From NCBI GenBank assembly GCA_965261255.1, contig CBDHCQ010000004.1:78597-142596 (forward strand): 64,000 nucleotides of DNA. The letters are read 5' to 3'. Below the pieces are notes generated by a model, which made no database searches, was not told the origin of the DNA, and saw only the letters and a program-made list of their open reading frames with translations. Shown piece after piece: positions 1 through 64,000 of the stretch. This stretch comes from Rhodothermales bacterium (GTDB taxonomy: Bacteria > Bacteroidota > Rhodothermia > Rhodothermales > Bin80). The position numbers and the translations under genes were made by a program. How positions within the stretch are numbered: position 1 is the first letter of the stretch; every line of letters starts with the position of its first letter.

Positions 1-65
1 CATGGAGAATTATTTCTCCTCGTGCCGGCGGGAAATACGTCATCACCGGGACGGCGGAGGTTACA

Positions 66-956
66 ATGGGATCTTTGGACGAGGATCAAAAAGTACGGCT
101 CACTTCTTGGTTGATTAGCCAACGGATGATGGGAGAAGCCGAACCGATGATTACGTCCGACCTGGAGATGGACTCCACCCGCCGTCCGTCGGTTTCCCTG
201 CGGGCTGACAATCTCTTGAAGTACATAAACTCACAGGTTCGCAGGATAGATCATCTCTTTGAGTTCCCCATGGAACCTCCCAGGCCTGCCCCACATCAAG
301 GGCTATGGAAACTTTGTGCAGAAATGCTTGCCTGTTCAGATTCGACTCACTGGGGCGAGGTGCTTGTTCTGCTTAACCTCATGACAGAAGAGAGGGAGTG
401 GCTTATATCATCTCGAGCAGTACTTCCTGGTGGCGTGGACGGGTATACGTCCCGCCTAACCATGAGCGGCTACGCGCACCTTGCCGAACTGGAAAACCCA
501 AGCACAGATTCAACGCAAGCCTTCGTGGCGATGTGGTTTGATTCATCTCTTAAGGATGCCTACGATAAGGGAATAAAGCCTGCAATTGAAGACTCTGGAT
601 ATGCGCCAATGCGTATTGACGAGAAAGAGCATTCCAACAAAATTGACGACGAAATCATCGCCGAAATTCGTAGATCCAAGTTCCTGGTTGCAGACTTAAC
701 CGAGGGAGACGTCATCAAAGAAGAGGATGGGACGATAAAGGGCGGCACACGCGGAAGTGTTTATTATGAAGCCGGTTTTGCTCATGGACTTGCCAAGCCA
801 GTAATCTATACTTGCCGGGAGGATTCGCTCAAAAAGATCCATTTTGACATCCGGCAATATGCATGTATCGTATGGGATACGCCCGACAACCTTAAATCAA
901 GTCTTGCTAAACGAATCTCAGCTATCTTCGGAGATGGTTCCGGTCCACGTGCCTGA
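66..956 (+). CDS. two-domain protein; C-terminal nucleoside 2-deoxyribosyltransferase-like / TIR-like Rossmannoid domain, N-terminal domain unknown
   Basis: Long ORF with ATG at 66. The C-terminal half shows QAFVAMWF ... SKFLVADLT ... VYYEAGFAHGLAKPVIY, a pattern I associate with NDT-like/TIR-like effector domains. Only a short antisense ORF competes. Confidence 0.6.
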   Translation: MGSLDEDQKVRLTSWLISQRMMGEAEPMITSDLEMDSTRRPSVSLRADNLLKYINSQVRRIDHLFEFPMEPPRPAPHQGLWKLCAEMLACSDSTHWGEVLVLLNLMTEEREWLISSRAVLPGGVDGYTSRLTMSGYAHLAELENPSTDSTQAFVAMWFDSSLKDAYDKGIKPAIEDSGYAPMRIDEKEHSNKIDDEIIAEIRRSKFLVADLTEGDVIKEEDGTIKGGTRGSVYYEAGFAHGLAKPVIYTCREDSLKKIHFDIRQYACIVWDTPDNLKSSLAKRISAIFGDGSGPRA

Positions 957-1095
957 TCCTCCCAGGCCTCACAACATGAGGAGCTCTTGACGCATTTTTG
1001 TCGGAACCTGTTTTACCCAGCAACTCGGCTTCGCAACTCTCTGCTCCGCCTCGTTGCGCGTGCTCCCCCTCGAGTGAAACTTTTAATTGTCGTCG

Positions 1096-1383
1096 GTGAA
1101 AAAGGTAGCTGTCGCTGAACACACTTCCGCCTAGTGAGTGCATGTATGGGTGATCGAGTACCACAGCATCTATAGACCCTTCCTCGTACGGAAGCTTGCG
1201 GCAGTCTATGCCTGTGGCAATATCGGTAGCCAACAGATCATAACTACCGTGGGGGATCTGGCGCCAAAACACACCCTTGCCAAACGTAACATCCGCTACT
1301 GTACTGCCGGGCCTTACACAAAGCCCCAGCACATGCGGAAATACAGCATCATTACCAGATGCATAGGCAGTAAGACAACTACA
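1096..1383 (-). pseudogene. fragment of a SAM-dependent (DNA/RNA) methyltransferase
   Basis: Inside ORF 922..1560 only about 95 aa look protein-like: GSTVADVTFGKGVFW (motif I-like), then SIDAVVLDHPYMHS (a degenerate DPPY-type motif IV). The flanking parts of the ORF are low-quality sequence and run into the 3' end of the 66..956 gene. Confidence 0.35.
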
Positions 1384-2330
1384 CTCTGAAAGAGTGGACA
1401 CGGTCACGTAATGAGAAGTGGCCTCAATTATCGCAACTAAACACATACATAGATTAGACGCTTTTGGGAGGGGGCACATGTGCATGACGGGATACCGATC
1501 TGGCGCCTTGCGGGCTAGGGCGCATGTGCACGATGTCTCTCGTGGCCTTGAGCGTGCCAAGGTACGATCAAACGCAATTTAGGACGAATTAGTTGACCCA
1601 AAAACGGACACCGCAGCTTGAAGCTCCATCTTTTAATAAAAGATGAACTTGCATGACCTATGACGCGCGCCTGACAGGATCAGGCAAGATTTGTTCGACC
1701 CGATCATTGAGCTCGCCCATCACTCCGTTCTCAATCAACTAATCCCTGATGCCCCGAGAGAGCGCTACCTGTCCCAGTTTACGAACGAGCAGATTAAAGA
1801 TACTCTGGAGGAGCCAACAAAGGGCAGTTTCGACCAATTTCGCAGGAATGCGTCCGAATCTGCACAGCGCTGGGTGAGAGCGAGCTCTTGTAGGTTCAGA
1901 AACGCTTCCTCACCTAGGCCACTGGGGTGGGGGGGCACGGGAGGACTGGGAGATAGCCCTGAGAGTTCTGGAACCTCCTCTCCAGGACTGGCACCGGGAG
2001 AGGCTCATGCCCGCGTTGACCAGACTCAAGAGCTTCCCTGAATGCGAAAAGAAACTGGACGTCAGAAGCCATGGGGCTAGGTCTGAGTTCTCCAGGGAGG
2101 AATGCCAGGAGGGATTACCCATCTAAGTTTGCCAAGGTCATCTGTCACAAAACACGCGTATACCAGACTGATTAGCCGTCGAAGCCGCCAAGTCGCACCT
2201 CTATAAGTCACGTTGTGTATTATGATGTAAATTGCAGAAAGCATAGCGCCTCATTTGAAGCTCTTCCCAGTCACGGAGAGCCCTACTGGTATAGCATGAC
2301 ATCTATACCAGCATATGGATTGGACCTGCC

Positions 2331-2900
2331 TTGGTTGAGGAATGGATCAGACTGATACGCAGATATGCGGATAGACAGGACAGACCGTTGAACGAATTGG
2401 AATTAAGATGTCTGATGCGGCCCTATGAATCCGAACGCAATCAAGGGGAGGTTCGTAGCCGTGCCCTGAAGCTGCTGCGCACGCAATCGATCTCTTGCGT
2501 ATGGACCGGCAGGAAGCTTGACGCGAAGTGCATGCACATTGACCACTGTCTCCCTTGGGCAGCGTGGACGTGTGATGATCTCTGGAATTTAATGTCCGCT
2601 AACAAGACCTCGAATCTAAGTACGAAAGATCGCTTGCCCGACATCATCACCATCCGGGAAGCTCAGGACCGTATCATGACTTGGTAGGACGATGCCTACC
2701 GCAGGGAAGAGGCAACTAGTGAACGGTTTCTATTAGAGGCAAGGGCCCGGCTGCCCGCACTGAAGGAATCCGCCCCCTCACTTGATGACGTATTCTTCGC
2801 TTTGGATCTGCAGAGGACACGTTTGTACAATGATCACCGCATTCCTGAGTGGTCTGGACCTCGCGGGTCAGTTCCAACCCTTCTTTCAATGCGAGAGTAA
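2331..2900 (+). pseudogene. HNH endonuclease, N-terminally truncated and interrupted by an in-frame TAG
   Basis: HNH signature CVWTGRKLD...HIDHCLPWAAW...DLWNLMSANKTSNLSTKDRLP. There is an in-frame TAG at 2685-2687, and the same frame stays open for about 70 more protein-like codons to the TAA at 2898-2900. An in-frame stop lies upstream at 2292-2294 and no ATG follows it. Confidence 0.6.
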
Positions 2901-2974
2901 ATGAGTAATCGCCATCATTGGGACTTCGAGCAAGATCTTTCTCTTCGCGCTCAGAATACAGATATCAGGGAGCA

Positions 2975-3859
2975 CTACGGCGTGAGCGCCATCGCTCCAA
3001 GCACGCCAGCCCTGCTCCCAAGCCCAGGTGGGACGATGTACTGGTCAATCTGACGTATCAGTTCCTTCGCCCTCACATACCCATTCAAGTGTGACTGGAC
3101 ACGCGTACGAATGGCAGGAAATAAATGCTCCTGCTGCATCACTCCACCGCCCATAATGACTCGTTCAGGTGAGAGGATCAGGATCATATTGGTTACCGCA
3201 AACGAGAGATAGTGCGCCACAAAAGACCATGCAATATGGTCCGGTGGAAGGGTCTCTGCAGGAGTCCCCCAATGTGCCTGGATCGCCGGCCCGGCCACCA
3301 TCCCCTCCAGGCAGGCGCCATGAAAGGGACAATTCCCCTTGTAATCATCTCCCTCAGCACGCGGCAAAAAAAGATGTCCCATCTCTGGATGTACCAGCCC
3401 ATGAACAGGCTGACCATTTACTAGCGCTCCACCCCCGACACCCGTCCCAATCGTAAGATAGAGAAGGTTCTGCGTCCCCTGACCCGCTCCCCATAAGTAT
3501 TCGCCGACGGCAGCACCATTGACATCCGTATCAAAGGCAACAGGTAATTGCAGGTTACGCGCTACAAAGCCGGCTAAGTCCGTGTTTCGCCATCCAGGCT
3601 TCGGAGTGCTTGTGATGAAGCCATAAGTATTAGAGGTTGGCCGAACATCTGCAGGACCGAATGTAGCGATTCCGATAGCGTCTGGTAAACGGGGTTGCGA
3701 ACGAAAGAAATCCAAGGTGCGACCGAGTGTTTCCCGGGGGGTCGTAGTGGGGAATCGCTCCAACGAGAGAATGTTGTCCGGCGGGTATCCGACAGCACAG
3801 ACAAACTTCGTGCCTCCCGCTTCTATGCCTCCCAGGAGAGGGGCTGATGTATGCGTCAA
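2975..3859 (-). CDS. ROK-family sugar kinase (fructokinase-like)
   Basis: The N-terminus LGGIEAGGTKFVCAVG matches the ROK fructokinase ATP-binding start. A Zn/Cys motif CPFHGACLEG and the glycine-rich LTIGTGVGGG are present. Confidence 0.9.
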   Translation of the reverse strand: MTHTSAPLLGGIEAGGTKFVCAVGYPPDNILSLERFPTTTPRETLGRTLDFFRSQPRLPDAIGIATFGPADVRPTSNTYGFITSTPKPGWRNTDLAGFVARNLQLPVAFDTDVNGAAVGEYLWGAGQGTQNLLYLTIGTGVGGGALVNGQPVHGLVHPEMGHLFLPRAEGDDYKGNCPFHGACLEGMVAGPAIQAHWGTPAETLPPDHIAWSFVAHYLSFAVTNMILILSPERVIMGGGVMQQEHLFPAIRTRVQSHLNGYVRAKELIRQIDQYIVPPGLGSRAGVLGAMALTP

Positions 3860-4227
3860 AACGGCAAAAAATCAATGGGTTATCTACGTGAGTACCCGAT
3901 CGCGGTGAAATAGGTCATGTGATCAGAGGCATTTGCATGGGTAACCTGTGTCCGGGAGTACGGGACCTGCACGGACAGAGACGCATCATTGGTCACCTGA
4001 TGGCCCGTAAAGAAGATATAACGGCAGCTATGCAAAAGGGACTCACATTTCGTGGGGCGATAAGATTCTCTGATGGAATTGTCTGCCCCAGCAACGGGTA
4101 AGAGGCTGTAGTGCCATCCTTCGGGGCGGAACTTGTTGGTGGGGCAGCAAAGAATGTCCTAGCACCCGAGAACACTCCTATCCCGACCACAAATGGGATG
4201 GTGAACCAGAGGGCAATGTGCGTGTGC

Positions 4228-5328
4228 TTACGGATTTACATCTGTGGGCGGGACAAATTTATAGCGCAGGACTAAAGGATTGCCGAAGTCTCCATCTGGC
4301 AGTATCTCATAGTCGGCCTGGTGGTAGACATAGCCGTTAGCAGCCCCAATAGGATAAAACGGGACTATGGCTGCGCGGGCGGGGAACGCTCCCACATTGC
4401 TGACCACCGCGATGCCCGTTTGCAGTAATACATCCGGTAGACGCCATTCTATCGGTAGCTTGGAGTACACGATCATGCGGGTGGTGCTATCGATGGCCAA
4501 TATTCCCGAATTGGTTGGAAACTCATTGATCTCATCTCGCGTGGCTAGCACGTCTGGCCCGAGCCTAATGTCCCGGACCCGCTTGGTAAAAAATACCGGA
4601 TCAACTTGGGCGACATTGGCATGGCTAAACACCGGCAAAGCATCGGACCATTCGGCATATTTGTAGTATGGGCCATCTGCAAAGCAGGCCATCGATCGTC
4701 CTCCAAAGCCCTTATAGCGTCGGTTTAGCCGCGGGAATTCAGGCTCCTCAATCTGCCATATGTCCAGCATCTCCAAGTCGCGTGTTACAGCATGGACCTC
4801 GGGCTTGACGTACGCTGTATACCCCGGCTGTATGAGAACGGTGTCCCCAACTGCGCAAGCCCCCTCTAAGCCAATGGGGAAACGAAATTCGGTCGCTGCG
4901 CAACCTCCTGACTCGTCAAAGACTGCCACCGACCCATCACCCCCCAAAAGCATAACTCTCCCGCCGCCTATAAACCGCACGAACTTAACGCGGTCGTCGG
5001 CGTGATCAGGCTGACAGGTACCGATTAAGTACGTCTGAATGTGTTTCCCAGAAGCCGAAAAATGAAGCGCGCTCTTTGAGATTTCATCGGCGATCAGCAA
5101 ATGTCCTTCTTGGCTCACATCCAGGAAGCTGGCAATTCCGACCAAAACTTCAGAGTCCAAGCGAATCGTGTCCGGGGAGGCGAATATGTCACCAAATGGC
5201 ACAATAGGCGACTCCACGATGTTCCGCAATGGCGAATCGGACGCGGCGCAGCCGGTTGCCACCACCAACGCAACTGCCAGAATAATGCCCGGACTCAGGT
5301 CGGAATAAACTGGCGCGCCCCAGGTCAT
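4228..5328 (-). CDS. 6-bladed beta-propeller-type lipoprotein (paralog of 26703..27731)
   Basis: Lipoprotein-like N-terminus (LAVALVVATGCAAS). Hand alignment to the 26703 ORF is collinear: FLDVSQEGHLLIADE vs HMDVDSNGRLLITDW, and GNPLVLRYKFVPP vs PNPHLEVYQFITP. Confidence 0.6.
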   Translation of the reverse strand: MTWGAPVYSDLSPGIILAVALVVATGCAASDSPLRNIVESPIVPFGDIFASPDTIRLDSEVLVGIASFLDVSQEGHLLIADEISKSALHFSASGKHIQTYLIGTCQPDHADDRVKFVRFIGGGRVMLLGGDGSVAVFDESGGCAATEFRFPIGLEGACAVGDTVLIQPGYTAYVKPEVHAVTRDLEMLDIWQIEEPEFPRLNRRYKGFGGRSMACFADGPYYKYAEWSDALPVFSHANVAQVDPVFFTKRVRDIRLGPDVLATRDEINEFPTNSGILAIDSTTRMIVYSKLPIEWRLPDVLLQTGIAVVSNVGAFPARAAIVPFYPIGAANGYVYHQADYEILPDGDFGNPLVLRYKFVPPTDVNP

Positions 5329-5343
5329 CGATAGGTCCCTCGA

Positions 5344-7197
5344 TCAGTTAGTGTTGGTTGCATCCACGAGAATGCGTGTCATGCGTGCGACGAATGCAGA
5401 AGGTTCTGAGAGGTTACCATCCATCAAGAGTGCTCCTTCGTACACTTGTTCGATAGCTTCCTCAACTAGGTTGCATTGTTTTTTCTCGGAATTCAGAGCC
5501 AGGATATTTTTCATGAGTGGGTGCTCCACATTGACTTCTAGGACCTTTCTTGCTCCCTCATAGTCTGGGTTCATGGATTTCATCATGCGCTCCATCTGCG
5601 GATCCATTCCATCTTTGGCTGTCACCAGTGTCGCAGCAGAATCCACTAGGCGTTTGGATGCAGCCACATCCTGTATCCGTTCACCTAACTGAACGCGAAA
5701 GAGCTTGAGGAGGGTATCGGTATCATCATCGGGCAGAGAGACCTCTTCAGAATCATCACCAAGATCAAGATCCGTCCCGGTGATACTCTTGAAAGACTTT
5801 CCTTCAAAGTCCTCCATGTTTGGCAACGTTAGTGTATCAACGGGGTCTGGAAGGAGTAATACTTCAATTCCCTTGCGAGCGAATACCTCGAGATGAGGAC
5901 TGGTGCGGGCGGATTCGAGGGAATCAGACAAGAGGTAGTATATGTTTTCCTGATCCTCCGGCATGCGCTCAACGTAGTCCTTGAGTGCTGTTAAGCTCCT
6001 GCCGTCTGGGTGGGTTGAATAGTAGCGCATGAGCTCCAGGAGCTCTTCGCGTCGGGCGTAGTCGCTCCAGAATCCAGCTTTGAGTATTCCCCCAAAGTTG
6101 CTAAAAAACTTGTCGTAAAGCCCCTCATTCTCTGAGGTCCAGTCCTTTAGAAGGCCGAGAATCTTGTTGGTGAGGGTAGAGCGGATTCGCTGGGCGGCAG
6201 GACTGTTCTGGGTAACCTCCCTGGATACATTCAGTGGAAGGTCATCCGTGTCCACTACCCCTTTTATGAACTGTAAGTAATCCGGCAACAACTCCTGCGC
6301 ATCGTCTCGTACGAATACTCCCGAGGAGTAAAGGTGGAGACCGCGTCGATTCTCTTCTTGGAAAAAGGGTGCGGAGGGCTGTGAGGGAACGAAAAGGAGT
6401 GCATCAAACGAAATCAGTCCCTCAATCTGCAGGTGTAAATGCCCGATAGGTTCCGAGTAATCGCCCGTCAGGAACTTGTAAAACTCGTTGCGCTCTTCAT
6501 CTGTGATGTCGTCCTTGCGTTTTCTCCAGAGCGCTTTGATGGTATTCGCCTGTTCGGAGCCCAGGATGATTGGGAAGTCCACAAAATTTGAGTATTTCCG
6601 AATTATTGACCGTACGCGAAGCTCCGTCGCAAAATCTTTGGTGTCCTCCTTTAAGTGCAATTTAATACTGGTTCCATGCTCACTACGTGTGCCCGGACTA
6701 ATTGTATAGGTGCCTGCACCATCGCTGCTCCAGCTCAATGATTCGGCTTCTTCGTCCGCATGCAGCGTTTCAATATCTATTTTATCGGCTACCATGAAAG
6801 CAGAATAGAAGCCCACGCCAAACTTTCCGATCATGTTGGCATCAACCTTTTTGCCGGCTGCTTTCTGCTCCTCAATAAAGGCCAGCGTACCGCTGCTTGC
6901 GACGGTTCCCAATCTATTGATCAGATCGTCGCGCGTCATACCAATCCCGGTGTCCTCTATGGACAGGGTATTGGCCTCCTCGTCCATAGTGATAGTAATC
7001 TGGAGGTTCGTTTTGTCACCTTCAGAGTGGTCAGTCAGTTGACGAATGCGGGCCTTGTTGAGTGCATCCGATGCATTGGAGATTAGTTCTCGCAAGAATA
7101 TCTCCTGGTTAGTGTAAAGCGAATTAACGATGAGATGCAGCAACTGCTGCATCTCGGCCTTGTATTCAAATTGTTGGGATTGTGTGGTTTCCGCCAT
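5344..7197 (-). CDS. htpG: molecular chaperone HtpG (Hsp90)
   Basis: FEYKAEMQQLLHLIVNSLYTNQEIFLRELISNASDALNK, then IGKFGVGFYSAFMVADK. Full-length 617 aa. Confidence 0.97.
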   Translation of the reverse strand: MAETTQSQQFEYKAEMQQLLHLIVNSLYTNQEIFLRELISNASDALNKARIRQLTDHSEGDKTNLQITITMDEEANTLSIEDTGIGMTRDDLINRLGTVASSGTLAFIEEQKAAGKKVDANMIGKFGVGFYSAFMVADKIDIETLHADEEAESLSWSSDGAGTYTISPGTRSEHGTSIKLHLKEDTKDFATELRVRSIIRKYSNFVDFPIILGSEQANTIKALWRKRKDDITDEERNEFYKFLTGDYSEPIGHLHLQIEGLISFDALLFVPSQPSAPFFQEENRRGLHLYSSGVFVRDDAQELLPDYLQFIKGVVDTDDLPLNVSREVTQNSPAAQRIRSTLTNKILGLLKDWTSENEGLYDKFFSNFGGILKAGFWSDYARREELLELMRYYSTHPDGRSLTALKDYVERMPEDQENIYYLLSDSLESARTSPHLEVFARKGIEVLLLPDPVDTLTLPNMEDFEGKSFKSITGTDLDLGDDSEEVSLPDDDTDTLLKLFRVQLGERIQDVAASKRLVDSAATLVTAKDGMDPQMERMMKSMNPDYEGARKVLEVNVEHPLMKNILALNSEKKQCNLVEEAIEQVYEGALLMDGNLSEPSAFVARMTRILVDATNTN

Positions 7198-7211
7198 TAG
7201 TGTATTATCGG

Positions 7212-8096
7212 TTACTCTCCAGTCAATGACGATGGGTCAGGGAAAAGTTGGGTCAATCGACTCTCGTAAACCCTGTAGGTAAATTGACTGCCGCCGGATG
7301 TGATAGCTATCGCAGACTCGGCGGGCATTGCCTGGACAGACGAGGTCGTGTTCGTGCTAGTTGAAAAATCGATACGATAGCTGGCGTCCGTCAGTATCTG
7401 CACTGGAATATCATCAAGGAACCCATCTCCACTCAGTGGGGCGAACCGTCGAATCCAGTTGGTTACCTGCAGGCTGTCCCCCGGTTGGCCATCTACCATC
7501 CAAACCCCATTATTAAGGGATACTTCGTAACTGTCGTCCGGGCGCGTCACCCGCGCCGACACCACGGTGCCAATTCCAAGATCAAGAATCTGGCGGTCTC
7601 GCCAACGGTCAAGGTCCTGGCTCACGGTTACTCTTCCTTTCGTTGAATAAACATTGGGACCGTCTCCGATTTTGACGTAAATCGACATATAATCCCGCCC
7701 CTGTCTGGAAATCACTAGGTTCTCAGTACCGTCGGGCCATGTCAGATTCACGGTGGTAGCGGTTGAATCTATGCCATAAATGCCGTAGCGATCGGGGTTG
7801 CTGGTTGCCCGGTTGTTGAGCGACAAACCTTCCAGTTCATTCAGTAGGCGGGTGACGGTTGCCGAATCGGCTGGCATATCCACAGGATCACGCACGAACC
7901 ATTGCAGGCCCTGTTTTTCCAGTGTGAGCGTTGCATCCGGTAGTGTGACGGAGATATGTGTGATTTCACTGGTTGGGAGATCAAGTTCGGGTACGTCAAC
8001 GTTGCTCGGGTTCCGATCAAACACACCAGAGGCCCAGGCAATAACCAGGAGCACAACCAGTGTGCCGCCGAGCACAAGAGTTTGCTTTTGCCGCAT
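7212..8096 (-). CDS. DUF4340-like protein downstream of GldG-type gene
   Basis: N-terminal TM segment, then the pattern W.V.DP...PADSATVTRLLNELEGL. It sits directly after the GldG-like gene, as in the common ABC / ABC-2 / GldG / DUF4340 cluster. Confidence 0.7.
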   Translation of the reverse strand: MRQKQTLVLGGTLVVLLVIAWASGVFDRNPSNVDVPELDLPTSEITHISVTLPDATLTLEKQGLQWFVRDPVDMPADSATVTRLLNELEGLSLNNRATSNPDRYGIYGIDSTATTVNLTWPDGTENLVISRQGRDYMSIYVKIGDGPNVYSTKGRVTVSQDLDRWRDRQILDLGIGTVVSARVTRPDDSYEVSLNNGVWMVDGQPGDSLQVTNWIRRFAPLSGDGFLDDIPVQILTDASYRIDFSTSTNTTSSVQAMPAESAIAITSGGSQFTYRVYESRLTQLFPDPSSLTGE

Positions 8097-8104
8097 GAGT
8101 CAGA

Positions 8105-9622
8105 TTACTTCAATACTACGATTTGTCTTGCACGCCGCTTGCGCCAGCGCGCAATTCCGAAAATGACCACAATCAGCAACGGTCCAAGCATGTTGGCATA
8201 TTTGATGAGCGGCCGTGTGTCTTCAGAGATATCCCGGAGTGCGCGTGGTTCGATAGATTTTGAACGAATGCTCAGGAGTGCATCATCCTGAGCGAGCCAG
8301 TCCACCAAGTTCAGTCCAAACTGGGCATTACCTCCCTGCGGGGGAATGAGTGATTCGTTCACAAAGTCGCCATCTCCGACAACAACCAGTCGTGTCGGCA
8401 TTCCGGTGCGTCCAGGTTCGTAAGCACTGGGAAAACTACCAGTATAGGCGGCCCCCAGCAGGTAAGGTCCGCCGGCTAATGTTGCGGTGGTCTGTGTTGG
8501 CTGCAACATAAAGAACCCTTGTTGCATGCCGCTTTGGGGGGATGAATATATGAGTGGTTCGCGTGTCACGCCACTTGGCAGCACTGCACTTGTATCAACA
8601 GAGCTCACAAAGTAAAACATGAGATCTTGCAGACGATTGACCATCTGGTTTTCTGTATTGAAACGAGATGCAACCGGGAAGAGAGGATACTGTATTTGCT
8701 GCGCAATATTAAAGAAGCCCTGGCGCTGTTGCACGGTGACGACGGAACTTTGCTCATCCATAATGAGGTTGGGTGTGAGCACGATGCCGTAATTGGCTAG
8801 GAGTGGTTCAATACCAATATTGAGCTCAATCGCCTGTCCGGCTTGTAAGTTGGCGGCTACACGATTGAGCAGAAATCCAACGCGCCCGCCCTCCATGATA
8901 TAACTGTCGAGTGCCCGCAGGTCAGGTTCGGGGATCGTATCGGCTGGTGCGACGATGACTAGTACATCAGGCCGGTCTTCCCCTTGCAGGTCCAATCCTG
9001 TTACCGATTGCACATCGTAATTAGTCGCAAGGTTCTGTTGCAGTCGTGGCATATCCCGCATCAGATCAGGCTCTCCGTGGTCCGTCCAGAATCCAGCTGT
9101 CGGTTTTTCCGTCTGTGTCAGTCGCCGAATGGCGCTGGTCAGATCGTATTCGAGCCTCGAAAGATCCTGAATCACCGGAATTGACTCACGGTTGTTTTCA
9201 TACTCGATAGCTACACCCATATAGGCGTTTTTGAGCTGTACGTTGTCACTTTCGATGACCTGAATCTGTACAGGTGGTATGCCCAAGCGGGTTGCTTCTC
9301 CACGAATCTCTTCATCCTCTCCCGGATCAATGAATTCGTATGCCACATTCTGTCCGCCGTAAGCACGGTAATCATTCAGCTTATCTCTTAGAAATCGCCG
9401 ATTCGATGCGAATTGAGCAGGCAGGTCTGCGCTGAAGTAGGCTTTGATCGTGACCGGATCTTCCAGATTTTCAACGATATCTCTCGATGCACGCGAGAGC
9501 GAATACACGCGGTCATCTGTAAGATCCAGGCGTCCGAAGAGATTCAGGCCGATCAGGTTTACGACTACCAGGATTGCAGCGGCAAGTAATAGTGTAGTCT
9601 GTGAAGAAAAATCTCGTTTCAT
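8105..9622 (-). CDS. gldG: GldG-like ABC-transporter auxiliary component
   Basis: 505 aa with N- and C-terminal TM anchors (the C-terminus ends LLIVVIFGIARWRKRR). It follows the ABC-2 permease with a short gap. Confidence 0.75.
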   Translation of the reverse strand: MKRDFSSQTTLLLAAAILVVVNLIGLNLFGRLDLTDDRVYSLSRASRDIVENLEDPVTIKAYFSADLPAQFASNRRFLRDKLNDYRAYGGQNVAYEFIDPGEDEEIRGEATRLGIPPVQIQVIESDNVQLKNAYMGVAIEYENNRESIPVIQDLSRLEYDLTSAIRRLTQTEKPTAGFWTDHGEPDLMRDMPRLQQNLATNYDVQSVTGLDLQGEDRPDVLVIVAPADTIPEPDLRALDSYIMEGGRVGFLLNRVAANLQAGQAIELNIGIEPLLANYGIVLTPNLIMDEQSSVVTVQQRQGFFNIAQQIQYPLFPVASRFNTENQMVNRLQDLMFYFVSSVDTSAVLPSGVTREPLIYSSPQSGMQQGFFMLQPTQTTATLAGGPYLLGAAYTGSFPSAYEPGRTGMPTRLVVVGDGDFVNESLIPPQGGNAQFGLNLVDWLAQDDALLSIRSKSIEPRALRDISEDTRPLIKYANMLGPLLIVVIFGIARWRKRRARQIVVLK

Positions 9623-9639
9623 GACTCAGCAGTCTCAAT

Positions 9640-10347
9640 CTATTCAGGCCGCTTGGCCAAGGTGTATGTTGTCAGTAGGAAAGCAAATCCTGTTAGAGAT
9701 ACGTAGTACAGAACGTCGCGCGTATCAATGACACCACGCATAAGGTTCTGGAAGTGATAATCTGCTCCCAGGTATTGCATGATTACTCCTAGTTGACCGG
9801 GCACAAAATCTGTGATTTTGTCGAGCAGAAACAGGACGAATATGATCGCAAACCCCAAGATGAATGCAACGATCTGATTGCGGGTCAAACTGCTGGCCCA
9901 AATACCGATGGCACCGTAGGTGGTGCCCAACAGAAAGAGCCCCAAGTATCCCCCGACTGTTCCGCCTAAATCCAGATCGCCAAGTATGGCCAGCGTGAGC
10001 GCATATACGAAGGTTAGTGCGATAGCCAACAATAACAGGATTGCTACGGAGAGAAGTTTACCTAGAATGACCTGCCAGTCGCGTATGGGCAGTGTCAGTA
10101 GCAATTCTAATGTTCCAGCACGGCGCTCTTCGGCAAATGACGACATGGTCAAGGCCGGCATGAAGAACAGGAATATGAAGGGAACAATCGAAAAAACAGA
10201 GTGAAGCGAGGCCACATTCTGCAAAAACAGAGCGTTGCCGAAAAACCATCCGGTGATGGCCAGGAATACGCACAACACAACGTAAGCTGCGGGCCCGTCA
10301 AAATAGGCCCTTAATTCACGCTTCGTGAGAGTCCAGGTTTGGTTCAT
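9640..10347 (-). CDS. gldF: ABC-2 type permease (GldF-like)
   Basis: 235 aa, multi-pass hydrophobic, with FAEERRAGTLELLLTLP typical of ABC-2/GldF permeases. Confidence 0.8.
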   Translation of the reverse strand: MNQTWTLTKRELRAYFDGPAAYVVLCVFLAITGWFFGNALFLQNVASLHSVFSIVPFIFLFFMPALTMSSFAEERRAGTLELLLTLPIRDWQVILGKLLSVAILLLLAIALTFVYALTLAILGDLDLGGTVGGYLGLFLLGTTYGAIGIWASSLTRNQIVAFILGFAIIFVLFLLDKITDFVPGQLGVIMQYLGADYHFQNLMRGVIDTRDVLYYVSLTGFAFLLTTYTLAKRPE

Positions 10348-10392
10348 AATTGATAGTTAAACGTCGTACTTGGAAGTAGATATCGTCGGTGT

Positions 10393-11316
10393 TCACCCGC
10401 CGGTCAGCTGACGGAAAACATCTTCCAGGTTCTCATGTCTCCGGGAGAGGCCGGTGAGCGTCCATCCATTGCTGACAGCCAACCGGAACAGATCAACTCG
10501 AATATCGCTCGAGGAATTCAGGTTGAAGTATGCTTCTCCATTGGCATTTGTGCCGTGCTCCACAACTTCAGCCATATCCCAGGCGCCGAGTACGCCTGCA
10601 ACATCTTCCTCATCATCCATCAGTGTGACTGAAACATGCTCGCCAGCCGAGAGATTGGTTTGGAGTTCTTCGGGAGTCCCGTCGGCCACTAGCACACCAT
10701 TGTCGATGATGATAACACGGTCACAGGATGCCTGCACTTCGGGTAGGATGTGTGTCGACAGTACGACTGTCCGCTCCTTCCCGATGGTTCGAATAAGTTC
10801 ACGAATTTCTACAATCTGGTTGGGATCAAGTCCACTCGTTGGTTCGTCCAGAATCAGGATTGGAGGGTTGTGAATCATAGCCTGGGCGAGGCCTACACGT
10901 TGTCGAAAGCCTTTGGATAAAGCATCTACGCGCTTTGAGAGAACTTCCTGCAGACCACATGCGTGTGTCATTTCTGCGATACGGTCGGCACGATCATCTT
11001 TCTGAACGCCGCGCATTGCAGCAACGAATTCCAGATAATCGTAGGTGACCATATCCGAGTAGAGTGGCGTGCTCTCGGGCAGATAGCCAATTTGCTGACG
11101 CACTTCAAGTGTGTTTTCGCGGATGTCCATGCCATCAACAAAGACAGTTCCCTCATCGGGAGGCAGGTAACCGGTCATTACTTTCATGGTTGTGGTTTTT
11201 CCAGCGCCGTTCGGACCCAGAAAACCAACCACTTCCCCTTGGTTCACTTGAAAGGATATTGAGCGCACGGCCTGAACAGGGCCATACGATTTGCTGAGAT
11301 TTCTAACCTCGATCAT
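10393..11316 (-). CDS. gldA: ABC transporter ATP-binding protein (GldA-like)
   Basis: Walker A GPNGAGKTTT, signature LSKGFRQRV, Walker B ILILDEPTSGLD. The start was moved to the ATG at 11316 (MIEVRNLSKSYG), because the longer ORF extension to 11406 is not protein-like. Confidence 0.9.
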   Translation of the reverse strand: MIEVRNLSKSYGPVQAVRSISFQVNQGEVVGFLGPNGAGKTTTMKVMTGYLPPDEGTVFVDGMDIRENTLEVRQQIGYLPESTPLYSDMVTYDYLEFVAAMRGVQKDDRADRIAEMTHACGLQEVLSKRVDALSKGFRQRVGLAQAMIHNPPILILDEPTSGLDPNQIVEIRELIRTIGKERTVVLSTHILPEVQASCDRVIIIDNGVLVADGTPEELQTNLSAGEHVSVTLMDDEEDVAGVLGAWDMAEVVEHGTNANGEAYFNLNSSSDIRVDLFRLAVSNGWTLTGLSRRHENLEDVFRQLTGG

Positions 11317-11903
11317 GTGACAAGTTGGATCAAACGCCGTTTTTACGCATCTTGGCAAATGCTGTGCCAAGATGGCATTCGCACACGAAAACGTTTGAAA
11401 GATCAAGTTTAGTTTGCGACTAGAAGGCTAGGGCCGGCTCGGGCACACAAAAATACGCACAATGAGCTCTTATCCACGAACCTAGCCGTCATTTTCTCTG
11501 TTATTTTGACAGGTCGGGTGTGACAAATTAGGTTAAATTTTCAAGCGTCGTAGCGGCATTTTCGTTCTTTGCATTTATATGTCGTGGGGCAATCGAGGCC
11601 AGGATGGTCAGCCAATCACCCTCCATGCTCTGGGGCACAATCTGGCGATCGAGGACGGAATCATTCGCTCAAGCTGTCATGTACGACTAATCGGCAACCC
11701 ATGGGCCAAGCCACGCCGCCGAGCCACGAATAGCCCACTGGGCTAATCGCCTAGGGTGCAGTTACGTGGACCTGATTCACAATGCGGTTCCAACAGGCAC
11801 CTTGTACTGCACAGTGGCGTTAGCCCGTGACGCCGGCGCTACCGCCCAGCACCCTCGAGTGAAGCGCTCCTGTCCTGCAAGGAAGGCGCAGGATCCTTTG
11901 GAC

Positions 11904-12810
11904 ATGGCGCCGCGTTGTTTTGGATATAACACTGTGTTTTCCATGTCTATTGCCGTCATATTGATCTTCGTATTCCAGGTCGCAGCAGGACAGACCTTCG
12001 ACATTCAGGGACACAGAGGTGCCCGGGGCCTTTTGCCAGAAAATTCCACTGCCGGCTTCCTGCACGCGGTAGATCTCGGTGTATCTACGCTTGAGATAGA
12101 TGTAGTTGTCGCCGGTGACTCTACGGTTGTTGTATCACACGAGCCCTGGATGCTGGAGACGATCTGCAGCGACACAGACGGCCGCGCCATAACCGATGGC
12201 GAGAGCTACAACATCTTCCGAATGTCCTATGAAGCCGTGGCCCAGTACGACTGTGGCAAGCGCGGGCACCCCGGCTTTCCGCGTCAGGAAAAGCAGTCCG
12301 CTGTAAAGCCACGACTTTCGGACGTGATCAACGCCGTTGAGTCTCACACGGCGGAGCGCGGGATGGACCAGCTTCGCTACAACATTGAAATCAAGTCACG
12401 CGAGGAATGGGACGACATCTATTCGCCGCCTCCGCCGGTTTTCGTGCGGCTTGTGCACGAGGTAGTAGTCCGCACAGGTATCATGGACCGAACTACAATC
12501 CAGTCGTTTGACCTTCGTTCACTTCCAGGCCGCGCACAGAATCAGCGCGGCCTGGGAGCTTGCGGTGCTTGTGCATTCAGAAACGGACCTGCCGGCACTG
12601 CTCCGCCGGCTGGAATTCACTCCCCAGGTTTTTTCTCCAAATTTTCGGATAGTTGATGAATCACTGGTGCAAGCTGCGCGCGACCTCGGAATGCGTATCA
12701 TACCCTGGACCGTAAATGAGGTCTCGGACATGAAGCGAATCATGGCGATGGGGGTAGACGGTCTCATCACGGACTATCCGGATCTTGCGCTGACTCTATC
12801 CGACATGTAA
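11904..12810 (+). pseudogene. glycerophosphodiester phosphodiesterase (GDPD), frameshifted
   Basis: FDIQGHRGARGLLPENSTAGF...LEIDVVVAGDSTVVVSHEPW in frame 0, then WTVNEVSDMKRIMAMGVDGLITDYPD in frame +1. The frames switch at about 12522-12526 (IQSFDLRSL | QAAHRISAAWELAVLV). Possible starts are 11904 or 11943. Confidence 0.75.
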
Positions 12811-12908
12811 TCCGGGTAGCCGCTCAATCTCGCATCGGCCTCGATTGCCGGGCCGAGGAGTGCTCGCAGCTGCTTGTTCTCCTCGGGCCTAACCAAACGC
12901 AAGTTCGA

Positions 12909-14862
12909 CATTGTAGTGGATTTTTTTGCTGAGATTCCGTGCCCCCTATTTTCAAGGGATTCAAAAAGAGCTGTTTTAGGTTGTATTCTTACACTTCGGC
13001 GTTCTCTTTTGTAGGGCGTTTTGCCTTGATTCGCTGCGTATTCCGCCCCAGTTTGAGCCCCATTGCCTGAAAGACTTGACGCTGGAATGGCTTGAGATCC
13101 TAGTCTTGTTTGAGCGGGATCGCGTGCGTCTTATTTTGAGGAAACACGGTCGTCACGCGCTGGTGCTCGTTGAGTTTGACCTTGAGGGTGGCCCAGCTCT
13201 TGTGGATCTGTATTGCGCACAACCTGCTTCGAATCAGATGCACGACATGGAAGGCCAGGATGGACAGGAACAGATGGGCTTCAATCTGCTCATCCTTGCT
13301 GTGATAGATTGGGCGGAAGCCCAAGTCGGATTTCATCGTGCGGTAGGAGTGTTCAATTTCTCCCAACTGCCAGTATGTTCGCGCAAGATACTCACAGGAC
13401 CACTTCGCATGACTGGTACGCAGGACGTATCCGCCAAAGGCTTCGGTGCAGGCATCGTAGGCCGACCGACGCGTCAGGAGAATCTTTTCGGCGTGCGCTG
13501 GCTGGCCCTTTTTCTTCACAACTTTGACCTCGTAGTGATATCCGACCTGTTTGTACTTCTCCATGAGCCGTCCCTCCTTTCGCTCAATCACCGCATACGT
13601 CTTCGGACGTCGGGGCATCGTGAGCTCCTCGTTCAAGTGTGCAATGGCCGCTTCAAATTGGGCGCGCTTCGTGCTGATGATTTGATCGCTGACCGCCTGC
13701 CGGACCTCACTGTGTAGATACACCCGCCGCTCTCCATCATTTCCCCCCAAGCTTCCAGGCACGTACATACACCTCGTGAGTGGATTGAAAAACTTGATCC
13801 GGTTCCCGGTCCAGAACCGGGGGCGTCTTCGTGCGCTCTACACAGATCCAGTTCAATCCTTCTTCCCTCAAATACGCCAAATACGCCTCGGTTGCGATGC
13901 CCGCATCCATAATGACCGTTGGCTGGTCCCCGTTCAACTGTTCGATGGCCCTGCACAAAGTCTCCGGCTCACTCGCATTGCCGGGGAGAATTTCTGCGGT
14001 GCGCGGGAACCCCGAGGCATCAAGCGTCATCGCCAGCGTGACCAGCGGACAATCGTTGCGCTTGTCCTTGCTGCGCCCATAGCGCAAGCGCGCGCCTTTC
14101 TTGCGACCTGTGTAGTAGGTGTTGGTCAGATCATAGAACACGATCGTTTCCGTAAAACCCAATAAGGCCTGGGTGTTGCCAAAGAGTTCGTCAATAATCG
14201 TCTTCCGGTGCGCGTAGAGCCCAGCAGCAATGCGGTAGAGCGTCCGGTCACAGGGACGTTTGGCTTGGAGTAATTCCAGTATACAGGACCGTTCGCACAT
14301 CCAGTCGTAGGTTTGCCGCTCGCTCCCGGGAGAGAGCATTCGTCCCACGACCAGGGCGGTGGCCCAGTGAATCTGATCCCGGTTGAAGTTCAAGGTTTGC
14401 AGGATCTGGGTAAACCCCAGCAGATCCAGCGCTTTGAGCGCCACGCGCTCGCTGCCAATGGTTCGCGTGTCGGGATGATGGATTTCATTGGTGAGAATGG
14501 CATCCCGGTCATCCCGTGGATCATGGACATCATAGCCCTTGCGTTTGAGCTTCTCCATGATGTCCTGACTGGCCTGGTGAAGGACTTCATCTTCAAACGG
14601 CAGGCGCGCATGTCCGTGCAAGCCGTCGCGCACGAGTTGCATGAGCGTCGGCCATTGTTCTTTGGGGAGGTTGAAGTCTTTGCCGAGGTTGAGGAGGGTT
14701 CGTTGCCGGGGATTTCCGTGGACGCGATAGGATTCAACAGTGGAGTAGTAGACGACCTTTTTGCCGGATTTGAGGGTACGGGGTTTGGCATAGACATACA
14801 TGGTCGGGGTGGGGTAATTGGGGGTTGAACGGTGGGGTTGGCGAAAAAATCCCACTACATTG
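12909..14862 (-). mobile_element. IS1634-family-like insertion sequence (about 1.95 kb)
   Basis: Imperfect terminal inverted repeats: cattgtagtggatttttttgc at 12909-12929 versus the reverse complement of gcgaaaaaatcccactacattg at 14841-14862. They enclose the split transposase gene. Confidence 0.65.
13100..14801 (-). pseudogene. IS1634-family (IS4-like DDE) transposase, split by a 1-nt frameshift
   Basis: N-terminal part MYVYAKPRTLKSGKKVVYYSTVESYRVHGNPRQRTLLNLG (start at ATG 14801), C-terminal part ...YWQLGEIEHSYRTMKSDLGFRPIYH. The two ORFs overlap at 13737-13768, and the frame change maps to a C6 homopolymer at 13743-13748. Confidence 0.75.
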
Positions 14863-15008
14863 AGGGGTTTCGGCAAAACCATTCTATAAGGGCGTAATTT
14901 GCCCTAAATAGACCAATGTAACCCCGAAATCGGGGGTTCTTACCCCGAAAAACCCGAAATCAGGCCAAAAACTCAGACAGGATGGAATGGAAATACCGAA
15001 GTCGCGCC

Positions 15009-15232
15009 AGGTGCGGTCCTCCCTAGCCAAGCCCCCGTGACACCCTGCCTCGCTACGCCACGCCGCGATTTTAAATGGGACCGTCCACCTGAGTTACCCT
15101 AGGTGCGGTCCTCCCTTGCCAAGAAGCCCAGCGCCGCCTTGCCTCGCTACGCCATGCCATGCCTCGCCATGCCACGATTCTAAATGGGACCGTCCACCCG
15201 AGTTACCCCTAGTGCAGTCCTCCCTCGTCGAG
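15009..15232. repeat. tandem direct repeat, about 92 and 110 bp units plus a partial third
   Basis: Unit 1 is 15009-15100 and unit 2 is 15101-15210. Both start aggtgcggtcctccc and end ttaaatgggaccgtccacc(t/c)gagttaccc(c)t. A partial unit, agtgcagtcctccctcg, starts at 15211. Confidence 0.8.
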
Positions 15233-15397
15233 CCTTATCATACCGTAGTGAAAAAAGTATGTTCAGACGGATGTTGCCCAGGCAATATCGGCTTAAATAT
15301 ACATGGCTCCATTAGTACCGAGATACAGTTGAATAGCATCATAGTTGAACTGCACACGGACGCTACTATAAAACCTTCCGAGATATATAGACATGTG

Positions 15398-16309
15398 TTA
15401 TCCTCGGATTCGAGGAAGATTATCATGCTGAGTTTTCACAACATTGTCCGTGATCTCTCGCAACTCATCGTCGTCTAAAATACTAAGTTCCCTTGAAGCT
15501 TGAATTGAGCCGATTGCTTGACAGGCAGACCGTAGGCCCGCTCCCTTTCCTAATGGTGTGTTAGGCTTTCTTTCCAATAGCTCGGCCAGACTAAGGATGA
15601 ATGAGCTCCGAATTCTGTGTGAGCCAAGTACCGAATTCCGAGATACGACTAGCATTACCAAATTCTCCCAGTAAGCTTTATTTAATCGTAGAACCTCTCG
15701 GACTTTGCGCATAAGAACATGATCACCCCTTGAAACCTGCCTAACTAGATGTTCTCTCCACCAAGCTCGTGCGAAAGGGCAATCCACATAGACGGATCTA
15801 TTCCCCCGAGCTTCCTGCAAACCACCTAAGCGTCTAAGAATCGTTCGTACTCGACGATCAACCAACTCATTTCGCCTATCCCCCTGTCCCTTGAGGAGTG
15901 TTTTGATGTCCCGTGCACCATTAGAGTCTGGCTTTCCGCTTGCAGCCAAGTAAGAAGCTTGAATCAGGCCACTTTCAATATGACGAAGGGTAACAGTCGC
16001 CCAGAAAGTTGTCCTACACGCAATTCTGGGGGTAATGCTTAACCAAGCATTAAAAAGACTTTGTTCTGTATCTGTGGGAGGCTGCTTGAATTCACTCTCA
16101 GTCAAGGGAGTCGGGAGAAGAGTGATCGTCTTAGAGCCTGGTGTGAACTCCACAGAACTCATGATAAAATCAAGAAACCCCAGATTACTCTGGACTGCCT
16201 TGAGAAGTTCTAACTGTAGTTTGGAACCTTTCTTTTTGAGCAAATCTCTTCGCAGTTTCGAAAATGATTCATCCTGAAATTCTTCATAGCTATTATGTAC
16301 CATGCTCAC
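15398..16309 (-). CDS. hypothetical protein (303 aa), last gene of the five-gene operon
   Basis: Its ATG overlaps the upstream stop (ATGA at 16306-16309). Arg-rich and probably helical. I recognise no family motif. Confidence 0.7.
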   Translation of the reverse strand: MSMVHNSYEEFQDESFSKLRRDLLKKKGSKLQLELLKAVQSNLGFLDFIMSSVEFTPGSKTITLLPTPLTESEFKQPPTDTEQSLFNAWLSITPRIACRTTFWATVTLRHIESGLIQASYLAASGKPDSNGARDIKTLLKGQGDRRNELVDRRVRTILRRLGGLQEARGNRSVYVDCPFARAWWREHLVRQVSRGDHVLMRKVREVLRLNKAYWENLVMLVVSRNSVLGSHRIRSSFILSLAELLERKPNTPLGKGAGLRSACQAIGSIQASRELSILDDDELREITDNVVKTQHDNLPRIRG

Positions 16310-17154
16310 TCATCTTCTGATTGGTCCGGGATATCGTGAGGATACAATTTTGTAGCGACTTCCTCAGGGCGAAAATCAGGCTCGCTCCAGTGAGATAAAT
16401 TCTTCTGTTTTAGATGGTCGGCGAGGATGTCAAGGTTACGAGAGGATGATTCTCCACCATCATCGTCATTTTTAAACTCTCTTTGTAGGAAAGCAAAACA
16501 TGCCGTGACTATATTGGTCATTATGTGTGATCGTACACTCCCTTTTTTCTGAAGGAAGGAGTGGAGCTTTGGATTAAGACGGACCAAAAACCGAAAATCT
16601 TCTTCAGTCTGTGCACCAACATAAAACTCTCCGGGTCCCAATTCTTGATCAGGGTTTAGGGTTAGTAACTGCAGTATTGAGGAGGATCCAAACCGAATCA
16701 AGGTTCCGAGTGCAAGTCGACTTCCTTTCCTCAATGTTATCGTCTGGTTGTCCCAGATTTGATGGACACCGTCTTTTTTAGCATTCAGTCTGAGATCACG
16801 GTCGGGAACAGTACTGACTATCATTGGCGTGAGAATTGGGGGTTCGCCGAGATCGTCGCTATTCCAAGAGATACAATGTTCCTCGGTTTTCGATGTATAT
16901 GTTTTTCGATATGAGGATTTGGGGGATGAAACGGCGCAAACGTAGATCGCTTTGTTTTCTTGCAGTAAACGCGAAATCAGCGGAGCTCCTTCAATCCGAT
17001 GAGTGATAATGAACGAACACTTATCGTCGCCAGGCACACATTCGATGATGTATTTGCCTTTTGGAAAGGAGATATTACCAGACTCCAGTATTGGAAATCG
17101 TGGTGACCGAATAGCATTTGACGGCTCTGTCGAAGAAACGGAGAACTGGTACAT
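16306..17154 (-). CDS. hypothetical protein (282 aa), fourth gene of the operon
   Basis: Starts 25 nt after the GHKL gene stop. Acidic C-terminal tail (DIPDQSEDE). I recognise no family motif. Confidence 0.7.
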   Translation of the reverse strand: MYQFSVSSTEPSNAIRSPRFPILESGNISFPKGKYIIECVPGDDKCSFIITHRIEGAPLISRLLQENKAIYVCAVSSPKSSYRKTYTSKTEEHCISWNSDDLGEPPILTPMIVSTVPDRDLRLNAKKDGVHQIWDNQTITLRKGSRLALGTLIRFGSSSILQLLTLNPDQELGPGEFYVGAQTEEDFRFLVRLNPKLHSFLQKKGSVRSHIMTNIVTACFAFLQREFKNDDDGGESSSRNLDILADHLKQKNLSHWSEPDFRPEEVATKLYPHDIPDQSEDE

Positions 17155-17179
17155 TCTAACTATCTACCATCGAGCGCCA

Positions 17180-19114
17180 CTACCCCTTGTATATGTCTAC
17201 TCGGAGCGTTGGCTCGTGATCAGGAGGCAATATAAGGTTGTGGGGAAGAGAGTATTCTAAAACAATATCTAAGCTGTCACCAGATTCAATATTGCCAAGG
17301 TGGACGCCCGTAATCTGTTCATTTTCCTTAATGAGTTTCCTCTTATCAGCAGGTTTGTCGTCTATACGTACCTTTCTGAGAATGAGGGCTTTGGTATCAT
17401 TTCTCGAACGAAGGTCACACGTTGCATCTATATTTTGGTCCACGCACAAACGAAGTTGAGCGTCACTCAAACTACTGTGACATTCCACAACGACCCTCTG
17501 ACTATTTGTGTTAACTGCCACCGATGTTGCCGTAAACACAGGACCCAATTGGGGTTGGGGACGTGACTTAGTCGATTTTGAGGATTTCTTTTTGCCTTTT
17601 TTATGCGAGGGGCCTGGGCCCACATCTGATTCCGCGTAAGATTTGGAAGGAATGCGTTTGTCAATTGCCTCAGGACTTCCCCAGAAAGATGGGTAATTCG
17701 GGCCAGTTTCTCCTTCCCGTCCGAAATCTAGCGCAAGAAAGTCATCTGGGTTATATGACTCAGAGCTTATTTTCGGAGCTTTAGCTTTAAGCCATTCTTT
17801 AATTTTGCCAAAAGCGTTCCCCAATTCGCGCGCTTTGTCTTTCGATAGTCGTTGCTTGGGATGTAGTTCGTTGTGCAGCGGACCTTCGGCATTGCGCACA
17901 AACTCATGTAGCTTCCCGCCCGACTTTGAATTGAGCAATAAAACGGCATGAAAAGGTCGACGATCTGAAAATGCATACCGAAGCCTAGGAAGGTTGTTTG
18001 CGTCGGAAATCCACATGCCATTCCTATAAAGGTCAACTTGAGTCACGCCAGAAGCTGTAGAACCATACCGGACCTCTACGTCTCCAAGCTCTGTTGGTAT
18101 CGTGTGCTTCTCACCTTTTTGGAATGTGACATAAGCGGAATAGGCTCGGGATCCGCTGATGAAAGCCCCCGGCTTTTTTCTTTTATTTCCCCTTTCCTCC
18201 TCCAATACCTCTCTAAGTATTACGCGATCCAATATCAGCAGATCACCGGCATTATGCTTAAAGCGTAGATCTTCAAATTCAACAATGAGACGACCTTCAT
18301 GAATCGCTGGGAAGAAGTTGCGCGCAGCAGATTTAAAAACAAGATCCGAAAGTTTTTCTGGAGACTCTTTGAAATAATTGAATGCAGGGACAATTATGGC
18401 CGTCCCATGTCTCCAATTTTGCGTGATCCAATCCACATCCTGTGCGATGAGGAGAGGCAAATGCCGGTCGGTAGCACAGATGTGATGCCCTTTTTCCATT
18501 TTGTGAACCAAGAACCCATCCCCGGATCTTGGTTGTTCGTCGCCGTCTCGGATGCTCGAAGCGAGAACAGCGTGGCCTGAACCTATCCTTTCTCCCTTGA
18601 AGTTAACTCCACCATAGAGGATATAACGCAAGTTGGATGCAGGTATGATGGTCGAATGGCCATTACCATAGGTACCCATTGCATCTCTACCCTTAACGCT
18701 GATACCATCACCGAGTAAAGCCCTCATCCGAGAATCATCTAGGCCAATACCATTATCAAGGACTGACAAGACGTCCTGCTCACTCTGCCCTAGTGCTTTC
18801 CGTATGACCTCGACTACACGAGAAGCCTGGCTGCTAAGCTTTCCTCCTACACTTTTGTGAGTCTCCACAGCACATTCGAAAGTATCCTTGTATTCCTGAA
18901 TGCCAGGAATTCCTTCATTCTTACAGCGAGTAAGACGAAATCTTATTTTGGCCGACTTAACGCCTGCTTCGATGGCTGCATCAAGAGAATTCTGCACTAA
19001 CTCTCGAACGATTGCCGAGGGTCGGAGGTCACTGAATCCAGAGATTCCAGACGGGGTAAATCCCCTGGAAGATCCAGGAAAAAACCGTAGCTTCGGTAGA
19101 GCATTATTGGTCAT
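17180..19114 (-). CDS. GHKL-superfamily ATPase (Bergerat fold), 644 aa, with a long non-catalytic C-terminal region
   Basis: N-box ELVQNSLDA (aa 38-46), G1 box LDNGIGLD (aa 119-126), G2 box GTYGNGHS (aa 147-154). Lys/Ser-rich linker PSHKKGKKKSSKSTKSRPQPQ. The start overlaps the desulfurase stop by 11 nt. Confidence 0.85.
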   Translation of the reverse strand: MTNNALPKLRFFPGSSRGFTPSGISGFSDLRPSAIVRELVQNSLDAAIEAGVKSAKIRFRLTRCKNEGIPGIQEYKDTFECAVETHKSVGGKLSSQASRVVEVIRKALGQSEQDVLSVLDNGIGLDDSRMRALLGDGISVKGRDAMGTYGNGHSTIIPASNLRYILYGGVNFKGERIGSGHAVLASSIRDGDEQPRSGDGFLVHKMEKGHHICATDRHLPLLIAQDVDWITQNWRHGTAIIVPAFNYFKESPEKLSDLVFKSAARNFFPAIHEGRLIVEFEDLRFKHNAGDLLILDRVILREVLEEERGNKRKKPGAFISGSRAYSAYVTFQKGEKHTIPTELGDVEVRYGSTASGVTQVDLYRNGMWISDANNLPRLRYAFSDRRPFHAVLLLNSKSGGKLHEFVRNAEGPLHNELHPKQRLSKDKARELGNAFGKIKEWLKAKAPKISSESYNPDDFLALDFGREGETGPNYPSFWGSPEAIDKRIPSKSYAESDVGPGPSHKKGKKKSSKSTKSRPQPQLGPVFTATSVAVNTNSQRVVVECHSSLSDAQLRLCVDQNIDATCDLRSRNDTKALILRKVRIDDKPADKRKLIKENEQITGVHLGNIESGDSLDIVLEYSLPHNLILPPDHEPTLRVDIYKG

Positions 19115-20276
19115 GGACCATAAAGTTTATGCGGTTAATTTCAGAGAAAGCGGCAATCGCAACATCTATTTCTTCATCGCTGGTAAATCGACCCAAACTT
19201 ACACGAAATCCCGATTCAGCGACCTCTGGCTTTAGGCCCAGTGCGAGTAAGACCCTTGATGGCCGCGTGCTTCCTGACGAACAAGCAGCCCCCGTAGATA
19301 TAGCTAATTTATCTGAAACCGTTTCAATTACCTGGTGAGCGAGGATCCCAGGAAAACTAAGACTCAGATTCCCGGCCACACGATGATTGGGATGACCAAA
19401 AAGTCGGATACTGGAACAGATCTGCTGAAGCCCGTCTCGGAGACGCAAAGTAAGCCGTAACATTCGGGCCGAATCCTGAGGCCATTCATTTGCGGCTATC
19501 TGGCATGCTTTTCCAAAGCCAGCAACCAAACCGACAGGAATGGTACCAGGCCTTAGGCCATTCTCCTGTCCGCCTCCAGTAAAGATAGGTTCTATTGGCG
19601 TACCGCTTCGGACAAATAGTGCCCCGATCCCTTTCGGGCCATATACCTTGTGAGCGGAAAGGCTAAGCATGTCAACACCCCACGAATCAATATCAATATT
19701 GATTCGCCCGGCTGCTTGTGTCGCGTCCGTATGAAATAACGTATTATTAGCACGACACAGAGCGCCGATGTCACTCAGTGGCTGAATGACACCGATCTCG
19801 TTATTTACCGCCATGATCGTGACTAAGGCAGTACGTTCGCTCAAAGCACGTTCTAAATCGGCGAGGTTAACCAGTCCATCTTTATCTACAGGCAACACGG
19901 TAATTTCAAATCCCATGTGTCCCAAGTCGTGAACTGTATCCAAGACAGCCGAATGTTCCGTGGTGATGGTAACAAGCTGATCTCTATGACTGTTCCTGAA
20001 GGCTTTTGCAATACCACGTATGGCCAAGTTACAAGACTCGGTAGCTCCCGAAGTAAAAATAATCTCTTCATCGTCCGCTCCGATAAAATCTGCGATTTGC
20101 CCACGTGCTAACTGTACTGCGTCAAAAGCTTCCCAGCCGTATGCATGGTCTATTGAGTGTGAATTCCCAAAGCTAATCTCGAAATAAGGCCGGACCGCTT
20201 CCAGTACACGGGGATCAATGGGGGTAGTCGCTTGGTAGTCTAAATACACCTGACGTGATGCCGCGTGCTGAATCAT
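19104..20276 (-). CDS. NifS/IscS-type cysteine desulfurase (DndA/SspA-like by context)
   Basis: YLDYQATTPIDPRVLEAV, FTSGATESCNLAIRG, PLP-lysine motif SAHKVYGPKGIGALFVR, catalytic Cys loop STGAACSSGS. The ATG at 20276 forms an ATGA overlap with the upstream stop. The ORF track's TTG at 20285 is an alternative start. Confidence 0.93.
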   Translation of the reverse strand: MIQHAASRQVYLDYQATTPIDPRVLEAVRPYFEISFGNSHSIDHAYGWEAFDAVQLARGQIADFIGADDEEIIFTSGATESCNLAIRGIAKAFRNSHRDQLVTITTEHSAVLDTVHDLGHMGFEITVLPVDKDGLVNLADLERALSERTALVTIMAVNNEIGVIQPLSDIGALCRANNTLFHTDATQAAGRINIDIDSWGVDMLSLSAHKVYGPKGIGALFVRSGTPIEPIFTGGGQENGLRPGTIPVGLVAGFGKACQIAANEWPQDSARMLRLTLRLRDGLQQICSSIRLFGHPNHRVAGNLSLSFPGILAHQVIETVSDKLAISTGAACSSGSTRPSRVLLALGLKPEVAESGFRVSLGRFTSDEEIDVAIAAFSEINRINFMVHDQ

Positions 20277-21628
20277 TCGGTACAATCACAGGGAAGTAAA
20301 GTGCTGGAGTATTTTTTTAGATTTGGTTCATCAGCTGTTGATAAGAGCCTGTAAGAAAAATCAGTTTCTGTACCGAAGAAGCCAATGACGGTATTCGCTA
20401 GATTACTCTTGATTTTTCGTTTTTCGGCCACCAGGTCTCGGCCATACTTTTCTTCCATCTTGATCCACCAAGCTATATCAGAGGGAGTTCCGAGAAGTGT
20501 TCCAAATCCGGGCACTTTGTCATTTTTCTCTTTCTCCATACTCTCACGAACATTCCGTAAGTTTGAAACACCTTTTAAAAAACAATAGACGCAGTTTGAA
20601 AGACTTCCTTGTTGGGGTAGCGAAAGGTCCCAAGGTTGCTGATCCCAAAAAGCATTTACATTCTTTCGGGTAATTCCCAGATCTGCCAAGGGCATATAGA
20701 CATGCTCTCCGGTATATCCTGAAGCCCCCGGACCAGAGTTTCTGGCGAAAACGCGGCGAACCCGAAGTTGCTCATCGCCCCTAAGTCCCACAAATGCAAT
20801 ATACTCAACTCCATCTTTTCCGAACAAAGTCTGTTTTTCGGATGTCTTGGCTGCTAGTTTAGAATTTTCAAATGGTCGCCAAGAGGAGGAATAATCAATG
20901 TATCTTTGTTCTGGACGGAAATATGGTCGAGACAAAACAAAAGCTTTTTTTTTCGCGAAAATACTTTTCGGAACTCCGCCACGATGCCGTAGATGACGAC
21001 GATACATTGAATCAAGATCTATCCTAGAACGATTCCCATAGTGGCCCAGCCGTGGGATTGATTCCCGTCCGACCAACCAGTCTTTCAAGAACATGCGTGT
21101 TGTTTCCAATTTCATATTTGCAGTGCAAATCCGAGAGAACTGGTTTGGAACGTAGCCTGACCAAGAAAGAAGCTCTTCAAATACTTCTCCGCGCCAGTGG
21201 AATCCATCTTGATTCTGGCTTGAACGTGGACGCTCGTTCACAATACGGTAGGTCGGCAGGCGAGTCCATTCGCCATTTCGGGCATCTTCGTAAGTTTGAA
21301 ACTCAATCCAAAAAAACGGTATCCCGTACCGAGTTGAGGCATCCTTGCAGTCTCTTGCAAATCGGTATGTTTCCGGGTGTTCAGAAGATGTATTGTTAAA
21401 AATAATAACATCACCCCGATCTTGATCTAAGATCTTATTCGCCAGAAGCGTAAAAAGTAGCATTCCGCTGGTACGACCACCTGAAAACTTCACGATGTGA
21501 GGCAGATCCTGATGGTGTTTGGCACGATACCGGAGAAGGTGCATATTCGAACCTCCAACAGAATTCCGGGATTGGCCTCGGGTTTGAATTACAAGGTGAG
21601 GTACGGAACGCAATGGTCTAGAGAGCAT
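20273..21628 (-). CDS. PAPS-reductase-family PP-loop ATP pyrophosphatase (DndC/SspD-like by context)
   Basis: PP-loop KFSGGRTSGMLL (nt 21467-21484). Cys motifs SNCVYCFLKG and C-terminal LLPCDCTE. First gene of the operon. An alternative start is the ATG at 21544 (MHLLRYRAKHH). Confidence 0.85.
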   Translation of the reverse strand: MLSRPLRSVPHLVIQTRGQSRNSVGGSNMHLLRYRAKHHQDLPHIVKFSGGRTSGMLLFTLLANKILDQDRGDVIIFNNTSSEHPETYRFARDCKDASTRYGIPFFWIEFQTYEDARNGEWTRLPTYRIVNERPRSSQNQDGFHWRGEVFEELLSWSGYVPNQFSRICTANMKLETTRMFLKDWLVGRESIPRLGHYGNRSRIDLDSMYRRHLRHRGGVPKSIFAKKKAFVLSRPYFRPEQRYIDYSSSWRPFENSKLAAKTSEKQTLFGKDGVEYIAFVGLRGDEQLRVRRVFARNSGPGASGYTGEHVYMPLADLGITRKNVNAFWDQQPWDLSLPQQGSLSNCVYCFLKGVSNLRNVRESMEKEKNDKVPGFGTLLGTPSDIAWWIKMEEKYGRDLVAEKRKIKSNLANTVIGFFGTETDFSYRLLSTADEPNLKKYSSTLLPCDCTE

Positions 21629-22077
21629 TGATGTGCGAGTATTTATTCAGACTTCCCTGACGGAATTGCCAGTCAATGGGGGGCAATGCGAGGGTGAGAT
21701 ATCAGTGGGAAGATTTTCCGTGTGCCGGAGTACAGGTTGAAACCATCGTGCATAATGCAAAACCAAAGAGATAGGGGGATGTTTTGTTGAAGCGGGGCAC
21801 ACAAGTTTTCGTAATGCGATTGGTGTAGACTTAGCCGAGGCTAGGTTACAGAACGGACAGCCATTTGGGGCATTTTACCGATACTGCAAAGCACCTAAGA
21901 CAAAGTTCCACCGATCAAATGTGACGGAGGTTCCTCTGTATTCTGCGCGTATATCCGAGCAAAGTCTCGTCAAGAGGGCAGATTCATCCAAAGACACACT
22001 CGTCTGCCGTCTCCCATGGGATCCTAGGGGCATCTGCTACAATTATATTACTTTGGGAGTATCTACGGATGTAGGAG

Positions 22078-22464
22078 CTACTGCCACTCTTCCACTTTCG
22101 TTATCGTGACTTCCTCACCATCAATGGAGCCATGAAATGACAATCTCACATCCAAACGTTTGAACTTCTGCAGAAAATCCTGAAAGGATAGCTCGAGAGA
22201 GAGTTTCTTTAGAGGTATCGGTTTGCCCTCCAGACGGGCATCATTCATGTTCCGGCCGCCTTGGCCCTCAAAAATGAATACTGATAGAGACGCACTCTTT
22301 TCCACCCGATAGTACTGAATCCCACACACCACATCGTCTTCACCGAGTTTGCCTTCCTTCTGAAGCCACGACCTAATGTCTTCTTTGACATAATCATCCG
22401 CAGCGACGGTTCCTTTCCAGTCATCGTACTGCACGTTGGCTACAAATCCTTCTGTGCATTCCAT
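22078..22464 (-). CDS. hypothetical small acidic protein (128 aa)
   Basis: Clean ORF with an ATG and no competing long ORF. Same strand as the five-gene operon and 450 nt upstream of it. No recognisable motif. Confidence 0.45.
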   Translation of the reverse strand: MECTEGFVANVQYDDWKGTVAADDYVKEDIRSWLQKEGKLGEDDVVCGIQYYRVEKSASLSVFIFEGQGGRNMNDARLEGKPIPLKKLSLELSFQDFLQKFKRLDVRLSFHGSIDGEEVTITKVEEWQ

Positions 22465-23159
22465 AATAATTCAGTATTTCTGAGCTAGTCGGACGCCCGT
22501 GAACGTGTAGTCGCCCTTAATTGTTTCTTTGGTCACGGATATCCCGGTAGCATTTTAAGGGTAATGCCAAAAAGCGAATGAACGAGAATACTGATATTTG
22601 GCGATTCGACGCCAGCGTAGTCTGAGTTTGCATTCGTTTGGCGTGTCAATTTAGGAGTTGAGCGAGGGTTGGAGGCGTATCTGAGCTGGCGCTTTCTGTG
22701 TAAGCCAGTATGGATCTGATTTCGGCCAGGATATCTGGCAGGGCTGGCCTTCGTTCGGATATATTTCGGGCCTATTTGGCGGGGCTGAACCTAGTAGGAA
22801 CACTCCCCCGGAGGCGAGTCAATAGCGGGCGGTGCTGGCACTGCAGTCCGCTACCAAACCCGCTTACGCTGTAGCAGCAAAGGGGGGAGACTTCACTGCC
22901 ATCTCCAACGCTGGCATGTGTTGGTCGGGTGAGAAAATTCCTGGGGTGGGCCCCTGAGCCCCGCTCGATCGTGTTCAAGAGGTATTACCATCCCGACTAC
23001 ACCGTGACCCTCCGAGATGAGTACTGAAATTCATCGCGGCCCAGACCCTCGTGTCTAGCGAACATCCATACCGGATCCTAGAAGGGTCGCCCACGTGGTC
23101 TCGATCCAAGTGACAACTACGGCTAGAGTTGGGTCTATAACCAGGGGGGACTAGACCGC

Positions 23160-23987
23160 TTGGTCCAATCCGCTTCTTCGAGAATTGACTGCCGTACGCG
23201 CAAACGAAGCGGACGCAGATGTGGTGTACACGAACCGGCATGTCTCCATGGATGGCGGATTCTCTTGGACAGACCGCGAGACCCCCGATTCATTCCAGTT
23301 TCGGAAGCGAGACCGGGTGGTTTCCCACCCCTAGGATCCCTCGATCATTTTCGTATGCATGTCGGGCGGCCTCGCCCGGCGTGACGAGTACCTGCAGCAC
23401 CACACGTACCTCTGACTACGGCTATTGCAAGGACCTGCTGGTATTCCCACAGGACCCGTAACGGATATGGATGGGAACCGACAAAGGGTTACTGAGTCTT
23501 TGGATGCAGGAGAGACATGGAGCAGGCAAAATCGCGGGCTGCCGAACGTTCCCATCACACGAATCACCACCTCGCATGACCGGGAGGAGCTACCGGTGGT
23601 CACTCCCGGTCGCGGACTGTTCGTCGTAGATGCGAGCGAAGTGGAAGGCATCATGCCCCCAGACCGGGTCAGCATCGAAGAGGCAGGCGTGTCGGTGCCC
23701 CGCGAGATACCGACACGCCTGTCGTACTACCCGAATCCTTTCGCAAGTTCGACGTCCTTGCAATTCACGACTCAGCAGTCGGCAACGGTGCGCCTGGAAG
23801 TGTTTGAGGTGCTGGGGAGAAGGATCAAAACCGTTGTTGACCAGCGCTACATTAGGGGCGAGCACCTAGTTCGGTGGAACGGCGGCGCCTTGTCGGCGGA
23901 GTGTACCTTGTGCGGATGGAAGTAGACGGCCGACAAGCAGAAGTGAGAAAGATGGTGCGGCGGAGGGGATATATCACCCTTGAATAG
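23160..23987 (+). pseudogene. decayed BNR-repeat protein with T9SS C-terminal sorting domain
   Basis: BNR-like SxDxGxxW motifs occur in different frames: VSMDGGFSWTD around 23240-23275 and SLDAGETWS around 23495-23520. The T9SS tail YYPNPFASSTSLQF...VRLEVFEVLGRRI has a further frameshift before GGVYLVRMEVDGRQAEVRKMV, ending at the TAG at 23985-23987. Confidence 0.55.
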
Positions 23988-24960
23988 GCAGCAAATCTTG
24001 ATGGACTTGTGCCTAGTGAGCGAGAATACTATACTAGTAGAATGCATGAGTTGTCTATCGTGGGGGTCGCCAATAACACCAACAAAATGAACCCCATAAT
24101 GGGGAATTACAAATTAGACTAGTTATTTAGCCAGAGAAAAAGTGACTCCGCCTGGCTAACATGATACAAGACGTCTAGAATTAATAGCACCGCTGATCAA
24201 ACAGGCCGTAGAATGGGGATTGGCATTAAAGCATAAGACCGACGTTCCTGGCTTCACATTGTTACTCCGGCCCTTTTGGTTGGAGATGCTTTCCAGGAAG
24301 TATCCTGCCGACAAGGCGCGTGCCTTATGTTTCAGCCATCTATACGGAACAGTTACGGACTATTCTAACGCGATTCTGAGGCTGATCGAAGATTTTTACG
24401 GAAGCGTTTCATTCGGCCACTCCGGTCTGTCATGGAGACGTGCACCAAGTGCCATTGCATTTCAAAAGGCATGAAGAGTCGCAAGACCATCTGCCACGAC
24501 TTCATTGCGATCAGCCATACGGCGGAGATATACAACTTGTGGTCCAGGGAATACAGCCTAAGACAAAGAAGCAACATACCATCCATGGTAGAAGCGTCAA
24601 AGGAACGTTTAGAGCGTCTTATGTCATCACCCCGAGGAAAAGAAGTAGAGCTTTCCGCGCTTAATCCCGCCCCCGTGAAAAATCTGAAAGAACGATTCAA
24701 GACATTTCCATGGCCCTTTGCCTGGGTGAATCCAAACTCAATGAAGGACAAGAGCATTGCATCCATTTTTGAGGATGCGGGCATGCAGTGGTGTGGGTAA
24801 GCCAAGAGTCCTTCGGGGGAATAGGTCCGTCCAATTGGCATTGGCTGGGGCCTAGCGGTCCGTTGATGGAGATACAACTTAGCATGAATAAAAAATAATT
24901 ATAGCACATATTACCCATTAAATAACAGAAATAGAATACAAGTAACGAAAAAATACTTAA

Positions 24961-26122
24961 GGAAACTCTGATTTATGTTGGCGAAACTCACTATGTTACG
25001 ACATCCAGATATCAATGATCAACGTGCCATGAGACAACTCACTTTCGAGGACGTCACCTACCTCAACCGTTCGCGCAAGACGCGCAGGCAGCGTTTTCTG
25101 GAAAGGATGGATCGTGTTCTGCCATGGGATACCTTCCTGGCCATACTGAAGCCGTACTACCCCAAAGGCGAAAGGGGGCGTCCTCCAATTCCCTTGGAGA
25201 CGATGCTGCGTATTTACTTTATGCAGCAGTGGTTCGATTTGTCAGACCCGGCAGCGGAAGACGCGGTCCATGATATTTTTCCGATTCGGATGTTTGCGAA
25301 GGTGCAACCGGGCTATGCGCCGGATGAGACGACGATCTGCAAGTTCCGGCACTGGCTGGAGGAGCATGGACTGACGAAGCAGTTATTACGGGTCAGCAGT
25401 CGGCATCTCGAGAAGCACAAGATCCTGGTGCGAGAAGGCACGATCGTGGATGCCACCATTATTGCGGCGCCATCGTCAACCAAGAACAAGGAGCGCAAGC
25501 GCGATCCAGAGATGGCCTCCACGAAGAAGGGCAACACCTGGCATTTCGGTATGAAGGCGCATGTGGGTACAGATACGCAAGGGTTGGTGCATACGGTGGA
25601 GACGAGCGCAGCCAATGTGCATGACTCGGAGATGATGTCGGCGTGTCTGCACGGTGAGGAGGAGGTGATCTACGGGGACAAGGGCTATGTGAGCGAAGCC
25701 GGAAAGACCCAAGCGGAAGCCTGCGGGGTGACTTGGCGTGTATTGCGCAAGGCCACCCGAAAGCGCAAGCTCAACTGCGCGGACCAATCCTTCAACCGCA
25801 AGAGTAGTCGGACCCGGGCCAGAGTCGAACATGTCTTTGGCGTGATCAAGCACCAGTGGGGCTTCCGCAAGGTTCGCTACCGAGGGTTGGAGAAGAACAC
25901 AGCCCAACTGTACACGCTCTTTGCGCTTGCCAACTTCCATATGGCCGGCGACCGATTACTGGCCTTACAGGGATAGGTATGCCCTGTAAGCACAGATAGG
26001 GTACTTTGGGCCTTCTTCCCGAACTGTTTTACCAGAATTCAGACCAAAATCGCACATCAGAGGCACCACTAAACCCATTTTGGACTGGATTTGCAAATAA
26101 CATCGCGTTGATCAGACCTTCC
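24961..26122 (+). mobile_element. IS5-family insertion sequence (1162 bp) with 4-bp TTAA target duplication
   Basis: The left end ggaaactctgattta and the reverse complement of the right end ggaaggtctgatcaa match at about 12 of the first 17 positions. TTAA lies at 24957-24960 and again at 26123-26126. Confidence 0.8.
25029..25976 (+). CDS. IS5-family DDE transposase
   Basis: MRQLTFEDVTYLNRSRKTRRQRFLERMDRVLPW...GRPPIPLETMLRIYFMQQWFDLSD...IVDATIIAAPSS...YGDKGY. Intact frame. Start at ATG 25029. Confidence 0.92.
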   Translation: MRQLTFEDVTYLNRSRKTRRQRFLERMDRVLPWDTFLAILKPYYPKGERGRPPIPLETMLRIYFMQQWFDLSDPAAEDAVHDIFPIRMFAKVQPGYAPDETTICKFRHWLEEHGLTKQLLRVSSRHLEKHKILVREGTIVDATIIAAPSSTKNKERKRDPEMASTKKGNTWHFGMKAHVGTDTQGLVHTVETSAANVHDSEMMSACLHGEEEVIYGDKGYVSEAGKTQAEACGVTWRVLRKATRKRKLNCADQSFNRKSSRTRARVEHVFGVIKHQWGFRKVRYRGLEKNTAQLYTLFALANFHMAGDRLLALQG

Positions 26123-26327
26123 TTAACTTTTTACTATATTGTTACGGAAATAGCAGGAGGTGACTGTTGCACAGGCTATCAAGATTGACCCTTGGAATGT
26201 TCTTCTCCAAAATTTCGACGCTTTTTTCAACTGCCTTCTTGCGCTCGGGTACGCCATCAACTGACTTTGGTACCGTGCCGAAGGGGCGCATGTCCGCTGG
26301 TTTCTAATTCTAACTTAATCCTGTAAA

Positions 26328-26621
26328 ATGATGTCTGCTCTCTCCGCCCTCAAAATCGCCAAAAAATTGCTTACAGTAGCTGCCATACTCGTAGGCGTCC
26401 TCATTCTTCTAACTAGTGTCCAACCTACGGATGCTGGACAAGAGGAAGGCCCGACTTGGGACATGGATGTTCGCCATGGCTGCATTTATGAAGACCGTTA
26501 TGGGAATTGGGATGTTGACATGACTTGTGTTCGTGCCCGTTGTCATGGCACTGGGAACGACTGTACATGGCAGTGGAGAGGTGGCTGTTTCAAAATTGAT
26601 GGAGGCTACTGCTTTGATTAA
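26328..26621 (+). CDS. secreted or membrane-anchored cysteine-rich small protein (97 aa, 6 Cys in the C-terminal ~55 aa)
   Basis: N-terminal hydrophobic segment LLTVAAILVGVLILLTS, followed by a Trp/Cys-rich region HGCIYEDRYGNWDVDMTCVRARCHGTGNDCTWQWRGGCFKIDGGYCFD. Located 81 nt upstream of the propeller gene. Confidence 0.55.
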   Translation: MMSALSALKIAKKLLTVAAILVGVLILLTSVQPTDAGQEEGPTWDMDVRHGCIYEDRYGNWDVDMTCVRARCHGTGNDCTWQWRGGCFKIDGGYCFD

Positions 26622-26702
26622 CCTCCTGCCGATATTGTCTGTGGAAATTTGTTTCAGCCGACTGAACCTAGCATAGCTTTCTATCAAGCGAGCCTTCACT
26701 AA

Positions 26703-27731
26703 ATGAACCGCAGTACGCTCCCTTTTATCATGGTTCTCTTGATTGCCTGCTCAACGCCAGATATTTACGCACAAGAGAGACCTCCTTTCCAGTTGAAACA
26801 TTTTGAGAGAATTCGCACGATCAAGTTTGATAATCCAGATACGCTGCTAATAGCTGCTATTGAGCACATGGATGTTGATTCAAATGGTCGGTTGCTCATA
26901 ACCGACTGGCTGGGACGGCAAACCTTGCTGTTTGACTCAACCGGTACACTGCAAGCTTCTCTGGATCCATCAACTTGTCACCCGGCGTTTCCTTCTGATC
27001 CTACTGCTGCTAAGTTTGGGAATGATGAGTTCATTTTCGTCGAAAACAATTCGGCAGGCTATTGGGGCTACCAATTCACGGCCGAAGGTGTATGCCTGGG
27101 ACGTGCTGATCCCAGTTTCAGTACCCCTAAGTTCTTCGACGTTGATCCGGACGGGATGATTTACGGTGTGGGAGCTCTGAGAAAGAGAACATTGATACGT
27201 ATGAACTCCGCTGGAATTGTACTTGCGGAATTTCCACTGCCACCGGTTAAGTTTCCCAACGCCGAATTTCGCTATGCTCAGGGTGGCCTCATTGCTGATG
27301 GAACACATATCTTCTACGCTTCAGCCGGCACTCTTGATATACTAAAATTAGATCCGAACGGCACACTGGTAGACAGGATTTCCGAGCGTAATTCATGGTT
27401 CCGTTCACTCAATAAAGATTTACCTGCTGATGCTGGGCAAGTTTTTTCAGCCTTGAGGGACATTCGGGGGACGACCATACGGGATTTTTTCGAACTCACA
27501 GACCAAACCATCATGGTTCAATACATTGACCGTGATAAAGGAACCGGTTATCAGGTTTTCACCAAGGACGGTGTGCTGCTTGCTGAGGAACTCGGCCTGA
27601 ATACACTGTTATTCTTGCATGGAGCAAATGGGGTCGCTTACAAAGTGGTTCAACCTTCCATCGACAGCAGTGGTGAGTTACCCAACCCACACCTTGAGGT
27701 TTATCAGTTTATCACACCTCAATCTAGGTAA
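26703..27731 (+). CDS. 6-bladed beta-propeller-type lipoprotein
   Basis: Lipoprotein signal MVLLIACSTP. Repetitive blade-like segments (DVDSNGRLLITD, DVDPDGMIYGV, LDPNGTLVD). Paralogous to 4228..5328. Confidence 0.7.
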   Translation: MNRSTLPFIMVLLIACSTPDIYAQERPPFQLKHFERIRTIKFDNPDTLLIAAIEHMDVDSNGRLLITDWLGRQTLLFDSTGTLQASLDPSTCHPAFPSDPTAAKFGNDEFIFVENNSAGYWGYQFTAEGVCLGRADPSFSTPKFFDVDPDGMIYGVGALRKRTLIRMNSAGIVLAEFPLPPVKFPNAEFRYAQGGLIADGTHIFYASAGTLDILKLDPNGTLVDRISERNSWFRSLNKDLPADAGQVFSALRDIRGTTIRDFFELTDQTIMVQYIDRDKGTGYQVFTKDGVLLAEELGLNTLLFLHGANGVAYKVVQPSIDSSGELPNPHLEVYQFITPQSR

Positions 27732-27733
27732 TT

Positions 27734-28345
27734 ATGTCGACTCCCATAAAAGCTGAAATATTGAAAATCGGTGCCTTAGCTGTGCTCCTAGTCTTTGGAA
27801 TCGGTTATCTGTTAAATATGGGGGACGTACGGCCGGAAGGTCCAGTTGCTGCGCTCAGCCCAGAAATAGATGTCTCCACATTAGACTCGCTTAGATCGGT
27901 TCTCGAAGAACATACGCTCCCGAATTTTCGTGCTCATAACGTCGCGACTGATCAACAAGACAATATTAGTACGACTGGCACAGGATTGATCATTCTGATC
28001 GCAGGGACCACTTGTGTTCAGAGGCAGGCTGAAATATTAAGGAAAGTTCAGGTGTTGCATGATACGATCGGAGAAAATGTTCTATTACGGGCATTGATCG
28101 TAACTGATCTTGACGCAGATGCTACCCGAATGCAAGCTCTACTATATCGAAAGGCGATACGCCCAACTTTCCAGCTTTGGTATACCAATGATGTGAATCC
28201 TTTGCTGCAAACTGTTTTGTCGAGGCATTTGGAGCCAATCCTGTTAGTTGATAATCACATGGTACGTAACGTATTTCATATCGGACAGAGAAATCGTATC
28301 GTACGTGCTGTTTCGCAATTGTCTGCCCCAGCTTCGCTGAAATAG
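27734..28345 (+). CDS. membrane-anchored protein, possibly thioredoxin-fold-like (single Cys, no CxxC)
   Basis: Starts 2 nt after the propeller stop. TM helix ILKIGALAVLLVFGIGYLL. LIILIAGTTCVQRQAEIL sits where redoxin-like proteins carry CxxC. The fold call is tentative. Confidence 0.4.
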   Translation: MSTPIKAEILKIGALAVLLVFGIGYLLNMGDVRPEGPVAALSPEIDVSTLDSLRSVLEEHTLPNFRAHNVATDQQDNISTTGTGLIILIAGTTCVQRQAEILRKVQVLHDTIGENVLLRALIVTDLDADATRMQALLYRKAIRPTFQLWYTNDVNPLLQTVLSRHLEPILLVDNHMVRNVFHIGQRNRIVRAVSQLSAPASLK

Positions 28346-28353
28346 TGTGTAAC

Positions 28354-29502
28354 CTATCCAACGGTCAAGACCGACCGCACCCATTCAATCAAACGTAGTG
28401 AGGACGCAAGCGTGTTTCGGGGCGCACGACTATAATGATGTTCTTCACCAGCTCGGGGAGCCAAGGGGCGGCTCAGTGCTCCTAATGTCCTGTGTGTATC
28501 ATACCGCTTTGGCTCTCTATCAGGCTTCCATAACCCGTCTTCGTCAATTCGGTATAGCGGTTCGTTGATTGGTTCTTCATTTTTCCGTGAAAGGCTTATC
28601 TCTTCGATGACCGGCATAGGTATAGAACTTCAAAGTTTCAATTAATCCAGTGCAACAAAGCGAGCACTTGGCGGACTGGATCTACTTGTCCATACAACCC
28701 ACTCCGGTGCAGGATCAGTGTCTTGCCCACATCCCGTATGAGACACCCTGCGGCCGAACGGTTGCAGTACATCAGTTTGGGATGAATCCGCATCAATATA
28801 GTGTGGGCCTGCGTCAATTCCGGGAGTGCGAAGATGTGCGTGATGGCATTCCGAATACGCGACCGGTCCAAAAAGTAACTGACGACTTGTTCGTAGCGGT
28901 GCACTTGGCTGAACTGCTGACAAATCTGGGGCCCCAGATACTTAAGCAGCCTGTGTGCAAGCGCCACCGTTCCAACGGTAGAACAAAGCACGCCCCGTTC
29001 TTGGCATAGCCCGCGCCCCAACAGGTCCTGGAACAGTTGCTGCATCGCTACAATATCTTGCACAGAAGCCTCCACAAAGCCCAGAATCCGGTGATAGCCC
29101 CCAACGATCGCTACTAGACAAAGCACCAGCGGACGCCCCTATACATGAACGGCATCAATCCACAGGACTACCACCGTCTCCGCACGCAAACTGTGCGTCT
29201 CAAGCACTTCAAGCACTTCCATCCGAACCCCACACGACGGCGCCTCATCGTCATACTCCTACAGAGCAACCACTTCGGTGCCTGTACAGGAACCTCCGCT
29301 GAATTTCCATCCGTAATATCGTCCTTTATCGAATCAATCGCCTCCGTCGGTAAATGAAGTCGCGGTTCGATATCTAGGATGTGTGTCAGGTCCTGGATCA
29401 ATTCGCCAAATTGACGCAAAGCGTCATTCGTAGGGCCTGACCCATCTTCCCAGCCTCGCAGAGCATCTGGTCTAACTCACAAAACTCATCTGATCTGAGC
29501 AT
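28354..29502 (-). pseudogene. decayed IS256-family (mutator-type) transposase
   Basis: Fragments lie in at least three frames: LDQMLCEAGKMGQALR / GELIQDLTHILDIEPRLHLP (N-terminal), LLGRGLCQERGVL...QICQQFSQVHRYEQVVSYF (corresponding to the DG..GL...fP..QRC.vH..RN region), and NTLASSLRLIEWVR (C-terminal). Total length is about that of a full transposase. Confidence 0.55.
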
Positions 29503-30152
29503 TATGCTGGTATAGTAAGGCTCTCCTTGACAAGGCAGAGCTTGTGGGGCGCCATGTTTTCTGCAATTTACGTCATGATTCCGGGTTCGGAATCAGACGG
29601 AGCCGTTGATGTGGATGATGCTAAAACTGGCGACTATGAGCACTCATTTCGAATTGGTCAGATTAGGAGTCCTTATCTGTTGAATCAGCGCATATACGGG
29701 ATAGCTACAGATACAACCGCAGTTGTATACACGATGGGATGAAACAGACCCCGGAAGAAAAACATATTTGATGGAGGCGATAAGTAGAGTGGCGTGCTCA
29801 TGTGATGTTGCCATCACGCTCATTTTGTTTGCTGAGCATACCCTTCTATAAAGAATTGGAGGAGAGGTGGAGTATCCTGCAAAGCTCAATACGTACAGTG
29901 GTCGCGGTTGGTAGCCGTTCAATTCCGTTGTTTTCGCCGCGTTGGAAGTTGCTGGCTCAATTTGTTGATTCAGAAGGGACCTGCAAGGATCGCCAACATG
30001 CCGGGCTAGTCCTATAAGGGACGGATGTATGCGACTGTTGCGCAGGTACGTCTTCGTTCAACTGAACTGATTCACAGCGTGCTCCGCCCATTAGGCTTAC
30101 TTTTGGGCACAGTGATTGTAGCACGGCCACGGCAAGTTTTGCTAAGCTCCGC

Positions 30153-31412
30153 CTATTTTCCCAGATTCTCAACCAGCGCCTGACCGAATTGGCTGCAGCT
30201 TAGCAAGGTTGCTCCTTTCATCAGACGGTGAAAATCATAAGTGACGCGTTTCTGGCCAATCGTCTTTTCGACCGCGCCAATGATGGCATCTGCGGCCTCT
30301 TTCCATCCCATGTGCCGTAGCATCATCTCTCCCGAAAGCAATACGGAACTCGGGTTGACTTTGTCCAAACCTGCGTACTTGGGGGCGGTACCGTGGGTCG
30401 CTTCAAACAGGGCTAGCCCCGTATCGTAGTTGATATTGGCTCCGGGAGCAATACCAATCCCTCCAACTTGGGCCGCAAGCGCGTCGGAGATGTAGTCTCC
30501 GTTGAGGTTCATGGTTGCAATCACGCTGTATTCTCTGGGGCGGGTCAGGACCTGTTGCAGAAAAGCATCCGCGATCACATCCTTGATGATTATCTCGTGT
30601 CCGTCCTGGTTAAGCACGTGCCAGGGGCCGCCATCCAAAGGCTTTGCACCGAACTGCTCTGCAGCAATGTTATATCCCCAATCACGAAATGCACCCTCGG
30701 TATATTTCATGATATTGCCCTTATGCACCAGTGTTACACTGGGCTTGCGCTCGGCAATCGCGTACTGGATCGCGGCGCGAACGATACGTTCAGTACCTTC
30801 TTCCGAAACAGGTTTAATCCCGATCCCGCTGCTTTCTGGAAAACGGATTTTGGAGAACCGTTGAGGAAAGGCCTCGCTGAACAGTTTCTGGAATCGTTGC
30901 GTGTCTTCGGTTCCGCGCTCAAACTCAATACCGGCATAAATATCTTCGGCGTTCTCGCGGAAAATGATCATGTCAACGTACTCAGGGTTCCGCACTGGGG
31001 AGGGAACACCGGAGAAGTAGCGTGTAGGCCGAACACAGGCGTAAAGGTCAAGTTTTTGCCGCAAGGCAACATTTAGGCTGCGAATTCCTCCACCGACCGG
31101 CGTCGTTAACGGTCCCTTGATAGCAATCCGGTAGTCTCGAATGGCTTGAAGCGTATCCTCGGGGAGCCACTCGTTGAATTTTTGATGAGCTTTGTCTCCG
31201 GCATAGATTTCAAACCAGTGGATTTTGCGTTGATCGCCGTACGCATGTGAGACAGCATGGTCAAGTACATGGCGGGCGGCAGACCAGATATCCGGTCCGA
31301 TCCCGTCCCCTTCAATAAACGGAATGATGGGTTCATGGGGTACCTGTAGTGTACCACCAGAAAATTGAATAGGATTTCCCGATTTGGGCAGAGAGAGATG
31401 TTTGTATGGCAT
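30153..31412 (-). CDS. icd: NADP-dependent isocitrate dehydrogenase
   Basis: [63 protein letters not shown]. 419 aa. Confidence 0.97.
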
Positions 31413-31471
31413 CAGTTGAATAAGTTGTTAGTTGGCGCGAAAGTTATGCAATTAAGTCTCATGTGACCACA

Positions 31472-32197
31472 TCAGAGCTTCCCAAAGAGAGAACGAAAAC
31501 GCAATTCCCAGACCTTGAAAGCAGCTTCACGAACGATATCCCGGCTCATCTTGCTTTGGCCTTCTGTGCGCTCGGTAAAGACAATAGGGATTTCGGAAAG
31601 GCGAAAGCCTTTCTTCCATGCACGGTATTTCATTTCTACCTGGAAGGAATATCCGTTGCTGCGGACTGCCTGCAGGTTCACAGACTCTAGAACACGACGA
31701 TGGTAAGCCACAAAGCCAGCGGTAACATCACGGACCGGAAGGCGTGTTACGATTCGTGTGTACCATCCAGCGCCATAACTGAGTATAAGTCGACCGAGCG
31801 GCCAATCTACAACACGAACACCATGAACATACCTGGATCCAATAGCAAGGTCACATTGATCGGTCGTAATGGCTTTGATCAGTCGTGGCAGGTCATCCGG
31901 GTTATGCGAGAGATCAGCATCCATTTCACAGATAACCTGGTACTCATGTTTAAGTGCGTGCGCAAAACCGGTCAAGTAGGCGGTCCCCAGGCCTAATTTT
32001 CCTGAACGTTCTAGCAGTTCGATGCGTCCAGGGTATTCCAGTTGTGTCTGGCGAACAATATTTGCTGTACCATCCGGCGATCCATCATCCACGACCAGCG
32101 CGTTCAGATTGGAAGGTTGTTCCATCACGCGTTTCAGCGCCAGAGCCACATTTTTAGCCTCGTTGTACGTCGGGATAATGACGAGAACTTCACACAT
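31472..32197 (-). CDS. GT2 polyprenol-phosphate mannosyltransferase (Dpm1-like)
   Basis: VIIPTYNEAKNV...VVDDGSPDGT...MDADLSHNPDDLP. 241 aa. Confidence 0.85.
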   Translation of the reverse strand: MCEVLVIIPTYNEAKNVALALKRVMEQPSNLNALVVDDGSPDGTANIVRQTQLEYPGRIELLERSGKLGLGTAYLTGFAHALKHEYQVICEMDADLSHNPDDLPRLIKAITTDQCDLAIGSRYVHGVRVVDWPLGRLILSYGAGWYTRIVTRLPVRDVTAGFVAYHRRVLESVNLQAVRSNGYSFQVEMKYRAWKKGFRLSEIPIVFTERTEGQSKMSRDIVREAAFKVWELRFRSLFGKL

Positions 32198-32313
32198 GAA
32201 TCTCAGGACAGAACCTGCGGTTGCAGAGATTTGGGGATCACAAGCGCCTCAGAAGGGTACACACGGGCTGTACTTGTATTCCGAGCACATGATATTCCAA
32301 ACATCCCAGTGAT

Positions 32314-33417
32314 ATGTCTTTGAAGGCACAAGAAGTGGCAACCCAAAACGGCCAGCCGGAGGCATCTTACGACACAATTGAGGCTAAGCTCAGCTTCCGG
32401 CACTATCCAGGAGATAGATTTACCCATGAGAGTTTGGGACTCAGTGTGGAAGAGGTTGGTGATATTTACCGAAATATGTTGTTGCAACGGCGTTTCGAGG
32501 AGCGTTCTGCTCAGATGTATGGCAGACAAAAGATTGGTGGTTTTCTACACTTGTATATCGGTCAAGAGGCCATTTCAACCGGGTCGGCCTATGCGATCAA
32601 GCCCGGACTAGATTCAGCGATCACGGCGTATCGTGACCACGGTCTCGCACTGGCACTCGGGATGACCTCCAACGAATGCATGGCCGAACTGTTTGGGCGG
32701 GTGGACGGCTGCTCCAAGGGCAAAGGGGGGTCAATGCATTTTTTCAACAAGGAAAAGGGCATGTTCGGTGGGCACGGTATTGTTGGTGCGCACATTCCAG
32801 TAGCTGCGGGCATTGCTTTTGCGCATAAGTACAAGAACGATGGGGGTGTATGTATATGTTATTTGGGTGATGGTGCGGTGTGGCAGGGTTCTTTTCATGA
32901 AACACTGAATTTGGCTTCGTTGTACGGGCTTCCGGTTGTTTATGTGATTGAAAACAATCAATATGCAATGGGTACTGCAGTTGATCGGGCCACTGCCGAG
33001 ACAGATCTTTTCAAGCAATGTGTTTCTTATGCTATGCCGGGTTCACTGGTAGACGGGATGGATGTGTTCAGTGTCTGTCAGGCCATGCGTGATCACGTGG
33101 ACATGGCACGCGAGGGCCAGCCATCGCTCGTGGAAATCCGGACTTATCGCTACAGGGGGCATTCCATGAGTGATCCTGGCAAATACCGGACCAAGGAAGA
33201 ATTGAAAGCCAAGAAGGATGAAGATCCAATCCTTCGCTTGAAAAGTTATCTCATACAGGAAAGCCTCATAAGCAATGAAGCGCTTGATGTTCTGGATATG
33301 GAGGTGAAGGCCGAAGTAGCTGCATCCGTTACCTTTGCGGATGAAAGCCCGTTCCCGCCGCTGGAGGACATATATGATCATGTCTATACACAAGAAGACT
33401 TTCCTTTTCTGACTTGA
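32314..33417 (+). CDS. pdhA: pyruvate dehydrogenase E1 component alpha subunit
   Basis: GFLHLYIGQEAISTG, GKGGSMHF, YLGDGAVWQGSFHETLNLA, YRYRGHSMSDP. Confidence 0.95.
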   Translation: MSLKAQEVATQNGQPEASYDTIEAKLSFRHYPGDRFTHESLGLSVEEVGDIYRNMLLQRRFEERSAQMYGRQKIGGFLHLYIGQEAISTGSAYAIKPGLDSAITAYRDHGLALALGMTSNECMAELFGRVDGCSKGKGGSMHFFNKEKGMFGGHGIVGAHIPVAAGIAFAHKYKNDGGVCICYLGDGAVWQGSFHETLNLASLYGLPVVYVIENNQYAMGTAVDRATAETDLFKQCVSYAMPGSLVDGMDVFSVCQAMRDHVDMAREGQPSLVEIRTYRYRGHSMSDPGKYRTKEELKAKKDEDPILRLKSYLIQESLISNEALDVLDMEVKAEVAASVTFADESPFPPLEDIYDHVYTQEDFPFLT

Positions 33418-33425
33418 TTGAATCT

Positions 33426-34409
33426 ATGGCAGAATTGCAACTTCGGGAGGCCATCCGTGCTGCGATGGTTGAAGAGATGGATCGCGACGAGAATATATTC
33501 CTCATGGGTGAGGAGGTGGCCGAATATAACGGTGCTTACAAGGTCAGCGAGGGTATGCGCGACCGATATGGCGATCAACGTGTGATTGATACGCCGATCA
33601 GTGAAGGTGGCTTTGCAGGTTTGGGGCTCGGCGCGGCGATGAATGGGCTTCGGCCGATCATTGAGTTCATGACCTGGAACTTCGCCTTTGTAGCTATTGA
33701 TCAGATTGTCAATAATGCTGCGAAGATTCGCTACATGTCAGGTGGACAGTTTTCGTTTCCGATAGTGTTCCGCGGACCGAATGGTGCGGCGGGGCAGTTG
33801 GCGGCGACACATAATACCTCTGTTGAAGCGCTTTACAGCTGCTTCCCGGGACTTAAGGTGATTTCGGTGTCTAACCCCGATGATGCCAAGGGGCTGCTCA
33901 AATCGGCAATCCGGGACGATGACCCGGTAGTATTTCTGGAGAGTGAGTTCATGTACGGCATGCGTGGCCAAGTGTCGGAAGCGGAGGACTATATCATTCC
34001 GATTGGTAAGGCACGGATCGCACGTGAAGGTGACGCGGTAACCATTATAGGCCATAACAAGAGCTATTGGCGTGCACTGGAGGCCGCCGAAATGCTTGAA
34101 GCAGACGGTTATGCCGCGGAAGTTATTGATCCGCGTACGATTCGCCCGTTTGACTGGGATACGGTGATCGCGTCAGTAAAGAAGACCAACCGGTGCGTAG
34201 TGGTGGATGAGAGTAATCCATTCGCAAGTGTCTCCTCGGAGATCGCTTTCCAGATTCAGGCACGGGCCTTTGATTACCTTGATGCGCCGGTTCACCGAAT
34301 CACCGCCAAAGATACGCCGGCCCCGTATGCTAAAAATCTGATGGAGTACTATCTGCCGAGTACGGAGGATGTATATCGAGCCTGCCGTGCAGTAATGTAT
34401 CTTGACTGA
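33426..34409 (+). CDS. pdhB: pyruvate dehydrogenase E1 component beta subunit
   Basis: MAELQLREAIRAAMVEEMDRDENIFLMGEEVAEYNGAYKVS...RVIDTPISEGGFAG. Start taken at ATG 33426. Confidence 0.95.
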   Translation: MAELQLREAIRAAMVEEMDRDENIFLMGEEVAEYNGAYKVSEGMRDRYGDQRVIDTPISEGGFAGLGLGAAMNGLRPIIEFMTWNFAFVAIDQIVNNAAKIRYMSGGQFSFPIVFRGPNGAAGQLAATHNTSVEALYSCFPGLKVISVSNPDDAKGLLKSAIRDDDPVVFLESEFMYGMRGQVSEAEDYIIPIGKARIAREGDAVTIIGHNKSYWRALEAAEMLEADGYAAEVIDPRTIRPFDWDTVIASVKKTNRCVVVDESNPFASVSSEIAFQIQARAFDYLDAPVHRITAKDTPAPYAKNLMEYYLPSTEDVYRACRAVMYLD

Positions 34410-34432
34410 CCGTATTCAATCGTGAACTGACC

Positions 34433-35680
34433 ATGCCGATTGCAATAGAAATGCCAAAGATGACGGACACCATGGAAGAGGGTGTCCTGGTTGAGTGGTC
34501 CGTTGAGGAAGGAGATAAAATTGCTGCTGGTGATGTTATTGCACAGGTGGAAACGGACAAGGCCACGATGGATGTTGAGGCATATGATGATGGTATCCTA
34601 CTAAAAAAAGTTGCTCAGGCTGGCGATGCCCTGCCGATAGGAGGGCTCATAGCTGTCCTGGGCGAGGCTGGCGAAGATGTATCAGCAATACTGTCGTCGC
34701 ATACGGCTGAAGACGACACACCACCTCCTGCGCCTGTTGAAACCCCGAAGGAAAAATCGCCCCCCGCCCCGGCAAACGTTGCTGCTTCCGCAGCAACATT
34801 CACTGGGCGGGTTAAGGCTTCGCCACTCGCAAAGCGGATGGCGGCTGACCATGGACTTCAACTGACCAATTTGACAGGATCCGGCCCAGGAGGGCGCATT
34901 ATTAAACGAGATGTAGAAGCGCAGATGTCTAGGCCTCGGCTTCCTGTACCCACTGGTGCGGATCGTGGCTTTGAAGCGGTTCGGATCTCCCAAATGCGTA
35001 AGGCGATCGCACGCCGGTTGGCTGAGAGCAAGTACACCTCTCCGCATTTCTATTTGAATGTAGACGTAGATGTAACTGCACTTATTGCTCATCGAACTGC
35101 GGTGAATGAATACCTGGAAAAATCTGGTCGCCCCAAGGTATCCTTTAATGACTTTGTGACAAAGGCCAGTGCAGCTGCCCTGATAGAACATCCAGATGTG
35201 AATGTGATGTATGCTGCAGATGAGGGTGTGGTTCGCAGGTATAATTACGTAGATGTGGGGGTAGCTGTGGCCATAGAAGATGGATTGGTCACGCCCGTTG
35301 TGCGGGATGCTCATCGAAAGAGCGTGGCAGCTATAGCTCAGGAGACCCAGGAATTGGCGGCTCGTGCACGAGACCGGAAATTGACCCCGGAAGAAATGGA
35401 AGGGTCAACATTTACTACCAGTAATCTGGGCATGTTTGGCATTGAATCATTTACAGCAATCATCAACCCTCCGAATGCCTGTATTCTGGCCATCGGCACG
35501 ATTCGCGATACACCGGTCGTTCAGGACGGCGTAGTTGTTCCGGGTAAGCGTATGAAGCTCACACTATCGTGTGACCATCGGGCGGTGGACGGAGCAGTGG
35601 GAGCGCGGTTTTTTGCTACACTCAAAGAGTTGCTGGAAAACCCAATCAGCCTGTTCCTGGAGCAGGCCTTGGCGACTTGA
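34433..35680 (+). CDS. pdhC: dihydrolipoamide acetyltransferase (PDH E2)
   Basis: Lipoyl domain VETDKATMDVEA, E3-binding ASPLAKRMAADHGL, catalytic LSCDHRAVDGAVGARF. Confidence 0.95.
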   Translation: MPIAIEMPKMTDTMEEGVLVEWSVEEGDKIAAGDVIAQVETDKATMDVEAYDDGILLKKVAQAGDALPIGGLIAVLGEAGEDVSAILSSHTAEDDTPPPAPVETPKEKSPPAPANVAASAATFTGRVKASPLAKRMAADHGLQLTNLTGSGPGGRIIKRDVEAQMSRPRLPVPTGADRGFEAVRISQMRKAIARRLAESKYTSPHFYLNVDVDVTALIAHRTAVNEYLEKSGRPKVSFNDFVTKASAAALIEHPDVNVMYAADEGVVRRYNYVDVGVAVAIEDGLVTPVVRDAHRKSVAAIAQETQELAARARDRKLTPEEMEGSTFTTSNLGMFGIESFTAIINPPNACILAIGTIRDTPVVQDGVVVPGKRMKLTLSCDHRAVDGAVGARFFATLKELLENPISLFLEQALAT

Positions 35681-35824
35681 TTCCAAAGTCCGGGACCGAA
35701 GATCGGGTATGATGACCATCACAGAAAGGGGGCGGGGTCTTCAGGCGGTTGCGGAAAAGATCTATTCCGTTTGATTACTTCGATGTACGCGCTGTGCTGT
35801 TTCTTGTAATCCAACCAGGTCCTT

Positions 35825-36622
35825 ATGCGGCTGGCACATGTAAGTGATCCTCACTTTGGCCGGATCGCTTCCCCTCATATACAGGAAGATCTGCTTGAAG
35901 ATATCCGTGTACATGGATGTGATGCAATTCTGATATCAGGTGATCTGACCCAGCGGGCAAGAAGGGGTGAGTTCAAAGCTGCACGGGAGTTTCTGAATGC
36001 GCTTTCCCAGCCATACATCGTGGTTCCCGGGAATCATGATGTGCACGCGTGGTGGCATCGCCCGGATTTGCGCATGCTTGACCCATTACGCCGATACAAG
36101 CGGCAGCTTACCAGGCAGCTGGAGCAGTCAATTACCGTTCAGGGTTTGGCTGTACTGGGGCTCAATACCGCATACGGATTTACGGTAAAGGGGGGACGTT
36201 GCACAGCCGAGCAGATCAAGAGAGTACAGAGTTTTTTTTCAGAGCAGCCGCCGAACACACTCAAAGTATTGGCGGTTCATCATCCGCTTACCGCACTCAA
36301 AGCATCCGAAAAACTGGATTTGGCTCGCGGGGGGGATAAACTGTTTGCTGCGGCTGCAGAAGCTGGCGTTAGGGTTGTCTGTGCGGGGCACGGGCATTGT
36401 GCGTATGTGGAGGTGTGTATTGAGGGAGGAAATGAGTTGGTCGTCTCCATTGCGGGGACAGCCACCTCCGACCGGTGGCGTGCACCGCAGACAGAGATGA
36501 ACTCTTGGAACCTCATTGAGACAGGCGATCGTAACTTGGAGGTTCAGATCCGCACGTATGACAGGGATACACGCACTTTTTCGGTGTACAGGCAAGTAAC
36601 GCACTCTTTTGCTGGACAATAG
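35825..36622 (+). CDS. metallophosphoesterase (calcineurin-like)
   Basis: HVSDPHFG, ISGDLTQ, VVPGNHD, AGHGH motifs in order. Confidence 0.8.
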   Translation: MRLAHVSDPHFGRIASPHIQEDLLEDIRVHGCDAILISGDLTQRARRGEFKAAREFLNALSQPYIVVPGNHDVHAWWHRPDLRMLDPLRRYKRQLTRQLEQSITVQGLAVLGLNTAYGFTVKGGRCTAEQIKRVQSFFSEQPPNTLKVLAVHHPLTALKASEKLDLARGGDKLFAAAAEAGVRVVCAGHGHCAYVEVCIEGGNELVVSIAGTATSDRWRAPQTEMNSWNLIETGDRNLEVQIRTYDRDTRTFSVYRQVTHSFAGQ

Positions 36623-36625
36623 ATT

Positions 36626-38020
36626 TTGATGATTGATACGAGCGAGTTCATTCCGTTGGGGGCTTTCAAGAAACCCATTGCCCGCATGTGGGAGGTTTCA
36701 CGGGAAAAATTGATAGCGATTGAGGATAGGCTAGCCCTATCCGAGGACGAAGCGTTGGTGTACACCAGAAATGGGCGTTACACTTCCCGAGGTTGGACGG
36801 ATTGGACGCGTGGCTTCCAGGTAGGCTCAATGCTTCTGCAGGCTGAGGCGGAAGACTCGAGTTCTTTGTTCCAATTGGGGCGCAGCAATACAATAGAGCG
36901 CATACAGCAGCATCTGACACACTTTGGTGTTCATGATCATGGGTTTACCGTCACGAGTACTTATGGAGCGCTACTTCGACTTATGGACGAGCACTTCGTT
37001 GAGTTCAACGAGTGGGAGCGCAACTGCTATGTGCAGGCCCTGTTAACAAGTGGGAGTGTTCAGGCGCACCGCTGGACTGAACTCGGAGGAGGGTATGGGT
37101 TTATTCACTCCTTTAATGGGCCACATTCTCTCTTTGCGGATACAATTCGCTCACTTCGGGCCCTCGCTATTGCATACTTGCTGGGAGGTGTGTTACGGGG
37201 CGAGCAAGATCAGGAGTACAGCTTGCTGGATCGGCTAGTGACCCATGCCCGTACGACCTGTAAGTACATTGTTTTTCGTGGCGAGGATGAAAAGGCAGAT
37301 GGGTACGATGTTCGTGGTCGGGTCGCTCATGAAGCGATCTTCAATGTACGCACAGGCACGTATCGATGTCCGAGTACGCAGCAGGGGTACTCACCATTCA
37401 GCACATGGACGCGAGGCTTGGCGTGGATAATTTTGGGGTGTGCTGAAATTCTTGAATTTCTCGATATGCTGCCTAAACGTGTTACACGTCCGCACAGAGA
37501 GGCGCAAACAGAAATCAGAACAGCGTTATTGGACGCAGCTGATTACTACATAAAGAGCACACCAACATGCGGAGTACCCTACTGGGATACAGGCGCACCG
37601 GGCTTGAAAGATTTAAGCAATTGGTCTGAGCGTGACGCCGATCCGTTTAATGACAAGGAGCCCGTAGACAGTTCCGCCGCGGCTATTGCAGCTCAGGGGT
37701 TGATGCGCCTTGGAAAAATAATGGGCGAGCAGGGCGAAAAATACACTATAGCCGGGCGCAAAATTGCCTTGACGCTCTTGGATGAACCATACTTGAGTCT
37801 GGATCCAGCACATGAGGGCCTGCTTTTGCATAGCGTGTACCATTGGCCGCGCCGTTGGGACTATGTTCCAGATGGAGCAAATATACCCAATGGAGAAAGT
37901 GTAATGTGGGGGGACTATCATTTGCGGGAACTGGCGCTCTATCTGCAGAGAATGTCACCCAATAAACCGTATTACAGCTTCGCAAATTTTTCCTGGGAGA
38001 TTCCCGCGGCCCAGCGATGA
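36626..38020 (+). CDS. (alpha/alpha)6-barrel glycoside hydrolase, GH88/GH105-like (unsaturated glucuronyl hydrolase-like)
   Basis: GWTDWTRGFQVGSMLL resembles the WTxGFWxG region of GH88. 464 aa, next to a sulfatase gene. The family call is tentative. Confidence 0.5.
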   Translation: MMIDTSEFIPLGAFKKPIARMWEVSREKLIAIEDRLALSEDEALVYTRNGRYTSRGWTDWTRGFQVGSMLLQAEAEDSSSLFQLGRSNTIERIQQHLTHFGVHDHGFTVTSTYGALLRLMDEHFVEFNEWERNCYVQALLTSGSVQAHRWTELGGGYGFIHSFNGPHSLFADTIRSLRALAIAYLLGGVLRGEQDQEYSLLDRLVTHARTTCKYIVFRGEDEKADGYDVRGRVAHEAIFNVRTGTYRCPSTQQGYSPFSTWTRGLAWIILGCAEILEFLDMLPKRVTRPHREAQTEIRTALLDAADYYIKSTPTCGVPYWDTGAPGLKDLSNWSERDADPFNDKEPVDSSAAAIAAQGLMRLGKIMGEQGEKYTIAGRKIALTLLDEPYLSLDPAHEGLLLHSVYHWPRRWDYVPDGANIPNGESVMWGDYHLRELALYLQRMSPNKPYYSFANFSWEIPAAQR

Positions 38021-38106
38021 GGATGATCAATCAGGAAAAATGACCGCGTGCGGGCCGCGTTGATCGTTGCACTGGCATACACGGTATTTTGGAGGGGAAG
38101 AAGATG

Positions 38107-39519
38107 CTACTCTAGCAGATGAGGTGGGCGACGATTAGGTCCCTCTGTACCGGTGAGTGCATCGCCCAGATCGTTTCGCATACTATCCACGTATCCGAGC
38201 AATCGATCAACGACTGCCGGATGCGTGTCTGCAAGATCGAGAGATTCCCCGATATCTGATTCCAGATCAAATAGAGATAGTCCAATGGAATCCCGACGAT
38301 AGGCGCCTTGGAAAGTCGGTGTGGAAAGTACGGCACCATGAATGCTACGGTAGTGGTGGGGTACATGTAGCTTCCATCGGCCGGAGCGGACTGCATGGAG
38401 CTGATATCCTTGGTAGAAGAATAGTGCATCGTGTGGCGAGGGACCGCCATTGATGACGTTCAACAGGGATTTACCGTCAAATGGGAATGGGCCGGGTACG
38501 GCCCCCGTAATCTCAGCCACGGTTGGCATGATGTCCATCGCAGAAACCATCGCATCCGTGACTCCCGGCGTAATCGTGCTGGGCCAGAACATAAGCAAAG
38601 GCACGCGATGGCCTCCCTCGAATGTAGTTCCCTTCCCTTCGCGCAGTGGACCGGTACGTCCACTGTGATCCCCCTTCACTAACCATGGACCATTGTCCGA
38701 GGAAAAGATGATGAGCGTATTTTCCGCCAGGTCCAGACGCTCAAGTGTATCCATGATGCGGCCTACTGACCAGTCGATTTCCATGATCACGTCCCCGTAT
38801 AATCCGGCGTTGGATTGTCCGACAAATGCTTCAGAAGCAAAGAGCGGGACATGCGGAAATGTGTGTGGAAGGTAAAGAAAGAAGGGCGTATCACGGTTGG
38901 ATTCAATAAAAGCGACCGCCCGCTCTGTGTAGCGCCGCGTCAACTGGGATTGGTCCGGTTCCAGTTCAATGGTGGTGAAGCCTTCAACAAGTGGTACTGG
39001 CGGGTGCTGCCTTGCGGGCGGATTCGGGTTCTTTATGGCATCCGGTGTCATGTCGTTGGAGTACGGGATACCGAAGTACGCATCAAACCCGTGATTCATT
39101 GGGAGGTGTAGTGAATCGTGTCCCAGATGCCATTTTCCGAAGCAGGCGGTGGAGTACCCCAATTCCTTGAGCATTTCTGCCATAGTGCGTTCACTCGGAT
39201 GAAGTCCACGGCGAGACTGAGGCATGAGTACTCCTGGGATGCTCACACGCTGCGGATACATGCCGGTCATAAAGGCTGCGCGGGAGGGTGAACAGGAGGC
39301 GGCAGCCGTATAGAAATCCGTAAAGCGGAGGCCGCGGGCAGCCAATGAGTCAAGGTGTGGCGTTGACAGGTCGGAGGATCCATAACTACCCAGATCAACC
39401 CATCCCTGATCATCGGTCACGATCAGAATCACATTGGGGTTTTGTGTTTTCAACTGGCATCCAATTGACAGCAGGGCCAAGGCAAAAGGTATTCCCCGCA
39501 CTATCGAAAGACGACTCAT
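38107..39519 (-). CDS. formylglycine-dependent sulfatase (arylsulfatase A family)
   Basis: NVILIVTDDQGWVDLGSYG followed by the CxPxR motif AAASCSPSRAAFMTGMYP. Signal peptide present. Confidence 0.93.
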   Translation of the reverse strand: MSRLSIVRGIPFALALLSIGCQLKTQNPNVILIVTDDQGWVDLGSYGSSDLSTPHLDSLAARGLRFTDFYTAAASCSPSRAAFMTGMYPQRVSIPGVLMPQSRRGLHPSERTMAEMLKELGYSTACFGKWHLGHDSLHLPMNHGFDAYFGIPYSNDMTPDAIKNPNPPARQHPPVPLVEGFTTIELEPDQSQLTRRYTERAVAFIESNRDTPFFLYLPHTFPHVPLFASEAFVGQSNAGLYGDVIMEIDWSVGRIMDTLERLDLAENTLIIFSSDNGPWLVKGDHSGRTGPLREGKGTTFEGGHRVPLLMFWPSTITPGVTDAMVSAMDIMPTVAEITGAVPGPFPFDGKSLLNVINGGPSPHDALFFYQGYQLHAVRSGRWKLHVPHHYRSIHGAVLSTPTFQGAYRRDSIGLSLFDLESDIGESLDLADTHPAVVDRLLGYVDSMRNDLGDALTGTEGPNRRPPHLLE

Positions 39520-39898
39520 TTAAGACAAAGGCATGTTTGCAATGAATCCACCCCCGAAGTTTAATGAATAGTGCTGACTCGTAGATCCTACTACGTTCAA
39601 GTCATAATCGAACCCACAGGGCCGATCAATCAAGCGAGATTAGTTACATCGCTAATCAGCGGTGACGGCTTAAGGTACCTCTTATGTGGTTGTCGCATCC
39701 ATTCGTTGGTTGTGTACATACGCTCCGCCTTTGTTGAACTGGGAATTGAAGACCCTTCGGAGATTTCGAAAGCAACTTCGGACCGTGAGACGTTAGAATC
39801 CTGGGTACATGCGATCTGCCGCGGTGATCCTGCGGGCGGATTGCACCGCGTCGCCAAGCAGACAGGCGGCAACGCACAACTGTCCCACTTATACCGGC

Positions 39899-40858
39899 CT
39901 ATTGCCGCTGGAGATTTAATGGGATGATGTTAGGTCGTTGCTGGCATTCGGAGCCAGGATCTCCCACATCTACGACGCGGAATTCAACCCGCCGGTTGAG
40001 TGTGCGTCCAGTGATGGTTGCATTGCTGGCTGCCGGACGCTCTTCTCCATATCCACAGGCCGACACACGGCTTGCCTCAATGCCCGTCTGCAGGAGCAAA
40101 TAGTCCCTCACCGCCACCGCACGGTTTTCGGATAATTCCTGGTTGTAGGACGAATCGCCGATGCTGTCGGTATGTCCGCTTACCTCAATACGCAGCTCTC
40201 CGTGCCTCAGCAGAACTGCGCCTACTATGTCCAGAATCTTCCTGGACGACGCCAAGAGCGTGCTCCGGTCAATTTCAAAGTGAACATCGGTGGTCGTGAA
40301 CAGCCCGGTCTCCAGCAAAACGGTATTCAGCTGCTGCACCGTGCGTGCGGAATCGGCCGACGGTGTCTCCTGATCGGCTTTCCGTTCAGCTTCGGACGGC
40401 ACGTCACCATCAGCGGCCCATTGAGCGGGGACGGCGGCTAATGCCTCCCGATCAGCGTCCCCCTTGGCGAGGGCGGCAGTCAGTGCGCCCTGATCTGCGT
40501 CGAGCCCGTACAATTCAGTGATACCCAATTCGGCTTGGCGTTCCAAGGGAAGTCTGGCTTTTTGCTGTCCCCCTGATACTTGATTGGGTGGTGTAGCAGG
40601 CCGAGGAATTAGAATGAATATCGGATAGCTATTGCGATGCTCCGCTCGGGACCGACCAATCTCGGCGATCCGGCGGCGCACACTTGCGATTCCAGCATTC
40701 AAAGACGTGGAGTCGGCCTGGCCGTATACGTAGATATGCATCGCCCCCGGTGAACCAGTCTGTGCAACAGCCGCACACGGAATTGCGCTTAGCAAGAGCA
40801 ACAGCAGGCCGCTGCCGATGGCTTTGGCGCGCAGCAGCACTGGATCAGGATCGCTCAT
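39899..40858 (-). CDS. OmpA-family (peptidoglycan-associated) protein
   Basis: C-terminal OmpA domain: HFEIDRSTLL...IEVSGHTDSIGDSSYNQELSENRAVAVRDYL...NRRVEFRVV. Start at ATG 40858 (40888 is an alternative). Confidence 0.85.
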   Translation of the reverse strand: MSDPDPVLLRAKAIGSGLLLLLLSAIPCAAVAQTGSPGAMHIYVYGQADSTSLNAGIASVRRRIAEIGRSRAEHRNSYPIFILIPRPATPPNQVSGGQQKARLPLERQAELGITELYGLDADQGALTAALAKGDADREALAAVPAQWAADGDVPSEAERKADQETPSADSARTVQQLNTVLLETGLFTTTDVHFEIDRSTLLASSRKILDIVGAVLLRHGELRIEVSGHTDSIGDSSYNQELSENRAVAVRDYLLLQTGIEASRVSACGYGEERPAASNATITGRTLNRRVEFRVVDVGDPGSECQQRPNIIPLNLQRQ

Positions 40859-40897
40859 TTGTAAAGGTCCCGTTCTGTTAAATATCAAGCCAATGCG

Positions 40898-43243
40898 CTA
40901 CTGCAACCTTACCCTATAGCCAAGAATCAACCTGTTGACATCAAAGAAATCCAGCGTGCTGAATTCAGTGAAGAATCTTGATGTTCCCCAAGCGAAAAAC
41001 TCCGCGCCCACCAACAGGTTAAGGACGAGTTCGAAATCCGAAAAGCTTTCATCGACAAAAAAGCCTATCCCGGGGCCCCCGTACAGGTCCAGTGGTCCCA
41101 CCCTGCGGAGATTCCAAGCGGCGGTGCCTAGCATAGCGACGGACAACTGGTCGATAATGCCAACGCTAACCTCCGGCAAAATCCGGAATCCGAGTCGAGA
41201 GAAGCGAAGATCTCCACGAATTCCGAACAAAAGCTGGGTTGCGCCTCCCATCCGAAGCCCCAGATGCGGCTGCAGCGCCGCCAGTCGCGGTTTACCGAAC
41301 GCACCCAGAATTCCCTGCCGCGTGGTGGTGTCCTCGGGTGCCATCACCATTTCCGTAATGTCGCGCTCGTGCTCGCGCAACCGGTCCAGTTCCTGGGCGA
41401 CATGACGCTCCATACGTTCCTCTATCTGACTCAGGATCTCCGCAAGTTCCGAAGCGGATATTCCTCCTCTTTCCGGCATCGCTCTTGCGACTTGGCTGGC
41501 GATTTCCTCGATCTGTTCCGGTGTAAGAGGATCTGCGGCCGAGTCAGGTTGAACCTGTTCTGCAGTTGGCGATACTTCCCGGGTTGTGATTTCTTCGTCC
41601 GGCATCGTAACGACAAAAGGAGGCGAATTGGGTGCCCCCGCTGGCAAGTCGCCGAATCGAATATATATCTCGCCTACTTCGGGAACCGGGATCGTAACCG
41701 TTTGACCGGATATATTGCTTGTTTGGCTCACTGCGGCCATCGTTGAGTCATTCGTTGCGAACTGGATGCGACTTGGGATTGCCAGCGTGTCGTTTACGGC
41801 AGCGATGTCCGTTGGCATCGCACGGGCAGACGACAAAGAATCCAAACTCGCCCGCATTCGGGCCAGCTCCGCATTCACGGCTTCAACATGCGCTTGAGCC
41901 TCCGCCCGCTCGCTGGCCAACTGATTTTCCAACACGCGTCTGGATCCGCCGCCTAAGCTAAACTTAACCCCAAACGTATACATCCGGCTGCTGACGATCT
42001 GGCCGGGATCGCTGGCCGTCTCATCGGCAAGTGTGCTCATCAGCACGCTCCTCACGCTGCCGTTAAGCCGCAAGCCTGCCCCCAAACCCAAATCGAGCCC
42101 CACGCCGCCAATGGCGAAATTCCGGCTTGCAATTGAGAGTCCACTTTGATTGGCGAAACTTGCCTCTTCGCCTACATTCATGTATCCGACGCCCATGAGA
42201 ACGAACGGTACAATGTCGCGTCCGCCGCCTCTGGAGTTTATACGAAGATCCACCTCACCCCCGAAGTACTCCACTTCGCCGAATTCATCCGGCAGACCAT
42301 CTTCAAATGCCACATCCTGGTCCGTGTTGCGCCAGTAAAAGCCGCGCATGCCGACGTACGGTCCCAGGTCAAAGCCGGCGGAAATCCCGGCCAAAGCGCG
42401 GGACTCCGGAAAGCCCAGCGCCGCATTGAAATTGATCTGCCCGTAGAATGGCTCCACGGCCAATCGCAACCGGCTCCCTCTATAGATCTGTGTCCGATCG
42501 GAGTAAGCCATCATTCCGCCTTCGTGACCACCGAAGATCAGCGTCAACGACGCCGTCAGGGTTCGCATGCCCGCGTTCTTCCAGCTGAAGAGTCCGCCCG
42601 CCCCGGGCCTCATGCCACTTCCAGGAAGAAACGTTACTCCGGGATTCACCTGGTAGGCATACTCTTCGGCAGTCACCGAAAAGTTCATCCAGCGAGACAG
42701 GCTTAGGGCAAGGCCAATGCCGGCGCTTCCATATATGGATTCGGTGGACTCCAGCCCGTCTGGCTTAAACTCCAGGATCCCTGCTCCTGCGGTAACAAAG
42801 GGCACGATTCGACCGTGCCACGCATTAATGCGCAGACTGCCGCCATAACGCCGCAAGTCAACCTGCCGACCCCCTAATGCCGGAATGCCCGGCCTTATGT
42901 TTCCTTCAAGCTCCCCGATGGTACCGTCCCCGAATCGGGAAAAGTCCGTCTCAACTGGGGCGTCGCTGAAGAAATAGTTGCCGCTCACCTCAACCCGATC
43001 ACCAAACCTGAGGCCAAAGGCTCCGCCGTAAATGTCTCCGCTGGAGAGACCGGCTTCATTGCTGAAGCTCGCGCTGCTGCCGTATGCGGAGAGTTTATAG
43101 CTGATTCCGCTGAATTGCGCCCGCGCTGCGGGGTTAATGCTCAAAAGACAGCAGACGAATAGTGCGAATATGATTCCGCTTGCAGACCCGAACCGCAGCG
43201 CTTCGACCAGCTGCCTACGGGTTGCGCTAATCAAGAGATTCAT
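40898..43243 (-). CDS. large outer-membrane-type protein: beta-rich N- and C-terminal regions flanking a charged coiled-coil-like middle
   Basis: Signal-like N-terminus ...LLSINPAARAQ. Gly/Ser/aromatic alternating beta-strand-like stretches at both ends. Middle region RVLENQLASERAEAQAHVEAVNAELARMRASLDSL ... EERMERHVAQELDRLREHERDITE. Confidence 0.6.
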   Translation of the reverse strand: MNLLISATRRQLVEALRFGSASGIIFALFVCCLLSINPAARAQFSGISYKLSAYGSSASFSNEAGLSSGDIYGGAFGLRFGDRVEVSGNYFFSDAPVETDFSRFGDGTIGELEGNIRPGIPALGGRQVDLRRYGGSLRINAWHGRIVPFVTAGAGILEFKPDGLESTESIYGSAGIGLALSLSRWMNFSVTAEEYAYQVNPGVTFLPGSGMRPGAGGLFSWKNAGMRTLTASLTLIFGGHEGGMMAYSDRTQIYRGSRLRLAVEPFYGQINFNAALGFPESRALAGISAGFDLGPYVGMRGFYWRNTDQDVAFEDGLPDEFGEVEYFGGEVDLRINSRGGGRDIVPFVLMGVGYMNVGEEASFANQSGLSIASRNFAIGGVGLDLGLGAGLRLNGSVRSVLMSTLADETASDPGQIVSSRMYTFGVKFSLGGGSRRVLENQLASERAEAQAHVEAVNAELARMRASLDSLSSARAMPTDIAAVNDTLAIPSRIQFATNDSTMAAVSQTSNISGQTVTIPVPEVGEIYIRFGDLPAGAPNSPPFVVTMPDEEITTREVSPTAEQVQPDSAADPLTPEQIEEIASQVARAMPERGGISASELAEILSQIEERMERHVAQELDRLREHERDITEMVMAPEDTTTRQGILGAFGKPRLAALQPHLGLRMGGATQLLFGIRGDLRFSRLGFRILPEVSVGIIDQLSVAMLGTAAWNLRRVGPLDLYGGPGIGFFVDESFSDFELVLNLLVGAEFFAWGTSRFFTEFSTLDFFDVNRLILGYRVRLQ

Positions 43244-43787
43244 AATTGGTGACGATTAGTTGCGTTTAGGCCACTTCACGCGGTAATCTTGGATTGCCCG
43301 GATACGCGCACCACCGACTCTGGCGGAAGATTTTGCAGGTCGTCAGTGGCACAGCAGGTACGTAAGGCAAAACGTTACGGTGTAAGAAAGTTCTTCCCTT
43401 TGGTTCCACTCACCAGCCTAATAATTCCTCCGCCTCGCGCTGGTGCAAGACGTGATCCGATCACCAGACCAACGATAGGGATGCTGCCGCAGCCAAGTTG
43501 CCATCTGGCACTTGGACCATACCTTGCGCATGGCCGGAGCGGTCGCTTACCTGCTCCCCGTGGCAAGACATAATATTGTGGGGAGTAATTAATAATTGCA
43601 TCTACAATAACGCAATTCAGTTTCCATAGAGATCCCCGGAAGCGACCTATGTAGCAACGCGATCATTTGAGGGGGCAATGGCTCGCCAGAGACACGTCTT
43701 TGCCATGGGCGGGCGTGAACACGAAGTGCTCCAGCAGGTCGAACGAGCAGGCGATACAGTAATGCACGCACCGAAAAAGGTAAAGCG

Positions 43788-43861
<74 letters not shown>

Positions 43862-43890
43862 AGTAGGGACGGCTAACGCGTGACGGGGCT

Positions 43891-44397
43891 ATGGGATCCG
43901 ATGCCAAATCGTTACCTTTGGGAATGGAGCAATTGAATTTTCCGCCATACAATTTTGAGGTACGAAACGCGGACGGCAAAGTAGTAATTCTGGATCGCGT
44001 CCGCCAGCGTTTTGTACCATTAACTCCAGAAGAATGGGTACGTCAGCACTTGATCCAGTATCTCATTGAAGACTTGGATGTACCTAAGGGGTTTATCGCC
44101 TTGGAGGCCTCCATCCCGGCGCATGATCGTTATTACCGGGCAGATGTTGTCGTTTACGACCGAAAGATGCAACCGGTACTGATCGCTGAGTGCAAAAATC
44201 CATCCGTTAAGATCAAGCAGGATGTATTTGACCAGGTTGGCCATTACAATACGGTGTGTAAAGCACCTTATCTGTTAGTGACGAATGGTCTACAGCACTA
44301 CTGTTATTGGATAGATCACAAGAATCGTGAATCCCGGTTCATGAATGAGCTTCCATCCTATCATAAAATGATATTATCCTCAATCAATGCTTCGTAA
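43891..44397 (+). CDS. type I restriction enzyme HsdR N-terminal-domain (PD-(D/E)xK-like) small protein
   Basis: YRADVVVYDRKMQPVLIAECKNPSVKIKQDVFDQVGHYNTVCKAPYLLVTNG is typical of the stand-alone HsdR_N family common in Bacteroidota. Confidence 0.8.
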   Translation: MGSDAKSLPLGMEQLNFPPYNFEVRNADGKVVILDRVRQRFVPLTPEEWVRQHLIQYLIEDLDVPKGFIALEASIPAHDRYYRADVVVYDRKMQPVLIAECKNPSVKIKQDVFDQVGHYNTVCKAPYLLVTNGLQHYCYWIDHKNRESRFMNELPSYHKMILSSINAS

Positions 44398-45340
44398 CAC
44401 ATATTCGAAAGAGGTTTCGGTTGTCAAGACAGCTCTTGGTGTAGCGGCGGAGCTTTGCAGGAATGTCCAAGATCGGATAGCTGTTGCCAAGGGTGATCGA
44501 AGTCCGGTCACGGTGGCAGACTACGGAAGCCAGGCACTGGTTTGTCGTGCTGTTCGAGAAGCTTTTCCAGATGATCCGATTATTGCTGAGGAAGACAGTA
44601 CGCTGTTAAGGATGCCTGAACAGTCTGCGCTTCGGGAAATGCTGACCAAACATCTCACGAATGTTCATCCAGAATGCACGTTGAGCGATGCGATGAGATG
44701 GATTGATTATGGTAGCGCGGAGGGTTTCAGTGACCGGTTCTGGACACTTGACCCGATTGATGGCACCAAGGGTTTTTTGCGGAAGGGGCATTTTGCTGTG
44801 GCCCTGGCTCTCATTTTAGACGGTGAGGTGGTAGTGGGTGGACTCGCCTGCCCGAAACTGGACGGCGGAACACTTGTAGCGGTACGTGGGCACGGAGCAA
44901 CGCAAGGTAGACGTTTGATCAGCGTCAGCACTATTGATCGAGTAAGCGATGCAAGGTTTTGTGAGAGCATGGAGTCTGGGCATAGTGCACATGGGGATGC
45001 GCAACGGGTTGCCGACTACCTAGGAATTACCACCGAGAGCAGGCGATTGGACAGCCAGGCGAAGTACGCGGTTGTTGCGCGCGGAGAGGCGGAAATTTAC
45101 ATGCGCCTGCCGACACGAAAGGGGTATGTTGAGCGCATTTGGGATCACGCGGCGGGAGCGTTGATCGTGAGCGAAGCAGGTGGGAGCGTTACCGATTGCA
45201 GAGGCATAGAACTGGACTTTACGTGCGGCAAGGGACTGACGCGTAATCGTGGCATTATCGCAACCAATGGTAAAATCCACGGCGAAGTGATCAATGCACT
45301 GAAAACACTCAAAATAGGACAGAAGTTGCCCGAGGAATAG
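44387..45340 (+). CDS. 3'(2'),5'-bisphosphate nucleotidase (HAL2/CysQ-type, inositol monophosphatase family)
   Basis: DRSPVTVADYGSQALV, EED, WTLDPIDGTKGFLR, WDHAAG motifs. Overlaps the upstream gene by 11 nt. Confidence 0.8.
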   Translation: MLRNTYSKEVSVVKTALGVAAELCRNVQDRIAVAKGDRSPVTVADYGSQALVCRAVREAFPDDPIIAEEDSTLLRMPEQSALREMLTKHLTNVHPECTLSDAMRWIDYGSAEGFSDRFWTLDPIDGTKGFLRKGHFAVALALILDGEVVVGGLACPKLDGGTLVAVRGHGATQGRRLISVSTIDRVSDARFCESMESGHSAHGDAQRVADYLGITTESRRLDSQAKYAVVARGEAEIYMRLPTRKGYVERIWDHAAGALIVSEAGGSVTDCRGIELDFTCGKGLTRNRGIIATNGKIHGEVINALKTLKIGQKLPEE

Positions 45341-45351
45341 CGGCGTTTCCC

Positions 45352-46464
45352 ATGAAAACACGAGCAGCAGTGTTGCACAGAGTAGGGGAGCCGTTGGTTA
45401 TTGAGGAGTTGGAGCTTCAGCCCCCAAAGGCCAACGAGGTCCTTGTTCGGGTACATGCAGCAGGTGTTTGTCGCAGCGATCTTCAGGTAATGACCGGTAG
45501 CACCCCACACGTTCTGCCGGCAGTGCTCGGACATGAGGGCGCAGGGGCCGTCGTCGAATGTGGTAGTAAATCAGCAAATCTGCGGCCGGGTGATCGTGTG
45601 ATATTCAATTGGGCGCCAGCGTGTGGGCAATGCTTCTACTGTGATCTGCGCCGGCCGGCCCTCTGCAGTGTCACCAAGGATACCATTTGGGCAGGAGTCA
45701 TGCAGGATGGAACCCCACGCATGTATCTTGGGAAGAGCCCAGTATATCAGTACTGCGCGCTTGGATGTTTTTCGGAATATGTGGTAGTTGCTGAAGCTGC
45801 ATGTGTGCCACTCCCCGCAAACCTGAAGATCTCCATGCCTGTTGCTGCATTGATAGGTTGCGCCGTTACGACCGGCGTGGGGGCGGTACTGAATACTGCG
45901 CGGGTACCTGCTGGGAGTGATGTTGTGGTATTTGGGGCAGGCGGGGTCGGTCTATCGGCAATTCTTGGTGCAAGATTGGCTGGTGCAGGGCTCGTTATGG
46001 CTGTCGATCCTGTTCGAGATCGCCGGATTAAGGCTGCTGAGTTTGGCGCTGACGGGACTCTTTCCGGGGACGACCGGGATGCCTCCATAGTCCGGGAGCG
46101 CACTGAGAGCCGAGGAGCTGATTTTGTCATTGAGGCAACGGGTATTCCAAGTGTCCAGGAAGCCTGTCTGGAGGCTGTGCGACCTGGAGGTACATTGGTT
46201 TTGGCTGGTCTGGCACCGGTTGGAAGCAGTACGAGTTTTCCTGCTGCCCGGATTACCCGCGGGGAGATAACGATCACGGGATCATATTACGGCACTTCGG
46301 TGCCCAAGGATGATTTTTTGCGGTACGCTCGCTATTACTTGGAGGGGAAGCTTCCACTGGCCAGCATGATAACCCGACAGTATCCTCTTGAAGAGGTTAT
46401 GCAGGCATATGAGGACCTTGAACAGGGTCGTTTAATACGGGGTGTGTTGCTAATGAACGGATAG
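45352..46464 (+). CDS. zinc-dependent alcohol dehydrogenase family protein
   Basis: VRVHAAGVCRSDLQV...LGHEGAGAVVECG, structural-Zn Cys cluster CGQCFYC, Rossmann VVFGAGGVGLSA. Confidence 0.9.
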   Translation: MKTRAAVLHRVGEPLVIEELELQPPKANEVLVRVHAAGVCRSDLQVMTGSTPHVLPAVLGHEGAGAVVECGSKSANLRPGDRVIFNWAPACGQCFYCDLRRPALCSVTKDTIWAGVMQDGTPRMYLGKSPVYQYCALGCFSEYVVVAEAACVPLPANLKISMPVAALIGCAVTTGVGAVLNTARVPAGSDVVVFGAGGVGLSAILGARLAGAGLVMAVDPVRDRRIKAAEFGADGTLSGDDRDASIVRERTESRGADFVIEATGIPSVQEACLEAVRPGGTLVLAGLAPVGSSTSFPAARITRGEITITGSYYGTSVPKDDFLRYARYYLEGKLPLASMITRQYPLEEVMQAYEDLEQGRLIRGVLLMNG

Positions 46465-46871
46465 CATGTGTTGACCAAAAGTTGGATCAAACCGTCAAAG
46501 TTCGGTGCGGGGTATCTCGAAACAAACGGTGGTTTGCTAACCTACCTATCCAGGAAGGATTAATTAGCAAATTCTTTAAATTGGCCGATGTGCATCAATA
46601 AATCTGTCCTCCCGTTGAAAACTGCGTGAGGGATGAATTCACTACAGCACGGATGCCGGGAATGTGTTGGCTACTCTGATTGGGTTGAGGAAGCTTGTAT
46701 GCAAACAAGTGGACTAACAGTTCAAGCATGTTCAAAGCCCGTATGTGTGATCAGATACCACATGCTGACTTAAAAACTATCGTTTAACCTCAGACACATG
46801 CACGTGCAGCCGGCATGCGCTTGGGTGGTAAACAATACTAGGGTACATTTCTTAATGAAGAGGTCTCTTGG

Positions 46872-48998
46872 ATGAATATTAACGAATCGGTTAGCGGACT
46901 AAAGACGACATTACGACTGTTGATGCTGAAACCTTTGCTTTTTGCAGTTGCATGTCCGGTTTTTCTGCAGGCTCAGGATGTGGATACACTCAGCACTGTT
47001 GCCATGGACGAAGTCGTTGTTACGGCGGATCGGTCCGAGTCCATGCGTTCGCAGTCCACCGGGGCAGTGAGCGTGCTAAAAAGTACGACGATCAGGCAAT
47101 TAGCCGGTGTTCGGGGCTTGGCTGGCGCACTGCAGCAAGTACCTGGGTTCGCTATGCTCCATTTGGACGGCATAGGGTATGATGCACAGCCTATCATTCG
47201 CGGATTTTATGGCGGCGGAGAAGCAGAATATGTTTTGTTAATGGTGGATGGGCAACCAGTAAATGCACTGGAAACCGGACTCGTAAACTGGGATCAGATC
47301 CCCTTGGTGGCTATTGAGTCCGTGGAAATCCTTCGCGGTGGGGCTTCATCGCTGTATGGTGATGCTGCGATTGGGGGTGTCATTAATATTGTAACAGATT
47401 CCGAAGCATCTTCACGTTCCGAATTATCGGTTTTCGGTGGCTCGTTTGGTACATTCAGGGGAAGCGGGTCCTTGCGGACATCGCTTGGTGGCAGAGAGAT
47501 TTCGTCCTATGGCAATTATGAGACGTTACGCGGATATCGGGAGCACGCCAATCGTACCAAGTTTGGTGTGGGGGTCAGTTCGGACATATTTCGCTCAAGC
47601 CGGGCCAAGATTACGCTTTCCGGGTCTATGCATGTGCGGAATTATGATATTCCGGGTCCACTCACAAGCGAGCAGATTGCCAACGACCGTGTCCAGCAAT
47701 CCCCGTTTTTCCAACTTGATGATACTGACGAGCGCACCCAGCGATTAGCACTGCAGGGCAGGATGTATTTTGGTGAGCAGTCAGAACTGCGCACTTCATT
47801 AGTTGGTAACCGGCGTAGCTTGGAGGGTACGCGCACGCTTCCCTTGAGTGCGGAATTCGCAGATGCAAAATGGCGGGATTTTGGGACTTCAAGGGTGTTT
47901 ATGAGTGTGCAGTGGGTAACCCCATCATTGTTCGCAGACGATCGCATGACGGTCGGTGCAGATCTCCAGCGCGGGGGGCTCGACGTAGAATGGCGTGACG
48001 TCGTTACGGGGACCGCTGACGATTTTCAGGATCACGATGGCACAATCGGTGAATTGTCAAGTGCGGGGAATGGTACTCGAAGTGCCCTAGCTGCATACAT
48101 GCAATACGACATTGAGCCCACGCATCGATTGCGTGCCTCGGCGGGCATTCGTTACGACCGCATCAGTGATACGTACTCGCCGGAACAGGGTACCAGTCGG
48201 GATGCTGTTCATACCGCATTGAGTCCAAAGGTGGGTTTGAATATTCGCTACGTGGCAAGTACGCAGCACGTAGGTAATTGGTATGCCAATGTGACGCGCT
48301 CATTCAAGACTGCCACCTTGGATCAGCTCTTCGGCCAGAGATTGATCCCTTTGCCTTTTCCGCCATACGCTGTATCTATATCAAACCATGAGTTGAAGCC
48401 TCAGCGTGGCACTAGTTTTGAGACCGGATTATACCATCGTTCAGTGCTCGTACCAGAAAGCTTAAGTGGGGAACTGGCATTGAGTATATACCAGATGGAC
48501 ATGAAGGATGAACTGGATTTTCAGTTCGAGACTTTCCAGTATGCAAATATTGCCAGCAGCAGGCACCGAGGACTGGAAGCTGGGTTATCTCTGGAAACGG
48601 GAAACTCAGCGTCCTTGCGGTTCAATTACACACTCCAGAACGTGACCTACCGTTCAGGAGACAACGAGGGAAATTTTGTCAAGGCTATCCCGAGAGATTA
48701 CATCTCGGCTGCGGTGAGCTTGCCTATCCGGGACAGGATTCAGGCCATGACGACGTTACGGAGTGCCCGACGCATCTGGCTGGATGATGCCAATACCGTT
48801 GGACTAGACAATTTCTCCTCGGTAGATTTCAAGCTCACGTACGCAGTGGGTCGGCTGACAATTGAGTTTGAGGCATTCAACCTCTTGAATAATCTATTCA
48901 GTACGACAGGATTCCTGGATCCGGGCGGTTCAGATACAGTATTTGTTTATCCTGCAGCGGGGCGTGCCATGCAGCTCGGGGCCGGGGTTGTATGGTAG
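46872..48998 (+). CDS. TonB-dependent receptor
   Basis: Signal peptide. Plug motifs DEVVVTADR and IESVEILRGGASSLYGDAAIGGVINIVT. 708 aa with a beta-barrel-type C-terminus ending GAGVVW. Confidence 0.9.
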   Translation: MNINESVSGLKTTLRLLMLKPLLFAVACPVFLQAQDVDTLSTVAMDEVVVTADRSESMRSQSTGAVSVLKSTTIRQLAGVRGLAGALQQVPGFAMLHLDGIGYDAQPIIRGFYGGGEAEYVLLMVDGQPVNALETGLVNWDQIPLVAIESVEILRGGASSLYGDAAIGGVINIVTDSEASSRSELSVFGGSFGTFRGSGSLRTSLGGREISSYGNYETLRGYREHANRTKFGVGVSSDIFRSSRAKITLSGSMHVRNYDIPGPLTSEQIANDRVQQSPFFQLDDTDERTQRLALQGRMYFGEQSELRTSLVGNRRSLEGTRTLPLSAEFADAKWRDFGTSRVFMSVQWVTPSLFADDRMTVGADLQRGGLDVEWRDVVTGTADDFQDHDGTIGELSSAGNGTRSALAAYMQYDIEPTHRLRASAGIRYDRISDTYSPEQGTSRDAVHTALSPKVGLNIRYVASTQHVGNWYANVTRSFKTATLDQLFGQRLIPLPFPPYAVSISNHELKPQRGTSFETGLYHRSVLVPESLSGELALSIYQMDMKDELDFQFETFQYANIASSRHRGLEAGLSLETGNSASLRFNYTLQNVTYRSGDNEGNFVKAIPRDYISAAVSLPIRDRIQAMTTLRSARRIWLDDANTVGLDNFSSVDFKLTYAVGRLTIEFEAFNLLNNLFSTTGFLDPGGSDTVFVYPAAGRAMQLGAGVVW

Positions 48999-49027
48999 AT
49001 AAGTACCATAATTAGACAAGCAGCTCA

Positions 49028-49366
49028 GTGAAGAGAGTTTATACGGTTATAGTGCTTGTTGGCGCGCTTTTCTTCGCGCTGTGTGCATATTGGCAATTGA
49101 ATGATCCCGATGCGCTTTGGTGGGTTGTTGCGTATGCATTTGCCGCACTGGCAGGTTTTGCGACGATACTAAACCGGTTGCCGTGGCGACTCGCGGCCTT
49201 AGTTACACTTGCAGCATTAGGGCTTGGTCTTTACTACACTTGGTTGGTTGTGAGCCAAAATCTCCACTACTTTGAGGATGAAGCCGGCCGCGAAATGATG
49301 GGTGCCCTGATGATCTTCGTCTATATGCTTATTCTGACGAGGCGTGCACGTCAGAAGCGGAGTTAG
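49028..49366 (+). CDS. small 4-TM membrane protein (TMEM220-like)
   Basis: WQLNDPDALWWVVAYAFAAL plus three further hydrophobic helices. GTG start. The 3' end overlaps the convergent amidohydrolase gene by 38 nt. Confidence 0.5.
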   Translation: MKRVYTVIVLVGALFFALCAYWQLNDPDALWWVVAYAFAALAGFATILNRLPWRLAALVTLAALGLGLYYTWLVVSQNLHYFEDEAGREMMGALMIFVYMLILTRRARQKRS

Positions 49367-51098
49367 CTTGTGCTTGGTACTTCACGACGCCCCCTACTAT
49401 CGTGTAGAGTACCTCGGTTGAGGGGATTTCTTCATCGGGAATGGTCAGGATATCCTCCGATAGGACAGTAATATCTGCCAGTTTTCCGGGTGTAAGCGAG
49501 CCTTTGATGTCTTCCTCAAACGCTGCATAGGCATTATTGAGTGTGTAAGACTGTAAGGCCTGCTCCCTTGAGAGTCGCTCGTCGGGATAAAACACGGATC
49601 CATCGCTTAGTACGCGTGTGACCGTTGCATAGTAGCTTGCGATAGGGTCTATATCTTCCACGGGCGCGTCGGTCCCATTCGTGACGACCGCACCGGTCTG
49701 CCATAACGTTTGCCAGCGATATGCCCCACTTTGCGCCCGTTCTTCACCTAAGCGGCGAAAAACCCATAAGCCATCACTTGTGGCGTGGACACCCTGCATA
49801 GCAGGGATGACTCCTAGGCTTCCAAACCGTGGGATGTCGTCTGGGTGAATATGCTGTGCGTGTTCAATCCGCCAGCGATAATCGTTGTCGGTGTTGCCGT
49901 ATAGCGATTCGTAAAGATCCAGAACGACCCGGTTGGCACGGTCTCCAATTGCGTGAATATTCACTTGGAAGTCATGGGCTTTTGCGATTTCTGCCGTGGC
50001 CCGGACTTCGTCTGTTGCGGTGGTTTCGAGGCCCCTTGAGTTAGGCATATCTGTGTATGGTTCAAGGAGCCAGGCACCGTGAGAGCCGAGTGCTCCATCA
50101 ATGGAGCGCTTTACGCTGCGGACGGTCAGGTGATTGTTTCCGTAGCCGATCATTCGATAGGATGCCAGCTTTTCCTCCAGTTCCACACTGTTTGAACGAA
50201 TCATCACATAAAGGCGGACGGGAAGGTTACCTTCATCCGCGAGTTCCTTGAAAAGGTCTACGGTAGAAAACCCTACTCCGGCGTCATGGAATGATGTTAT
50301 TCCGTTAGTCAGAGCTTCTTCGGCGGCCAAGCGCGCCATTGTGCGCAATTCCTCATCAAGTTCTTCGGGTGTCATTCCTTCCCGTGCCTTTGCCCGTGCG
50401 GCTGCCACGAGGCCCTCGGCGGTTTCTCGGAGAAGTCCAGTCAGGTCTCCGCGCAGATCTCTTACGAGCTCGCCGCCGGCGGGGTTTGGAGTTTCTGGGC
50501 TAAGTCCAGCCGCGTCCATTGCCGCTTTGTTGGCAAATCCTGCGTGACCGCTGGCATGGCGCAGTAGTACCGGATTATCGGGAGATACAGCGCTCAGGGT
50601 GTGGTGTGTGGGAACACCTTCCACGGATCCGGGAGGGATTGAATCCCATTTTTCCTGATGCCATCCGCGGCCGGTGATCCAGTCGCCCTGCTCAGCTTCG
50701 GCAGCAGCCGAGTCAACCATTGCCACAATTTCTTCCCAACTCTTGACTGCCGTCAGGTCAAGAATCATTTTGGCTTCGCCAACCCCAAGGAAATGGCCGT
50801 GTCCCTCAATGAGACCTGGAATAGCTAGGTTACCTCCCAAATCTATGACATGAGTTTCCGCTCCGATTTGGGCTGCAATGTCTTCGGCGGTGCCCACGGC
50901 TACGATGGTATCCCCTTTTACAGCCAAGGCTTCTGCCTCTGGAAGGGATGGGTCCACAGTGACAATTTTACCGTTCGTCAGCACGAGGTCGGCAAATTCT
51001 TCACTGGAACAGCCGAAAAATAAAAGAGCAGATAGCGTAAGCGCGATGAAGGTAGAGGAAGAGAGCTTCATGGGGTCAGCGTTTGGGGGCCTAAACAT
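49329..51098 (-). CDS. amidohydrolase-family metal-dependent hydrolase (YtcJ-like)
   Basis: Lipoprotein-type signal (LLFFGCSS). GLIEGHGHF metal-binding start. VNIHAIGDRAN...IEHAQH...HATSD motifs. Confidence 0.85.
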   Translation of the reverse strand: MFRPPNADPMKLSSSTFIALTLSALLFFGCSSEEFADLVLTNGKIVTVDPSLPEAEALAVKGDTIVAVGTAEDIAAQIGAETHVIDLGGNLAIPGLIEGHGHFLGVGEAKMILDLTAVKSWEEIVAMVDSAAAEAEQGDWITGRGWHQEKWDSIPPGSVEGVPTHHTLSAVSPDNPVLLRHASGHAGFANKAAMDAAGLSPETPNPAGGELVRDLRGDLTGLLRETAEGLVAAARAKAREGMTPEELDEELRTMARLAAEEALTNGITSFHDAGVGFSTVDLFKELADEGNLPVRLYVMIRSNSVELEEKLASYRMIGYGNNHLTVRSVKRSIDGALGSHGAWLLEPYTDMPNSRGLETTATDEVRATAEIAKAHDFQVNIHAIGDRANRVVLDLYESLYGNTDNDYRWRIEHAQHIHPDDIPRFGSLGVIPAMQGVHATSDGLWVFRRLGEERAQSGAYRWQTLWQTGAVVTNGTDAPVEDIDPIASYYATVTRVLSDGSVFYPDERLSREQALQSYTLNNAYAAFEEDIKGSLTPGKLADITVLSEDILTIPDEEIPSTEVLYTIVGGVVKYQAQANSASDVHASSE

Positions 51099-51342
51099 AC
51101 GAAGATAAACATTGGATGTCGCACATACAGCTATTGGTTAATCCTCGGGGTTACATATTCAACGGGGATTATCTAATTGCGTGAAACTCGCTCAGGCTTA
51201 TGATTAAGAATCATTTTTAGCGAGTTTGTCTGGCTGAAGGAATTGACGGATGAAGAAGGAAGTCTCCACGAACTCGGTGTTATACACTGGATGGGGGCTC
51301 CGTTTGGAACCAATTTGAGCAACATAGAATAAACGCCCTGAC

Positions 51343-51415
51343 TGCCCTGTAGCTCAATTGGCAGAGCGCCTGGCTCTGGACCAGGAGGTTCCAGGTTCGA
51401 ATCCTGGCGGGGCAA
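51343..51415 (+). tRNA. tRNA-Gln (anticodon CTG)
   Basis: Acceptor TGCCCTG/CGGGGCA (one G-U pair), D-arm AGCTCAATTGGCAGAGC, anticodon stem CCTGG/CCAGG with loop CTCTGGA, T-arm CCAGG-TTCGAAT-CCTGG. Confidence 0.9.
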
Positions 51416-52177
51416 CTACTCCTTCTTCCGACTTACCACGAGAAATCCAGCATAATGCTCTCCCGAGATACTCGGATGCTCACGAGTGTAAAGTGTACTG
51501 ATTGCTCCGTCTAGGTAGAGTGCGTCGGCCATACCCGCAGTATCTCGAAACCAGGTTGCAAAGTCATTAAGATTTACTGCCCCGTTGCTGATCGCAAGTA
51601 TCGCATGTCCATTTGGAGATACTCCGATCCCGCTACGTAGGCGACAGTTTTTGGAGCCTGGCGTGAAGGCCGGATGTATCTGGTTGTCTTGCAGGATAAG
51701 GGGACCTGACTGCAACGCATAGTCTACGTCAGCATTTCCTGTGCCAAAGTGCGTAGCCTCTTCAATGCCAAAAAGGCCGTCTCGAACGAAAAACACACCG
51801 TTGGGCTTCATATAGAAGTTTCCATAACCGTCGTTAAGGTTTAACGGTTGCAATTCTTGGCCGTTTTCAACGTAGAGTCCGGTAGGCACAAGTCCGGGTT
51901 CAAAAATGCCGCCGTTGGTTACCGCAACTATAGAGTGACCAGTGTTTTCGAGCCACTCAACCAGATTGTTTATGGTTTTGAAGGGTTCGTCAGTTTCAGG
52001 GCTTTTCCAGTGCAGGGTGATGTTGTGCAGTGCAGGGTTGATGTGCACCGTGTCATAAGGTTGTGATGGATCCAGGCCACAAGGCCGATTTTGTATTGCC
52101 TGCCTGAGTGAACCGCAGCCCGACAGCAGCAAGGCTATCAATACGAAAATACATATCCATGCCAATCGACAACGCAT
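51416..52177 (-). CDS. phosphodiester glycosidase family protein (DUF2233-like)
   Basis: Lipoprotein signal LLLSGCGS. TNGGIFEPGLVPTGLYVENGQ...NFYMKPNGVFFV...RSGIGVSPNG is typical of DUF2233. Confidence 0.7.
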   Translation of the reverse strand: MRCRLAWICIFVLIALLLSGCGSLRQAIQNRPCGLDPSQPYDTVHINPALHNITLHWKSPETDEPFKTINNLVEWLENTGHSIVAVTNGGIFEPGLVPTGLYVENGQELQPLNLNDGYGNFYMKPNGVFFVRDGLFGIEEATHFGTGNADVDYALQSGPLILQDNQIHPAFTPGSKNCRLRSGIGVSPNGHAILAISNGAVNLNDFATWFRDTAGMADALYLDGAISTLYTREHPSISGEHYAGFLVVSRKKE

Positions 52178-52807
52178 TTATTGTCGTTCGTATAACCTCA
52201 CGCTCCACAGTACGGATTTGTCGAACTGCACAGGGACAAAGCCATTATCAGCCAGACTCTGATCTACATAGTCTGGATCGTGGTAATAAACTCGAAATGC
52301 GTGTTGTCGCACGCGCTGCACGAGATTGAAGGCCGAGATTGCGCCTCTTGACCACCAAGCCCGGCGCGGGAAAGACATGCAGATACGCCATTTGGCTCGT
52401 GTACACGCTTGATCAAGCAGACTGGCAACATTTTCATAGCAGCAGATCACGCGGTCCATTGTAACGATATCTGCGTCTGACAAGGTTGATGCGATTTCAA
52501 CAAAATCCCCGTGATGGGTATTGATGCGGTCTGCATGCTTTTGTCGCCGGGCCTCTTTGAGCAAGGCTTGCTGGTAGGCATGAGAGGCGTCTACAACGGT
52601 CACATGTTTCGCACCGAGCAACAAGGCGCCGTGGGTGACGGCACCTACGCCTGCTCCCACATCAATGAAACTCCTGTTACGAATGTCCCCTAGTGCACGC
52701 AGTATCTTGCGTGTCGCGGGTAGCGGGCCGAAGCGTCTGTACCGGCGAAGGTCGCGCTTAGCGTGGGTAGCACTAAAGAAATTGTCGGCAGCGGCACAGC
52801 AGTTCAT
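52178..52807 (-). CDS. class I SAM-dependent methyltransferase
   Basis: Motif I FIDVGAGVGAVT, then acidic VTVVDAS. Its stop abuts the start of the downstream gene. Confidence 0.8.
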   Translation of the reverse strand: MNCCAAADNFFSATHAKRDLRRYRRFGPLPATRKILRALGDIRNRSFIDVGAGVGAVTHGALLLGAKHVTVVDASHAYQQALLKEARRQKHADRINTHHGDFVEIASTLSDADIVTMDRVICCYENVASLLDQACTRAKWRICMSFPRRAWWSRGAISAFNLVQRVRQHAFRVYYHDPDYVDQSLADNGFVPVQFDKSVLWSVRLYERQ

Positions 52808-52863
52808 CGGAAGTGTGTGGATTTCTATGGCAAGTTACGTAAATGACCGGGTAGATAACCTTC

Positions 52864-53175
52864 ACATGCTGTGTAGAGATTCCTGTGCCAGTGGGTTGGA
52901 GTATTTCCGGGAAAATGTTTGTACGACCAAGGCAGAAACCACAGGATCCGCTGCCTCGGAATCCTCATCATATGCACCGTAGTTTCTGATGTGAGGATAA
53001 GTCATCACCATGATCTGCCCGCGATATAGGGGATCCGTACGAATCTCATGATAGTCCGTAGCGCTTGTATTAGAGCAGAGCGCTCCTCCATGTTCATCAC
53101 CGGCACCAATTGCTCTACCGTTGACTACAGCATCGTCGGCCGATGCAAGCTCTGAAGGTAGTAGAATAAACTCAT
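52864..53175 (-). pseudogene. carA: fragment of carbamoyl-phosphate synthase small subunit (carA N-terminal domain)
   Basis: My hand translation of the minus strand gives ...VVNGRAIGAGDEHGGALCSNTSATDYHEIRTDPLYRGQIMVMTYPHIRNYGAYDEDSEA...SNPLAQESLHSM*. This is collinear with CarA [42 protein letters not shown].ES. There is no in-frame start (the ATG near 53172 is in another frame) and the glutaminase domain is missing. Confidence 0.65.
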
Positions 53176-53383
53176 ATCACGGTAGTCTCTTACCCACAAA
53201 AGCTCCCTCTCTACACCGACTCTCAAAGACTGGCAGACCGTGTCCATTCTTGGCCTCAAAACCACACGTTTGCGCCAATCAAAAGTCTTTGTATTCTTCT
53301 GCCCTCTTCCCGAGTCTATCAATTTCAACAAGGCTCACTACGACGGGGGCTGGAAAGCCAGCCTTACCCACAGGACAGAGTCC

Positions 53384-54562
53384 TTATGCAACAGGATTAC
53401 TGGTCTCGCTCAAAATCCGACAATACTCGTCATACGCGTAGACACGATTCCTCCTCTTCCCGGTTATCTCTTTCACGATGCCTATGTTTTGAAGGTGCCT
53501 AACGGCGCTGTTCACTGTAGGTAACGAAAGGCCGGCACTTTTGGCGGCATATGATGCCGGAAGCATCGGATGCTCCTGCAGCAACCTATGTACCCGTAGT
53601 GGTGATCCCGCAAGCTTCCCCGACTGTTTAATCTTTTCATGATCTCTCTCGAACAACACAAGAACTTTTTTTGCAGTTTCGATGGCGTGCTCCGACGTAT
53701 AGATCACGCCGTCCAAAAAGAATTCAAGCCATGTTTCCCAATCACCATGTGAGCATACGCGCTGTAATAGCTCGTAATAACGGGACCTATGTGTGTTGAA
53801 ATACAGGCTGAGGTAGAGAATAGGATGTCTGAGAAGCCCACTCGTCCACAATAAGAATGTAATCAGCAACCTTCCCAAGCGCCCATTCCCATCCAGGAAT
53901 GGATGGATTATCTCAAATTGAACATGCATCAGGCCTGTCTTAACCAGCGTGGGGTATTCGGGGTAATCTGTATGAATAAATTTCTCCAGATCGCTCATCA
54001 AATCAGCAACATGTCTAGGAGGAGGAGGAACATACAGGGCATTCCCTGGACGCGATCCTCCGATCCAATTATGCGACCGTCTAAATTCCCCAGGGAGTTT
54101 TGTGCTGCCACGACCCTTGGAAAGGAGTATTCCATGTATTTCCCGCATCAAGCGCTGACTTAAGGGGAAACCTTCTTCGATACGTTTTAGTCCGTGATCC
54201 ATCGCAGCCACATAGTTGGACACCGCCTGCACATTATCCAGGGACACTCGGGGTGCACCGTCAACTTCGAAAAGTAGGAGATCAGATAATGATGACCGGA
54301 TTCCTTCAATTTGTGATGACAACAACGCCTCCTGCCTGACATACGAGTGCTGGAAGATTGGGTGATCGGGCAAAATTGCTGTCATGCCATCTAGTCTCCC
54401 GATGACCAAATGGGCCTTTTCTAATTTGGCGGTTAACATCTCCATGTTAACTCGTGGCACTGGTGGAAGCGGCGGTGGCAAATATGCTTTAACCAGTTCC
54501 CCTCCCACAGATGAAATGACGACCTCACTTCCTATTCGAGACCGCACCTTGTGATGATGCAT
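53384..54562 (-). CDS. Fic-family protein with C-terminal winged-helix domain
   Basis: Fic motif HPFLDGNGRLGRLL. C-terminal LPTVNSAVRHLQNIGIVKEITGKRRNRVYAY is wHTH-like. Confidence 0.93.
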   Translation of the reverse strand: MHHHKVRSRIGSEVVISSVGGELVKAYLPPPLPPVPRVNMEMLTAKLEKAHLVIGRLDGMTAILPDHPIFQHSYVRQEALLSSQIEGIRSSLSDLLLFEVDGAPRVSLDNVQAVSNYVAAMDHGLKRIEEGFPLSQRLMREIHGILLSKGRGSTKLPGEFRRSHNWIGGSRPGNALYVPPPPRHVADLMSDLEKFIHTDYPEYPTLVKTGLMHVQFEIIHPFLDGNGRLGRLLITFLLWTSGLLRHPILYLSLYFNTHRSRYYELLQRVCSHGDWETWLEFFLDGVIYTSEHAIETAKKVLVLFERDHEKIKQSGKLAGSPLRVHRLLQEHPMLPASYAAKSAGLSLPTVNSAVRHLQNIGIVKEITGKRRNRVYAYDEYCRILSETSNPVA

Positions 54563-54566
54563 GCAA

Positions 54567-54811
54567 AATCAAGAAATTTAGTTTTGATTTATATAAAATA
54601 AAGAAAACGGTATAATTTTTATTTAAATTCTGCTGGCTGTTACTCCACCATAATCAGGGACGGAAGGAGGATGAGCCCAAGCCCTGCTTTGGGGGCAAGA
54701 TCATGGCCCCGCGGAGACGGGACACAAATGACGATGTTATGGGAATAATCAAGAAGATTAAATTTGATTTAAATATAATAAAGAAATCTGGATATTCTTT
54801 ATTATTGAATT
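54567..54811. repeat. two ~64-bp AT-rich direct repeats (54567-54630 and 54747-54811), each starting with the palindrome AATCAA-N11-TTGATT
   Basis: My ungapped hand alignment gives roughly three quarters identity. Palindrome arms lie at 54567-54572/54584-54589 and 54747-54752/54764-54769. Copy 1 begins 5 nt upstream of the Fic ATG. Confidence 0.8.
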
Positions 54812-55090
54812 AGGTGCGATGCTGGTCGGTTACATTCTTGGGGTCGAAATCCATTCGACTCTAGCCTGTGCCACAATTCAGCAGCCGATGCTATTTACTT
54901 CTATCCTAAAAGACTTGATTTATACTGAGTGCTACCGGAGCGAATTGTCCTCAAAAAAAGATGAAGAATTACCGCGCGCAACGACAAAAAGCGGGAACCC
55001 AGATAGATAAATCCTCTAATATTCCGCCAAGTAATACACAATGGGTTATACTTTGGCAGTTCAATCGGTAAAATTCGGAAAAGTAAGTAT

Positions 55091-56479
55091 ATGGCTACCA
55101 TCGGAAGTGTGGAGAATCCTGCCAGGATCGCCATAATTGGAGCGGGACCTGCAGGATTTTATGCAGCGGGACACCTGCTTAGGCAAAAGTCTGAGGTTGT
55201 TACGGTAGACCTATTTGATAAACTACCGGTCCCTTACGGACTCGTCCGTAGTGGCGTTGCTCCTGATCACCAGAAGATCAAAAACGTCACGCGTGTTTAT
55301 GCGAAAACTGCTGCGCAGGATGGCTTTCGTTTTTTTGGTAACGTAGAATACGGGGCTGACATACATCTGGAAGATCTGAAAAGGCATTATCATCAGGTCT
55401 GTTTCTCAACAGGTGCACAGGTTGATCGTAGGCTCAATGTTCCAGGAGAAGACCTGGATCGCAGTTATTCAGCGACGGATTTTGTTGCCTGGTATAACGG
55501 TCATCCCGATTATCGTCACTTGGAGTTCGATCTTTCGAGACGTTGTATTGCTGTGGTAGGGGTGGGGAATGTGGCTGTGGACGTTTGTCGCATATTGTGC
55601 AGAACGATTGATGAACTGAAAAAAACGGATATAGCAGATTATGCCCTGGAGGCACTGGCTAAAAGCAAAGTACGCGAGGTGTATATGTTGGGGCGAAGGG
55701 GCCCCGCTCAGGCTGCTTTTACACATCCGGAGGCCAAGGAGTTGGGGCAGTTGCCTGGGGCAGATATTGCTGTTCCTGAAGCGGAGGCACAGTTGGATCC
55801 AGCCTCTGAGGTGTGGATGTCTGCGCATAGAGATCGATTAACAGCCAAGAAGGTTGAAATCATTCAGACCTTCGCGAGCCAGCCCAGTGAGGGTAAACCA
55901 CGTCTGCTGACCTTGCGATTTTTGGTTTCTCCAGAGATACTGCATGATGATGGTTCAGGTGGAGTGGGTAGCTTGACGCTTCGACACAACATGCTAGTAG
56001 AGCAGGGTAGCCGTTTGAGCCCTCAGCCAACAGACATCACGGAAAAATTACCAGCAGAAGTTGTATTTCGATCGGTAGGCTACCGGGGGGTAGCACTACC
56101 GGGATTACCTTTCAGAGAAGATTGGGCAGTGATTCCGAGCGATCAAGGTAGGGTATGTGGAGGTGAAGTTACCCGTGGTGTTTATGTGGGAGGCTGGATC
56201 AAGCGGGGTCCGACGGGTGTGATCGGGACGAATAAGCCTGACGCGCAGGAAACAGTTCGCGGTATGCTAGAAGATTTAGCGGCCGGGCACAGCTTCAATC
56301 CCGAGTTTACAGCACCTGAATCGGTGAATCAACTACTTCAGCGTAGATGTGACAGCGTGTTTTCCTGGGAGGATTGGGTGGAGTTAGACCGCTTGGAAAT
56401 CGCTGCCGGCGAGGCGCAGGGACGCCCGCGTGTTAAGTTCATCTCGATCGAAAGTATGCTTAAGGCACTTGGTCGCTAG
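55091..56479 (+). CDS. FprA/adrenodoxin-reductase-type ferredoxin-NADP(+) reductase
   Basis: IAIIGAGPAGFYAA, LPVPYGLVRSGVAPDHQKIKNV, second Rossmann AVVGVGNVAVDV, GWIKRGPTGVIGTNK. Confidence 0.85.
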   Translation: MATIGSVENPARIAIIGAGPAGFYAAGHLLRQKSEVVTVDLFDKLPVPYGLVRSGVAPDHQKIKNVTRVYAKTAAQDGFRFFGNVEYGADIHLEDLKRHYHQVCFSTGAQVDRRLNVPGEDLDRSYSATDFVAWYNGHPDYRHLEFDLSRRCIAVVGVGNVAVDVCRILCRTIDELKKTDIADYALEALAKSKVREVYMLGRRGPAQAAFTHPEAKELGQLPGADIAVPEAEAQLDPASEVWMSAHRDRLTAKKVEIIQTFASQPSEGKPRLLTLRFLVSPEILHDDGSGGVGSLTLRHNMLVEQGSRLSPQPTDITEKLPAEVVFRSVGYRGVALPGLPFREDWAVIPSDQGRVCGGEVTRGVYVGGWIKRGPTGVIGTNKPDAQETVRGMLEDLAAGHSFNPEFTAPESVNQLLQRRCDSVFSWEDWVELDRLEIAAGEAQGRPRVKFISIESMLKALGR

Positions 56480-57345
56480 GAATCAGGGGGCTGTTGTGAT
56501 TGACGCGGAAGTATTTCCAAGGGTAACAACGGCTACGTGCTGGAATGTCTCTGGTGCTGCTGAGCATACAGACACAATAGGGTGGGTTGCGACATGCCGT
56601 TCTCTACCAAAACATCATCATGGGTGATGCCATGGTCGTATGTGTACAGGTAACATACCTTGTTGACCACCGACACATGAAAGTTTCACCGGTAAGAAAT
56701 GTAATTATTGCTGAACGAGCAGCCGGCCGATAAATTGAACTTCCACCGTATCTGTTACAGGGAACTGAAAAGATTTTATAGTAAGCCTATCCCGGCTGGC
56801 TGAGCTACAATGGCATGAGATCACCAACCAACCAACCGAGAATAGACCTATGCGAAATTACATATCCTGACTTCGACAGGTTGCAACTCTTTGAAGGCAG
56901 GATACAATTCCCCCAATCTGCAAGATGTGTGAAATAATGTTGATCAAACTAAACTGTGTCAGACCAAACCACTATGTGTCGCAACACCGCGGTCGCGCGA
57001 ATTGGTCGGCTTTTTGTGGGCAGCACGGCACTTGGAAAATCCATTGATCACCCCCAATTTCTATGCATCTGCAATCTCGGCCACTACGGTATTCACTTCA
57101 TCTACTGCAGCCAGTATCCCTGGCGTAACCCTGCAAGTTTATGGCATTCGCCTTACCCTCCTAGCTAACGGCATTTGTCCGAATAAACCTCGGTGGAAAA
57201 TCAATAGAGGCCCGATCAAACATTGAGACAGCAAGACGCTCTTGCCCGTACCATTCTATGTGACCAGCACAACAGGCTCAGGCCTGCCTCCATAAAGTTG
57301 CGATAATAATTTGTAGGACGCATCAGACCGTCCCAGATGCGGTGC

Positions 57346-58086
57346 CTAGTGCCAGATCCTGCTTCTTCGTTGGGTCCGAGAGAGATCGTGTTCAAAGTAT
57401 CGTTTGAACACTTCGTTTTCTTGGTATTCCATAGGATTCACCCTGAGTGCTTCAAGGCGACCTACCAGCCCGGCAATCCAGTCAGCCGCCTGGAGATTCT
57501 GATAGCGTTCGCTTTCCAGTTGAAACGGTTGCTCAATAAGACGCTTTCGCTGGTTGGGCCGCCCGTACATACTTTGAGCAGCTTGGGTCAGCAGACTGGA
57601 CCGCCTGCTGTGTTCATCCATCAGCAGCACAAAATTTTCGGGAGGCGTGCAGTCTTTCTCACAGAACTGGTCAATACGCTTGATCGATTCCCGAAGCACG
57701 CTCTTGTACAATGCAGTCGAATTGTGTACTTCAGGCGGCTCGGTCTTCTTTCGCCCAAAGTAGAATACGAAACCGTCGAACTGGCGAATGGTTTTGAGGA
57801 ATCGAATGGTGAAGTTGCGGAGCTGGTAATAGCTTTTCACGTTTTTCACCGTGTAAAGGCGGGCTCCTTTCTTTTCCCACTGCCATGCTGGCTTCTGGGA
57901 CCGGCTGATTTCCCAGGCAAGGAGCGCACATTTTCTCTGGAAGAACCAACTGCCGAAGCGACGTACGTTGTCAGCAGGCATGACAAACCCGGCAAGCCCG
58001 AACACGGGACTCGCGTTGTGGCGCGGATGCTTCCGGCTCACGAAAGGGCCATCGTGTCCAAATTCGTCAAGGTAGGCGAAATACAT
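57346..58086 (-). CDS. DUF3800-domain protein
   Basis: N-terminal MYFAYLDEFGH (the DE.G start of DUF3800) and C-terminal LQAADWIAGLVGR (the Q.AD motif). Start at ATG 58086. Preferred over the longer antisense ORF 57337..58254. Confidence 0.7.
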   Translation of the reverse strand: MYFAYLDEFGHDGPFVSRKHPRHNASPVFGLAGFVMPADNVRRFGSWFFQRKCALLAWEISRSQKPAWQWEKKGARLYTVKNVKSYYQLRNFTIRFLKTIRQFDGFVFYFGRKKTEPPEVHNSTALYKSVLRESIKRIDQFCEKDCTPPENFVLLMDEHSRRSSLLTQAAQSMYGRPNQRKRLIEQPFQLESERYQNLQAADWIAGLVGRLEALRVNPMEYQENEVFKRYFEHDLSRTQRRSRIWH

Positions 58087-58596
58087 CGGAGAGGGGTCCA
58101 GACACACGAAAGCCCATGCCAAAGCACGGGCCCGGAAAGAGGGCAACGCCAAAAGCGTGGCACCTCGGAAGCGATATACGGAAACGTGTCGTCAGGGTTC
58201 CAGTCAGGGAGTGTTAATTGCACGGGCATGTCCGGCTGCACTACAGTCCGCTAGGAAAACTTGCCATAATCCCGGATGACACAATATTGATCGTTTGTTT
58301 TGCCCTTTTCCGACGTCTATCACGCGGTTTGGAAGCAGTATGATGCCGGCCTGGGCGCAAGCCTGGGAGGGAGACGCATCTCCAGTAGCCACCGTTCGGG
58401 GAAAACACAGGGGCGAATAAGCGAGTTGCGATTGCAAAAAAGTGTCCATCAACCGAATTGGGAAATGATTGGAACAGCGCCCAGTACAGCAAGGCATCAG
58501 GGGCAGGTGCTGGAGAAGATACTTGCTCTGTAACAGCTAATACGGAAAGGCTGCCTCCCATTCGGGTCGAGGCCCCGGGAAGCAGGTTGTCAAGCG

Positions 58597-61500
58597 CTAC
58601 TTGAGGATCGTCATTTGTCCGATATGTATTTCGGTGGCGGTGGCCGTGGTGGCGCGCACACGATATGGATACGTTCCAGAGGCGAGGGAGGCAGCGGCAA
58701 TTCTGATCAAGCGCCCGTGACCAGCCTCAAGATCTTGGGGCATAGTGCGCAGGACAGCGCGGCCGAGCACGTCAAACACCTCTACGGTAACCTTTGCGTC
58801 CGCCGGCAAATCCATCAGGATGGTTGTGCTCGGATTGAATGGATTCGGATAGTTACCGTGCAATACGAATTGCTGCGGAAGCTCGGTTGGACTTTCGGTT
58901 CCGGTTACGGCTGCAGGGTAAAGAATCGTGCCGTCGGCCAGTACGCCTATCATGGTCAGGCCTTCTCGTGCCGACGTTCCACTGCCGGAAAGACCAAGCA
59001 TAAAGGCTTGCTGCGCGAGACCACTCAGGTCAAACTGGAACACGTTGATCAAACGGCCATCGGTGGCTGCGGTCACTTCAATGTCGTGTAATCCGGGGGA
59101 AATCGTCGCGTAATGGCTCGAAGCACCGTACGAAGCATTGTCCAGGAGCACCACCGCGTCAGCCCCCGGCTGCAACAAGTGGACATCCACCGCGTCCAAA
59201 TCCCGGGCACCATGCGCCACATAAAACGTGGCTTGGTCTTCAACGGAATGGCTTTTCCGCACGCCGTCCACAATTACGAGGTTCACGTCTTCGCCCTTGC
59301 CATGAGCCAGTATATGGTAATCGGTAGACGTGCTCACGGCTATCGTCTTGGAAATCAACGGTTGAGCGTTGTCGTTTTCGCCACCGGCGACCACGTCAAT
59401 AGTGTGTTCGCCCACCGAGAGCACTTCGAAATCTGAAGCCGACTGGAACGCCCAGTCGTCATGGATGCGCTGACCGTCCAGATATACATCGATGGCGGGT
59501 CCGTCAACATTCTGGATAAACTGGGCTGTGGGAGCCTGCTGGATCGTGCTTTCCCAAAGCGCCTTCGCGTTGTCTGCGTTCTGAAAGAGATCTTCGCGGC
59601 TGCTACCGGTTACCACGGCAAAGGCTACCTGGATTTCTTTTCCCGGATCTATTGTGAATGGGCCCAGTCCCGTAACCTGCGTCCAGTGATCGGCACCGGA
59701 GGCTGGACTCTGGATCCCACCCGTCAAGTACGACCACTTCGTTTGATCCGTCATTTCGGCCCTGTCGCCCAAGGCCCGAAAGTGCACCGGGGCGGTCGCC
59801 GTTAGCGGCATGGTACCTACCGCAAGAGTCGGGTTGGAGGCTGTATTCTGGTTAAAGCCGAAACTCCTGCTCCCGTCGAATCCAACATAGTCCGGGTTCC
59901 TGGACGTATTCAACCCCCAGTTAAACATCAGGCCGACGTGCATGTTTTCCATCGTACGGCCGGTAGGATTGGTCAACGTATACCGTAAAATGACAAAGTC
60001 TTCATTCTCCTCGGCGGTATCGACAAAACTCTCCTGAAGTATCTCTACGCCAATCGGATTGGCTGCACGGCTGTCCACCAACTCCATGCGTCCTTCCTGA
60101 GTCACCAACTGCCCGGGTTCACGTATCTCCAGCCTGGCTCCTTTTTTCGGAATCAAGTCCATGTGCTGACTGGGAATCAAATACCGTCTTTCATCACTGT
60201 AAAAGCCGTCGGACACGGCATCCGAACCGTTGGCCACGACCAAGCTACCCTCGTGCAAAATGGACCGCTCCTGGTTGTTCTCGTCATACATCCAGACGCC
60301 ACGACCCACTCCGCGAAAGCGGGTATCAAGAAATCCAAGATTCCCTTCGGATGTAATGGAGAAGCCCATTGCATCGGTTCTATGAGCGAGCGTTTCTCCC
60401 TCGTTGGCATTCAGCCGCACGATGTCTGCCGCATCGTCGTAAGATCCGTCCCGAGCCCGGGGAGATACAAAGAAGTGCGCCCGGTACGGCGTATTCTCAT
60501 TTAGCCTGAAGCTGGTCGAGATTTCGATGTTCTCTCCCGTTGCCAGGCGGCCGATGCTGATAGGACCCGTGTCAAATTCCACAAACGCCCCGTCCGAAAA
60601 CCACTCTATAGTCAAATTCTCCGTATCGGCCAGATAGTTGGCCATCCTCGCCGTTAATTCCGCGGACTCGCCGGTTTGAAGCACACGCTCGCCACCCGTC
60701 AACTGGTACTCAGTCATGCGTACGGCCGGGAATCCGCTCTCGGTGACAGCGCGAAAGGCATTGACACGGCCACGCCCAAGCAGACCCGCCAGTGAGGCAT
60801 CATTCACGGCATCTATGTTGTCCGCCGTGAGGCGCACCTGCTCACGCACCTGGTGCGGCGTGAAGTGCGGATTTGCCGTCTTGACCAGCGCTGCAATGCC
60901 CGCGACCAGCGGGGATGCAAATGAAGTTCCGAATTCCCTGCCATATGCGTTTCCCGGAAAGGGAACCACTACGTTCCTGCCCGCCGCAAAGACGTTTACG
61001 CTTCTACCGTAATTGTAGAAGTTCACATCCGATTCCGCTAACGTTCCCCCAACGTTCAGGTTGATAGGATAATTGGCCGGGTAGGAAGGGACCTGATCGC
61101 TGTTTAAACCGTTGTTTCCCGCTGCAGCAACTACCAGAGCCCCTTCATCCACAGCAGACTGCATAATCTGCGCTTCCGTATTGGAACCGCCGAAACCCCC
61201 GTAGCTTGCGTTGATAATGTCGGCGCCGTTCAGGGCCGCGTACGTAATGCCCGAGTAGCTACCCACCAAAGGCATGAACCTGGCGTTCCAGCTGGTTCCG
61301 GCTAGGCCAATGCCGTTGTCCGCTTCCGCCAATGCCGCGCCAGACACAGCCACGCCGTGCTCTTCGCCTGAACTACTTGCGAAGCCCGGGACAATCGGCG
61401 AATTCGCACGAAAATCCCAACCGTGCACGTCGTCCACAAATCCGTTTGCATCGTCGTCCACACCGTTATTTGGAATCTCACCCGGATTCGTCCACAACGT

Positions 61501-62205
61501 GCCGCGAAGGTCTTCATGTCTCACGCCTATGCCCACTAGTTCTACAATTGCTATAACGACATTTCCCTGCTCGCCCTTGACCACGTCCCAGGCATCGGGC
61601 ATACGAGACCGCTGCATGTAAGGGGCTTCCCGGAACAATGGATCATTCGGCGTCTCAAGCACTGCGGATTCGCCCTTCTCCGACCCGGGTATATCCCACA
61701 TTGACTCACGGACAAAGCGCGGCTCGGCATAGACCACGTTTGGATCCCGTGCCAAAGCGGCGGCTACCCGCCTTGAATCAAATGATTCTTCGTGATGCAC
61801 GGCATAGATGCGTTGCAGCTTCTTGGTGCTCTCGGCAAGCTCTCTCCTTTCGGCCACCCGGTCCACAAAGGGAAAAGCCTTGCTGACGCCAGTGACGCCA
61901 TAGCGCGCCGCCTCCCGGTCGAAAATGGCAAGGCCGGTCTTGCCAGCACCCGCTGAAACCGCTACCCCCTCTGCAAATTGCACCCAGACGAAGCCCGGGC
62001 TATACGATGGGGCGGGATCCATGGGCTGGGCGGACGCGACATTGACCAACAACGCCACAAGACTTAACAAACGAGAATTGCGTAGAATACTTGAAAAAAC
62101 CCTGTTAACTCCTTTTCTTGGTTTTCTTTCGGTCTTAAGCAGCACCCTTACAACCTTTAACGGTGTCACGCCGTCGTATTTCGGATTCGGACTGGGTGTG
62201 TTCAT
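58597..62205 (-). CDS. S8-family (subtilisin-like) serine peptidase with T9SS C-terminal sorting domain
   Basis: Catalytic His EEHGVAVSG and Ser GTSFASPLVAGIAALV. C-terminal YPNPFNPSTTILMDLPADAKVTVEVFDVLGRAVL. Signal LLSLVALLVNVASAQ. Start taken at ATG 62205. Confidence 0.93.
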   Translation of the reverse strand: MNTPSPNPKYDGVTPLKVVRVLLKTERKPRKGVNRVFSSILRNSRLLSLVALLVNVASAQPMDPAPSYSPGFVWVQFAEGVAVSAGAGKTGLAIFDREAARYGVTGVSKAFPFVDRVAERRELAESTKKLQRIYAVHHEESFDSRRVAAALARDPNVVYAEPRFVRESMWDIPGSEKGESAVLETPNDPLFREAPYMQRSRMPDAWDVVKGEQGNVVIAIVELVGIGVRHEDLRGTLWTNPGEIPNNGVDDDANGFVDDVHGWDFRANSPIVPGFASSSGEEHGVAVSGAALAEADNGIGLAGTSWNARFMPLVGSYSGITYAALNGADIINASYGGFGGSNTEAQIMQSAVDEGALVVAAAGNNGLNSDQVPSYPANYPINLNVGGTLAESDVNFYNYGRSVNVFAAGRNVVVPFPGNAYGREFGTSFASPLVAGIAALVKTANPHFTPHQVREQVRLTADNIDAVNDASLAGLLGRGRVNAFRAVTESGFPAVRMTEYQLTGGERVLQTGESAELTARMANYLADTENLTIEWFSDGAFVEFDTGPISIGRLATGENIEISTSFRLNENTPYRAHFFVSPRARDGSYDDAADIVRLNANEGETLAHRTDAMGFSITSEGNLGFLDTRFRGVGRGVWMYDENNQERSILHEGSLVVANGSDAVSDGFYSDERRYLIPSQHMDLIPKKGARLEIREPGQLVTQEGRMELVDSRAANPIGVEILQESFVDTAEENEDFVILRYTLTNPTGRTMENMHVGLMFNWGLNTSRNPDYVGFDGSRSFGFNQNTASNPTLAVGTMPLTATAPVHFRALGDRAEMTDQTKWSYLTGGIQSPASGADHWTQVTGLGPFTIDPGKEIQVAFAVVTGSSREDLFQNADNAKALWESTIQQAPTAQFIQNVDGPAIDVYLDGQRIHDDWAFQSASDFEVLSVGEHTIDVVAGGENDNAQPLISKTIAVSTSTDYHILAHGKGEDVNLVIVDGVRKSHSVEDQATFYVAHGARDLDAVDVHLLQPGADAVVLLDNASYGASSHYATISPGLHDIEVTAATDGRLINVFQFDLSGLAQQAFMLGLSGSGTSAREGLTMIGVLADGTILYPAAVTGTESPTELPQQFVLHGNYPNPFNPSTTILMDLPADAKVTVEVFDVLGRAVLRTMPQDLEAGHGRLIRIAAASLASGTYPYRVRATTATATEIHIGQMTILK

Positions 62206-62279
62206 TGCACGGTCTGGCTCCGCACGAATACGAGCCAGTTCAGCATCTGATTTAGGGCTCTGATTCCTGTCTGTCTCCG

Positions 62280-62760
62280 TCATTTGCTCATATACCGTCG
62301 TTTCTTATCCTCTTTATGCACTCCAATGAGTGTCTGGATATTGCTTTTGAGCTTGTTACAAGGCCCACAAGGGAGAATCCGGTTACTGATGTGACTCTGT
62401 CCTCCCGAAGATCGAGGCGTATTGTGGTCTAATTCCAAGTAACGTGGACCATCAAATACGTGATCACGTCCTTGACATTTGCTCCGTGCTGGGCTAACAA
62501 ATACTCGTACATCTCTGTACGTGTTCAACACGGGCCATCAGGTTCTTTAGCCCGCTCTTTGACTTGCATGAATGGAACGGCCGCCTGTTTATCATCTTTT
62601 CGTTCTGGACCCTGATCCTCAAGGTAATATTCTTGGGAGAGATTAGCGTTTGATTTCCTGCTTTCAAGTAATGGCTTGCAGTTGGATCGCAGTGCATGTA
62701 AGTGCGACTAGTGCGGCTAAGCATACGCCTCATTTCCAACAGTCTCACTGCCATTTAACA
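62280..62760 (-). pseudogene. remnants of an N6/N4 DNA methyltransferase with C-terminal HNH module
   Basis: Frame a: SRTSRTYMHCDPTASHYLK...NITLRIRVQNE, like GSIYLHCDPTASHYLK..FG..NF.NEI.W of DNA methylases. Frame b: CQGRDHVFDGPRYLELDHNTPRSSGGQSHISNRILPCGPCNKLKSN (HNH). Both are short and lie in different frames. Confidence 0.5.
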
Positions 62761-62949
62761 TAAAAAAGCCCTTCCCGACGACAAATCTGTTAATGCCGTG
62801 ATTAAGAAAAAGACATATATAGTTTTAATGAAAATGATTACGAGCGAAACTAGACAAGCGTCGTCTTTTCGTAATACCTACATCACATTGCCCAGTTGTT
62901 GCTGTGCCGTTACGTCGAGACATTTTGCGTGGACACAACCCCATTGGGG

Positions 62950-63519
62950 CTATCTGATCTGGATCATGCGTCCGGTCCTTGCAAATGTTCCAGATGCTGT
63001 CGTTACATTGACGCGGTATACATACATGCCAGAACTGATTGCAGGCAGTTCCAGCGATAGCATGCGATCCCAGCCCGCATCTACCTGCTGCACCTGGGAA
63101 GTATAGACTACACGACCAAGTACGTCGAAAACCTCGGCATACACCTGTGCCTGTTCTGGCAGGTGGAAGACAATTCGCGTTGCATTGCGAAATGGATTGG
63201 GATAGTTGTCCTGCACCAATAACTCCTCGGGCAATTCTGCGCGCTCTTCGTTTGCCGTGTCCACATCATTGTCCTTCACAGTCACCTTCACCACCGCAAT
63301 CACATTGCCAGAATTCCACTGATGTTCCGTGGCCGTAGGGGACTGGACCCGTCTGGCGTCAGGACTTTCCTTTATTCTCTCCGTCACCACCTGCGCTATT
63401 GGACTGACGCTCAACTCCTGTGCAAAAAGGATTAAAGGTGACAGGCCAAACACCATCAACAAGACCCATGTTAGTGCTGCGCAGAGGTGAGCAAAAAGGG
63501 AAGGCCTAACACACGACAT
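62950..63519 (-). CDS. small secreted protein with T9SS C-terminal sorting domain
   Basis: Signal LTWVLLMVFGLSPLILFAQE. C-terminal NYPNPFRNATRIVFHLPEQAQVYAEVFDVLGRVVY...SGMYVYRVNV. Start at ATG 63519. Confidence 0.75.
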   Translation of the reverse strand: MSCVRPSLFAHLCAALTWVLLMVFGLSPLILFAQELSVSPIAQVVTERIKESPDARRVQSPTATEHQWNSGNVIAVVKVTVKDNDVDTANEERAELPEELLVQDNYPNPFRNATRIVFHLPEQAQVYAEVFDVLGRVVYTSQVQQVDAGWDRMLSLELPAISSGMYVYRVNVTTASGTFARTGRMIQIR

Positions 63520-63680
63520 CGGGTAGGGCAATCAAATGTTCTGCAAGGCAAAAACAAGGTACAAACCGGACGCAAGGATGTCAAATATCCAAACTGAACT
63601 TTCCCCTGATATAGTACAGCAGGGTTCAATTACGGTTGATATGCATTTTAGGTTCTTCCGCGAATGTTGGGGATAGAGGT

Positions 63681-63926
63681 CTAGATCTCCGCAGAAGAAA
63701 AGAAATGCAGATCTGAAATTTTCAAATTTTCTGTACTTCCTGCTGATAGTTTTGACTTCTTGGATCTTCCCTCTGATTTGCTGCGATGTATGATGCGATT
63801 AACAATGTCAAACTTACTACGAAGCAGCTTCGCCGTCTTCGTCTGGTTATTGGTCGCTTTTAGCAGATTAATCGCCCACCGCTCAACGTATCCGTAAACC
63901 GACTCGAGACACTGGCCGGGGGAGTC
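63681..63926 (-). pseudogene. fragment of an ISL3-family transposase (HTH region)
   Basis: My hand translation gives ...VYGYVERWAINLLKATNNQTKTAKLLRSKFDIVNRIIHRSKSEG, resembling the ISL3 HTH segment. It has no start codon and is bounded by stops. Downstream sequence in another frame reads GDLDLYPQHSRKNL (possibly the DLD region). Confidence 0.4.
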
Positions 63927-64000
63927 TTAATCGTCCGCACACCCACGGAAGACTTGATCCGGGGAATCCGACAATGGACTAAACACTTGAATTCATAGCA

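Follow-up and report, generated by a model that had tools for sequence, protein, structure and literature searches.

A five-gene operon in a 64,000-nucleotide stretch of Rhodothermales DNA (the whole stretch analyzed, referred to here as the window) probably represents the modification module, in a previously undescribed architecture, of a predicted DNA phosphorothioate-type (sulfur) modification system. No published description of this module was found in the literature searched, and related genomes link it to known sulfur-dependent anti-phage modules. The original prediction, a candidate non-canonical DNA sulfur-modification or defense module whose GHKL protein and two orphans may replace the nicking, ATPase or sensing functions, was supported at the sequence level by HMM matches of the sulfur enzymes, by the lack of Dnd and Ssp accessory genes and by DUF262, Pbe and DndB neighbors in relatives. 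The evidence, which is computational throughout, shows gene content, conservation, co-inheritance, gene associations and folds, as described below.

Operon organization and composition

The predicted five same-strand ORFs were confirmed from the ORF list and by a sequence check as translationally coupled minus-strand genes (Table 1). At the PP-loop/desulfurase junction (ATGA, 20276-20273), the PP-loop TGA overlaps the desulfurase ATG; from its longest start, the desulfurase ORF spans 19104-20285 (393 aa). ORF coordinates gave an 11-nt overlap between the desulfurase and GHKL ORFs (19104-19114) and a 25-nt gap between the GHKL and B ORFs (17155-17179). These three junctions were as predicted; the fourth, expected to read ATGA, is GTGA (16309-16306). 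Protein C could also start at an in-frame ATG at 16303, 2 nt past the B stop, yielding 301 aa, and the 99% identical homologue P0241 has 301 aa, which fits this start. The B and C genes are tightly coupled whichever C start is used.

Table 1. Genes of the operon and their predicted products
Product	Coordinates	Strand	Remarks
PP-loop ATP pyrophosphatase, PAPS-reductase superfamily	20273..21628	-	451 aa; predicted sulfur-inserting enzyme
Class-V aminotransferase cysteine desulfurase, IscS/NifS/DndA/SspA type	19104..20276	-	ATG at 20276
GHKL (Bergerat-fold) ATPase	17180..19114	-	644 aa; C-terminal ~350 aa uncharacterized
Protein B	16306..17154	-	282 aa; two beta-sandwich domains and a C-terminal helical domain
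Protein C	15398..16309	-	303 aa from GTG; all-helical DUF6339 family member

The operon is AT-richer than its surroundings, as had been judged by eye (GC 0.45-0.48 versus 0.51-0.55 on either side). It had also been described as lying in an IS-flanked segment: DDE transposase genes do occur on both flanks, one of them split (13100-14882), the other intact (24975-25976), but these elements are incidental, since its nearest relative has the operon in the same place without them.

The PP-loop enzyme and the cysteine desulfurase

The PP-loop enzyme contains an SGGRTS loop, GLRGDE-x-x-R, CxxC (C346/C349) and a C-terminal CDC (C447/C449); the first and the last two, all noted beforehand, are invariant throughout the family, which has six invariant cysteines in total. 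It matched Pfam PAPS_reduct with an E value of 0.003, below the family cut-off, and 16 of 20 family members matched this model (best 8e-4). Among PADLOC models the best match was SspD (3.7e-8), followed by BrxP (8e-5), both weak similarities, and these models were matched by 20/20 and 19/20 family members, respectively. The SspD HMM is not specific, as an unrelated PAPS-reductase gene between thyA and folA matches it at 4e-13. DndC HMMs were matched, weakly, by one family member of 20, while tRNA-thiolase families, with which the enzyme might have been grouped, were unmatched in the HMM scan. A ~160-aa insertion and a C-terminal extension are both missing from the SspD model. Among 1244 homologues none bears a functional name, and the two that are named are called "hypothetical protein".

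We know of no described system that thiolates DNA bases. A DNA sulfur mark other than phosphorothioate, such as a nucleobase thiolated after adenylation of a base carbonyl in the manner of tRNA thiolases, would nevertheless suit an enzyme that is distant from SspD and BrxP, barely related to DndC and enlarged by the insertion and extension, and modified bases are typically read by GmrSD-family enzymes (PMC12137116). We consider such a mark improbable, given that the superfamily is PAPS_reduct rather than the tRNA-thiolase PP-loop families and that the companions DndB, PbeABCD and SspE-like DUF262 proteins belong to phosphorothioate systems.

The second gene encodes, as proposed, a NifS/IscS-type desulfurase (Pfam Aminotran_5, 1.6e-77; PADLOC SspA, 7e-143, and DndA, 1.7e-141; NCBIfam IscS, 430 bits, and DndA, 398 bits, each under the equivalog cut-off), with the SAHK lysine and the GAACSSG cysteine invariant in the family. 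Its presence in 67/80 related loci indicates that it is frequent but dispensable.

The GHKL ATPase and proteins B and C

Assignment of the third protein as a GHKL ATPase was upheld by PADLOC PDC-M33A (1.5e-31), by Pfam HATPase_c, which 19/23 family members matched (best 4e-6), and by the residues E38, N42, D45, D120-x-G-x-G and G147-x-x-G-x-G, with motifs I-III invariant in the family. A PDB profile search with the GHKL family returned only weak matches to the MutL, Hsp90 and MORC N-terminal regions, and neither this search nor a Pfam scan recognized a domain in the C-terminal region.

Proteins B and C, formerly regarded as orphans, are members of the PDC-M33B and PDC-M33C/DUF6339 families. 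Protein B matched PADLOC PDC-M33B at 1.9e-7, and its family comprises 254 representative clusters among 1.84 billion proteins. Protein C, which has many invariant Arg, Trp and Cys residues, matched PADLOC PDC-M33C at 2.9e-3 and Pfam DUF6339 at 2.2e-4, the window copy falling under the cut-off; precomputed PF19866 matches are recorded for most of its listed homologues. B-C gene fusions occur in some lineages (P0387, P0496). Structure prediction, suggested for both proteins, gave AlphaFold2 models (B, pLDDT 93.5; C, pLDDT 90.8, pTM 0.88) but no informative PDB fold match: the best for B had an E value of 8e-3 and was only FN3-like, with no catalytic fold recognized, and C had no match (best E 1.8). 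The PDB fold search revealed no solved structural relative and no nickase, DNA-binding, nuclease or other effector fold for B or C, whose roles are consequently assigned by analogy only. None of the four non-desulfurase proteins had a sequence match among PDB chains, and a profile search with the PP-loop family matched no chain either.

Distribution and co-inheritance

At least 80 species-level genomes, spanning more than 10 phyla, carry the five-gene set; all are MAGs and many are sponge-named. Among the 80 species-representative genomes retrieved via the GHKL protein, 62 have all these genes in identical order, a repetition that places the gene set far beyond chance. A four-gene core (PP-loop, GHKL, B and C) was found in 74/80 genome loci and in 50/64 PP-loop-anchored metagenome loci; 12 of the other 14 metagenome loci were truncated by a contig end or offered too little sequence to judge. 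The PP-loop gene adjoins GHKL-B-C in 78/80 genome loci and in the same 50/64 metagenome loci. Retained across three gene orders, with or without the desulfurase, PP-loop, GHKL, B and C form the obligate core. Pairwise-identity correlations among the five genes were 0.70-0.83, indicating co-evolution. The lower operon GC and the patchy spread across phyla are consistent with horizontal transfer.

Partner modules in relatives

DNA phosphorothioation is known to be accompanied by DUF262 GmrSD/SspE-type proteins, PbeABCD and DndB. In 33/80 loci a gene downstream in the same operon encodes a DUF262 "DGQQR" protein of GmrSD/SspE type; HEC-05/GmrSD models fit it far better than does SspE (at best 1e-3), and it showed no DUF1524 domain. 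A PbeABCD cassette lies directly downstream in 23/80 loci (PbeA, PADLOC 3e-154), where a PbeC-like SMC ATPase and ORFs of PbeB and PbeD size come after PbeA. The two sets do not overlap and are thus mutually exclusive, together accounting for 56/80 loci; 21/80 loci have no effector. DndB-family DGQHR genes, which outnumbered every other family in a set of 127 flanking ORFs, were found in 7/80 loci (PF14072, 2e-30; PADLOC DndB down to 9e-19), in some relatives directly upstream of the module. PbeA-to-core identity correlations were weak (0.07-0.37), the same pattern as the published DndCD-PbeAC correlation (rho 0.107); 58% of PbeAC pairs have no dndCD nearby. GmrSD-type proteins and PbeABCD are not confined to phosphorothioate systems.

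That the operon serves to thiolate RNA or tRNA, or makes a sulfur metabolite, with defense genes nearby by coincidence, is highly improbable. tRNA thiolation likewise has a PP-loop enzyme and a desulfurase at its core (PMC12914056), and housekeeping genes are numerous in the flanks, but DUF262 or Pbe genes lie within the operon in 56/80 loci, tRNA-thiolation families are unmatched, the GHKL-B-C trio is related to a defense candidate embedded in restriction-modification and BREX loci, and the operon has atypical GC and a patchy distribution shaped by horizontal transfer.

Proposed mechanism

We infer the substrate, chemistry and division of labor of the predicted phosphorothioate system as follows. 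The desulfurase would draw sulfur from L-cysteine as a persulfide, housekeeping IscS supplying it where the desulfurase gene is missing. The PP-loop enzyme, probably with an Fe-S cluster on the invariant cysteines, would activate a DNA backbone phosphate using ATP and swap a non-bridging oxygen for the desulfurase-derived sulfur. The GHKL ATPase, B and C, probably as one complex, would serve as an ATP-driven DNA clamp and target selector, replacing the P-loop ATPase and the DNA-binding or nicking partners of known systems (DndD/DndE, SspC/SspB, BrxC). In relatives, the module would mark self DNA for interchangeable effectors, either the DUF262 GmrSD/SspE-like protein or PbeABCD. The window copy would be an orphan modification (epigenetic) module, because no effector gene is present in the window or in the closest relative.

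Comparison with known systems

HMM scans found none of DndB/C/D/E, DndFGH, SspB/C/E or BrxC/Z/L in the window operon, in agreement with the predicted absence of DndB/D/E, SspE and DndFGH; with SspB/C/E missing, the set is not canonical SspABCD. Like SspABCD-SspE, the module combines a dedicated IscS-type desulfurase with a PAPS-reductase-superfamily PP-loop enzyme whose best PADLOC match is SspD, groups an ATPase with one or two accessory proteins in a single operon and has, in 33/80 relatives, the DUF262 DGQQR protein downstream in the manner of SspE. Unlike it, the module lacks the DUF4007 nickase (SspB) and the DUF6079 P-loop ATPase (SspC), replaced by the GHKL ATPase, the beta-sandwich protein and the DUF6339 protein, and its PP-loop enzyme, ~450 aa long, contains a large insertion. 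The desulfurase is equally similar to DndA and SspA, and the Pbe cassette lies downstream in 23/80 relatives with co-evolution as weak as in Dnd plus PbeABCD, but the SMC-like ABC ATPase DndD, DndE and DndFGH are lacking. BREX type 4 (BrxP/BrxC/PglZ/BrxL) is likewise a non-Dnd, non-Ssp phosphorothioate system built on a PAPS-reductase-type enzyme, and BrxP is the second-best PADLOC match of the PP-loop region; the module differs in lacking BrxC, PglZ, BrxL and a DUF4007 fusion.

Tdp (TdpABC), compared by description only, is also non-Dnd and non-Ssp with a PAPS-reductase-type enzyme, and one of its genes, tdpC, was reported to be sufficient by itself for synthesis (PMC12914056). By analogy, the PP-loop enzyme and desulfurase alone might write phosphorothioate and GHKL-B-C act as an effector or sensor that blocks unmodified invading DNA, in which case the five genes would already be a complete defense system and GmrSD or Pbe extra layers. 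GHKL domains control nucleases in other defense systems (PMC12137116), PDC-M33 relatives of the trio, a nominated defense candidate, stand alone in defense islands without sulfur enzymes, and 21/80 loci, the window and the nearest relative have no other effector. We regard this arrangement as rather unlikely: the fold search found no nuclease or effector fold in B or C, the GHKL C-terminal region has no recognizable domain, 56/80 loci have a dedicated, mutually exclusive effector module, as expected of a modification module with interchangeable readers, and the PP-loop gene is hardly ever found apart from the trio, including where the genes are in a permuted order.

The trio also resembles PDC-M33, an untested three-gene phage defense candidate in PADLOC with the same order (GHKL-type A, B, DUF6339 C) and similar protein sizes. 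By sequence comparison, the window GHKL-B-C are only distant relatives of PDC-M33. True PDC-M33 loci have neither PP-loop enzyme nor desulfurase, so GHKL-B-C may also act in its own right. Relatives of the trio are embedded in restriction-modification and BREX loci and in defense islands on plasmids. True PDC-M33 loci, found on plasmids of Priestia, Arthrobacter, Paenarthrobacter, Ligilactobacillus and Deinococcus, differ from the module in having a small upstream ORF (62-80 aa) and adjoin Dcm-type or type I restriction-modification genes, or Shedu.

Operon structure and setting

Five minus-strand genes encoding a PP-loop enzyme, a cysteine desulfurase, a GHKL protein and two further proteins (B and C) are best read, with moderate confidence and on sequence evidence, as a GHKL-based module for phosphorothioate-type modification of DNA. 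ORF calls returned the five consecutive reading frames at the coordinates originally predicted, and the 11-nt overlap between the desulfurase and GHKL genes (19104-19114) and the 25-nt gap before the protein B gene (17155-17179) agreed with these calls. An ATGA overlap was seen as predicted at the PP-loop/desulfurase junction (20276-20273), which makes the ATG at 20276 the most likely start of the desulfurase. The B/C junction, also predicted to be ATGA, is GTGA (16309-16306); an in-frame ATG for protein C is present at 16303, and a 99% identical homolog of 301 aa (P0241) fits a start there.

Features of the operon, of its flanks and of Pbe-linked loci in relatives
Feature	Position	Strand	Description
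PP-loop enzyme	20273-21628	minus	451 aa
Cysteine desulfurase	19104-20285	minus	393 aa from longest start
GHKL protein	17180-19114	minus	644 aa
Protein B	16306-17154	minus	282 aa
Protein C	15398-16309	minus	303 aa
Split DDE transposase	13100-14882	minus	two ORFs: 13737-14882 with DDE_Tnp_1, and 13100-13768
Intact DDE transposase	24975-25976	plus	Pfam DDE_Tnp_1 and DUF772
~650-aa alpha-CTD/sigma protein	L019 13706-15661; L028 13822-15936; L007 18052-20025; L051, L053, L055; 15 further loci		

The operon is AT-richer than its neighbors, as had been judged by eye (GC 0.45-0.48 versus 0.51-0.55 in the flanks). The accompanying description of an IS-flanked segment was borne out in that DDE transposase genes, unrelated to each other, lie on both sides, but the flanking is incidental. 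The downstream transposase is split into two ORFs and is therefore probably inactivated. In the closest relative, locus L096 (GHKL protein 93% identical), the same five genes are found with the same downstream ABC-transporter and HtpG neighbors as in the window, with no IS elements and no effector. L096 has neither transposase, and both are therefore recent insertions; the operon stands alone in this lineage. A TonB-dependent receptor with a CarboxypepD_reg domain is among the L096 neighbors, and of the GHKL homologs that carry an organism name the nearest is a 'Bacteroidota bacterium' MAG protein, which together would point to a Bacteroidota host.

Loss of an effector from the window through IS insertion was considered and rejected, since tblastn with GmrSD, PbeA, PbeC, PbeD, Sig650, U500 and DndB found no remnant in the 64-kb window and L096 is also effector-free. 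A 128-aa ORF upstream of the operon (22078-22464, minus strand) was likewise rejected as a system component; it had no family match, and a survey of 87 loci did not find it conserved. In L096, an ORF of 130 aa lies at the corresponding place (3828-4220).

Near the downstream transposase, a glycerophosphodiester phosphodiesterase (GDPD) gene (11766-12810, plus strand) appears split into two overlapping ORFs (11766-12656 and 12508-12810), and may be a pseudogene that arose by frameshift; in L096, this region holds a CSD/DUF3825 gene instead. Between the operon and the intact transposase, 22500-24900 has a GC content of ~0.54 and only short overlapping ORFs (<=170 aa) on both strands, and may be degraded sequence. 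A promoter and terminator scan gave no signals above shuffled expectation. The only Rfam matches in the window above gathering score were two tRNA genes (43788-43861, minus strand, and 51343-51415, plus strand).

PP-loop enzyme and cysteine desulfurase

The PP-loop enzyme matched Pfam PAPS_reduct below the cut-off (E 0.003, 18.1 bits; cut-off 22.5) and over residues 45-97 only. When 20 family members were searched against Pfam at E<=1, PAPS_reduct was matched by 16 and was the sole PP-loop family found; the TtuA/Ncs6/TtcA, ThiI and MnmA families matched none. The original prediction had named affinity to tRNA-thiolation enzymes or to assimilatory CysH as contrary to a DNA role. The former was not seen, and a substrate other than DNA is considered highly improbable. 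The latter is contradicted by the sub-threshold PAPS_reduct score and by the neighbors, which are GHKL-B-C and defense genes and not cys genes.

The PADLOC SspD model matched the window enzyme at 3.7e-8 and all 20 family members (best 2.5e-10), the BrxP model matched 19 of the 20 (window copy 8e-5, PP-loop part of BrxP only), and DndC HMMs matched one, weakly (2e-3). An unrelated PAPS-reductase-like gene on a Bosea sp. ANAM02 plasmid (L091) scored 4e-13 against SspD, so the SspD match is at superfamily level and does not identify the enzyme as SspD; the score of the Bosea gene shows the model not to be specific to phosphorothioate systems. The Bosea gene encodes 278 aa and lies between thyA and folA (L091 7120-9295), and the strain was isolated from the sponge Callyspongia.

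Conservation in the family is high (58-85% identity among the top 120 of 1244 homologs); the SGGRxS loop does not vary, and neither do six cysteines, among them those of a CxxC and of a C-terminal CDC. DndC is an Fe-S-dependent sulfurtransferase, and by analogy the conserved cysteines would fit an enzyme of this kind. A PDB profile search with the family alignment gave nothing significant, nor did any of the four proteins other than the desulfurase when its sequence was compared with PDB chains, and a generic PAPS-reductase query against the PDB returned no Tdp, Dnd or Ssp chain.

The desulfurase matched PADLOC SspA (7e-143) and Pfam Aminotran_5 (1.6e-77), and in NCBIfam scored 398 bits against DndA TIGR03235 (cut-off 480) and 430 bits against IscS (cut-off 643). 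It is predicted to be a typical member of the IscS/NifS class, as near to DndA as to SspA (about 1e-142). In known systems DndA and SspA are dispensable, with IscS substituting (PMC12914056). The desulfurase alone was missing in 12 of the best 80 of 177 loci, and the desulfurase of the five-gene module is dispensable.

GHKL protein, protein B and protein C

GHKL motifs I (ExxxNxxD), II (DxGxG) and III (GxxGxG) were invariant in 23 sequences, the invariant residues being E38, N42, D45, D120, G122, G124, G147, G150 and G152. HATPase_c was matched by 19 of the 23 (best 4e-6), and a GHKL profile gave only weak PDB matches, to MutL, Hsp90 and MORC N-terminal domains.

The three genes matched, consecutively and in the same order, the HMMs of PDC-M33, a PADLOC phage defense candidate: PDC-M33A for GHKL (1.5e-31), PDC-M33B for B (1.9e-7) and PDC-M33C for C (2.9e-3). 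These are distant matches, since a true PDC-M33 member scores 1e-209, 1e-81 and 2e-94. Protein C is classed on sequence as a probable DUF6339 protein.

B and C had been called orphans, and AlphaFold2 gave confident models of both: C is all-helical (pLDDT 90.8, pTM 0.88), and B has two beta-sandwich domains and a helical C-terminal domain (pLDDT 93.5). Neither model had a solved structural relative in the PDB at E<=0.001 (best 1.8 for C; 8e-3, FN3-like, for B), and thus no nuclease or known DNA-binding fold can be assigned. At least two lineages (P0387, P0496) have B and C joined in a single protein, and the two therefore most likely act together.

Conservation and distribution

The GHKL family was searched against one genome per GTDB species, yielding 177 relatives, of which the best 80 loci were kept (L008-L087, all MAGs). 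All five genes were present in 62 of these 80; apart from the loci missing only the desulfurase, five were short of genes through contig ends or gene decay, and one had GHKL, B and C alone. In a reverse scan of metagenome contigs anchored on the PP-loop enzyme, these three genes adjoined it in 50 of 64 loci, arranged as PP-loop-desulfurase-GHKL-B-C, as PP-loop-GHKL-B-C, or as GHKL-B-C-PP-loop with or without the desulfurase. Another 12 of the 64 lay at contig ends or on short contigs and were uninformative, and an apparent absence of the trio was confined to the two most divergent loci (L150 and L151, 36% identity). Because four genes persist across the genome and metagenome loci, the PP-loop enzyme, GHKL, B and C are taken to be the obligate core. 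Locus-to-locus identities of the five genes correlated with one another (Spearman 0.70-0.83).

The best 80 genomes span more than 10 phyla, with PP-loop enzymes 47-71% identical to that of the window, and include Dehalococcoidia, Acidobacteriota, Latescibacterota, Alpha- and Gammaproteobacteria, Longimicrobiales, Spirochaetia, Binatia, Verrucomicrobiae and Thermodesulfobacteriota. Several have sponge-derived names (Porifericomitales, Poriferihabitaceae, Porisulfidus), two of which were found in sponge genome notes with associated metagenome sequences; the habitat of the remaining MAGs was taken from bin or sample names only. The module appears to be concentrated in MAGs from sponges and corals that belong to many phyla, which suggests horizontal spread in holobiont communities and a shared defense or epigenetic trait. 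Among 2.9 million viral contigs there was no GHKL relative, and the PP-loop enzyme had a single match, weak and partial. In a Longimicrobiales locus (L038 14468-21869), the five-gene module is directly followed by a second, much more divergent copy with PP-loop, GHKL and B genes and three DUF6339 paralogs, without a desulfurase.

Comparison with known systems

Four enzymatic routes of DNA phosphorothioation are named in the literature searched: Dnd, Ssp, Tdp and BREX type 4. The operon shares with SspABCD a dedicated class-V, SspA-like cysteine desulfurase, but SspB (DUF4007 nickase) and SspC (DUF6079 P-loop ATPase) are absent, with no PADLOC, Pfam or NCBIfam match among the five proteins at E<=0.1. 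SspE (DUF262 DGQQR plus DUF1524), which lies next to the modification genes in Ssp systems, was not found in the window by tblastn. DndD (SMC-like ABC ATPase) and DndE were not matched by any operon protein, so that their claimed absence held. BrxC, PglZ and BrxL of BREX type 4 are absent from the operon, and BrxP differs in being a PAPS reductase fused to DUF4007. As the defining accessory proteins of Ssp, Dnd and BREX type 4 are missing, the module is best kept apart from all three.

PDC-M33, a three-gene candidate, was proposed on guilt-by-embedding grounds from its occurrence inside BREX, DISARM and type I restriction-modification loci; RefSeq has 98 instances. True members, found on plasmids of Priestia, Arthrobacter, Paenarthrobacter, Ligilactobacillus and Deinococcus, have the same trio as the window (GHKL ~630 aa, B ~285 aa, DUF6339 ~250 aa) but are preceded by a small ORF of 62-80 aa and lack both the PP-loop and the desulfurase gene; their neighbors are restriction-modification genes, of Dcm type or type I, or Shedu. 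The plasmid loci inspected included L088, L089, L092 and L095 (Deinococcus, Priestia, Arthrobacter and Paenarthrobacter); a Dcm cytosine methyltransferase plus Vsr and/or a restriction endonuclease lay within a few kb in four of the six, and a Shedu nuclease was nearby in two.

The PDC-M33 trio might work with other DNA-modifying enzymes. Another reading is that the PP-loop enzyme and desulfurase install a DNA sulfur mark other than a phosphorothioate, such as a thiolated nucleobase, and that GHKL-B-DUF6339 is a modification-agnostic DNA-scanning platform recruiting the sulfur writer in the present module and different writers elsewhere, for example Dcm methylases in PDC-M33 loci; we hold this to be improbable.

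Literature searches found no mention of DUF6339 or PDC-M33, and a 2024 reappraisal of the Dnd machinery does not mention GHKL or MORC. In the defense literature searched, the sole paper with both phosphorothioation and GHKL concerns an unrelated Shedu variant. In the latest published genome-neighborhood search for further phosphorothioate systems, candidates had to have a P-loop NTPase beside the PAPS-reductase gene, and a GHKL-based module would therefore have been missed. We would read the operon, on comparative-genomic evidence, as a putative phosphorothioate-type modification module with a GHKL-based accessory apparatus.

Companion genes and proposed function

The companion genes of the relatives say most about function. 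A DUF262 effector, PbeABCD and DndB are all known to accompany phosphorothioation of the Ssp and Dnd kinds. Among the best 80 of 177 loci, 33 had in the operon a gene for a ~600-aa GmrSD_N (DUF262) protein with the DGQQR motif, placed after C or between the sulfur genes and the GHKL gene. The identities of this partner correlated with those of the core genes (0.62-0.73); it matched SspE only at 1e-3 and HEC-05 down to 1e-21, and no DUF1524 was found in it.

A Pbe cassette lay downstream on the same strand in 23 of the 80, and also in L007, in the order PbeA (PADLOC 3e-154), small ORF, 748-aa Walker-A SMC-like protein and ~165-aa protein. By predicted size and features these match the published PbeA-D (PbeB 66 aa, PbeC SMC-like, PbeD 152 aa). 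PbeA identities correlated poorly with the core (0.07-0.37) versus 0.87 with the PbeC-like gene, the same pattern as that reported for DndCD and PbeAC (rho 0.107). The DUF262 and Pbe sets had zero overlap in the best 80. A DndB-family DGQHR gene was present in seven of the 80, directly upstream on the same strand in five, and PF14072 was the commonest family among the 127 nearest flanking ORFs. A modification module with alternative readers is laid out in this way, with a single conserved core and two interchangeable effector modules.

In the proposed mechanism, the desulfurase would supply persulfide sulfur, and the PP-loop enzyme would use ATP to activate a DNA backbone phosphate and insert the sulfur. 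A GHKL dimer with B-C would act as an ATP-driven DNA clamp and select the target, thereby standing in for DndD/E, SspB/C or BrxC, and the mark would be read by effectors where these are present. Because PDC-M33 trios lack the PP-loop and desulfurase genes, the trio can exist without sulfur chemistry, and it may act as effector or sensor and not within the writer. In such a Tdp-like division of labor the PP-loop enzyme would write alone and the trio restrict, as the self-standing PDC-M33 trio and the 21 of the best 80 loci with no other effector would allow; however, no effector fold was recognized in B or C, and a dedicated effector is present at most loci, and we regard this division as rather unlikely.

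If the module writes phosphorothioates, as we favor, it would be a fifth architecture, in which a sulfur-inserting enzyme is served by a GHKL clamp and two novel-fold proteins, and both DUF6339 and the PDC-M33 candidate family would thereby gain a function. The SspE-like or Pbe wiring would then be a natural test of the exchange of phosphorothioate readers between writers.

Directly before PbeA there is usually a conserved ~650-aa protein that combines an RNA-polymerase alpha-CTD with a sigma-70 region 4 domain (see table), and before this often a ~500-aa protein with a weak Methyltransf_23 match. Neither matched a PADLOC model, and both may be undescribed extra components of a Pbe variant.

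What the first reader, a model, noticed from the sequence alone, without database searches (positions are those of the whole stretch)
15398..17154. Two coupled orphan proteins (282 aa and 303 aa) at the 3' end of the operon; candidate nuclease/sensor components
Both ORFs are clean and tightly coupled (ATGA overlap), and I recognise no catalytic motif in either. The 282-aa protein has an acidic tail. The 303-aa protein is Arg-rich and helical-looking (RRVRTILRRLGGLQEARGNRSVYVDCPFARAWWREHLVRQV). In Dnd/Ssp logic the functions still missing here are DNA nicking or target recognition and PT-sensing restriction, so these are the natural candidates. That is inference only.
Basis: inference. Interest (0 to 1): 0.6.

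Follow-up and report, generated by a model that had tools for sequence, protein, structure and literature searches.

The report
Partner subunits of a sulfur-marking DNA defence cassette
The two "orphan" genes are the conserved partner subunits of an unusual ATPase, and together with two DNA-sulfur-marking enzymes they form a five-gene cassette that looks like an undescribed type of phosphorothioate-based DNA defence, found mainly in sponge-associated bacteria.

Summary
Both ORFs are real and tightly coupled, but they are not orphans. The 282-aa protein (B) has 205 homologs and the 303-aa protein (C) has 782. B matches PADLOC PDC-M33B. C is a divergent DUF6339/PDC-M33C member. The upstream 644-aa gene is a divergent GHKL ATPase (PDC-M33A).

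In 26 of 26 related genome loci with enough DNA, this trio sits in the same order behind a PP-loop ATPase (SspD/BrxP-like) and a DndA/SspA-type cysteine desulfurase. In canonical PDC-M33 trios the neighbouring modification gene is instead a C5-cytosine methylase, often with Vsr. The sulfur-writing pair has therefore taken the methylase's place.

Eight divergent natural B–C fusion proteins show that B and C work as one unit. Neither has a recognisable nuclease fold, and neither keeps polar residues conserved across the family. B has an Ig-like sandwich. C has a confident all-helical fold with no match in the PDB.

Best reading (about 0.5): B–C is the non-catalytic DNA- and partner-binding unit of a GHKL-centred complex that tells phosphorothioate-marked DNA from unmarked DNA. 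Main rival (about 0.3): the trio helps target phosphorothioate writing, as DndD–DndE does. In 18 of 28 related loci PbeABCD lies next to the cassette. I found nothing in print on this cassette.

The parts
20273..21628 (-). D451: PP-loop ATP pyrophosphatase (PAPS-reductase-like), the predicted sulfur-inserting enzyme
   Evidence: PADLOC SspD 3.7e-8 and BrxP 8.1e-5. PHROG 424 PAPS reductase 2.7e-30. Pfam PAPS_reduct 0.0029, below the family cut-off. PP-loop S49-G-G-R-x-S54 and all six Cys are at least 96% conserved in 24 homologs. No PDB relative by sequence.
19104..20285 (-). A393: PLP-dependent cysteine desulfurase (DndA/SspA/IscS type), the sulfur donor
   Evidence: PADLOC SspA 7e-143 and DndA 1.7e-141. 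Pfam Aminotran_5 1.6e-77. NCBIfam IscS and DndA models match but score below their equivalog cut-offs.
17180..19114 (-). G644: divergent GHKL-type ATPase (PDC-M33A-like, paraMORC-like)
   Evidence: PADLOC PDC-M33A 1.5e-31. Only weak hits to HATPase_c, TopoVI-B, MutL, Hsp90 and sacsin models. Bergerat-fold motifs E38/N42/D45, D120/G124 and G147/G150/G152, plus R364 and E410-x3-H414, are invariant in 28 aligned sequences from both clades. A family profile gives only marginal PDB hits: Mlh1 E 0.24, HtpG E 0.75.
16306..17154 (-). B282: PDC-M33B-like partner subunit, with an N-terminal Ig/FN3-like beta-sandwich, a helical C-terminal half and an acidic tail
   Evidence: PADLOC PDC-M33B 1.9e-7. hhalign against canonical PDC-M33B gives probability 96.8%, E 2.2e-10 over residues 20-153. 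AF2 pLDDT 81. VIA Z up to 8.3 to FN3/Ig domains over residues 20-155, which is generic. 205 homologs and 405 representatives at 50% identity.
15398..16309 (-). C303 (probably 301 aa from the ATG at 16303): divergent DUF6339/PDC-M33C-like all-helical, Arg-rich partner subunit
   Evidence: Pfam PF19866 scores 21.5 bits, E 2.2e-4, below the cut-off of 23.2. PADLOC PDC-M33C 0.0029. 97 of 120 listed homologs carry PF19866. AF2 pLDDT 90.4, pTM 0.88. No PDB fold match: best Foldseek E 0.52, best VIA Z 6.3 on residues 229-301 only.
13737..14882 (-). DDE transposase flanking the cassette on its 3' side
   Evidence: Pfam DDE_Tnp_1 1e-5.
24975..25976 (+). IS5-like DDE transposase on the 5' side of the low-GC island
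   Evidence: Pfam DDE_Tnp_1 2.3e-31 and DUF772 2.1e-17. GC is 0.44-0.49 across 15.5-22 kb, against 0.50-0.58 in the flanks.

Best explanation
The 282-aa (B) and 303-aa (C) proteins are the two obligate partner subunits of the upstream divergent GHKL ATPase (G). Together they form a PDC-M33-type, paraMORC-like trio. B and C act as one non-catalytic unit; in other organisms they are fused into a single polypeptide. This unit binds DNA and the ATPase.

In this clade the trio is hard-wired into one operon with a DNA-sulfur writer: a PP-loop ATPase (D451) and a cysteine desulfurase (A393). That writer takes the place held by a C5-cytosine methylase next to canonical trios.

Inferred mechanism. D and A place phosphorothioate (PT) marks on the host's own DNA. 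The G-B-C complex loads on DNA as an ATP-driven clamp. The basic, all-helical C subunit contacts DNA and reads whether the mark is present. Unmarked (foreign) DNA is then blocked or handed to nucleases.

Shown here: family membership, strict five-gene synteny, natural B-C fusions, the swap between methylase and PT writer, and the absence of any recognisable nuclease.

For: 1. B and C match PDC-M33B/C and G matches PDC-M33A. B's homology to canonical PDC-M33B is confirmed by hhalign at 96.8% probability.

2. All five genes occur in the same order in 26 of 26 genome loci with enough DNA. The other 2 of the 28 loci are cut by contig ends. The record titles span Gamma- and Alphaproteobacteria, Bryobacterales, Latescibacterota, Longimicrobiales, Binatia and Chloroflexota.

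3. Eight natural fusions were found among 405 B-family representatives: five full B+C fusions and three of the B N-domain plus C. They are only 24-37% identical to each other.

4. Canonical trios were complete in 26 of 28 loci. L056 lacks a recognisable B and L078 is cut by its contig end. Three pairs of these loci are near-duplicates. A C5-cytosine methylase lies within 3 ORFs in 17 of the 28 loci, and Vsr in 8 of 28. Often the methylase directly abuts the trio tail-to-tail or sits in the same operon, as restriction and modification genes do.

5. Annotated plasmids show the same pattern.

6. By contrast, 0 of 131 ORFs flanking window-type cassettes is a Dcm methylase or Vsr, and none of the 104 ORFs flanking canonical trios is a PAPS reductase or a desulfurase.

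7. Locus L072 has two tandem C paralogs and two methylases.

8. A single PAPS-reductase-type gene suffices for PT synthesis in the Tdp system, according to PMC12914056 (passages read).

9. In the window's own genome (96.97% complete) no PbeC was found, and the PbeA model gave only weak hits that also ring in all 14 control genomes. The cassette therefore stands alone there.

10. The ATP-binding motifs of G are invariant, as are the PP-loop and all six Cys of D.
Against: 1. No nuclease was found in G, B or C. Across both clades B keeps only P21, L23, A69, a Trp, A267 and P276, and C keeps only F45, A97, W103, W183 and W184. How unmarked DNA would be harmed is therefore unknown.

2. PbeABCD lies next to the cassette in 18 of 28 window-type loci. 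A GmrSD_N protein lies next to it in 4 loci and DndB in 2. That is the pattern expected if the whole five-gene cassette is a modification module paired with interchangeable restriction modules.

3. DndD-DndE, an ATPase-plus-DNA-binder core, is described in PMC10853773 as the obligate, conserved core of the ATP-dependent Dnd PT-modification component (passages read). An ATPase core can therefore serve the writing side.

4. C's link to canonical DUF6339 is weak at profile level: hhalign probability 3%, E 0.015, although the alignment is colinear over 212 columns.

5. PT itself was not measured.

6. In 11 of 28 canonical trio loci no methylase is in view.
Confidence: 0.5

Rival explanations
1. 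Writer-targeting core. G-B-C is the functional analogue of DndD-DndE or SspC-SspB. In this reading an ATPase plus DNA-recognition subunits scans the genome and positions the D/A sulfur-insertion enzymes at target motifs. The five genes together form a PT modification module, and restriction is done by separate neighbouring modules (PbeABCD, GmrSD-like or HNH proteins).
For: The five genes are inseparable, in 26 of 26 loci. The neighbours, by contrast, vary in the way restriction partners of dnd and ssp modules do. PbeA-like genes occur in 18 of 28 loci and PbeC-like genes in 16 of 28. Representative hits are PbeA 6.2e-151 and PbeC 2e-45. GmrSD_N proteins lie directly after C in L001, L008, L022 and L023. 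HNH_2 occurs in L011 and L023, and DndB lies directly upstream of D in L016 and L017. PMC10853773 describes ATPase-plus-DndE cores to which PT or cytosine-methylase modification components are recruited, and it reports PbeABCD next to Dnd modification modules (passages read). The known PT systems Dnd, Ssp and BREX type 4 need an ATPase for PT synthesis (PMC12914056).
Against: In canonical trios the adjacent modification enzyme is a full-length C5 methylase (PF00145 covered end to end). Such enzymes need no ATPase helper, so the trio's conserved role is unlikely to be writer targeting. Trios also occur with no modification gene in view, in 11 of 28 loci. In the window's genome the cassette has no Pbe partner. 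TdpC writes PT without an ATPase partner (PMC12914056).
Confidence: 0.3
2. Cryptic nuclease or nickase. B or C carries an unrecognised catalytic site that nicks DNA, either for sulfur insertion (as proposed for SspB) or for restriction.
For: No other nuclease is encoded in the five-gene cassette. Within the window-type clade B has many invariant polar residues (E24, H52, C73, Y82, R83, D128), and so does C (D151, R155, D176, C177, R181, E215, N225). A Cys aligns between B of both clades in the hhalign alignment. C has a confident fold with no PDB neighbour, so a new enzyme fold cannot be excluded.
Against: No hit to DUF4007/SspB, DndB, DndE, BrxA or any nuclease family in Pfam, PADLOC, NCBIfam or PHROGs at E<=1. 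Neither model matched a nuclease fold. Across window-type plus canonical members, no acidic, His or Lys residue reaches 90% conservation in B or C.
Confidence: 0.1
3. The sulfur chemistry is not backbone phosphorothioation. D and A thiolate something else (a DNA base, or an RNA). Alternatively, the two-gene pair and the trio are merely adjacent, independent systems.
For: D451 is only remotely similar to proven PT enzymes (SspD 3.7e-8, BrxP 8.1e-5, no DndC hit at E<=1). It has no PDB relative by sequence. PP-loop enzymes working with desulfurases also thiolate tRNA bases (stated in PMC12914056). The pair replaces a base-modifying methylase.
Against: The fixed order and overlapping or near-abutting genes in 26 of 26 loci across many phyla argue against chance adjacency. 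The neighbours are PT-system genes: PbeABCD, and DndB PF14072 at 3.4e-23 and 9.3e-19. The best family hits of D are PT-system PAPS reductases.
Confidence: 0.07

Closest known systems
PADLOC PDC-M33 (three-gene 'phage defence candidate', proteins A/B/C; C = Pfam DUF6339)
   Same: The gene order is the same: GHKL-type ATPase, then a ~280-aa B, then a DUF6339-type C. HMM hits are A 1.5e-31, B 1.9e-7 and C 0.0029. hhalign for B gives 96.8% probability. Canonical examples were verified in L035-L037 and in 25 metagenome loci.
   Different: The window-type clade is distant: G is 16-20% identical to canonical A. C is about 60 aa longer than canonical C. The trio is fused into one operon with a PT-writing pair instead of sitting beside a cytosine methylase and Vsr. 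PDC systems are predictions by 'guilt-by-embedding' (preprint 10.1101/2024.01.29.577857, passages read).
paraMORC GHKL ATPases of restriction-modification operons (Iyer, Abhiman & Aravind 2008, PMC2292703), especially paraMORC2
   Same: [quoted passage not shown] G and all canonical A proteins have an invariant E410-x3-H414.
   Different: No paraMORC2 sequence was available for direct comparison, so membership is untested. The paper does not mention the B and C partners in the passages and section read, and it mentions no PT genes.
DndD-DndE and CxC-ABC-DndE (PbeC-PbeD) cores of Dnd/Pbe systems (PMC10853773)
   Same: The logic is the same: an ATPase plus small DNA-binding partner(s) forms a conserved core, which is coupled either to PT genes (DndC/DndA) or to cytosine methylases and sits next to variable nucleases (passages read). 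PbeABCD lies next to the cassette in 18 of 28 loci.
   Different: The ATPase here is GHKL-type, not a coiled-coil ABC ATPase. B and C are not RHH (DndE) proteins: there is no Pfam or PADLOC DndE/DndD hit, and the models are an Ig-like sandwich and an all-helical fold. That paper contains no occurrence of GHKL, MORC or HATPase.
SspABCD(-SspE) phosphorothioation system
   Same: A cysteine desulfurase (SspA hit 7e-143) and an SspD-like PP-loop ATPase (3.7e-8) are present. GmrSD_N/DUF262-type proteins follow the cassette in 4 related loci. That the PT-sensing SspE has this architecture is my recollection, not a tool result.
   Different: No SspB (DUF4007) or SspC hit was found for any of the five proteins at E<=1. 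SspC is a P-loop ATPase (PMC12914056), whereas G is GHKL-type.
TdpABC and BREX type 4 (brxPCZL) phosphorothioation systems
   Same: Both have a PAPS-reductase-type writer paired with a non-Dnd, non-Ssp ATPase machinery. In Tdp the single gene tdpC suffices for PT synthesis (PMC12914056, passages read). D451 weakly hits BrxP (8.1e-5).
   Different: No BrxC, PglZ or BrxL is present. The Tdp proteins could not be compared, because no sequence was at hand and D451 has no PDB match. The Tdp paper itself (Nat Chem Biol 2025) was not read; it is known here only from citation.

Membership tests
PADLOC PDC-M33 trio | A subunit matches the PDC-M33A model | tested here: met
   G644: E 1.5e-31 over residues 14-452.
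PADLOC PDC-M33 trio | B subunit matches the PDC-M33B model | tested here: met
   B282: E 1.9e-7. Profile-profile comparison with 24 canonical B sequences gives probability 96.8%, E 2.2e-10, for the N-terminal domain only.
PADLOC PDC-M33 trio | C subunit matches a PDC-M33C model | tested here: inconclusive
   C303: E 0.0029, 15.1 bits. hhalign against canonical C gives probability 3%, E 0.015, but the alignment is colinear over 212 columns with shared motifs.
PADLOC PDC-M33 trio | Contiguous A-B-C gene order | tested here: met
   Window. 26 of 26 window-type loci with enough DNA. 26 of 28 canonical loci.
Pfam DUF6339 (PF19866) | Score at or above the gathering cut-off (23.2 bits) | tested here: not met
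   The window protein scores 21.5 bits, E 2.2e-4. However, 97 of its 120 listed homologs carry a precomputed PF19866 hit. It is therefore a borderline, divergent member.
GHKL ATPase superfamily / paraMORC2 | Bergerat-fold ATP-binding motifs (N box, G1, G2) | tested here: met
   E38/N42/D45, D120/G124 and G147/G150/G152 are invariant in 28 sequences. HMM hits to HATPase_c, TopoVI-B, MutL and Hsp90 are all below their cut-offs. A family profile against PDB sequences gives only Mlh1 at E 0.24.
GHKL ATPase superfamily / paraMORC2 | [quoted passage not shown] | tested here: inconclusive
   E410-x3-H414 is invariant. Whether it lies in an S5 fold, and whether it is the same motif, could not be checked: G has no structure model and no paraMORC2 sequence was available.
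SspABCD | SspB (DUF4007) and SspC present | tested here: not met
   No SspB, SspC or DUF4007 hit for any of the five proteins at E<=1 in PADLOC or Pfam.
DndABCDE | DndD (ABC ATPase) and DndE (RHH) pair present | tested here: not met
   No DndD, DndE or DndC hit at E<=1. Only DndA/SspA is matched.
Nucleases (PD-(D/E)xK, HNH, HKD and others) for B or C | Recognisable nuclease family or fold with conserved catalytic residues | tested here: inconclusive
   No family hit. No fold match. No polar residue reaches 90% conservation across clades. The C-terminal half of B (about residues 160-282) was barely tested by the fold searches.
BREX type 4 | BrxP together with BrxC, PglZ and BrxL | tested here: not met
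   There is only a weak BrxP hit on D451 (8.1e-5). No BrxC, PglZ or BrxL was found in the cassette.
TdpABC | Homology of D to TdpC, and of G/B/C to TdpA/TdpB | not testable with these tools
   No Tdp sequences or models were available. D451, G644 and the B and C profiles have no significant PDB sequence matches.

The most novel reading that the evidence does not exclude
The five-gene cassette is a self-contained, fifth type of DNA phosphorothioation system, after Dnd, Ssp, Tdp and BREX type 4. A GHKL (MORC-like) ATPase replaces the P-loop ATPases of all known PT systems. The B-C unit, with C's confident but unmatched all-helical fold, is a new kind of reader of the DNA modification state. It would discriminate sulfur-marked from unmarked backbone and act without a nuclease, through MORC-like clamping or compaction of foreign DNA. 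The same trio reads cytosine methylation in its canonical relatives. If so, a reader chassis has been re-tuned from a base mark to a backbone mark.
Probability: 0.3. Interest if true: 0.85.

Novelty: new variant of a known kind. Interest (0 to 1): 0.7.

Why it matters
According to PMC12914056, the Dnd, Ssp and BREX type 4 PT systems each need a P-loop ATPase for PT synthesis, and that paper's search for new PT systems required a P-loop NTPase next to the PAPS-reductase gene. That search would have missed this cassette.

A GHKL-based PT cassette widens the known chemistry-to-machinery pairings of DNA backbone modification. It also gives the uncharacterised DUF6339/PDC-M33 trio a testable role, as a module that works with interchangeable DNA marks (5-methylcytosine or phosphorothioate). 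It links prokaryotic MORC-like ATPases to reading of an epigenetic mark, a theme proposed for eukaryotic MORCs in PMC2292703.

The cassette is strictly conserved and has spread across many phyla. Many of the carriers are sponge- or coral-associated genomes. These are communities where defence systems, including PT, are reported to be enriched (PMC5099237).

Tried and rejected
Fold and structure searches
- Foldseek against the PDB found nothing at E<=0.001 for B or C.
- VIA wide search gave only generic FN3/Ig matches for B residues 20-155 (Z up to 8.3). For C it gave only Z<=6.3 on the last ~70 residues.
- PDB sequence and profile searches gave no significant hit for D451, G644, the B profile, the C profile or the G-family profile.

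Other collections
- ESM Atlas: B matched only unannotated clusters of 281-286 aa. C gave nothing above 0.86.
- PHROGs: no hit for B, C or G.
- Viral contig scans with the window-type C alignment and the canonical C alignment found no relatives.
- Plasmid tblastn with the window's C and G found no match.

Sequence-feature scans
- The promoter and terminator scan over the operon gave counts at or below the shuffled expectation. The consensus used does not cover all promoter types.

Tools not available
- The search of earlier findings was not open.

Literature
- Zero papers for 'DUF6339' and zero for 'PDC-M33'.
- GHKL+Vsr+defense+methyltransferase gave 1 paper, which is irrelevant.
- phosphorothioat+GHKL gave 9 papers, 8 of them listed. 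None of the 8 listed titles or abstract starts concerns a GHKL-based PT system; I opened only one of them, the V. cholerae paper.

RNA evidence
- One sponge metatranscriptome run (X9) holds short contigs over parts of genes C, A and D. Contigs from an RNA library do not prove transcription, so I do not use this as evidence of expression.

Ideas considered and dropped
- That B or C equals SspB, DndE, DndB or BrxA: no family or fold support.
- That the trio is a housekeeping MutL- or Hsp90-type system: it was found in 0 of 60 related genomes, and the window's true HtpG is a different gene at 5344-7197.
Full report
**Observation.**
The minus strand of the window carries five tightly packed ORFs:
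- D451 at 20273-21628
- A393 at 19104-20285
- G644 at 17180-19114
- B282 at 16306-17154
- C303 at 15398-16309

D/A overlap by 13 nt and A/G by 11 nt. The G/B gap is 25 nt.

The longest C ORF starts at a GTG that overlaps B's TGA. The first ATG lies 2 nt after that stop. Most homologs start at that Met, so C is probably 301 aa.

B has pI 5.9 and an acidic tail. C has 31 Arg and pI 9.9.

The five genes sit in a low-GC stretch (0.44-0.49, against 0.50-0.58 in the flanks). DDE transposases lie at 13737-14882 and 24975-25976. B was found in 0 of 60 related genomes, 23 of them in the same genus, and once in the window's own 3.7-Mb genome. The cassette is therefore a recent horizontal acquisition.

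**The proteins are not orphans.**
B has 205 homologs and C has 782 at E<=1e-3. A profile of B finds 405 representatives at the 50%-identity level among 1.84 billion proteins.

B hits PADLOC PDC-M33B (1.9e-7). C hits PDC-M33C (0.0029) and Pfam DUF6339 (21.5 bits, just under the 23.2 cut-off). G hits PDC-M33A (1.5e-31). Of the 120 listed C homologs, 97 carry DUF6339.

Profile-profile comparison confirms B's N-terminal domain against 24 canonical PDC-M33B sequences (probability 96.8%, E 2.2e-10). For C the comparison is weak (probability 3%, E 0.015) but colinear over 212 columns, with shared motifs.

G is a very divergent GHKL ATPase. The Bergerat motifs E38/N42/D45, D120/G124 and G147/G150/G152 are invariant in 28 sequences from both clades, as are R364 and E410-x3-H414. 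Generic HMM hits are sub-threshold. A family profile only marginally touches Mlh1 and HtpG among PDB sequences.

**A conserved five-gene cassette.**
A scan of one genome per species returned 28 loci encoding a B relative. In all 26 loci with enough upstream DNA, tblastn finds D, A, G, B and C in the same order and spacing. The other two loci are cut by contig ends. In L006 and L020 the best desulfurase alignment covers only about residues 11-246.

The record titles span Gamma- and Alphaproteobacteria, Bryobacterales, Latescibacterota, Longimicrobiales, Binatia and Chloroflexota. One is named Candidatus Poriferihabitaceae. Near-identical copies of the window's cassette stand in runs labelled 'sponge metagenome': four runs from three studies hold 71-90% of the sampled words.

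D has a PP-loop (S49-G-G-R-x-S54) and six Cys conserved in at least 96% of 24 homologs. Its best family hits are PT-system PAPS reductases: SspD 3.7e-8 and BrxP 8.1e-5. A is a DndA/SspA/IscS-type desulfurase (7e-143).

**What canonical relatives show.**
I assembled 28 canonical trio loci:
- Three genomes of the same phylum carry canonical DUF6339 genes, found in a sample of 400 other genomes.
- 25 metagenome contigs had enough DNA, out of 44 loci returned by a scan with a canonical C alignment.

In 26 of these 28 loci a ~650-aa PDC-M33A, a ~280-aa B and a ~240-aa C stand in a row. L056 lacks a recognisable B and L078 is cut by its contig end. Three pairs of loci are near-duplicates.

Among 104 neighbouring ORFs, a C5-cytosine methylase (PF00145) lies within three ORFs in 17 of 28 loci, and Vsr in 8 of 28. 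The methylase often sits in the same operon or directly tail-to-tail with C, as restriction-modification pairs do. None of the 104 ORFs is a PAPS reductase or a desulfurase.

Annotated plasmids repeat the pattern. A Deinococcus plasmid has a cytosine methyltransferase, Vsr and then the trio. A Ligilactobacillus megaplasmid has the trio embedded between methyltransferase genes, with C annotated 'DUF6339 family protein'.

Conversely, 0 of 131 ORFs flanking window-type cassettes is a Dcm methylase or Vsr. The modification gene has been swapped. The PT-writing pair occupies the place of the methylase.

**Neighbours of window-type cassettes.**
Clustering of flank ORFs and annotation of representatives gave the following:
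- A PbeA-like helicase (PADLOC PbeA 6.2e-151) occurs in 18 of 28 loci.
- PbeC (2e-45) occurs in 16 of 28 loci, with a ~73-aa and a ~172-aa partner. Together these make up PbeABCD.
- Two conserved unknown proteins of ~492 aa and ~660 aa occur in 11 loci.
- A GmrSD_N protein follows C directly in 4 loci.
- DndB lies directly upstream of D in L016 and L017.
- HNH_2 occurs in L011 and L023.

[quoted passage not shown] That system is often found beside Dnd PT-modification modules and is sometimes coupled to cytosine methylases. These neighbours confirm a PT context.

In the window's own genome (96.97% complete) no PbeC was found, and PbeA gave only weak helicase hits of the kind that also ring in all 14 control genomes.

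**B and C work as one unit.**
Among the B-family representatives there are five full B+C fusions (584-634 aa). Three further fusions join only the B N-terminal domain to C (439-471 aa). The eight are mutually 24-37% identical, so they are old and independent of assembly errors. L022 carries an extra, divergent 560-aa B-C fusion right after its GmrSD-like gene.

**Folds.**
B (pLDDT 81) has an Ig/FN3-like sandwich at residues 20-155 and a helical C-terminal half. C (pLDDT 90.4, pTM 0.88) is all-helical with no PDB neighbour: best Foldseek E 0.52, best VIA Z 6.3 on 70 residues. No nuclease, SspB/DUF4007, DndB, DndE or BrxA family is hit.

Across both clades only hydrophobic, Pro or Trp positions reach 90% identity: P21, L23, A69, a Trp, A267 and P276 in B, and F45, A97, W103, W183 and W184 in C. 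That argues for binding subunits rather than enzymes.

**Interpretation.**
Shown:
- B and C belong with G to a PDC-M33/paraMORC-like trio.
- The trio is coupled to a modification enzyme.
- That enzyme is a methylase in canonical members and a PT-type sulfur writer here.

Inferred: because full-length C5 methylases need no ATPase helper, the trio's conserved job is more likely to act on DNA according to its mark (reader or restriction side) than to place the mark. D and A alone would then write PT. This has a precedent in TdpC (PMC12914056). I put this reading at about 0.5.

The main rival (about 0.3) is that G-B-C replaces DndD-DndE or SspC-SspB as the targeting core of the writer. Its support is that the five genes are inseparable while PbeABCD, GmrSD-like and HNH neighbours vary as restriction partners do.

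A cryptic nuclease in B or C (about 0.1) and non-PT sulfur chemistry (about 0.07) are not excluded.

No nuclease is visible in the cassette. The effector step is therefore either non-nucleolytic (MORC-like clamping) or delegated to other proteins.

**Comparison with known systems, and novelty.**
The closest catalogued entity is PADLOC PDC-M33. It is an untested candidate predicted by 'guilt-by-embedding', and zero papers mention it or DUF6339.

The ATPase resembles the paraMORC families of restriction-modification operons. It shares the ExxxH signature given for paraMORC2, but membership could not be tested.

The cassette fails the membership tests for Ssp (no SspB or SspC), Dnd (no DndD or DndE) and BREX type 4. 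It could not be compared with Tdp.

The reappraisal of Dnd systems contains no GHKL, MORC or HATPase term. The recent screen for new PT systems required a P-loop NTPase neighbour. A search for phosphorothioat+GHKL returned 9 papers, of which 8 were listed; none of the 8 listed titles or abstract starts concerns such a system, and I opened only one of them.

I therefore rate the cassette a new variant of a known kind: a PT-linked, modification-based defence built on a GHKL trio. It is well worth an experimental test.

Noticed in passing
window 14995-15232: Three imperfect direct repeats of 37-91 nt at ~100-nt spacing (70-81% identity) lie between the end of gene C and the DDE transposase gene. 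They may be IS-end or REP-like elements marking the island border.
   Followed up: no
L003, L005, L007, L012-L014, L016, L017, L025, L026 and others (e.g. L007:11749-15257): Two conserved proteins of unknown function lie between gene C and PbeA in 11 related loci. One is ~492 aa with no family hit. The other is ~660 aa with only a sigma-70 region-4-like HTH. They may be further components of an 11-gene super-cluster. They are absent from the window.
   Followed up: partly
L022:11792-15481: After the standard B and C genes, this locus has a GmrSD_N protein (615 aa) followed directly by a second, divergent B-C fusion (560 aa). This hints that a B-C unit can also pair with a DUF262-type effector.
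   Followed up: partly
L072:5664-9950: This canonical trio has two tandem C (DUF6339) paralogs followed by two C5-cytosine methylases. One reader per methylase would fit C being the specificity subunit, but this is a single case.
   Followed up: no
L035:6830-7063, L037:7156-7386, L043:5974-6198, L050:5969-6202, L058:2357-2590, L059:3634-3864, L076:5758-5997: A small ORF of 74-79 aa with no Pfam hit sits directly upstream of the ATPase gene in many canonical trios, and also in the two annotated plasmids. No conserved counterpart was seen in window-type cassettes.
   Followed up: no
window 15725-15943, 19865-20060, 20311-20877, 21320-21477: Short contigs from a sponge metatranscriptome run (X9) match parts of genes C, A and D. 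They carry the same variant letters as the DNA run from the same study. This is compatible with expression in the sponge but is not proof, since RNA libraries can hold DNA.
   Followed up: partly
protein P0453 (394 aa): One representative joins the N-terminal GHKL part of a G homolog directly to the C-terminal ~90 residues of a B homolog. This is probably a deletion or an assembly chimera rather than a functional fusion.
   Followed up: no
window 5344-7197: A housekeeping Hsp90/HtpG gene (Pfam HSP90 5.5e-112) lies 10 kb away. It is a different GHKL protein and is unrelated to the cassette's ATPase.
   Followed up: yes

What the first reader, a model, noticed from the sequence alone, without database searches (positions are those of the whole stretch)
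17180..19114. GHKL (Bergerat-fold) ATPase embedded between a desulfurase and orphan genes
All three ATP-binding boxes are intact: ELVQNSLDA, DNGIGL and GTYGNGHS. About 480 residues follow with no kinase, gyrase, MutL or Hsp90 motifs that I can recognise. They include a Lys/Ser-rich linker (PSHKKGKKKSSKSTKSRPQPQ) and a beta-rich C-terminal module. Prokaryotic MORC-like GHKL proteins are known to associate with restriction-modification and defence loci, but I do not know of a firmly established GHKL partner for DndA/DndC-type enzymes. SspC is described as an ATPase and I cannot recall its fold.
Basis: partly seen in the sequence, partly recalled or inferred. Interest (0 to 1): 0.65.

Follow-up and report, generated by a model that had tools for sequence, protein, structure and literature searches.

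The report
GHKL ATPase in new phosphorothioation-type system
The gene encodes an intact clamp-type (GHKL) ATPase that always travels with a sulfur-inserting enzyme and two proteins of unknown fold, in a cassette common in sponge-associated bacteria; the cassette most likely puts a sulfur mark on DNA using parts unlike those of the known Dnd, Ssp, BREX-4 or Tdp systems.

Summary
Window 17180-19114 (minus strand) encodes a 644-aa protein with all Bergerat ATP-binding motifs, and these are invariant across homologues. It has a second Topo VI-B/GyrB/MORC-like domain, a disordered Lys/Ser linker and a C-terminal beta-sandwich.

It is not SspC. SspC is a P-loop ATPase, and the PADLOC SspC model gives no hit.

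Its position next to sulfur enzymes is not chance:
- In 80 genomes from many phyla, the order PP-loop enzyme / cysteine desulfurase / GHKL / B / C (DUF6339) is conserved. The PP-loop gene is present in 78 of 80.
- A reverse search starting from the PP-loop enzyme finds GHKL+B+C again, in three different gene orders.
- In 55 of 80 loci the cassette abuts either phosphorothioate-associated genes (PbeA-like, TIGR04096) or a GmrSD/SspE-like DUF262 protein.

I found no paper linking phosphorothioation with a GHKL ATPase. PADLOC lists only a distant, unvalidated sister triad (PDC-M33).

Best reading: the GHKL protein is the ATP-gated DNA clamp of a new phosphorothioation-type DNA-modification machine. 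The chemistry itself is untested.

The parts
20273..21628 (-). Gene D (451 aa): a divergent PAPS-reductase-type PP-loop ATP pyrophosphatase and the presumed sulfur-inserting enzyme. The PP-loop SGGRTS is at aa 49-54. All six cysteines (94, 168, 346, 349, 447, 449) are invariant or nearly invariant; the C-terminus reads LPCDCT[DE].
   Evidence: Pfam PAPS_reduct is weak (0.0029; 10 of 16 family members hit). PADLOC SspD hits 16 of 16 members (best 1.3e-10), BrxP 15 of 16 and DndC 4 of 16. Conserved residues are; motifs. Present in 78 of 80 GHKL loci.
19104..20285 (-). Gene A (393 aa as listed; the likely start is the ATG three codons in, overlapping the stop of D as ATGA): a class-V PLP cysteine desulfurase of IscS/NifS/DndA/SspA type. 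The PLP lysine motif SAHK is at aa 210-213 and the catalytic Cys loop GAACSS at 332-337.
   Evidence: Pfam Aminotran_5 1.6e-77. PADLOC SspA 7e-143 and DndA 1.7e-141. NCBIfam IscS and DndA are both below their equivalog cut-offs. Present in 67 of 80 loci.
17180..19114 (-). The finding itself: a GHKL ATPase of 644 aa. Its parts are a conserved N-terminal arm (aa 1-30), the Bergerat ATP-binding core (about 30-250; window 18365-19027), a transducer-like second domain (about 255-450; 17765-18352), a disordered Lys/Ser/Pro linker (453-523; 17546-17758) and a C-terminal beta-sandwich (524-644; 17183-17545) carrying the conserved DATCD motif.
   Evidence: PADLOC PDC-M33A 1.5e-31, covering aa 14-452 only. 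Family size: 2356 representatives at E<=1e-3 and 442 at E<=1e-30.
16306..17154 (-). Gene B (282 aa): no known domain. It has no invariant acidic residue. The invariant residues include Y35, H52, C73 and R83.
   Evidence: No Pfam hit in any of 17 members at E<=0.1 and no meaningful PDB sequence match (best E 0.016, to unrelated proteins). PADLOC PDC-M33B 1.9e-7. Present in 77 of 80 loci. Alignment.
15398..16309 (-). Gene C (303 aa): a DUF6339-family, all-alpha protein rich in invariant Arg, Trp and Glu. Its start overlaps the stop of B.
   Evidence: DUF6339 in 13 of 17 members, best 8.7e-9. AlphaFold pLDDT 91 and pTM 0.88. No Foldseek PDB match, best E 1.6. Present in 75 of 80 loci.
13100..14882 (-). 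Boundary, not part of the system: an IS1634-family transposase split into two ORFs, sitting where many relatives carry a restriction-type partner module.
   Evidence: NCBIfam transpos_IS1634 1.8e-45. Read depth is about 33x against 8.7x in run X1. The closest relative, L081, lacks this IS.

Best explanation
The 644-aa protein is a catalytically competent GHKL ATPase of the two-domain, DNA-clamp class (the fold class of Topo VI-B, GyrB, MutL and MORC). It is an obligate subunit of a conserved, co-inherited system made of four genes plus an optional fifth: a PP-loop sulfur-inserting enzyme (D), an optional dedicated cysteine desulfurase (A), the GHKL ATPase, protein B and protein C (DUF6339).

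Proposed mechanism:
1. The desulfurase, or housekeeping IscS where A is absent, takes sulfur from cysteine as a persulfide.
2. D uses ATP at its PP-loop to activate the target and transfers the sulfur through its six conserved cysteines (a relay, an Fe-S cluster, or both).
3. The GHKL protein dimerises on ATP through its conserved N-terminal arm and closes on DNA. Together with B and C it selects or prepares the site.

In this scheme the GHKL protein does the job of the P-loop ATPases DndD, SspC or BrxC in the known phosphorothioation systems. The resulting mark, most likely a backbone phosphorothioate, is then read by interchangeable partner modules (PbeA-like + TIGR04096 + an HTH protein, or a GmrSD/SspE-like DUF262 protein). 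The window's own copy has no such partner.

Shown here: the motifs, the fold class, the gene linkage in both directions and the partner modules. Inferred: the DNA substrate, the phosphorothioate chemistry, the clamp role and the complex formation.
For: Competence of the ATPase:
- All Bergerat motif residues are invariant.
- Foldseek matches two-domain ATPase modules, 3e-10 to 1e-6.
- The N-terminal 30 residues are highly conserved yet unstructured in the monomer model, as expected of a strap exchanged between subunits.

Linkage:
- The order D-A-GHKL-B-C is conserved in 80 loci from at least ten phyla or classes. D is in 78, A in 67, B in 77 and C in 75.
- A search of metagenome contigs starting from D finds GHKL+B+C in every locus with enough flank. 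It does so in three gene orders: D-A-GHKL-B-C, GHKL-B-C-D(-A) and D-GHKL-B-C.
- Divergence of D, GHKL, B and C from the window's copies is tightly correlated across about 100 loci, rho 0.85-0.93.
- In the window, D/A, A/GHKL and B/C overlap stop-to-start and GHKL-B is separated by 25 nt.
- None of the five proteins has a Walker A motif, so the GHKL protein is the only ATPase besides the PP-loop enzyme.

Phosphorothioation-type chemistry:
- D hits the SspD, BrxP and DndC models. A hits the SspA and DndA models.
- 55 of 80 loci carry an adjacent, mostly co-directional partner module. These are PbeA-like (PADLOC 4e-158; TIGR04095 at 327 bits, below its cut-off), TIGR04096 'DNA phosphorothioation-associated putative methyltransferase' (577 bits against a cut-off of 150), or a GmrSD_N/DUF262 protein with the DGQQR motif. 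The last has the domain layout of SspE (PMC9646914).
- Published work holds that phosphorothioate synthesis needs a PAPS-reductase-type protein plus an NTPase in Dnd, Ssp and BREX-4 (PMC12914056).
- Orphan writer modules without a restriction partner are common in Ssp, at 84% (PMC8092258). This matches the window and 25 of the 80 loci.

Transcription: short metatranscriptome contigs from a sponge sample cover C, A and D.
Against: - No chemistry was tested. Phosphorothioate is inferred from homology (D's hits are weak, at 1e-10 at best) and from neighbouring genes.
- TdpC makes phosphorothioate alone (PMC12914056), so D plus a desulfurase might suffice, leaving GHKL-B-C as something else.
- PADLOC's sister triad PDC-M33 is defined with three genes and no PP-loop model. 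This hints that such triads can work without a sulfur enzyme.
- PbeAC modules also pair with methyltransferases or stand alone (PMC6459918), so their presence does not prove phosphorothioate.
- The transducer assignment rests on Foldseek alignment lengths with low TM-scores (0.3-0.48). No invariant transducer lysine was found.
- B was not modelled. C has no structural relative, so neither has an assigned role.
- The metatranscriptome gave no contig on the GHKL gene itself.
Confidence: 0.55

Rival explanations
1. GHKL-B-C is the reader or effector (restriction-like or abortive) arm. D plus a desulfurase is the complete writer, as with TdpC in Tdp. The triad senses the presence or absence of the sulfur mark and acts on foreign DNA.
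For: - All three proteins hit, weakly, the PADLOC candidate defence triad PDC-M33A/B/C, for which no PP-loop model exists.
- TdpC alone suffices for phosphorothioate synthesis (PMC12914056).
- L059 keeps intact GHKL-B-C with no D within 8 kb.
Against: - Neither B nor C shows a nuclease motif or fold. B has no invariant acidic residue and C has no PDB match.
- 55 of 80 loci already carry a separate partner module outside the cassette: a phosphorothioate-associated PbeA-like/TIGR04096 set or a GmrSD_N/DUF262 protein with an SspE-like layout.
- D is never found without GHKL-B-C when enough flank is available. In known systems, by contrast, writers often occur without restriction genes.
- All genes form one translationally coupled operon.
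Confidence: 0.25
2. The cassette performs different sulfur chemistry: thiolation of a nucleobase in DNA, thiolation of tRNA or other RNA, or synthesis of a sulfur-containing small molecule. The phosphorothioate-linked neighbours would then be ordinary defence-island company.
For: - D is very divergent. Pfam PAPS_reduct is below threshold, there is no PDB sequence match, and there is a large insert between the PP-loop and the second motif.
- PP-loop enzymes paired with a desulfurase also make thiolated tRNA bases (named in PMC12914056).
- PbeAC pairs with other modifications too (PMC6459918).
Against: - D's only family hits are to DNA-phosphorothioation enzymes (SspD, BrxP, DndC). It gives no hit to the tRNA-thiolation families in NCBIfam or Pfam.
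- The ATPase belongs to a DNA-handling fold class.
- The TIGR04096 and PbeA-like genes lie contiguous and co-directional with the cassette, for example at L011 11749-17485.
- The cassette has lower GC than its surroundings (46.3% against 51.9%) and is flanked by IS elements, as defence islands typically are.
Confidence: 0.12
3. It is a member of an already characterised family (SspC, DndD, MutL, GyrB/ParE, Hsp90, histidine kinase, MORC/paraMORC), or it merely sits next to the sulfur genes by chance.
For: Only the shared Bergerat motifs and fold-level similarity.
Against: - No Pfam family at all. The NCBIfam hit is below threshold. No PADLOC SspC or DndD hit.
- SspC and DndD are P-loop proteins (PMC12914056) and this protein has no Walker A motif.
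- The window's genuine Hsp90 (5344-7197) matches HtpG at 1.6e-142 but does not match this protein.
- Chance adjacency is excluded by 78 of 80 conserved contexts and by the reverse search.
Confidence: 0.02

Closest known systems
SspABCD (single-strand DNA phosphorothioation writer), with SspE or SspFGH readers
   Same: - A dedicated cysteine desulfurase (best PADLOC model SspA) and a PAPS-reductase-type PP-loop enzyme (best model SspD).
- One ATPase plus accessory protein(s) in a single operon.
- Frequent orphan writers.
- A partner with the SspE-like layout (DUF262 with the DGQQR motif, plus a C-terminal His-rich region) in 32 of 80 loci.
   Different: - The ATPase is a GHKL protein, not the P-loop BrxC-like SspC.
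- There is no DUF4007/SspB. Instead there are two proteins (B, and C = DUF6339) with no detectable relation to any Ssp protein.
- D is only about 1e-10 from the SspD model.
- The DUF262 partner does not hit the PADLOC SspE model.
DndABCDE (double-strand phosphorothioation writer), with DndFGH or PbeABCD
   Same: - The desulfurase + PP-loop + ATP-gated dimerising DNA-scanning ATPase logic.
- PbeA-like and TIGR04096 genes sit next to the cassette in about 20 of 80 loci.
   Different: - No DndD (ABC/SMC-type ATPase), no DndE (ribbon-helix-helix protein) and no DndB.
- D hits the DndC models in only 4 of 16 members.
BREX type 4 (BrxP) and TdpABC
   Same: Both use a PAPS-reductase-type enzyme as the DNA sulfur writer within a defence system. 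D hits the BrxP model in 15 of 16 members.
   Different: - No BrxC, PglZ, BrxL or DUF4007.
- Tdp needs only TdpC for writing, whereas here D is never seen without GHKL-B-C.
PADLOC candidate system PDC-M33 (three genes A, B, C; unvalidated)
   Same: All three window proteins hit the three models in the same gene order: A 1.5e-31, B 1.9e-7, C 0.0029.
   Different: - The matches are weak and partial (A covers model positions 13-411 of 627).
- All three D-linked subtypes are equally distant from it, at 50-124 bits.
- PADLOC has no PP-loop component for PDC-M33.
- No paper in the library mentions PDC-M33.
Two-domain GHKL ATPases: Topo VI-B, GyrB/ParE 43K, MutL N-terminal domain, MORC/SMCHD1, prokaryotic paraMORC
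   Same: - The Bergerat ATP-binding core with all four motifs.
- A second alpha/beta domain ending in a long helix.
- A conserved N-terminal arm.
- A DNA-handling context.
   Different: - No sequence-level membership: no Pfam HATPase_c or HATPase_c_3 hit, and PDB profile E about 0.4.
- No Toprim/Spo11 partner, no MutL C-terminal nuclease domain and no CW or coiled-coil module.
- A unique Lys/Ser linker and a beta-sandwich C-terminal domain.

Membership tests
GHKL (Bergerat-fold) ATPase superfamily | Motif I ExxxNxxD, motif II DxGxG, motif III GxxGxG (ATP lid), motif IV G-T | tested here: met
   E38/N42/D45, D120-G122-G124, G147-G150-G152 and H236-G237-T238 are present. All except H236 and T238 are invariant in 25 homologues.
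GHKL (Bergerat-fold) ATPase superfamily | Bergerat alpha/beta sandwich fold | tested here: met
   104 PDB matches at E<=0.001. The 50 shown are all GHKL ATPase modules; the best is Topo VI-B at 3e-10.
Two-domain GHKL class (GyrB / Topo VI-B / MutL / MORC) | A ribosomal-S5-domain-2-like transducer after the ATP-binding core, with a conserved lysine that reaches the gamma-phosphate | tested here: inconclusive
   A confident second domain spans aa 255-450, and Foldseek alignments to two-domain fragments span 450-560 columns. However, TM-scores are 0.3-0.48, no alignment ranges are given, and there is no invariant lysine in the domain (invariant R364 and H414 instead).
MORC / paraMORC | Sequence membership (Pfam HATPase_c_3-type core plus S5 domain) and the typical partners (methylase, helicase, nuclease) | tested here: not met
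   No Pfam hit at E<=0.01. The PDB profile hit to MORC3 has E 0.39. The partners here are sulfur enzymes, B and C.
SspC / DndD / BrxC (ATPases of known phosphorothioation writers) | P-loop NTPase fold with a Walker A motif | tested here: not met
   No Walker A motif. No PADLOC SspC, DndD or BrxC hit at E<=0.01. The literature describes these as P-loop proteins (PMC12914056, PMC12839542).
Ssp/Dnd-type DNA phosphorothioation writer system | PAPS-reductase-type PP-loop enzyme | tested here: met
   SGGRTS PP-loop. SspD model hit in 16 of 16 members, BrxP in 15 of 16 and PAPS_reduct in 10 of 16, all weak.
Ssp/Dnd-type DNA phosphorothioation writer system | Cysteine desulfurase, either dedicated or housekeeping | tested here: met
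   SspA 7e-143 and DndA 1.7e-141. Present in 67 of 80 loci.
Ssp/Dnd-type DNA phosphorothioation writer system | DndE or SspB (DUF4007) DNA-binding or nicking partner | tested here: not met
   B and C hit only PDC-M33B/C and DUF6339. There is no DndE, SspB or DUF4007 hit.
Ssp/Dnd-type DNA phosphorothioation writer system | Phosphorothioate actually present in DNA | not testable with these tools
   This needs LC-MS/MS, iodine cleavage or PT-seq on DNA from a host carrying the cassette.
PADLOC PDC-M33 | All three model proteins matched along their full length | tested here: inconclusive
   A scores 107.8 bits over 63% of the model, B 28.7 bits and C 15.1 bits. Other subtypes are equally distant. 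I treat it as a sister group rather than as the family of this protein.
DUF6339 (Pfam PF19866), for gene C | Match to the Pfam model above the gathering score | tested here: inconclusive
   The window protein scores 21.5 bits against a cut-off of 23.2. 13 of 17 relatives match (best 8.7e-9), and most database homologues carry a precomputed PF19866 annotation.

The most novel reading that the evidence does not exclude
This is a further independent solution for writing sulfur into DNA. A GHKL clamp ATPase and two proteins of unrecognised fold (B, and C = DUF6339) replace the P-loop ATPase and DNA-binding subunits of Dnd, Ssp and BREX-4. The cassette is widespread in sponge symbionts and other marine bacteria. 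It may be the missing writer for some 'solitary' Pbe modules and for the 'incomplete' phosphorothioation systems reported in sponge metagenomes. A more radical version, which the evidence does not exclude, is that the mark is a sulfur modification chemically different from the canonical phosphorothioate.
Probability: 0.5. Interest if true: 0.85.

Novelty: new variant of a known kind. Interest (0 to 1): 0.75.

Why it matters
All phosphorothioation writers described in the papers I read pair a PAPS-reductase-type enzyme with a P-loop ATPase, apart from the single-gene TdpC. One recent search for new phosphorothioation systems required a P-loop neighbour (PMC12914056), so it could not have found this cassette.

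A GHKL-based writer would matter in several ways:
- It would show that the ATP-gated DNA-handling subunit can be swapped between unrelated ATPase folds.
- It would give a function to DUF6339, to a second family with no annotation, and to a large GHKL family (2356 cluster representatives at E<=1e-3).
- It would give a first functional lead for the related PADLOC candidate system PDC-M33.
- It could explain orphan Pbe-type restriction modules and part of the unusually rich defence repertoire of sponge microbiomes.
- It might offer a new sequence specificity for enzymatic phosphorothioate labelling of DNA.

Tried and rejected
- SspC identity: rejected. There is no PADLOC SspC hit and no Walker A motif, and the literature describes SspC as a P-loop protein.
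- Membership of MutL, GyrB, Hsp90, histidine kinases or MORC by sequence: rejected. The window's true HtpG served as a positive control.
- Chance adjacency: rejected.
- Sequence-profile searches of PDB for B, C and D gave nothing meaningful.
- Foldseek on the confident model of C gave nothing.
- B could not be modelled.
- Literature searches found no description of the system: 'PDC-M33' and 'DUF6339' returned 0 papers; GHKL + phosphorothioate, cysteine desulfurase + PAPS reductase + GHKL, and phosphorothioation + MORC/HATPase/Bergerat returned none that was relevant. Three comparative-genomics papers on Dnd, BREX and gut phosphorothioation do not mention GHKL or MORC.
- SspFGH as the identity of the partner module: rejected. 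SspF, G and H are described differently (Walker A, FtsK-like). The partners here are PbeA-like, TIGR04096 and an HTH protein.
- Phage carriage: no relative in IMG/VR.
- The extra DNA between the desulfurase and GHKL in L049, L058 and L068 is IS transposase sequence, not new system genes.
- The context of PDC-M33 proper could not be examined. Only the best 120-150 hits are listed by the search tools, and all of those belong to the close family.
Full report
**1. The observation**

The window has an ORF at 17180..19114 on the minus strand, 644 aa. The three quoted boxes are at aa 38-46, 120-125 and 147-154, and the Lys/Ser linker is at 502-522.

In an alignment of 25 full-length homologues (42-68% identity) every diagnostic Bergerat residue is invariant: E38, N42, D45, D120, G122, G124, G147, G150 and G152. 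So are many residues of the first 30 amino acids.

An AlphaFold2 model (mean pLDDT 71.5) shows four parts:
- the ATP-binding core, about aa 30-250, with a low-confidence ATP lid;
- a confident second alpha/beta domain, about 255-450, ending in a long helix;
- a disordered linker, 453-523;
- a beta-sandwich, 524-644.

Foldseek against the PDB returns 104 matches at E<=0.001. The 50 shown are all GHKL ATPase modules. They are led by Topo VI-B (3e-10), followed by ParE/GyrB 43K fragments, MORC2/3/4 and SMCHD1, with alignments of 450-560 columns.

**2. What it is not**

- Pfam gives no family. NCBIfam gives only a sub-threshold sacsin-N hit. PADLOC gives PDC-M33A (1.5e-31, aa 14-452) and no SspC or DndD.
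- A profile search of PDB sequences finds only motif-I/II similarity to MutL and MORC3, E about 0.4.
- Published work describes DndD and SspC as P-loop ATPases, with SspC homologous to BrxC (PMC12914056; PMC12839542). None of the five cassette proteins has a Walker A motif.
- The window also encodes a genuine Hsp90 (HtpG, 5344-7197; 1.6e-142 to PDB 2iop). It shows no significant similarity to the finding.

**3. The surroundings in the window**

Five minus-strand genes are packed together:
- D: 20273-21628, 451 aa
- A: 19104-20285
- GHKL: 17180-19114
- B: 16306-17154, 282 aa
- C: 15398-16309, 303 aa

The D/A, A/GHKL and B/C junctions overlap stop-to-start, and GHKL-B is 25 nt apart. The cassette is 46.3% GC against 51.9% for the rest of the window. 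IS remnants lie on both sides.

What each partner is:
- D has a PP-loop (SGGRTS, aa 49-54) and six cysteines, all conserved in the family. It matches PAPS_reduct weakly. Across 16 family members it matches the PADLOC models SspD (16 of 16), BrxP (15 of 16) and DndC (4 of 16).
- A is a class-V cysteine desulfurase. Its best PADLOC models are SspA and DndA.
- B has no detectable family.
- C belongs to DUF6339. It folds confidently (pLDDT 91) into an all-alpha structure with no PDB counterpart.

**4. Is the adjacency meaningful?**

A scan of one genome per species recovered 177 confirmed relatives, of which the best 80 loci were kept. They come from Dehalococcoidia, Bryobacterales, Latescibacterota, Alpha- and Gammaproteobacteria, Longimicrobiales, Spirochaetia, Binatia, Verrucomicrobiae and others. 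Many carry sponge-symbiont taxon names.

tblastn with the five window proteins shows the same gene order almost everywhere. D is present in 78 of 80 loci, A in 67, B in 77 and C in 75, and most absences are at contig ends.

In the reverse direction, a search of metagenome contigs starting from D gave 71 loci. Wherever there was enough flank, GHKL, B and C were present. They appeared in three arrangements: D-A-GHKL-B-C, GHKL-B-C-D(-A) and D-GHKL-B-C.

Divergence of D, GHKL, B and C from the window's copies is tightly correlated across about 100 loci (rho 0.85-0.93). The desulfurase is less tightly correlated (0.65-0.79).

So D, GHKL, B and C form a co-inherited core. The desulfurase is dispensable, as in Dnd and BREX-4, where housekeeping IscS substitutes (PMC12839542).

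**5. Links to phosphorothioation**

Clustering all ORFs of the 80 loci revealed accessory modules abutting the cassette in 55 of them.

- In 32 loci there is a protein of about 600 aa with a GmrSD_N/DUF262 domain (Pfam 2.7e-21), the DGQQR motif and a C-terminal His-rich region. This is the domain layout of the phosphorothioate-sensing nickase SspE (PMC9646914). It sits either after C or between D and GHKL.
- About 20 loci carry the following, usually contiguous and co-directional with the cassette:
  - a PbeA-like PLD/helicase protein (PADLOC PbeA 4e-158; TIGR04095 'DNA phosphorothioation system restriction enzyme', 327 bits, below its cut-off);
  - a protein carrying a sigma-70 region 4 helix-turn-helix;
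  - in 15 loci, TIGR04096 'DNA phosphorothioation-associated putative methyltransferase' (577 bits against a cut-off of 150).

Two caveats apply. PbeAC also occurs with methyltransferases or alone (PMC6459918). The DUF262 protein does not hit PADLOC's SspE model.

The window itself and its 93%-identical relative L081 have no partner module. This parallels the 84% of sspBCD modules that are orphan (PMC8092258).

**6. Origin and expression**

- The closest relative sits on a 159-kb contig beside a TonB-dependent receptor with a CarboxypepD_reg domain and beside ABC-transporter genes like those in the window. From the receptor type I infer a Bacteroidota-like host.
- The public runs that hold the window's sequence are labelled sponge metagenome.
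- A sponge metatranscriptome holds short contigs on C, A and D but none on GHKL. This is weak evidence of transcription.
- No relative was found in 2.9 million viral contigs.

**7. Mechanism**

I commit to the following reading. The GHKL protein is the ATP-gated, dimerising DNA clamp of a new sulfur-writing complex. Together with B and C, it takes the place that DndD/DndE or SspC/SspB occupy beside the PP-loop enzyme.

The reasons:
- It is the only ATPase in the cassette.
- D never occurs without it.
- The genes are translationally coupled.
- Separate reader or restriction modules are appended outside the cassette.
- Known writers other than Tdp need an NTPase (PMC12914056).

The gene linkage, motifs and fold class are shown. 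The DNA substrate, the phosphorothioate chemistry and the clamp role are inferred.

The weak homology of all three proteins to the PADLOC candidate defence triad PDC-M33, which has no PP-loop component, favours this rival. A different sulfur chemistry remains possible, at about 0.1.

**8. Comparison and novelty**

The system works like Ssp or Dnd in having a desulfurase, a PP-loop enzyme, an ATPase, accessory proteins and interchangeable readers. It fails their membership tests for the ATPase and for the DNA-binding or nicking subunit.

PADLOC's PDC-M33 is a sister group, not the same family. All D-linked subtypes are equally distant from it.

No paper in the searchable library links phosphorothioation with a GHKL, MORC or HATPase protein, and none mentions PDC-M33 or DUF6339. 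One published search for new phosphorothioation systems required a P-loop neighbour.

I rate this a new variant of a known kind. The family is large: 2356 cluster representatives at E<=1e-3 and 442 at E<=1e-30.

**9. Limits**

- No chemistry was tested.
- B was not modelled.
- The transducer call is at fold level only.
- The context of PDC-M33 proper was not examined.
- The correlation is measured against a single reference, and any genes transferred together would show it.

Noticed in passing
window 5344-7197 (-): A second GHKL protein in the window: a 617-aa HtpG/Hsp90 chaperone (PDB 2iop, 1.6e-142). It is housekeeping and unrelated to the finding (BLASTP E 0.67).
   Followed up: yes
window 13100-14882 (-) and 24975-25976 (+): An IS1634-family transposase split into two overlapping ORFs lies directly downstream of gene C. 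Its read depth in run X1 is about four times that of the flanks, so it is a multicopy IS. A second DDE transposase lies upstream of the cassette. The 93%-identical relative L081 lacks the IS1634 insertion.
   Followed up: partly
L031 5393-17401: Two cassettes in tandem in one Longimicrobiales genome: D-A-GHKL-B-C followed directly by a second D-GHKL-B-C without a desulfurase. They may be two writers with different specificities.
   Followed up: no
L061 9929-17146: After GHKL come two ORFs of B and C size (289 and 293 aa) with no Pfam hit, whose relation to B and C I did not test; the best B and C matches lie downstream. Then comes a GmrSD_N protein, and only then recognisable B and C. This could be a replaced or highly diverged B/C pair.
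   Followed up: no
window 16132-17328 (run X3): In one sponge metagenome a contig of higher depth (19.9x against 7.5x) matches gene B and the last ~50 codons of GHKL, then diverges at 17328. This suggests a co-resident strain with a different GHKL C-terminal region.
   Followed up: no
window 22078-22464 (-): A 128-aa ORF upstream of gene D is conserved only in the closest relatives (L081, L082). It has the best metatranscriptome coverage of the region. It has no family hit and is not part of the conserved cassette.
   Followed up: partly
L063 4920-7223 (+): A 767-aa AAA_23/SMC_N protein lies between the PbeA-like gene and GHKL. PbeC is described as SMC-like (PMC6459918), so this locus may carry a fuller Pbe set.
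   Followed up: no
literature: PMC5099237, PMC6459918: Horn et al. called DNA phosphorothioation systems in sponge metagenomes 'not functionally complete'. Xiong et al. found 320 of 553 PbeAC modules without dnd genes. The cassette described here could be the missing writer in some of these cases. This is an untested idea.
   Followed up: no
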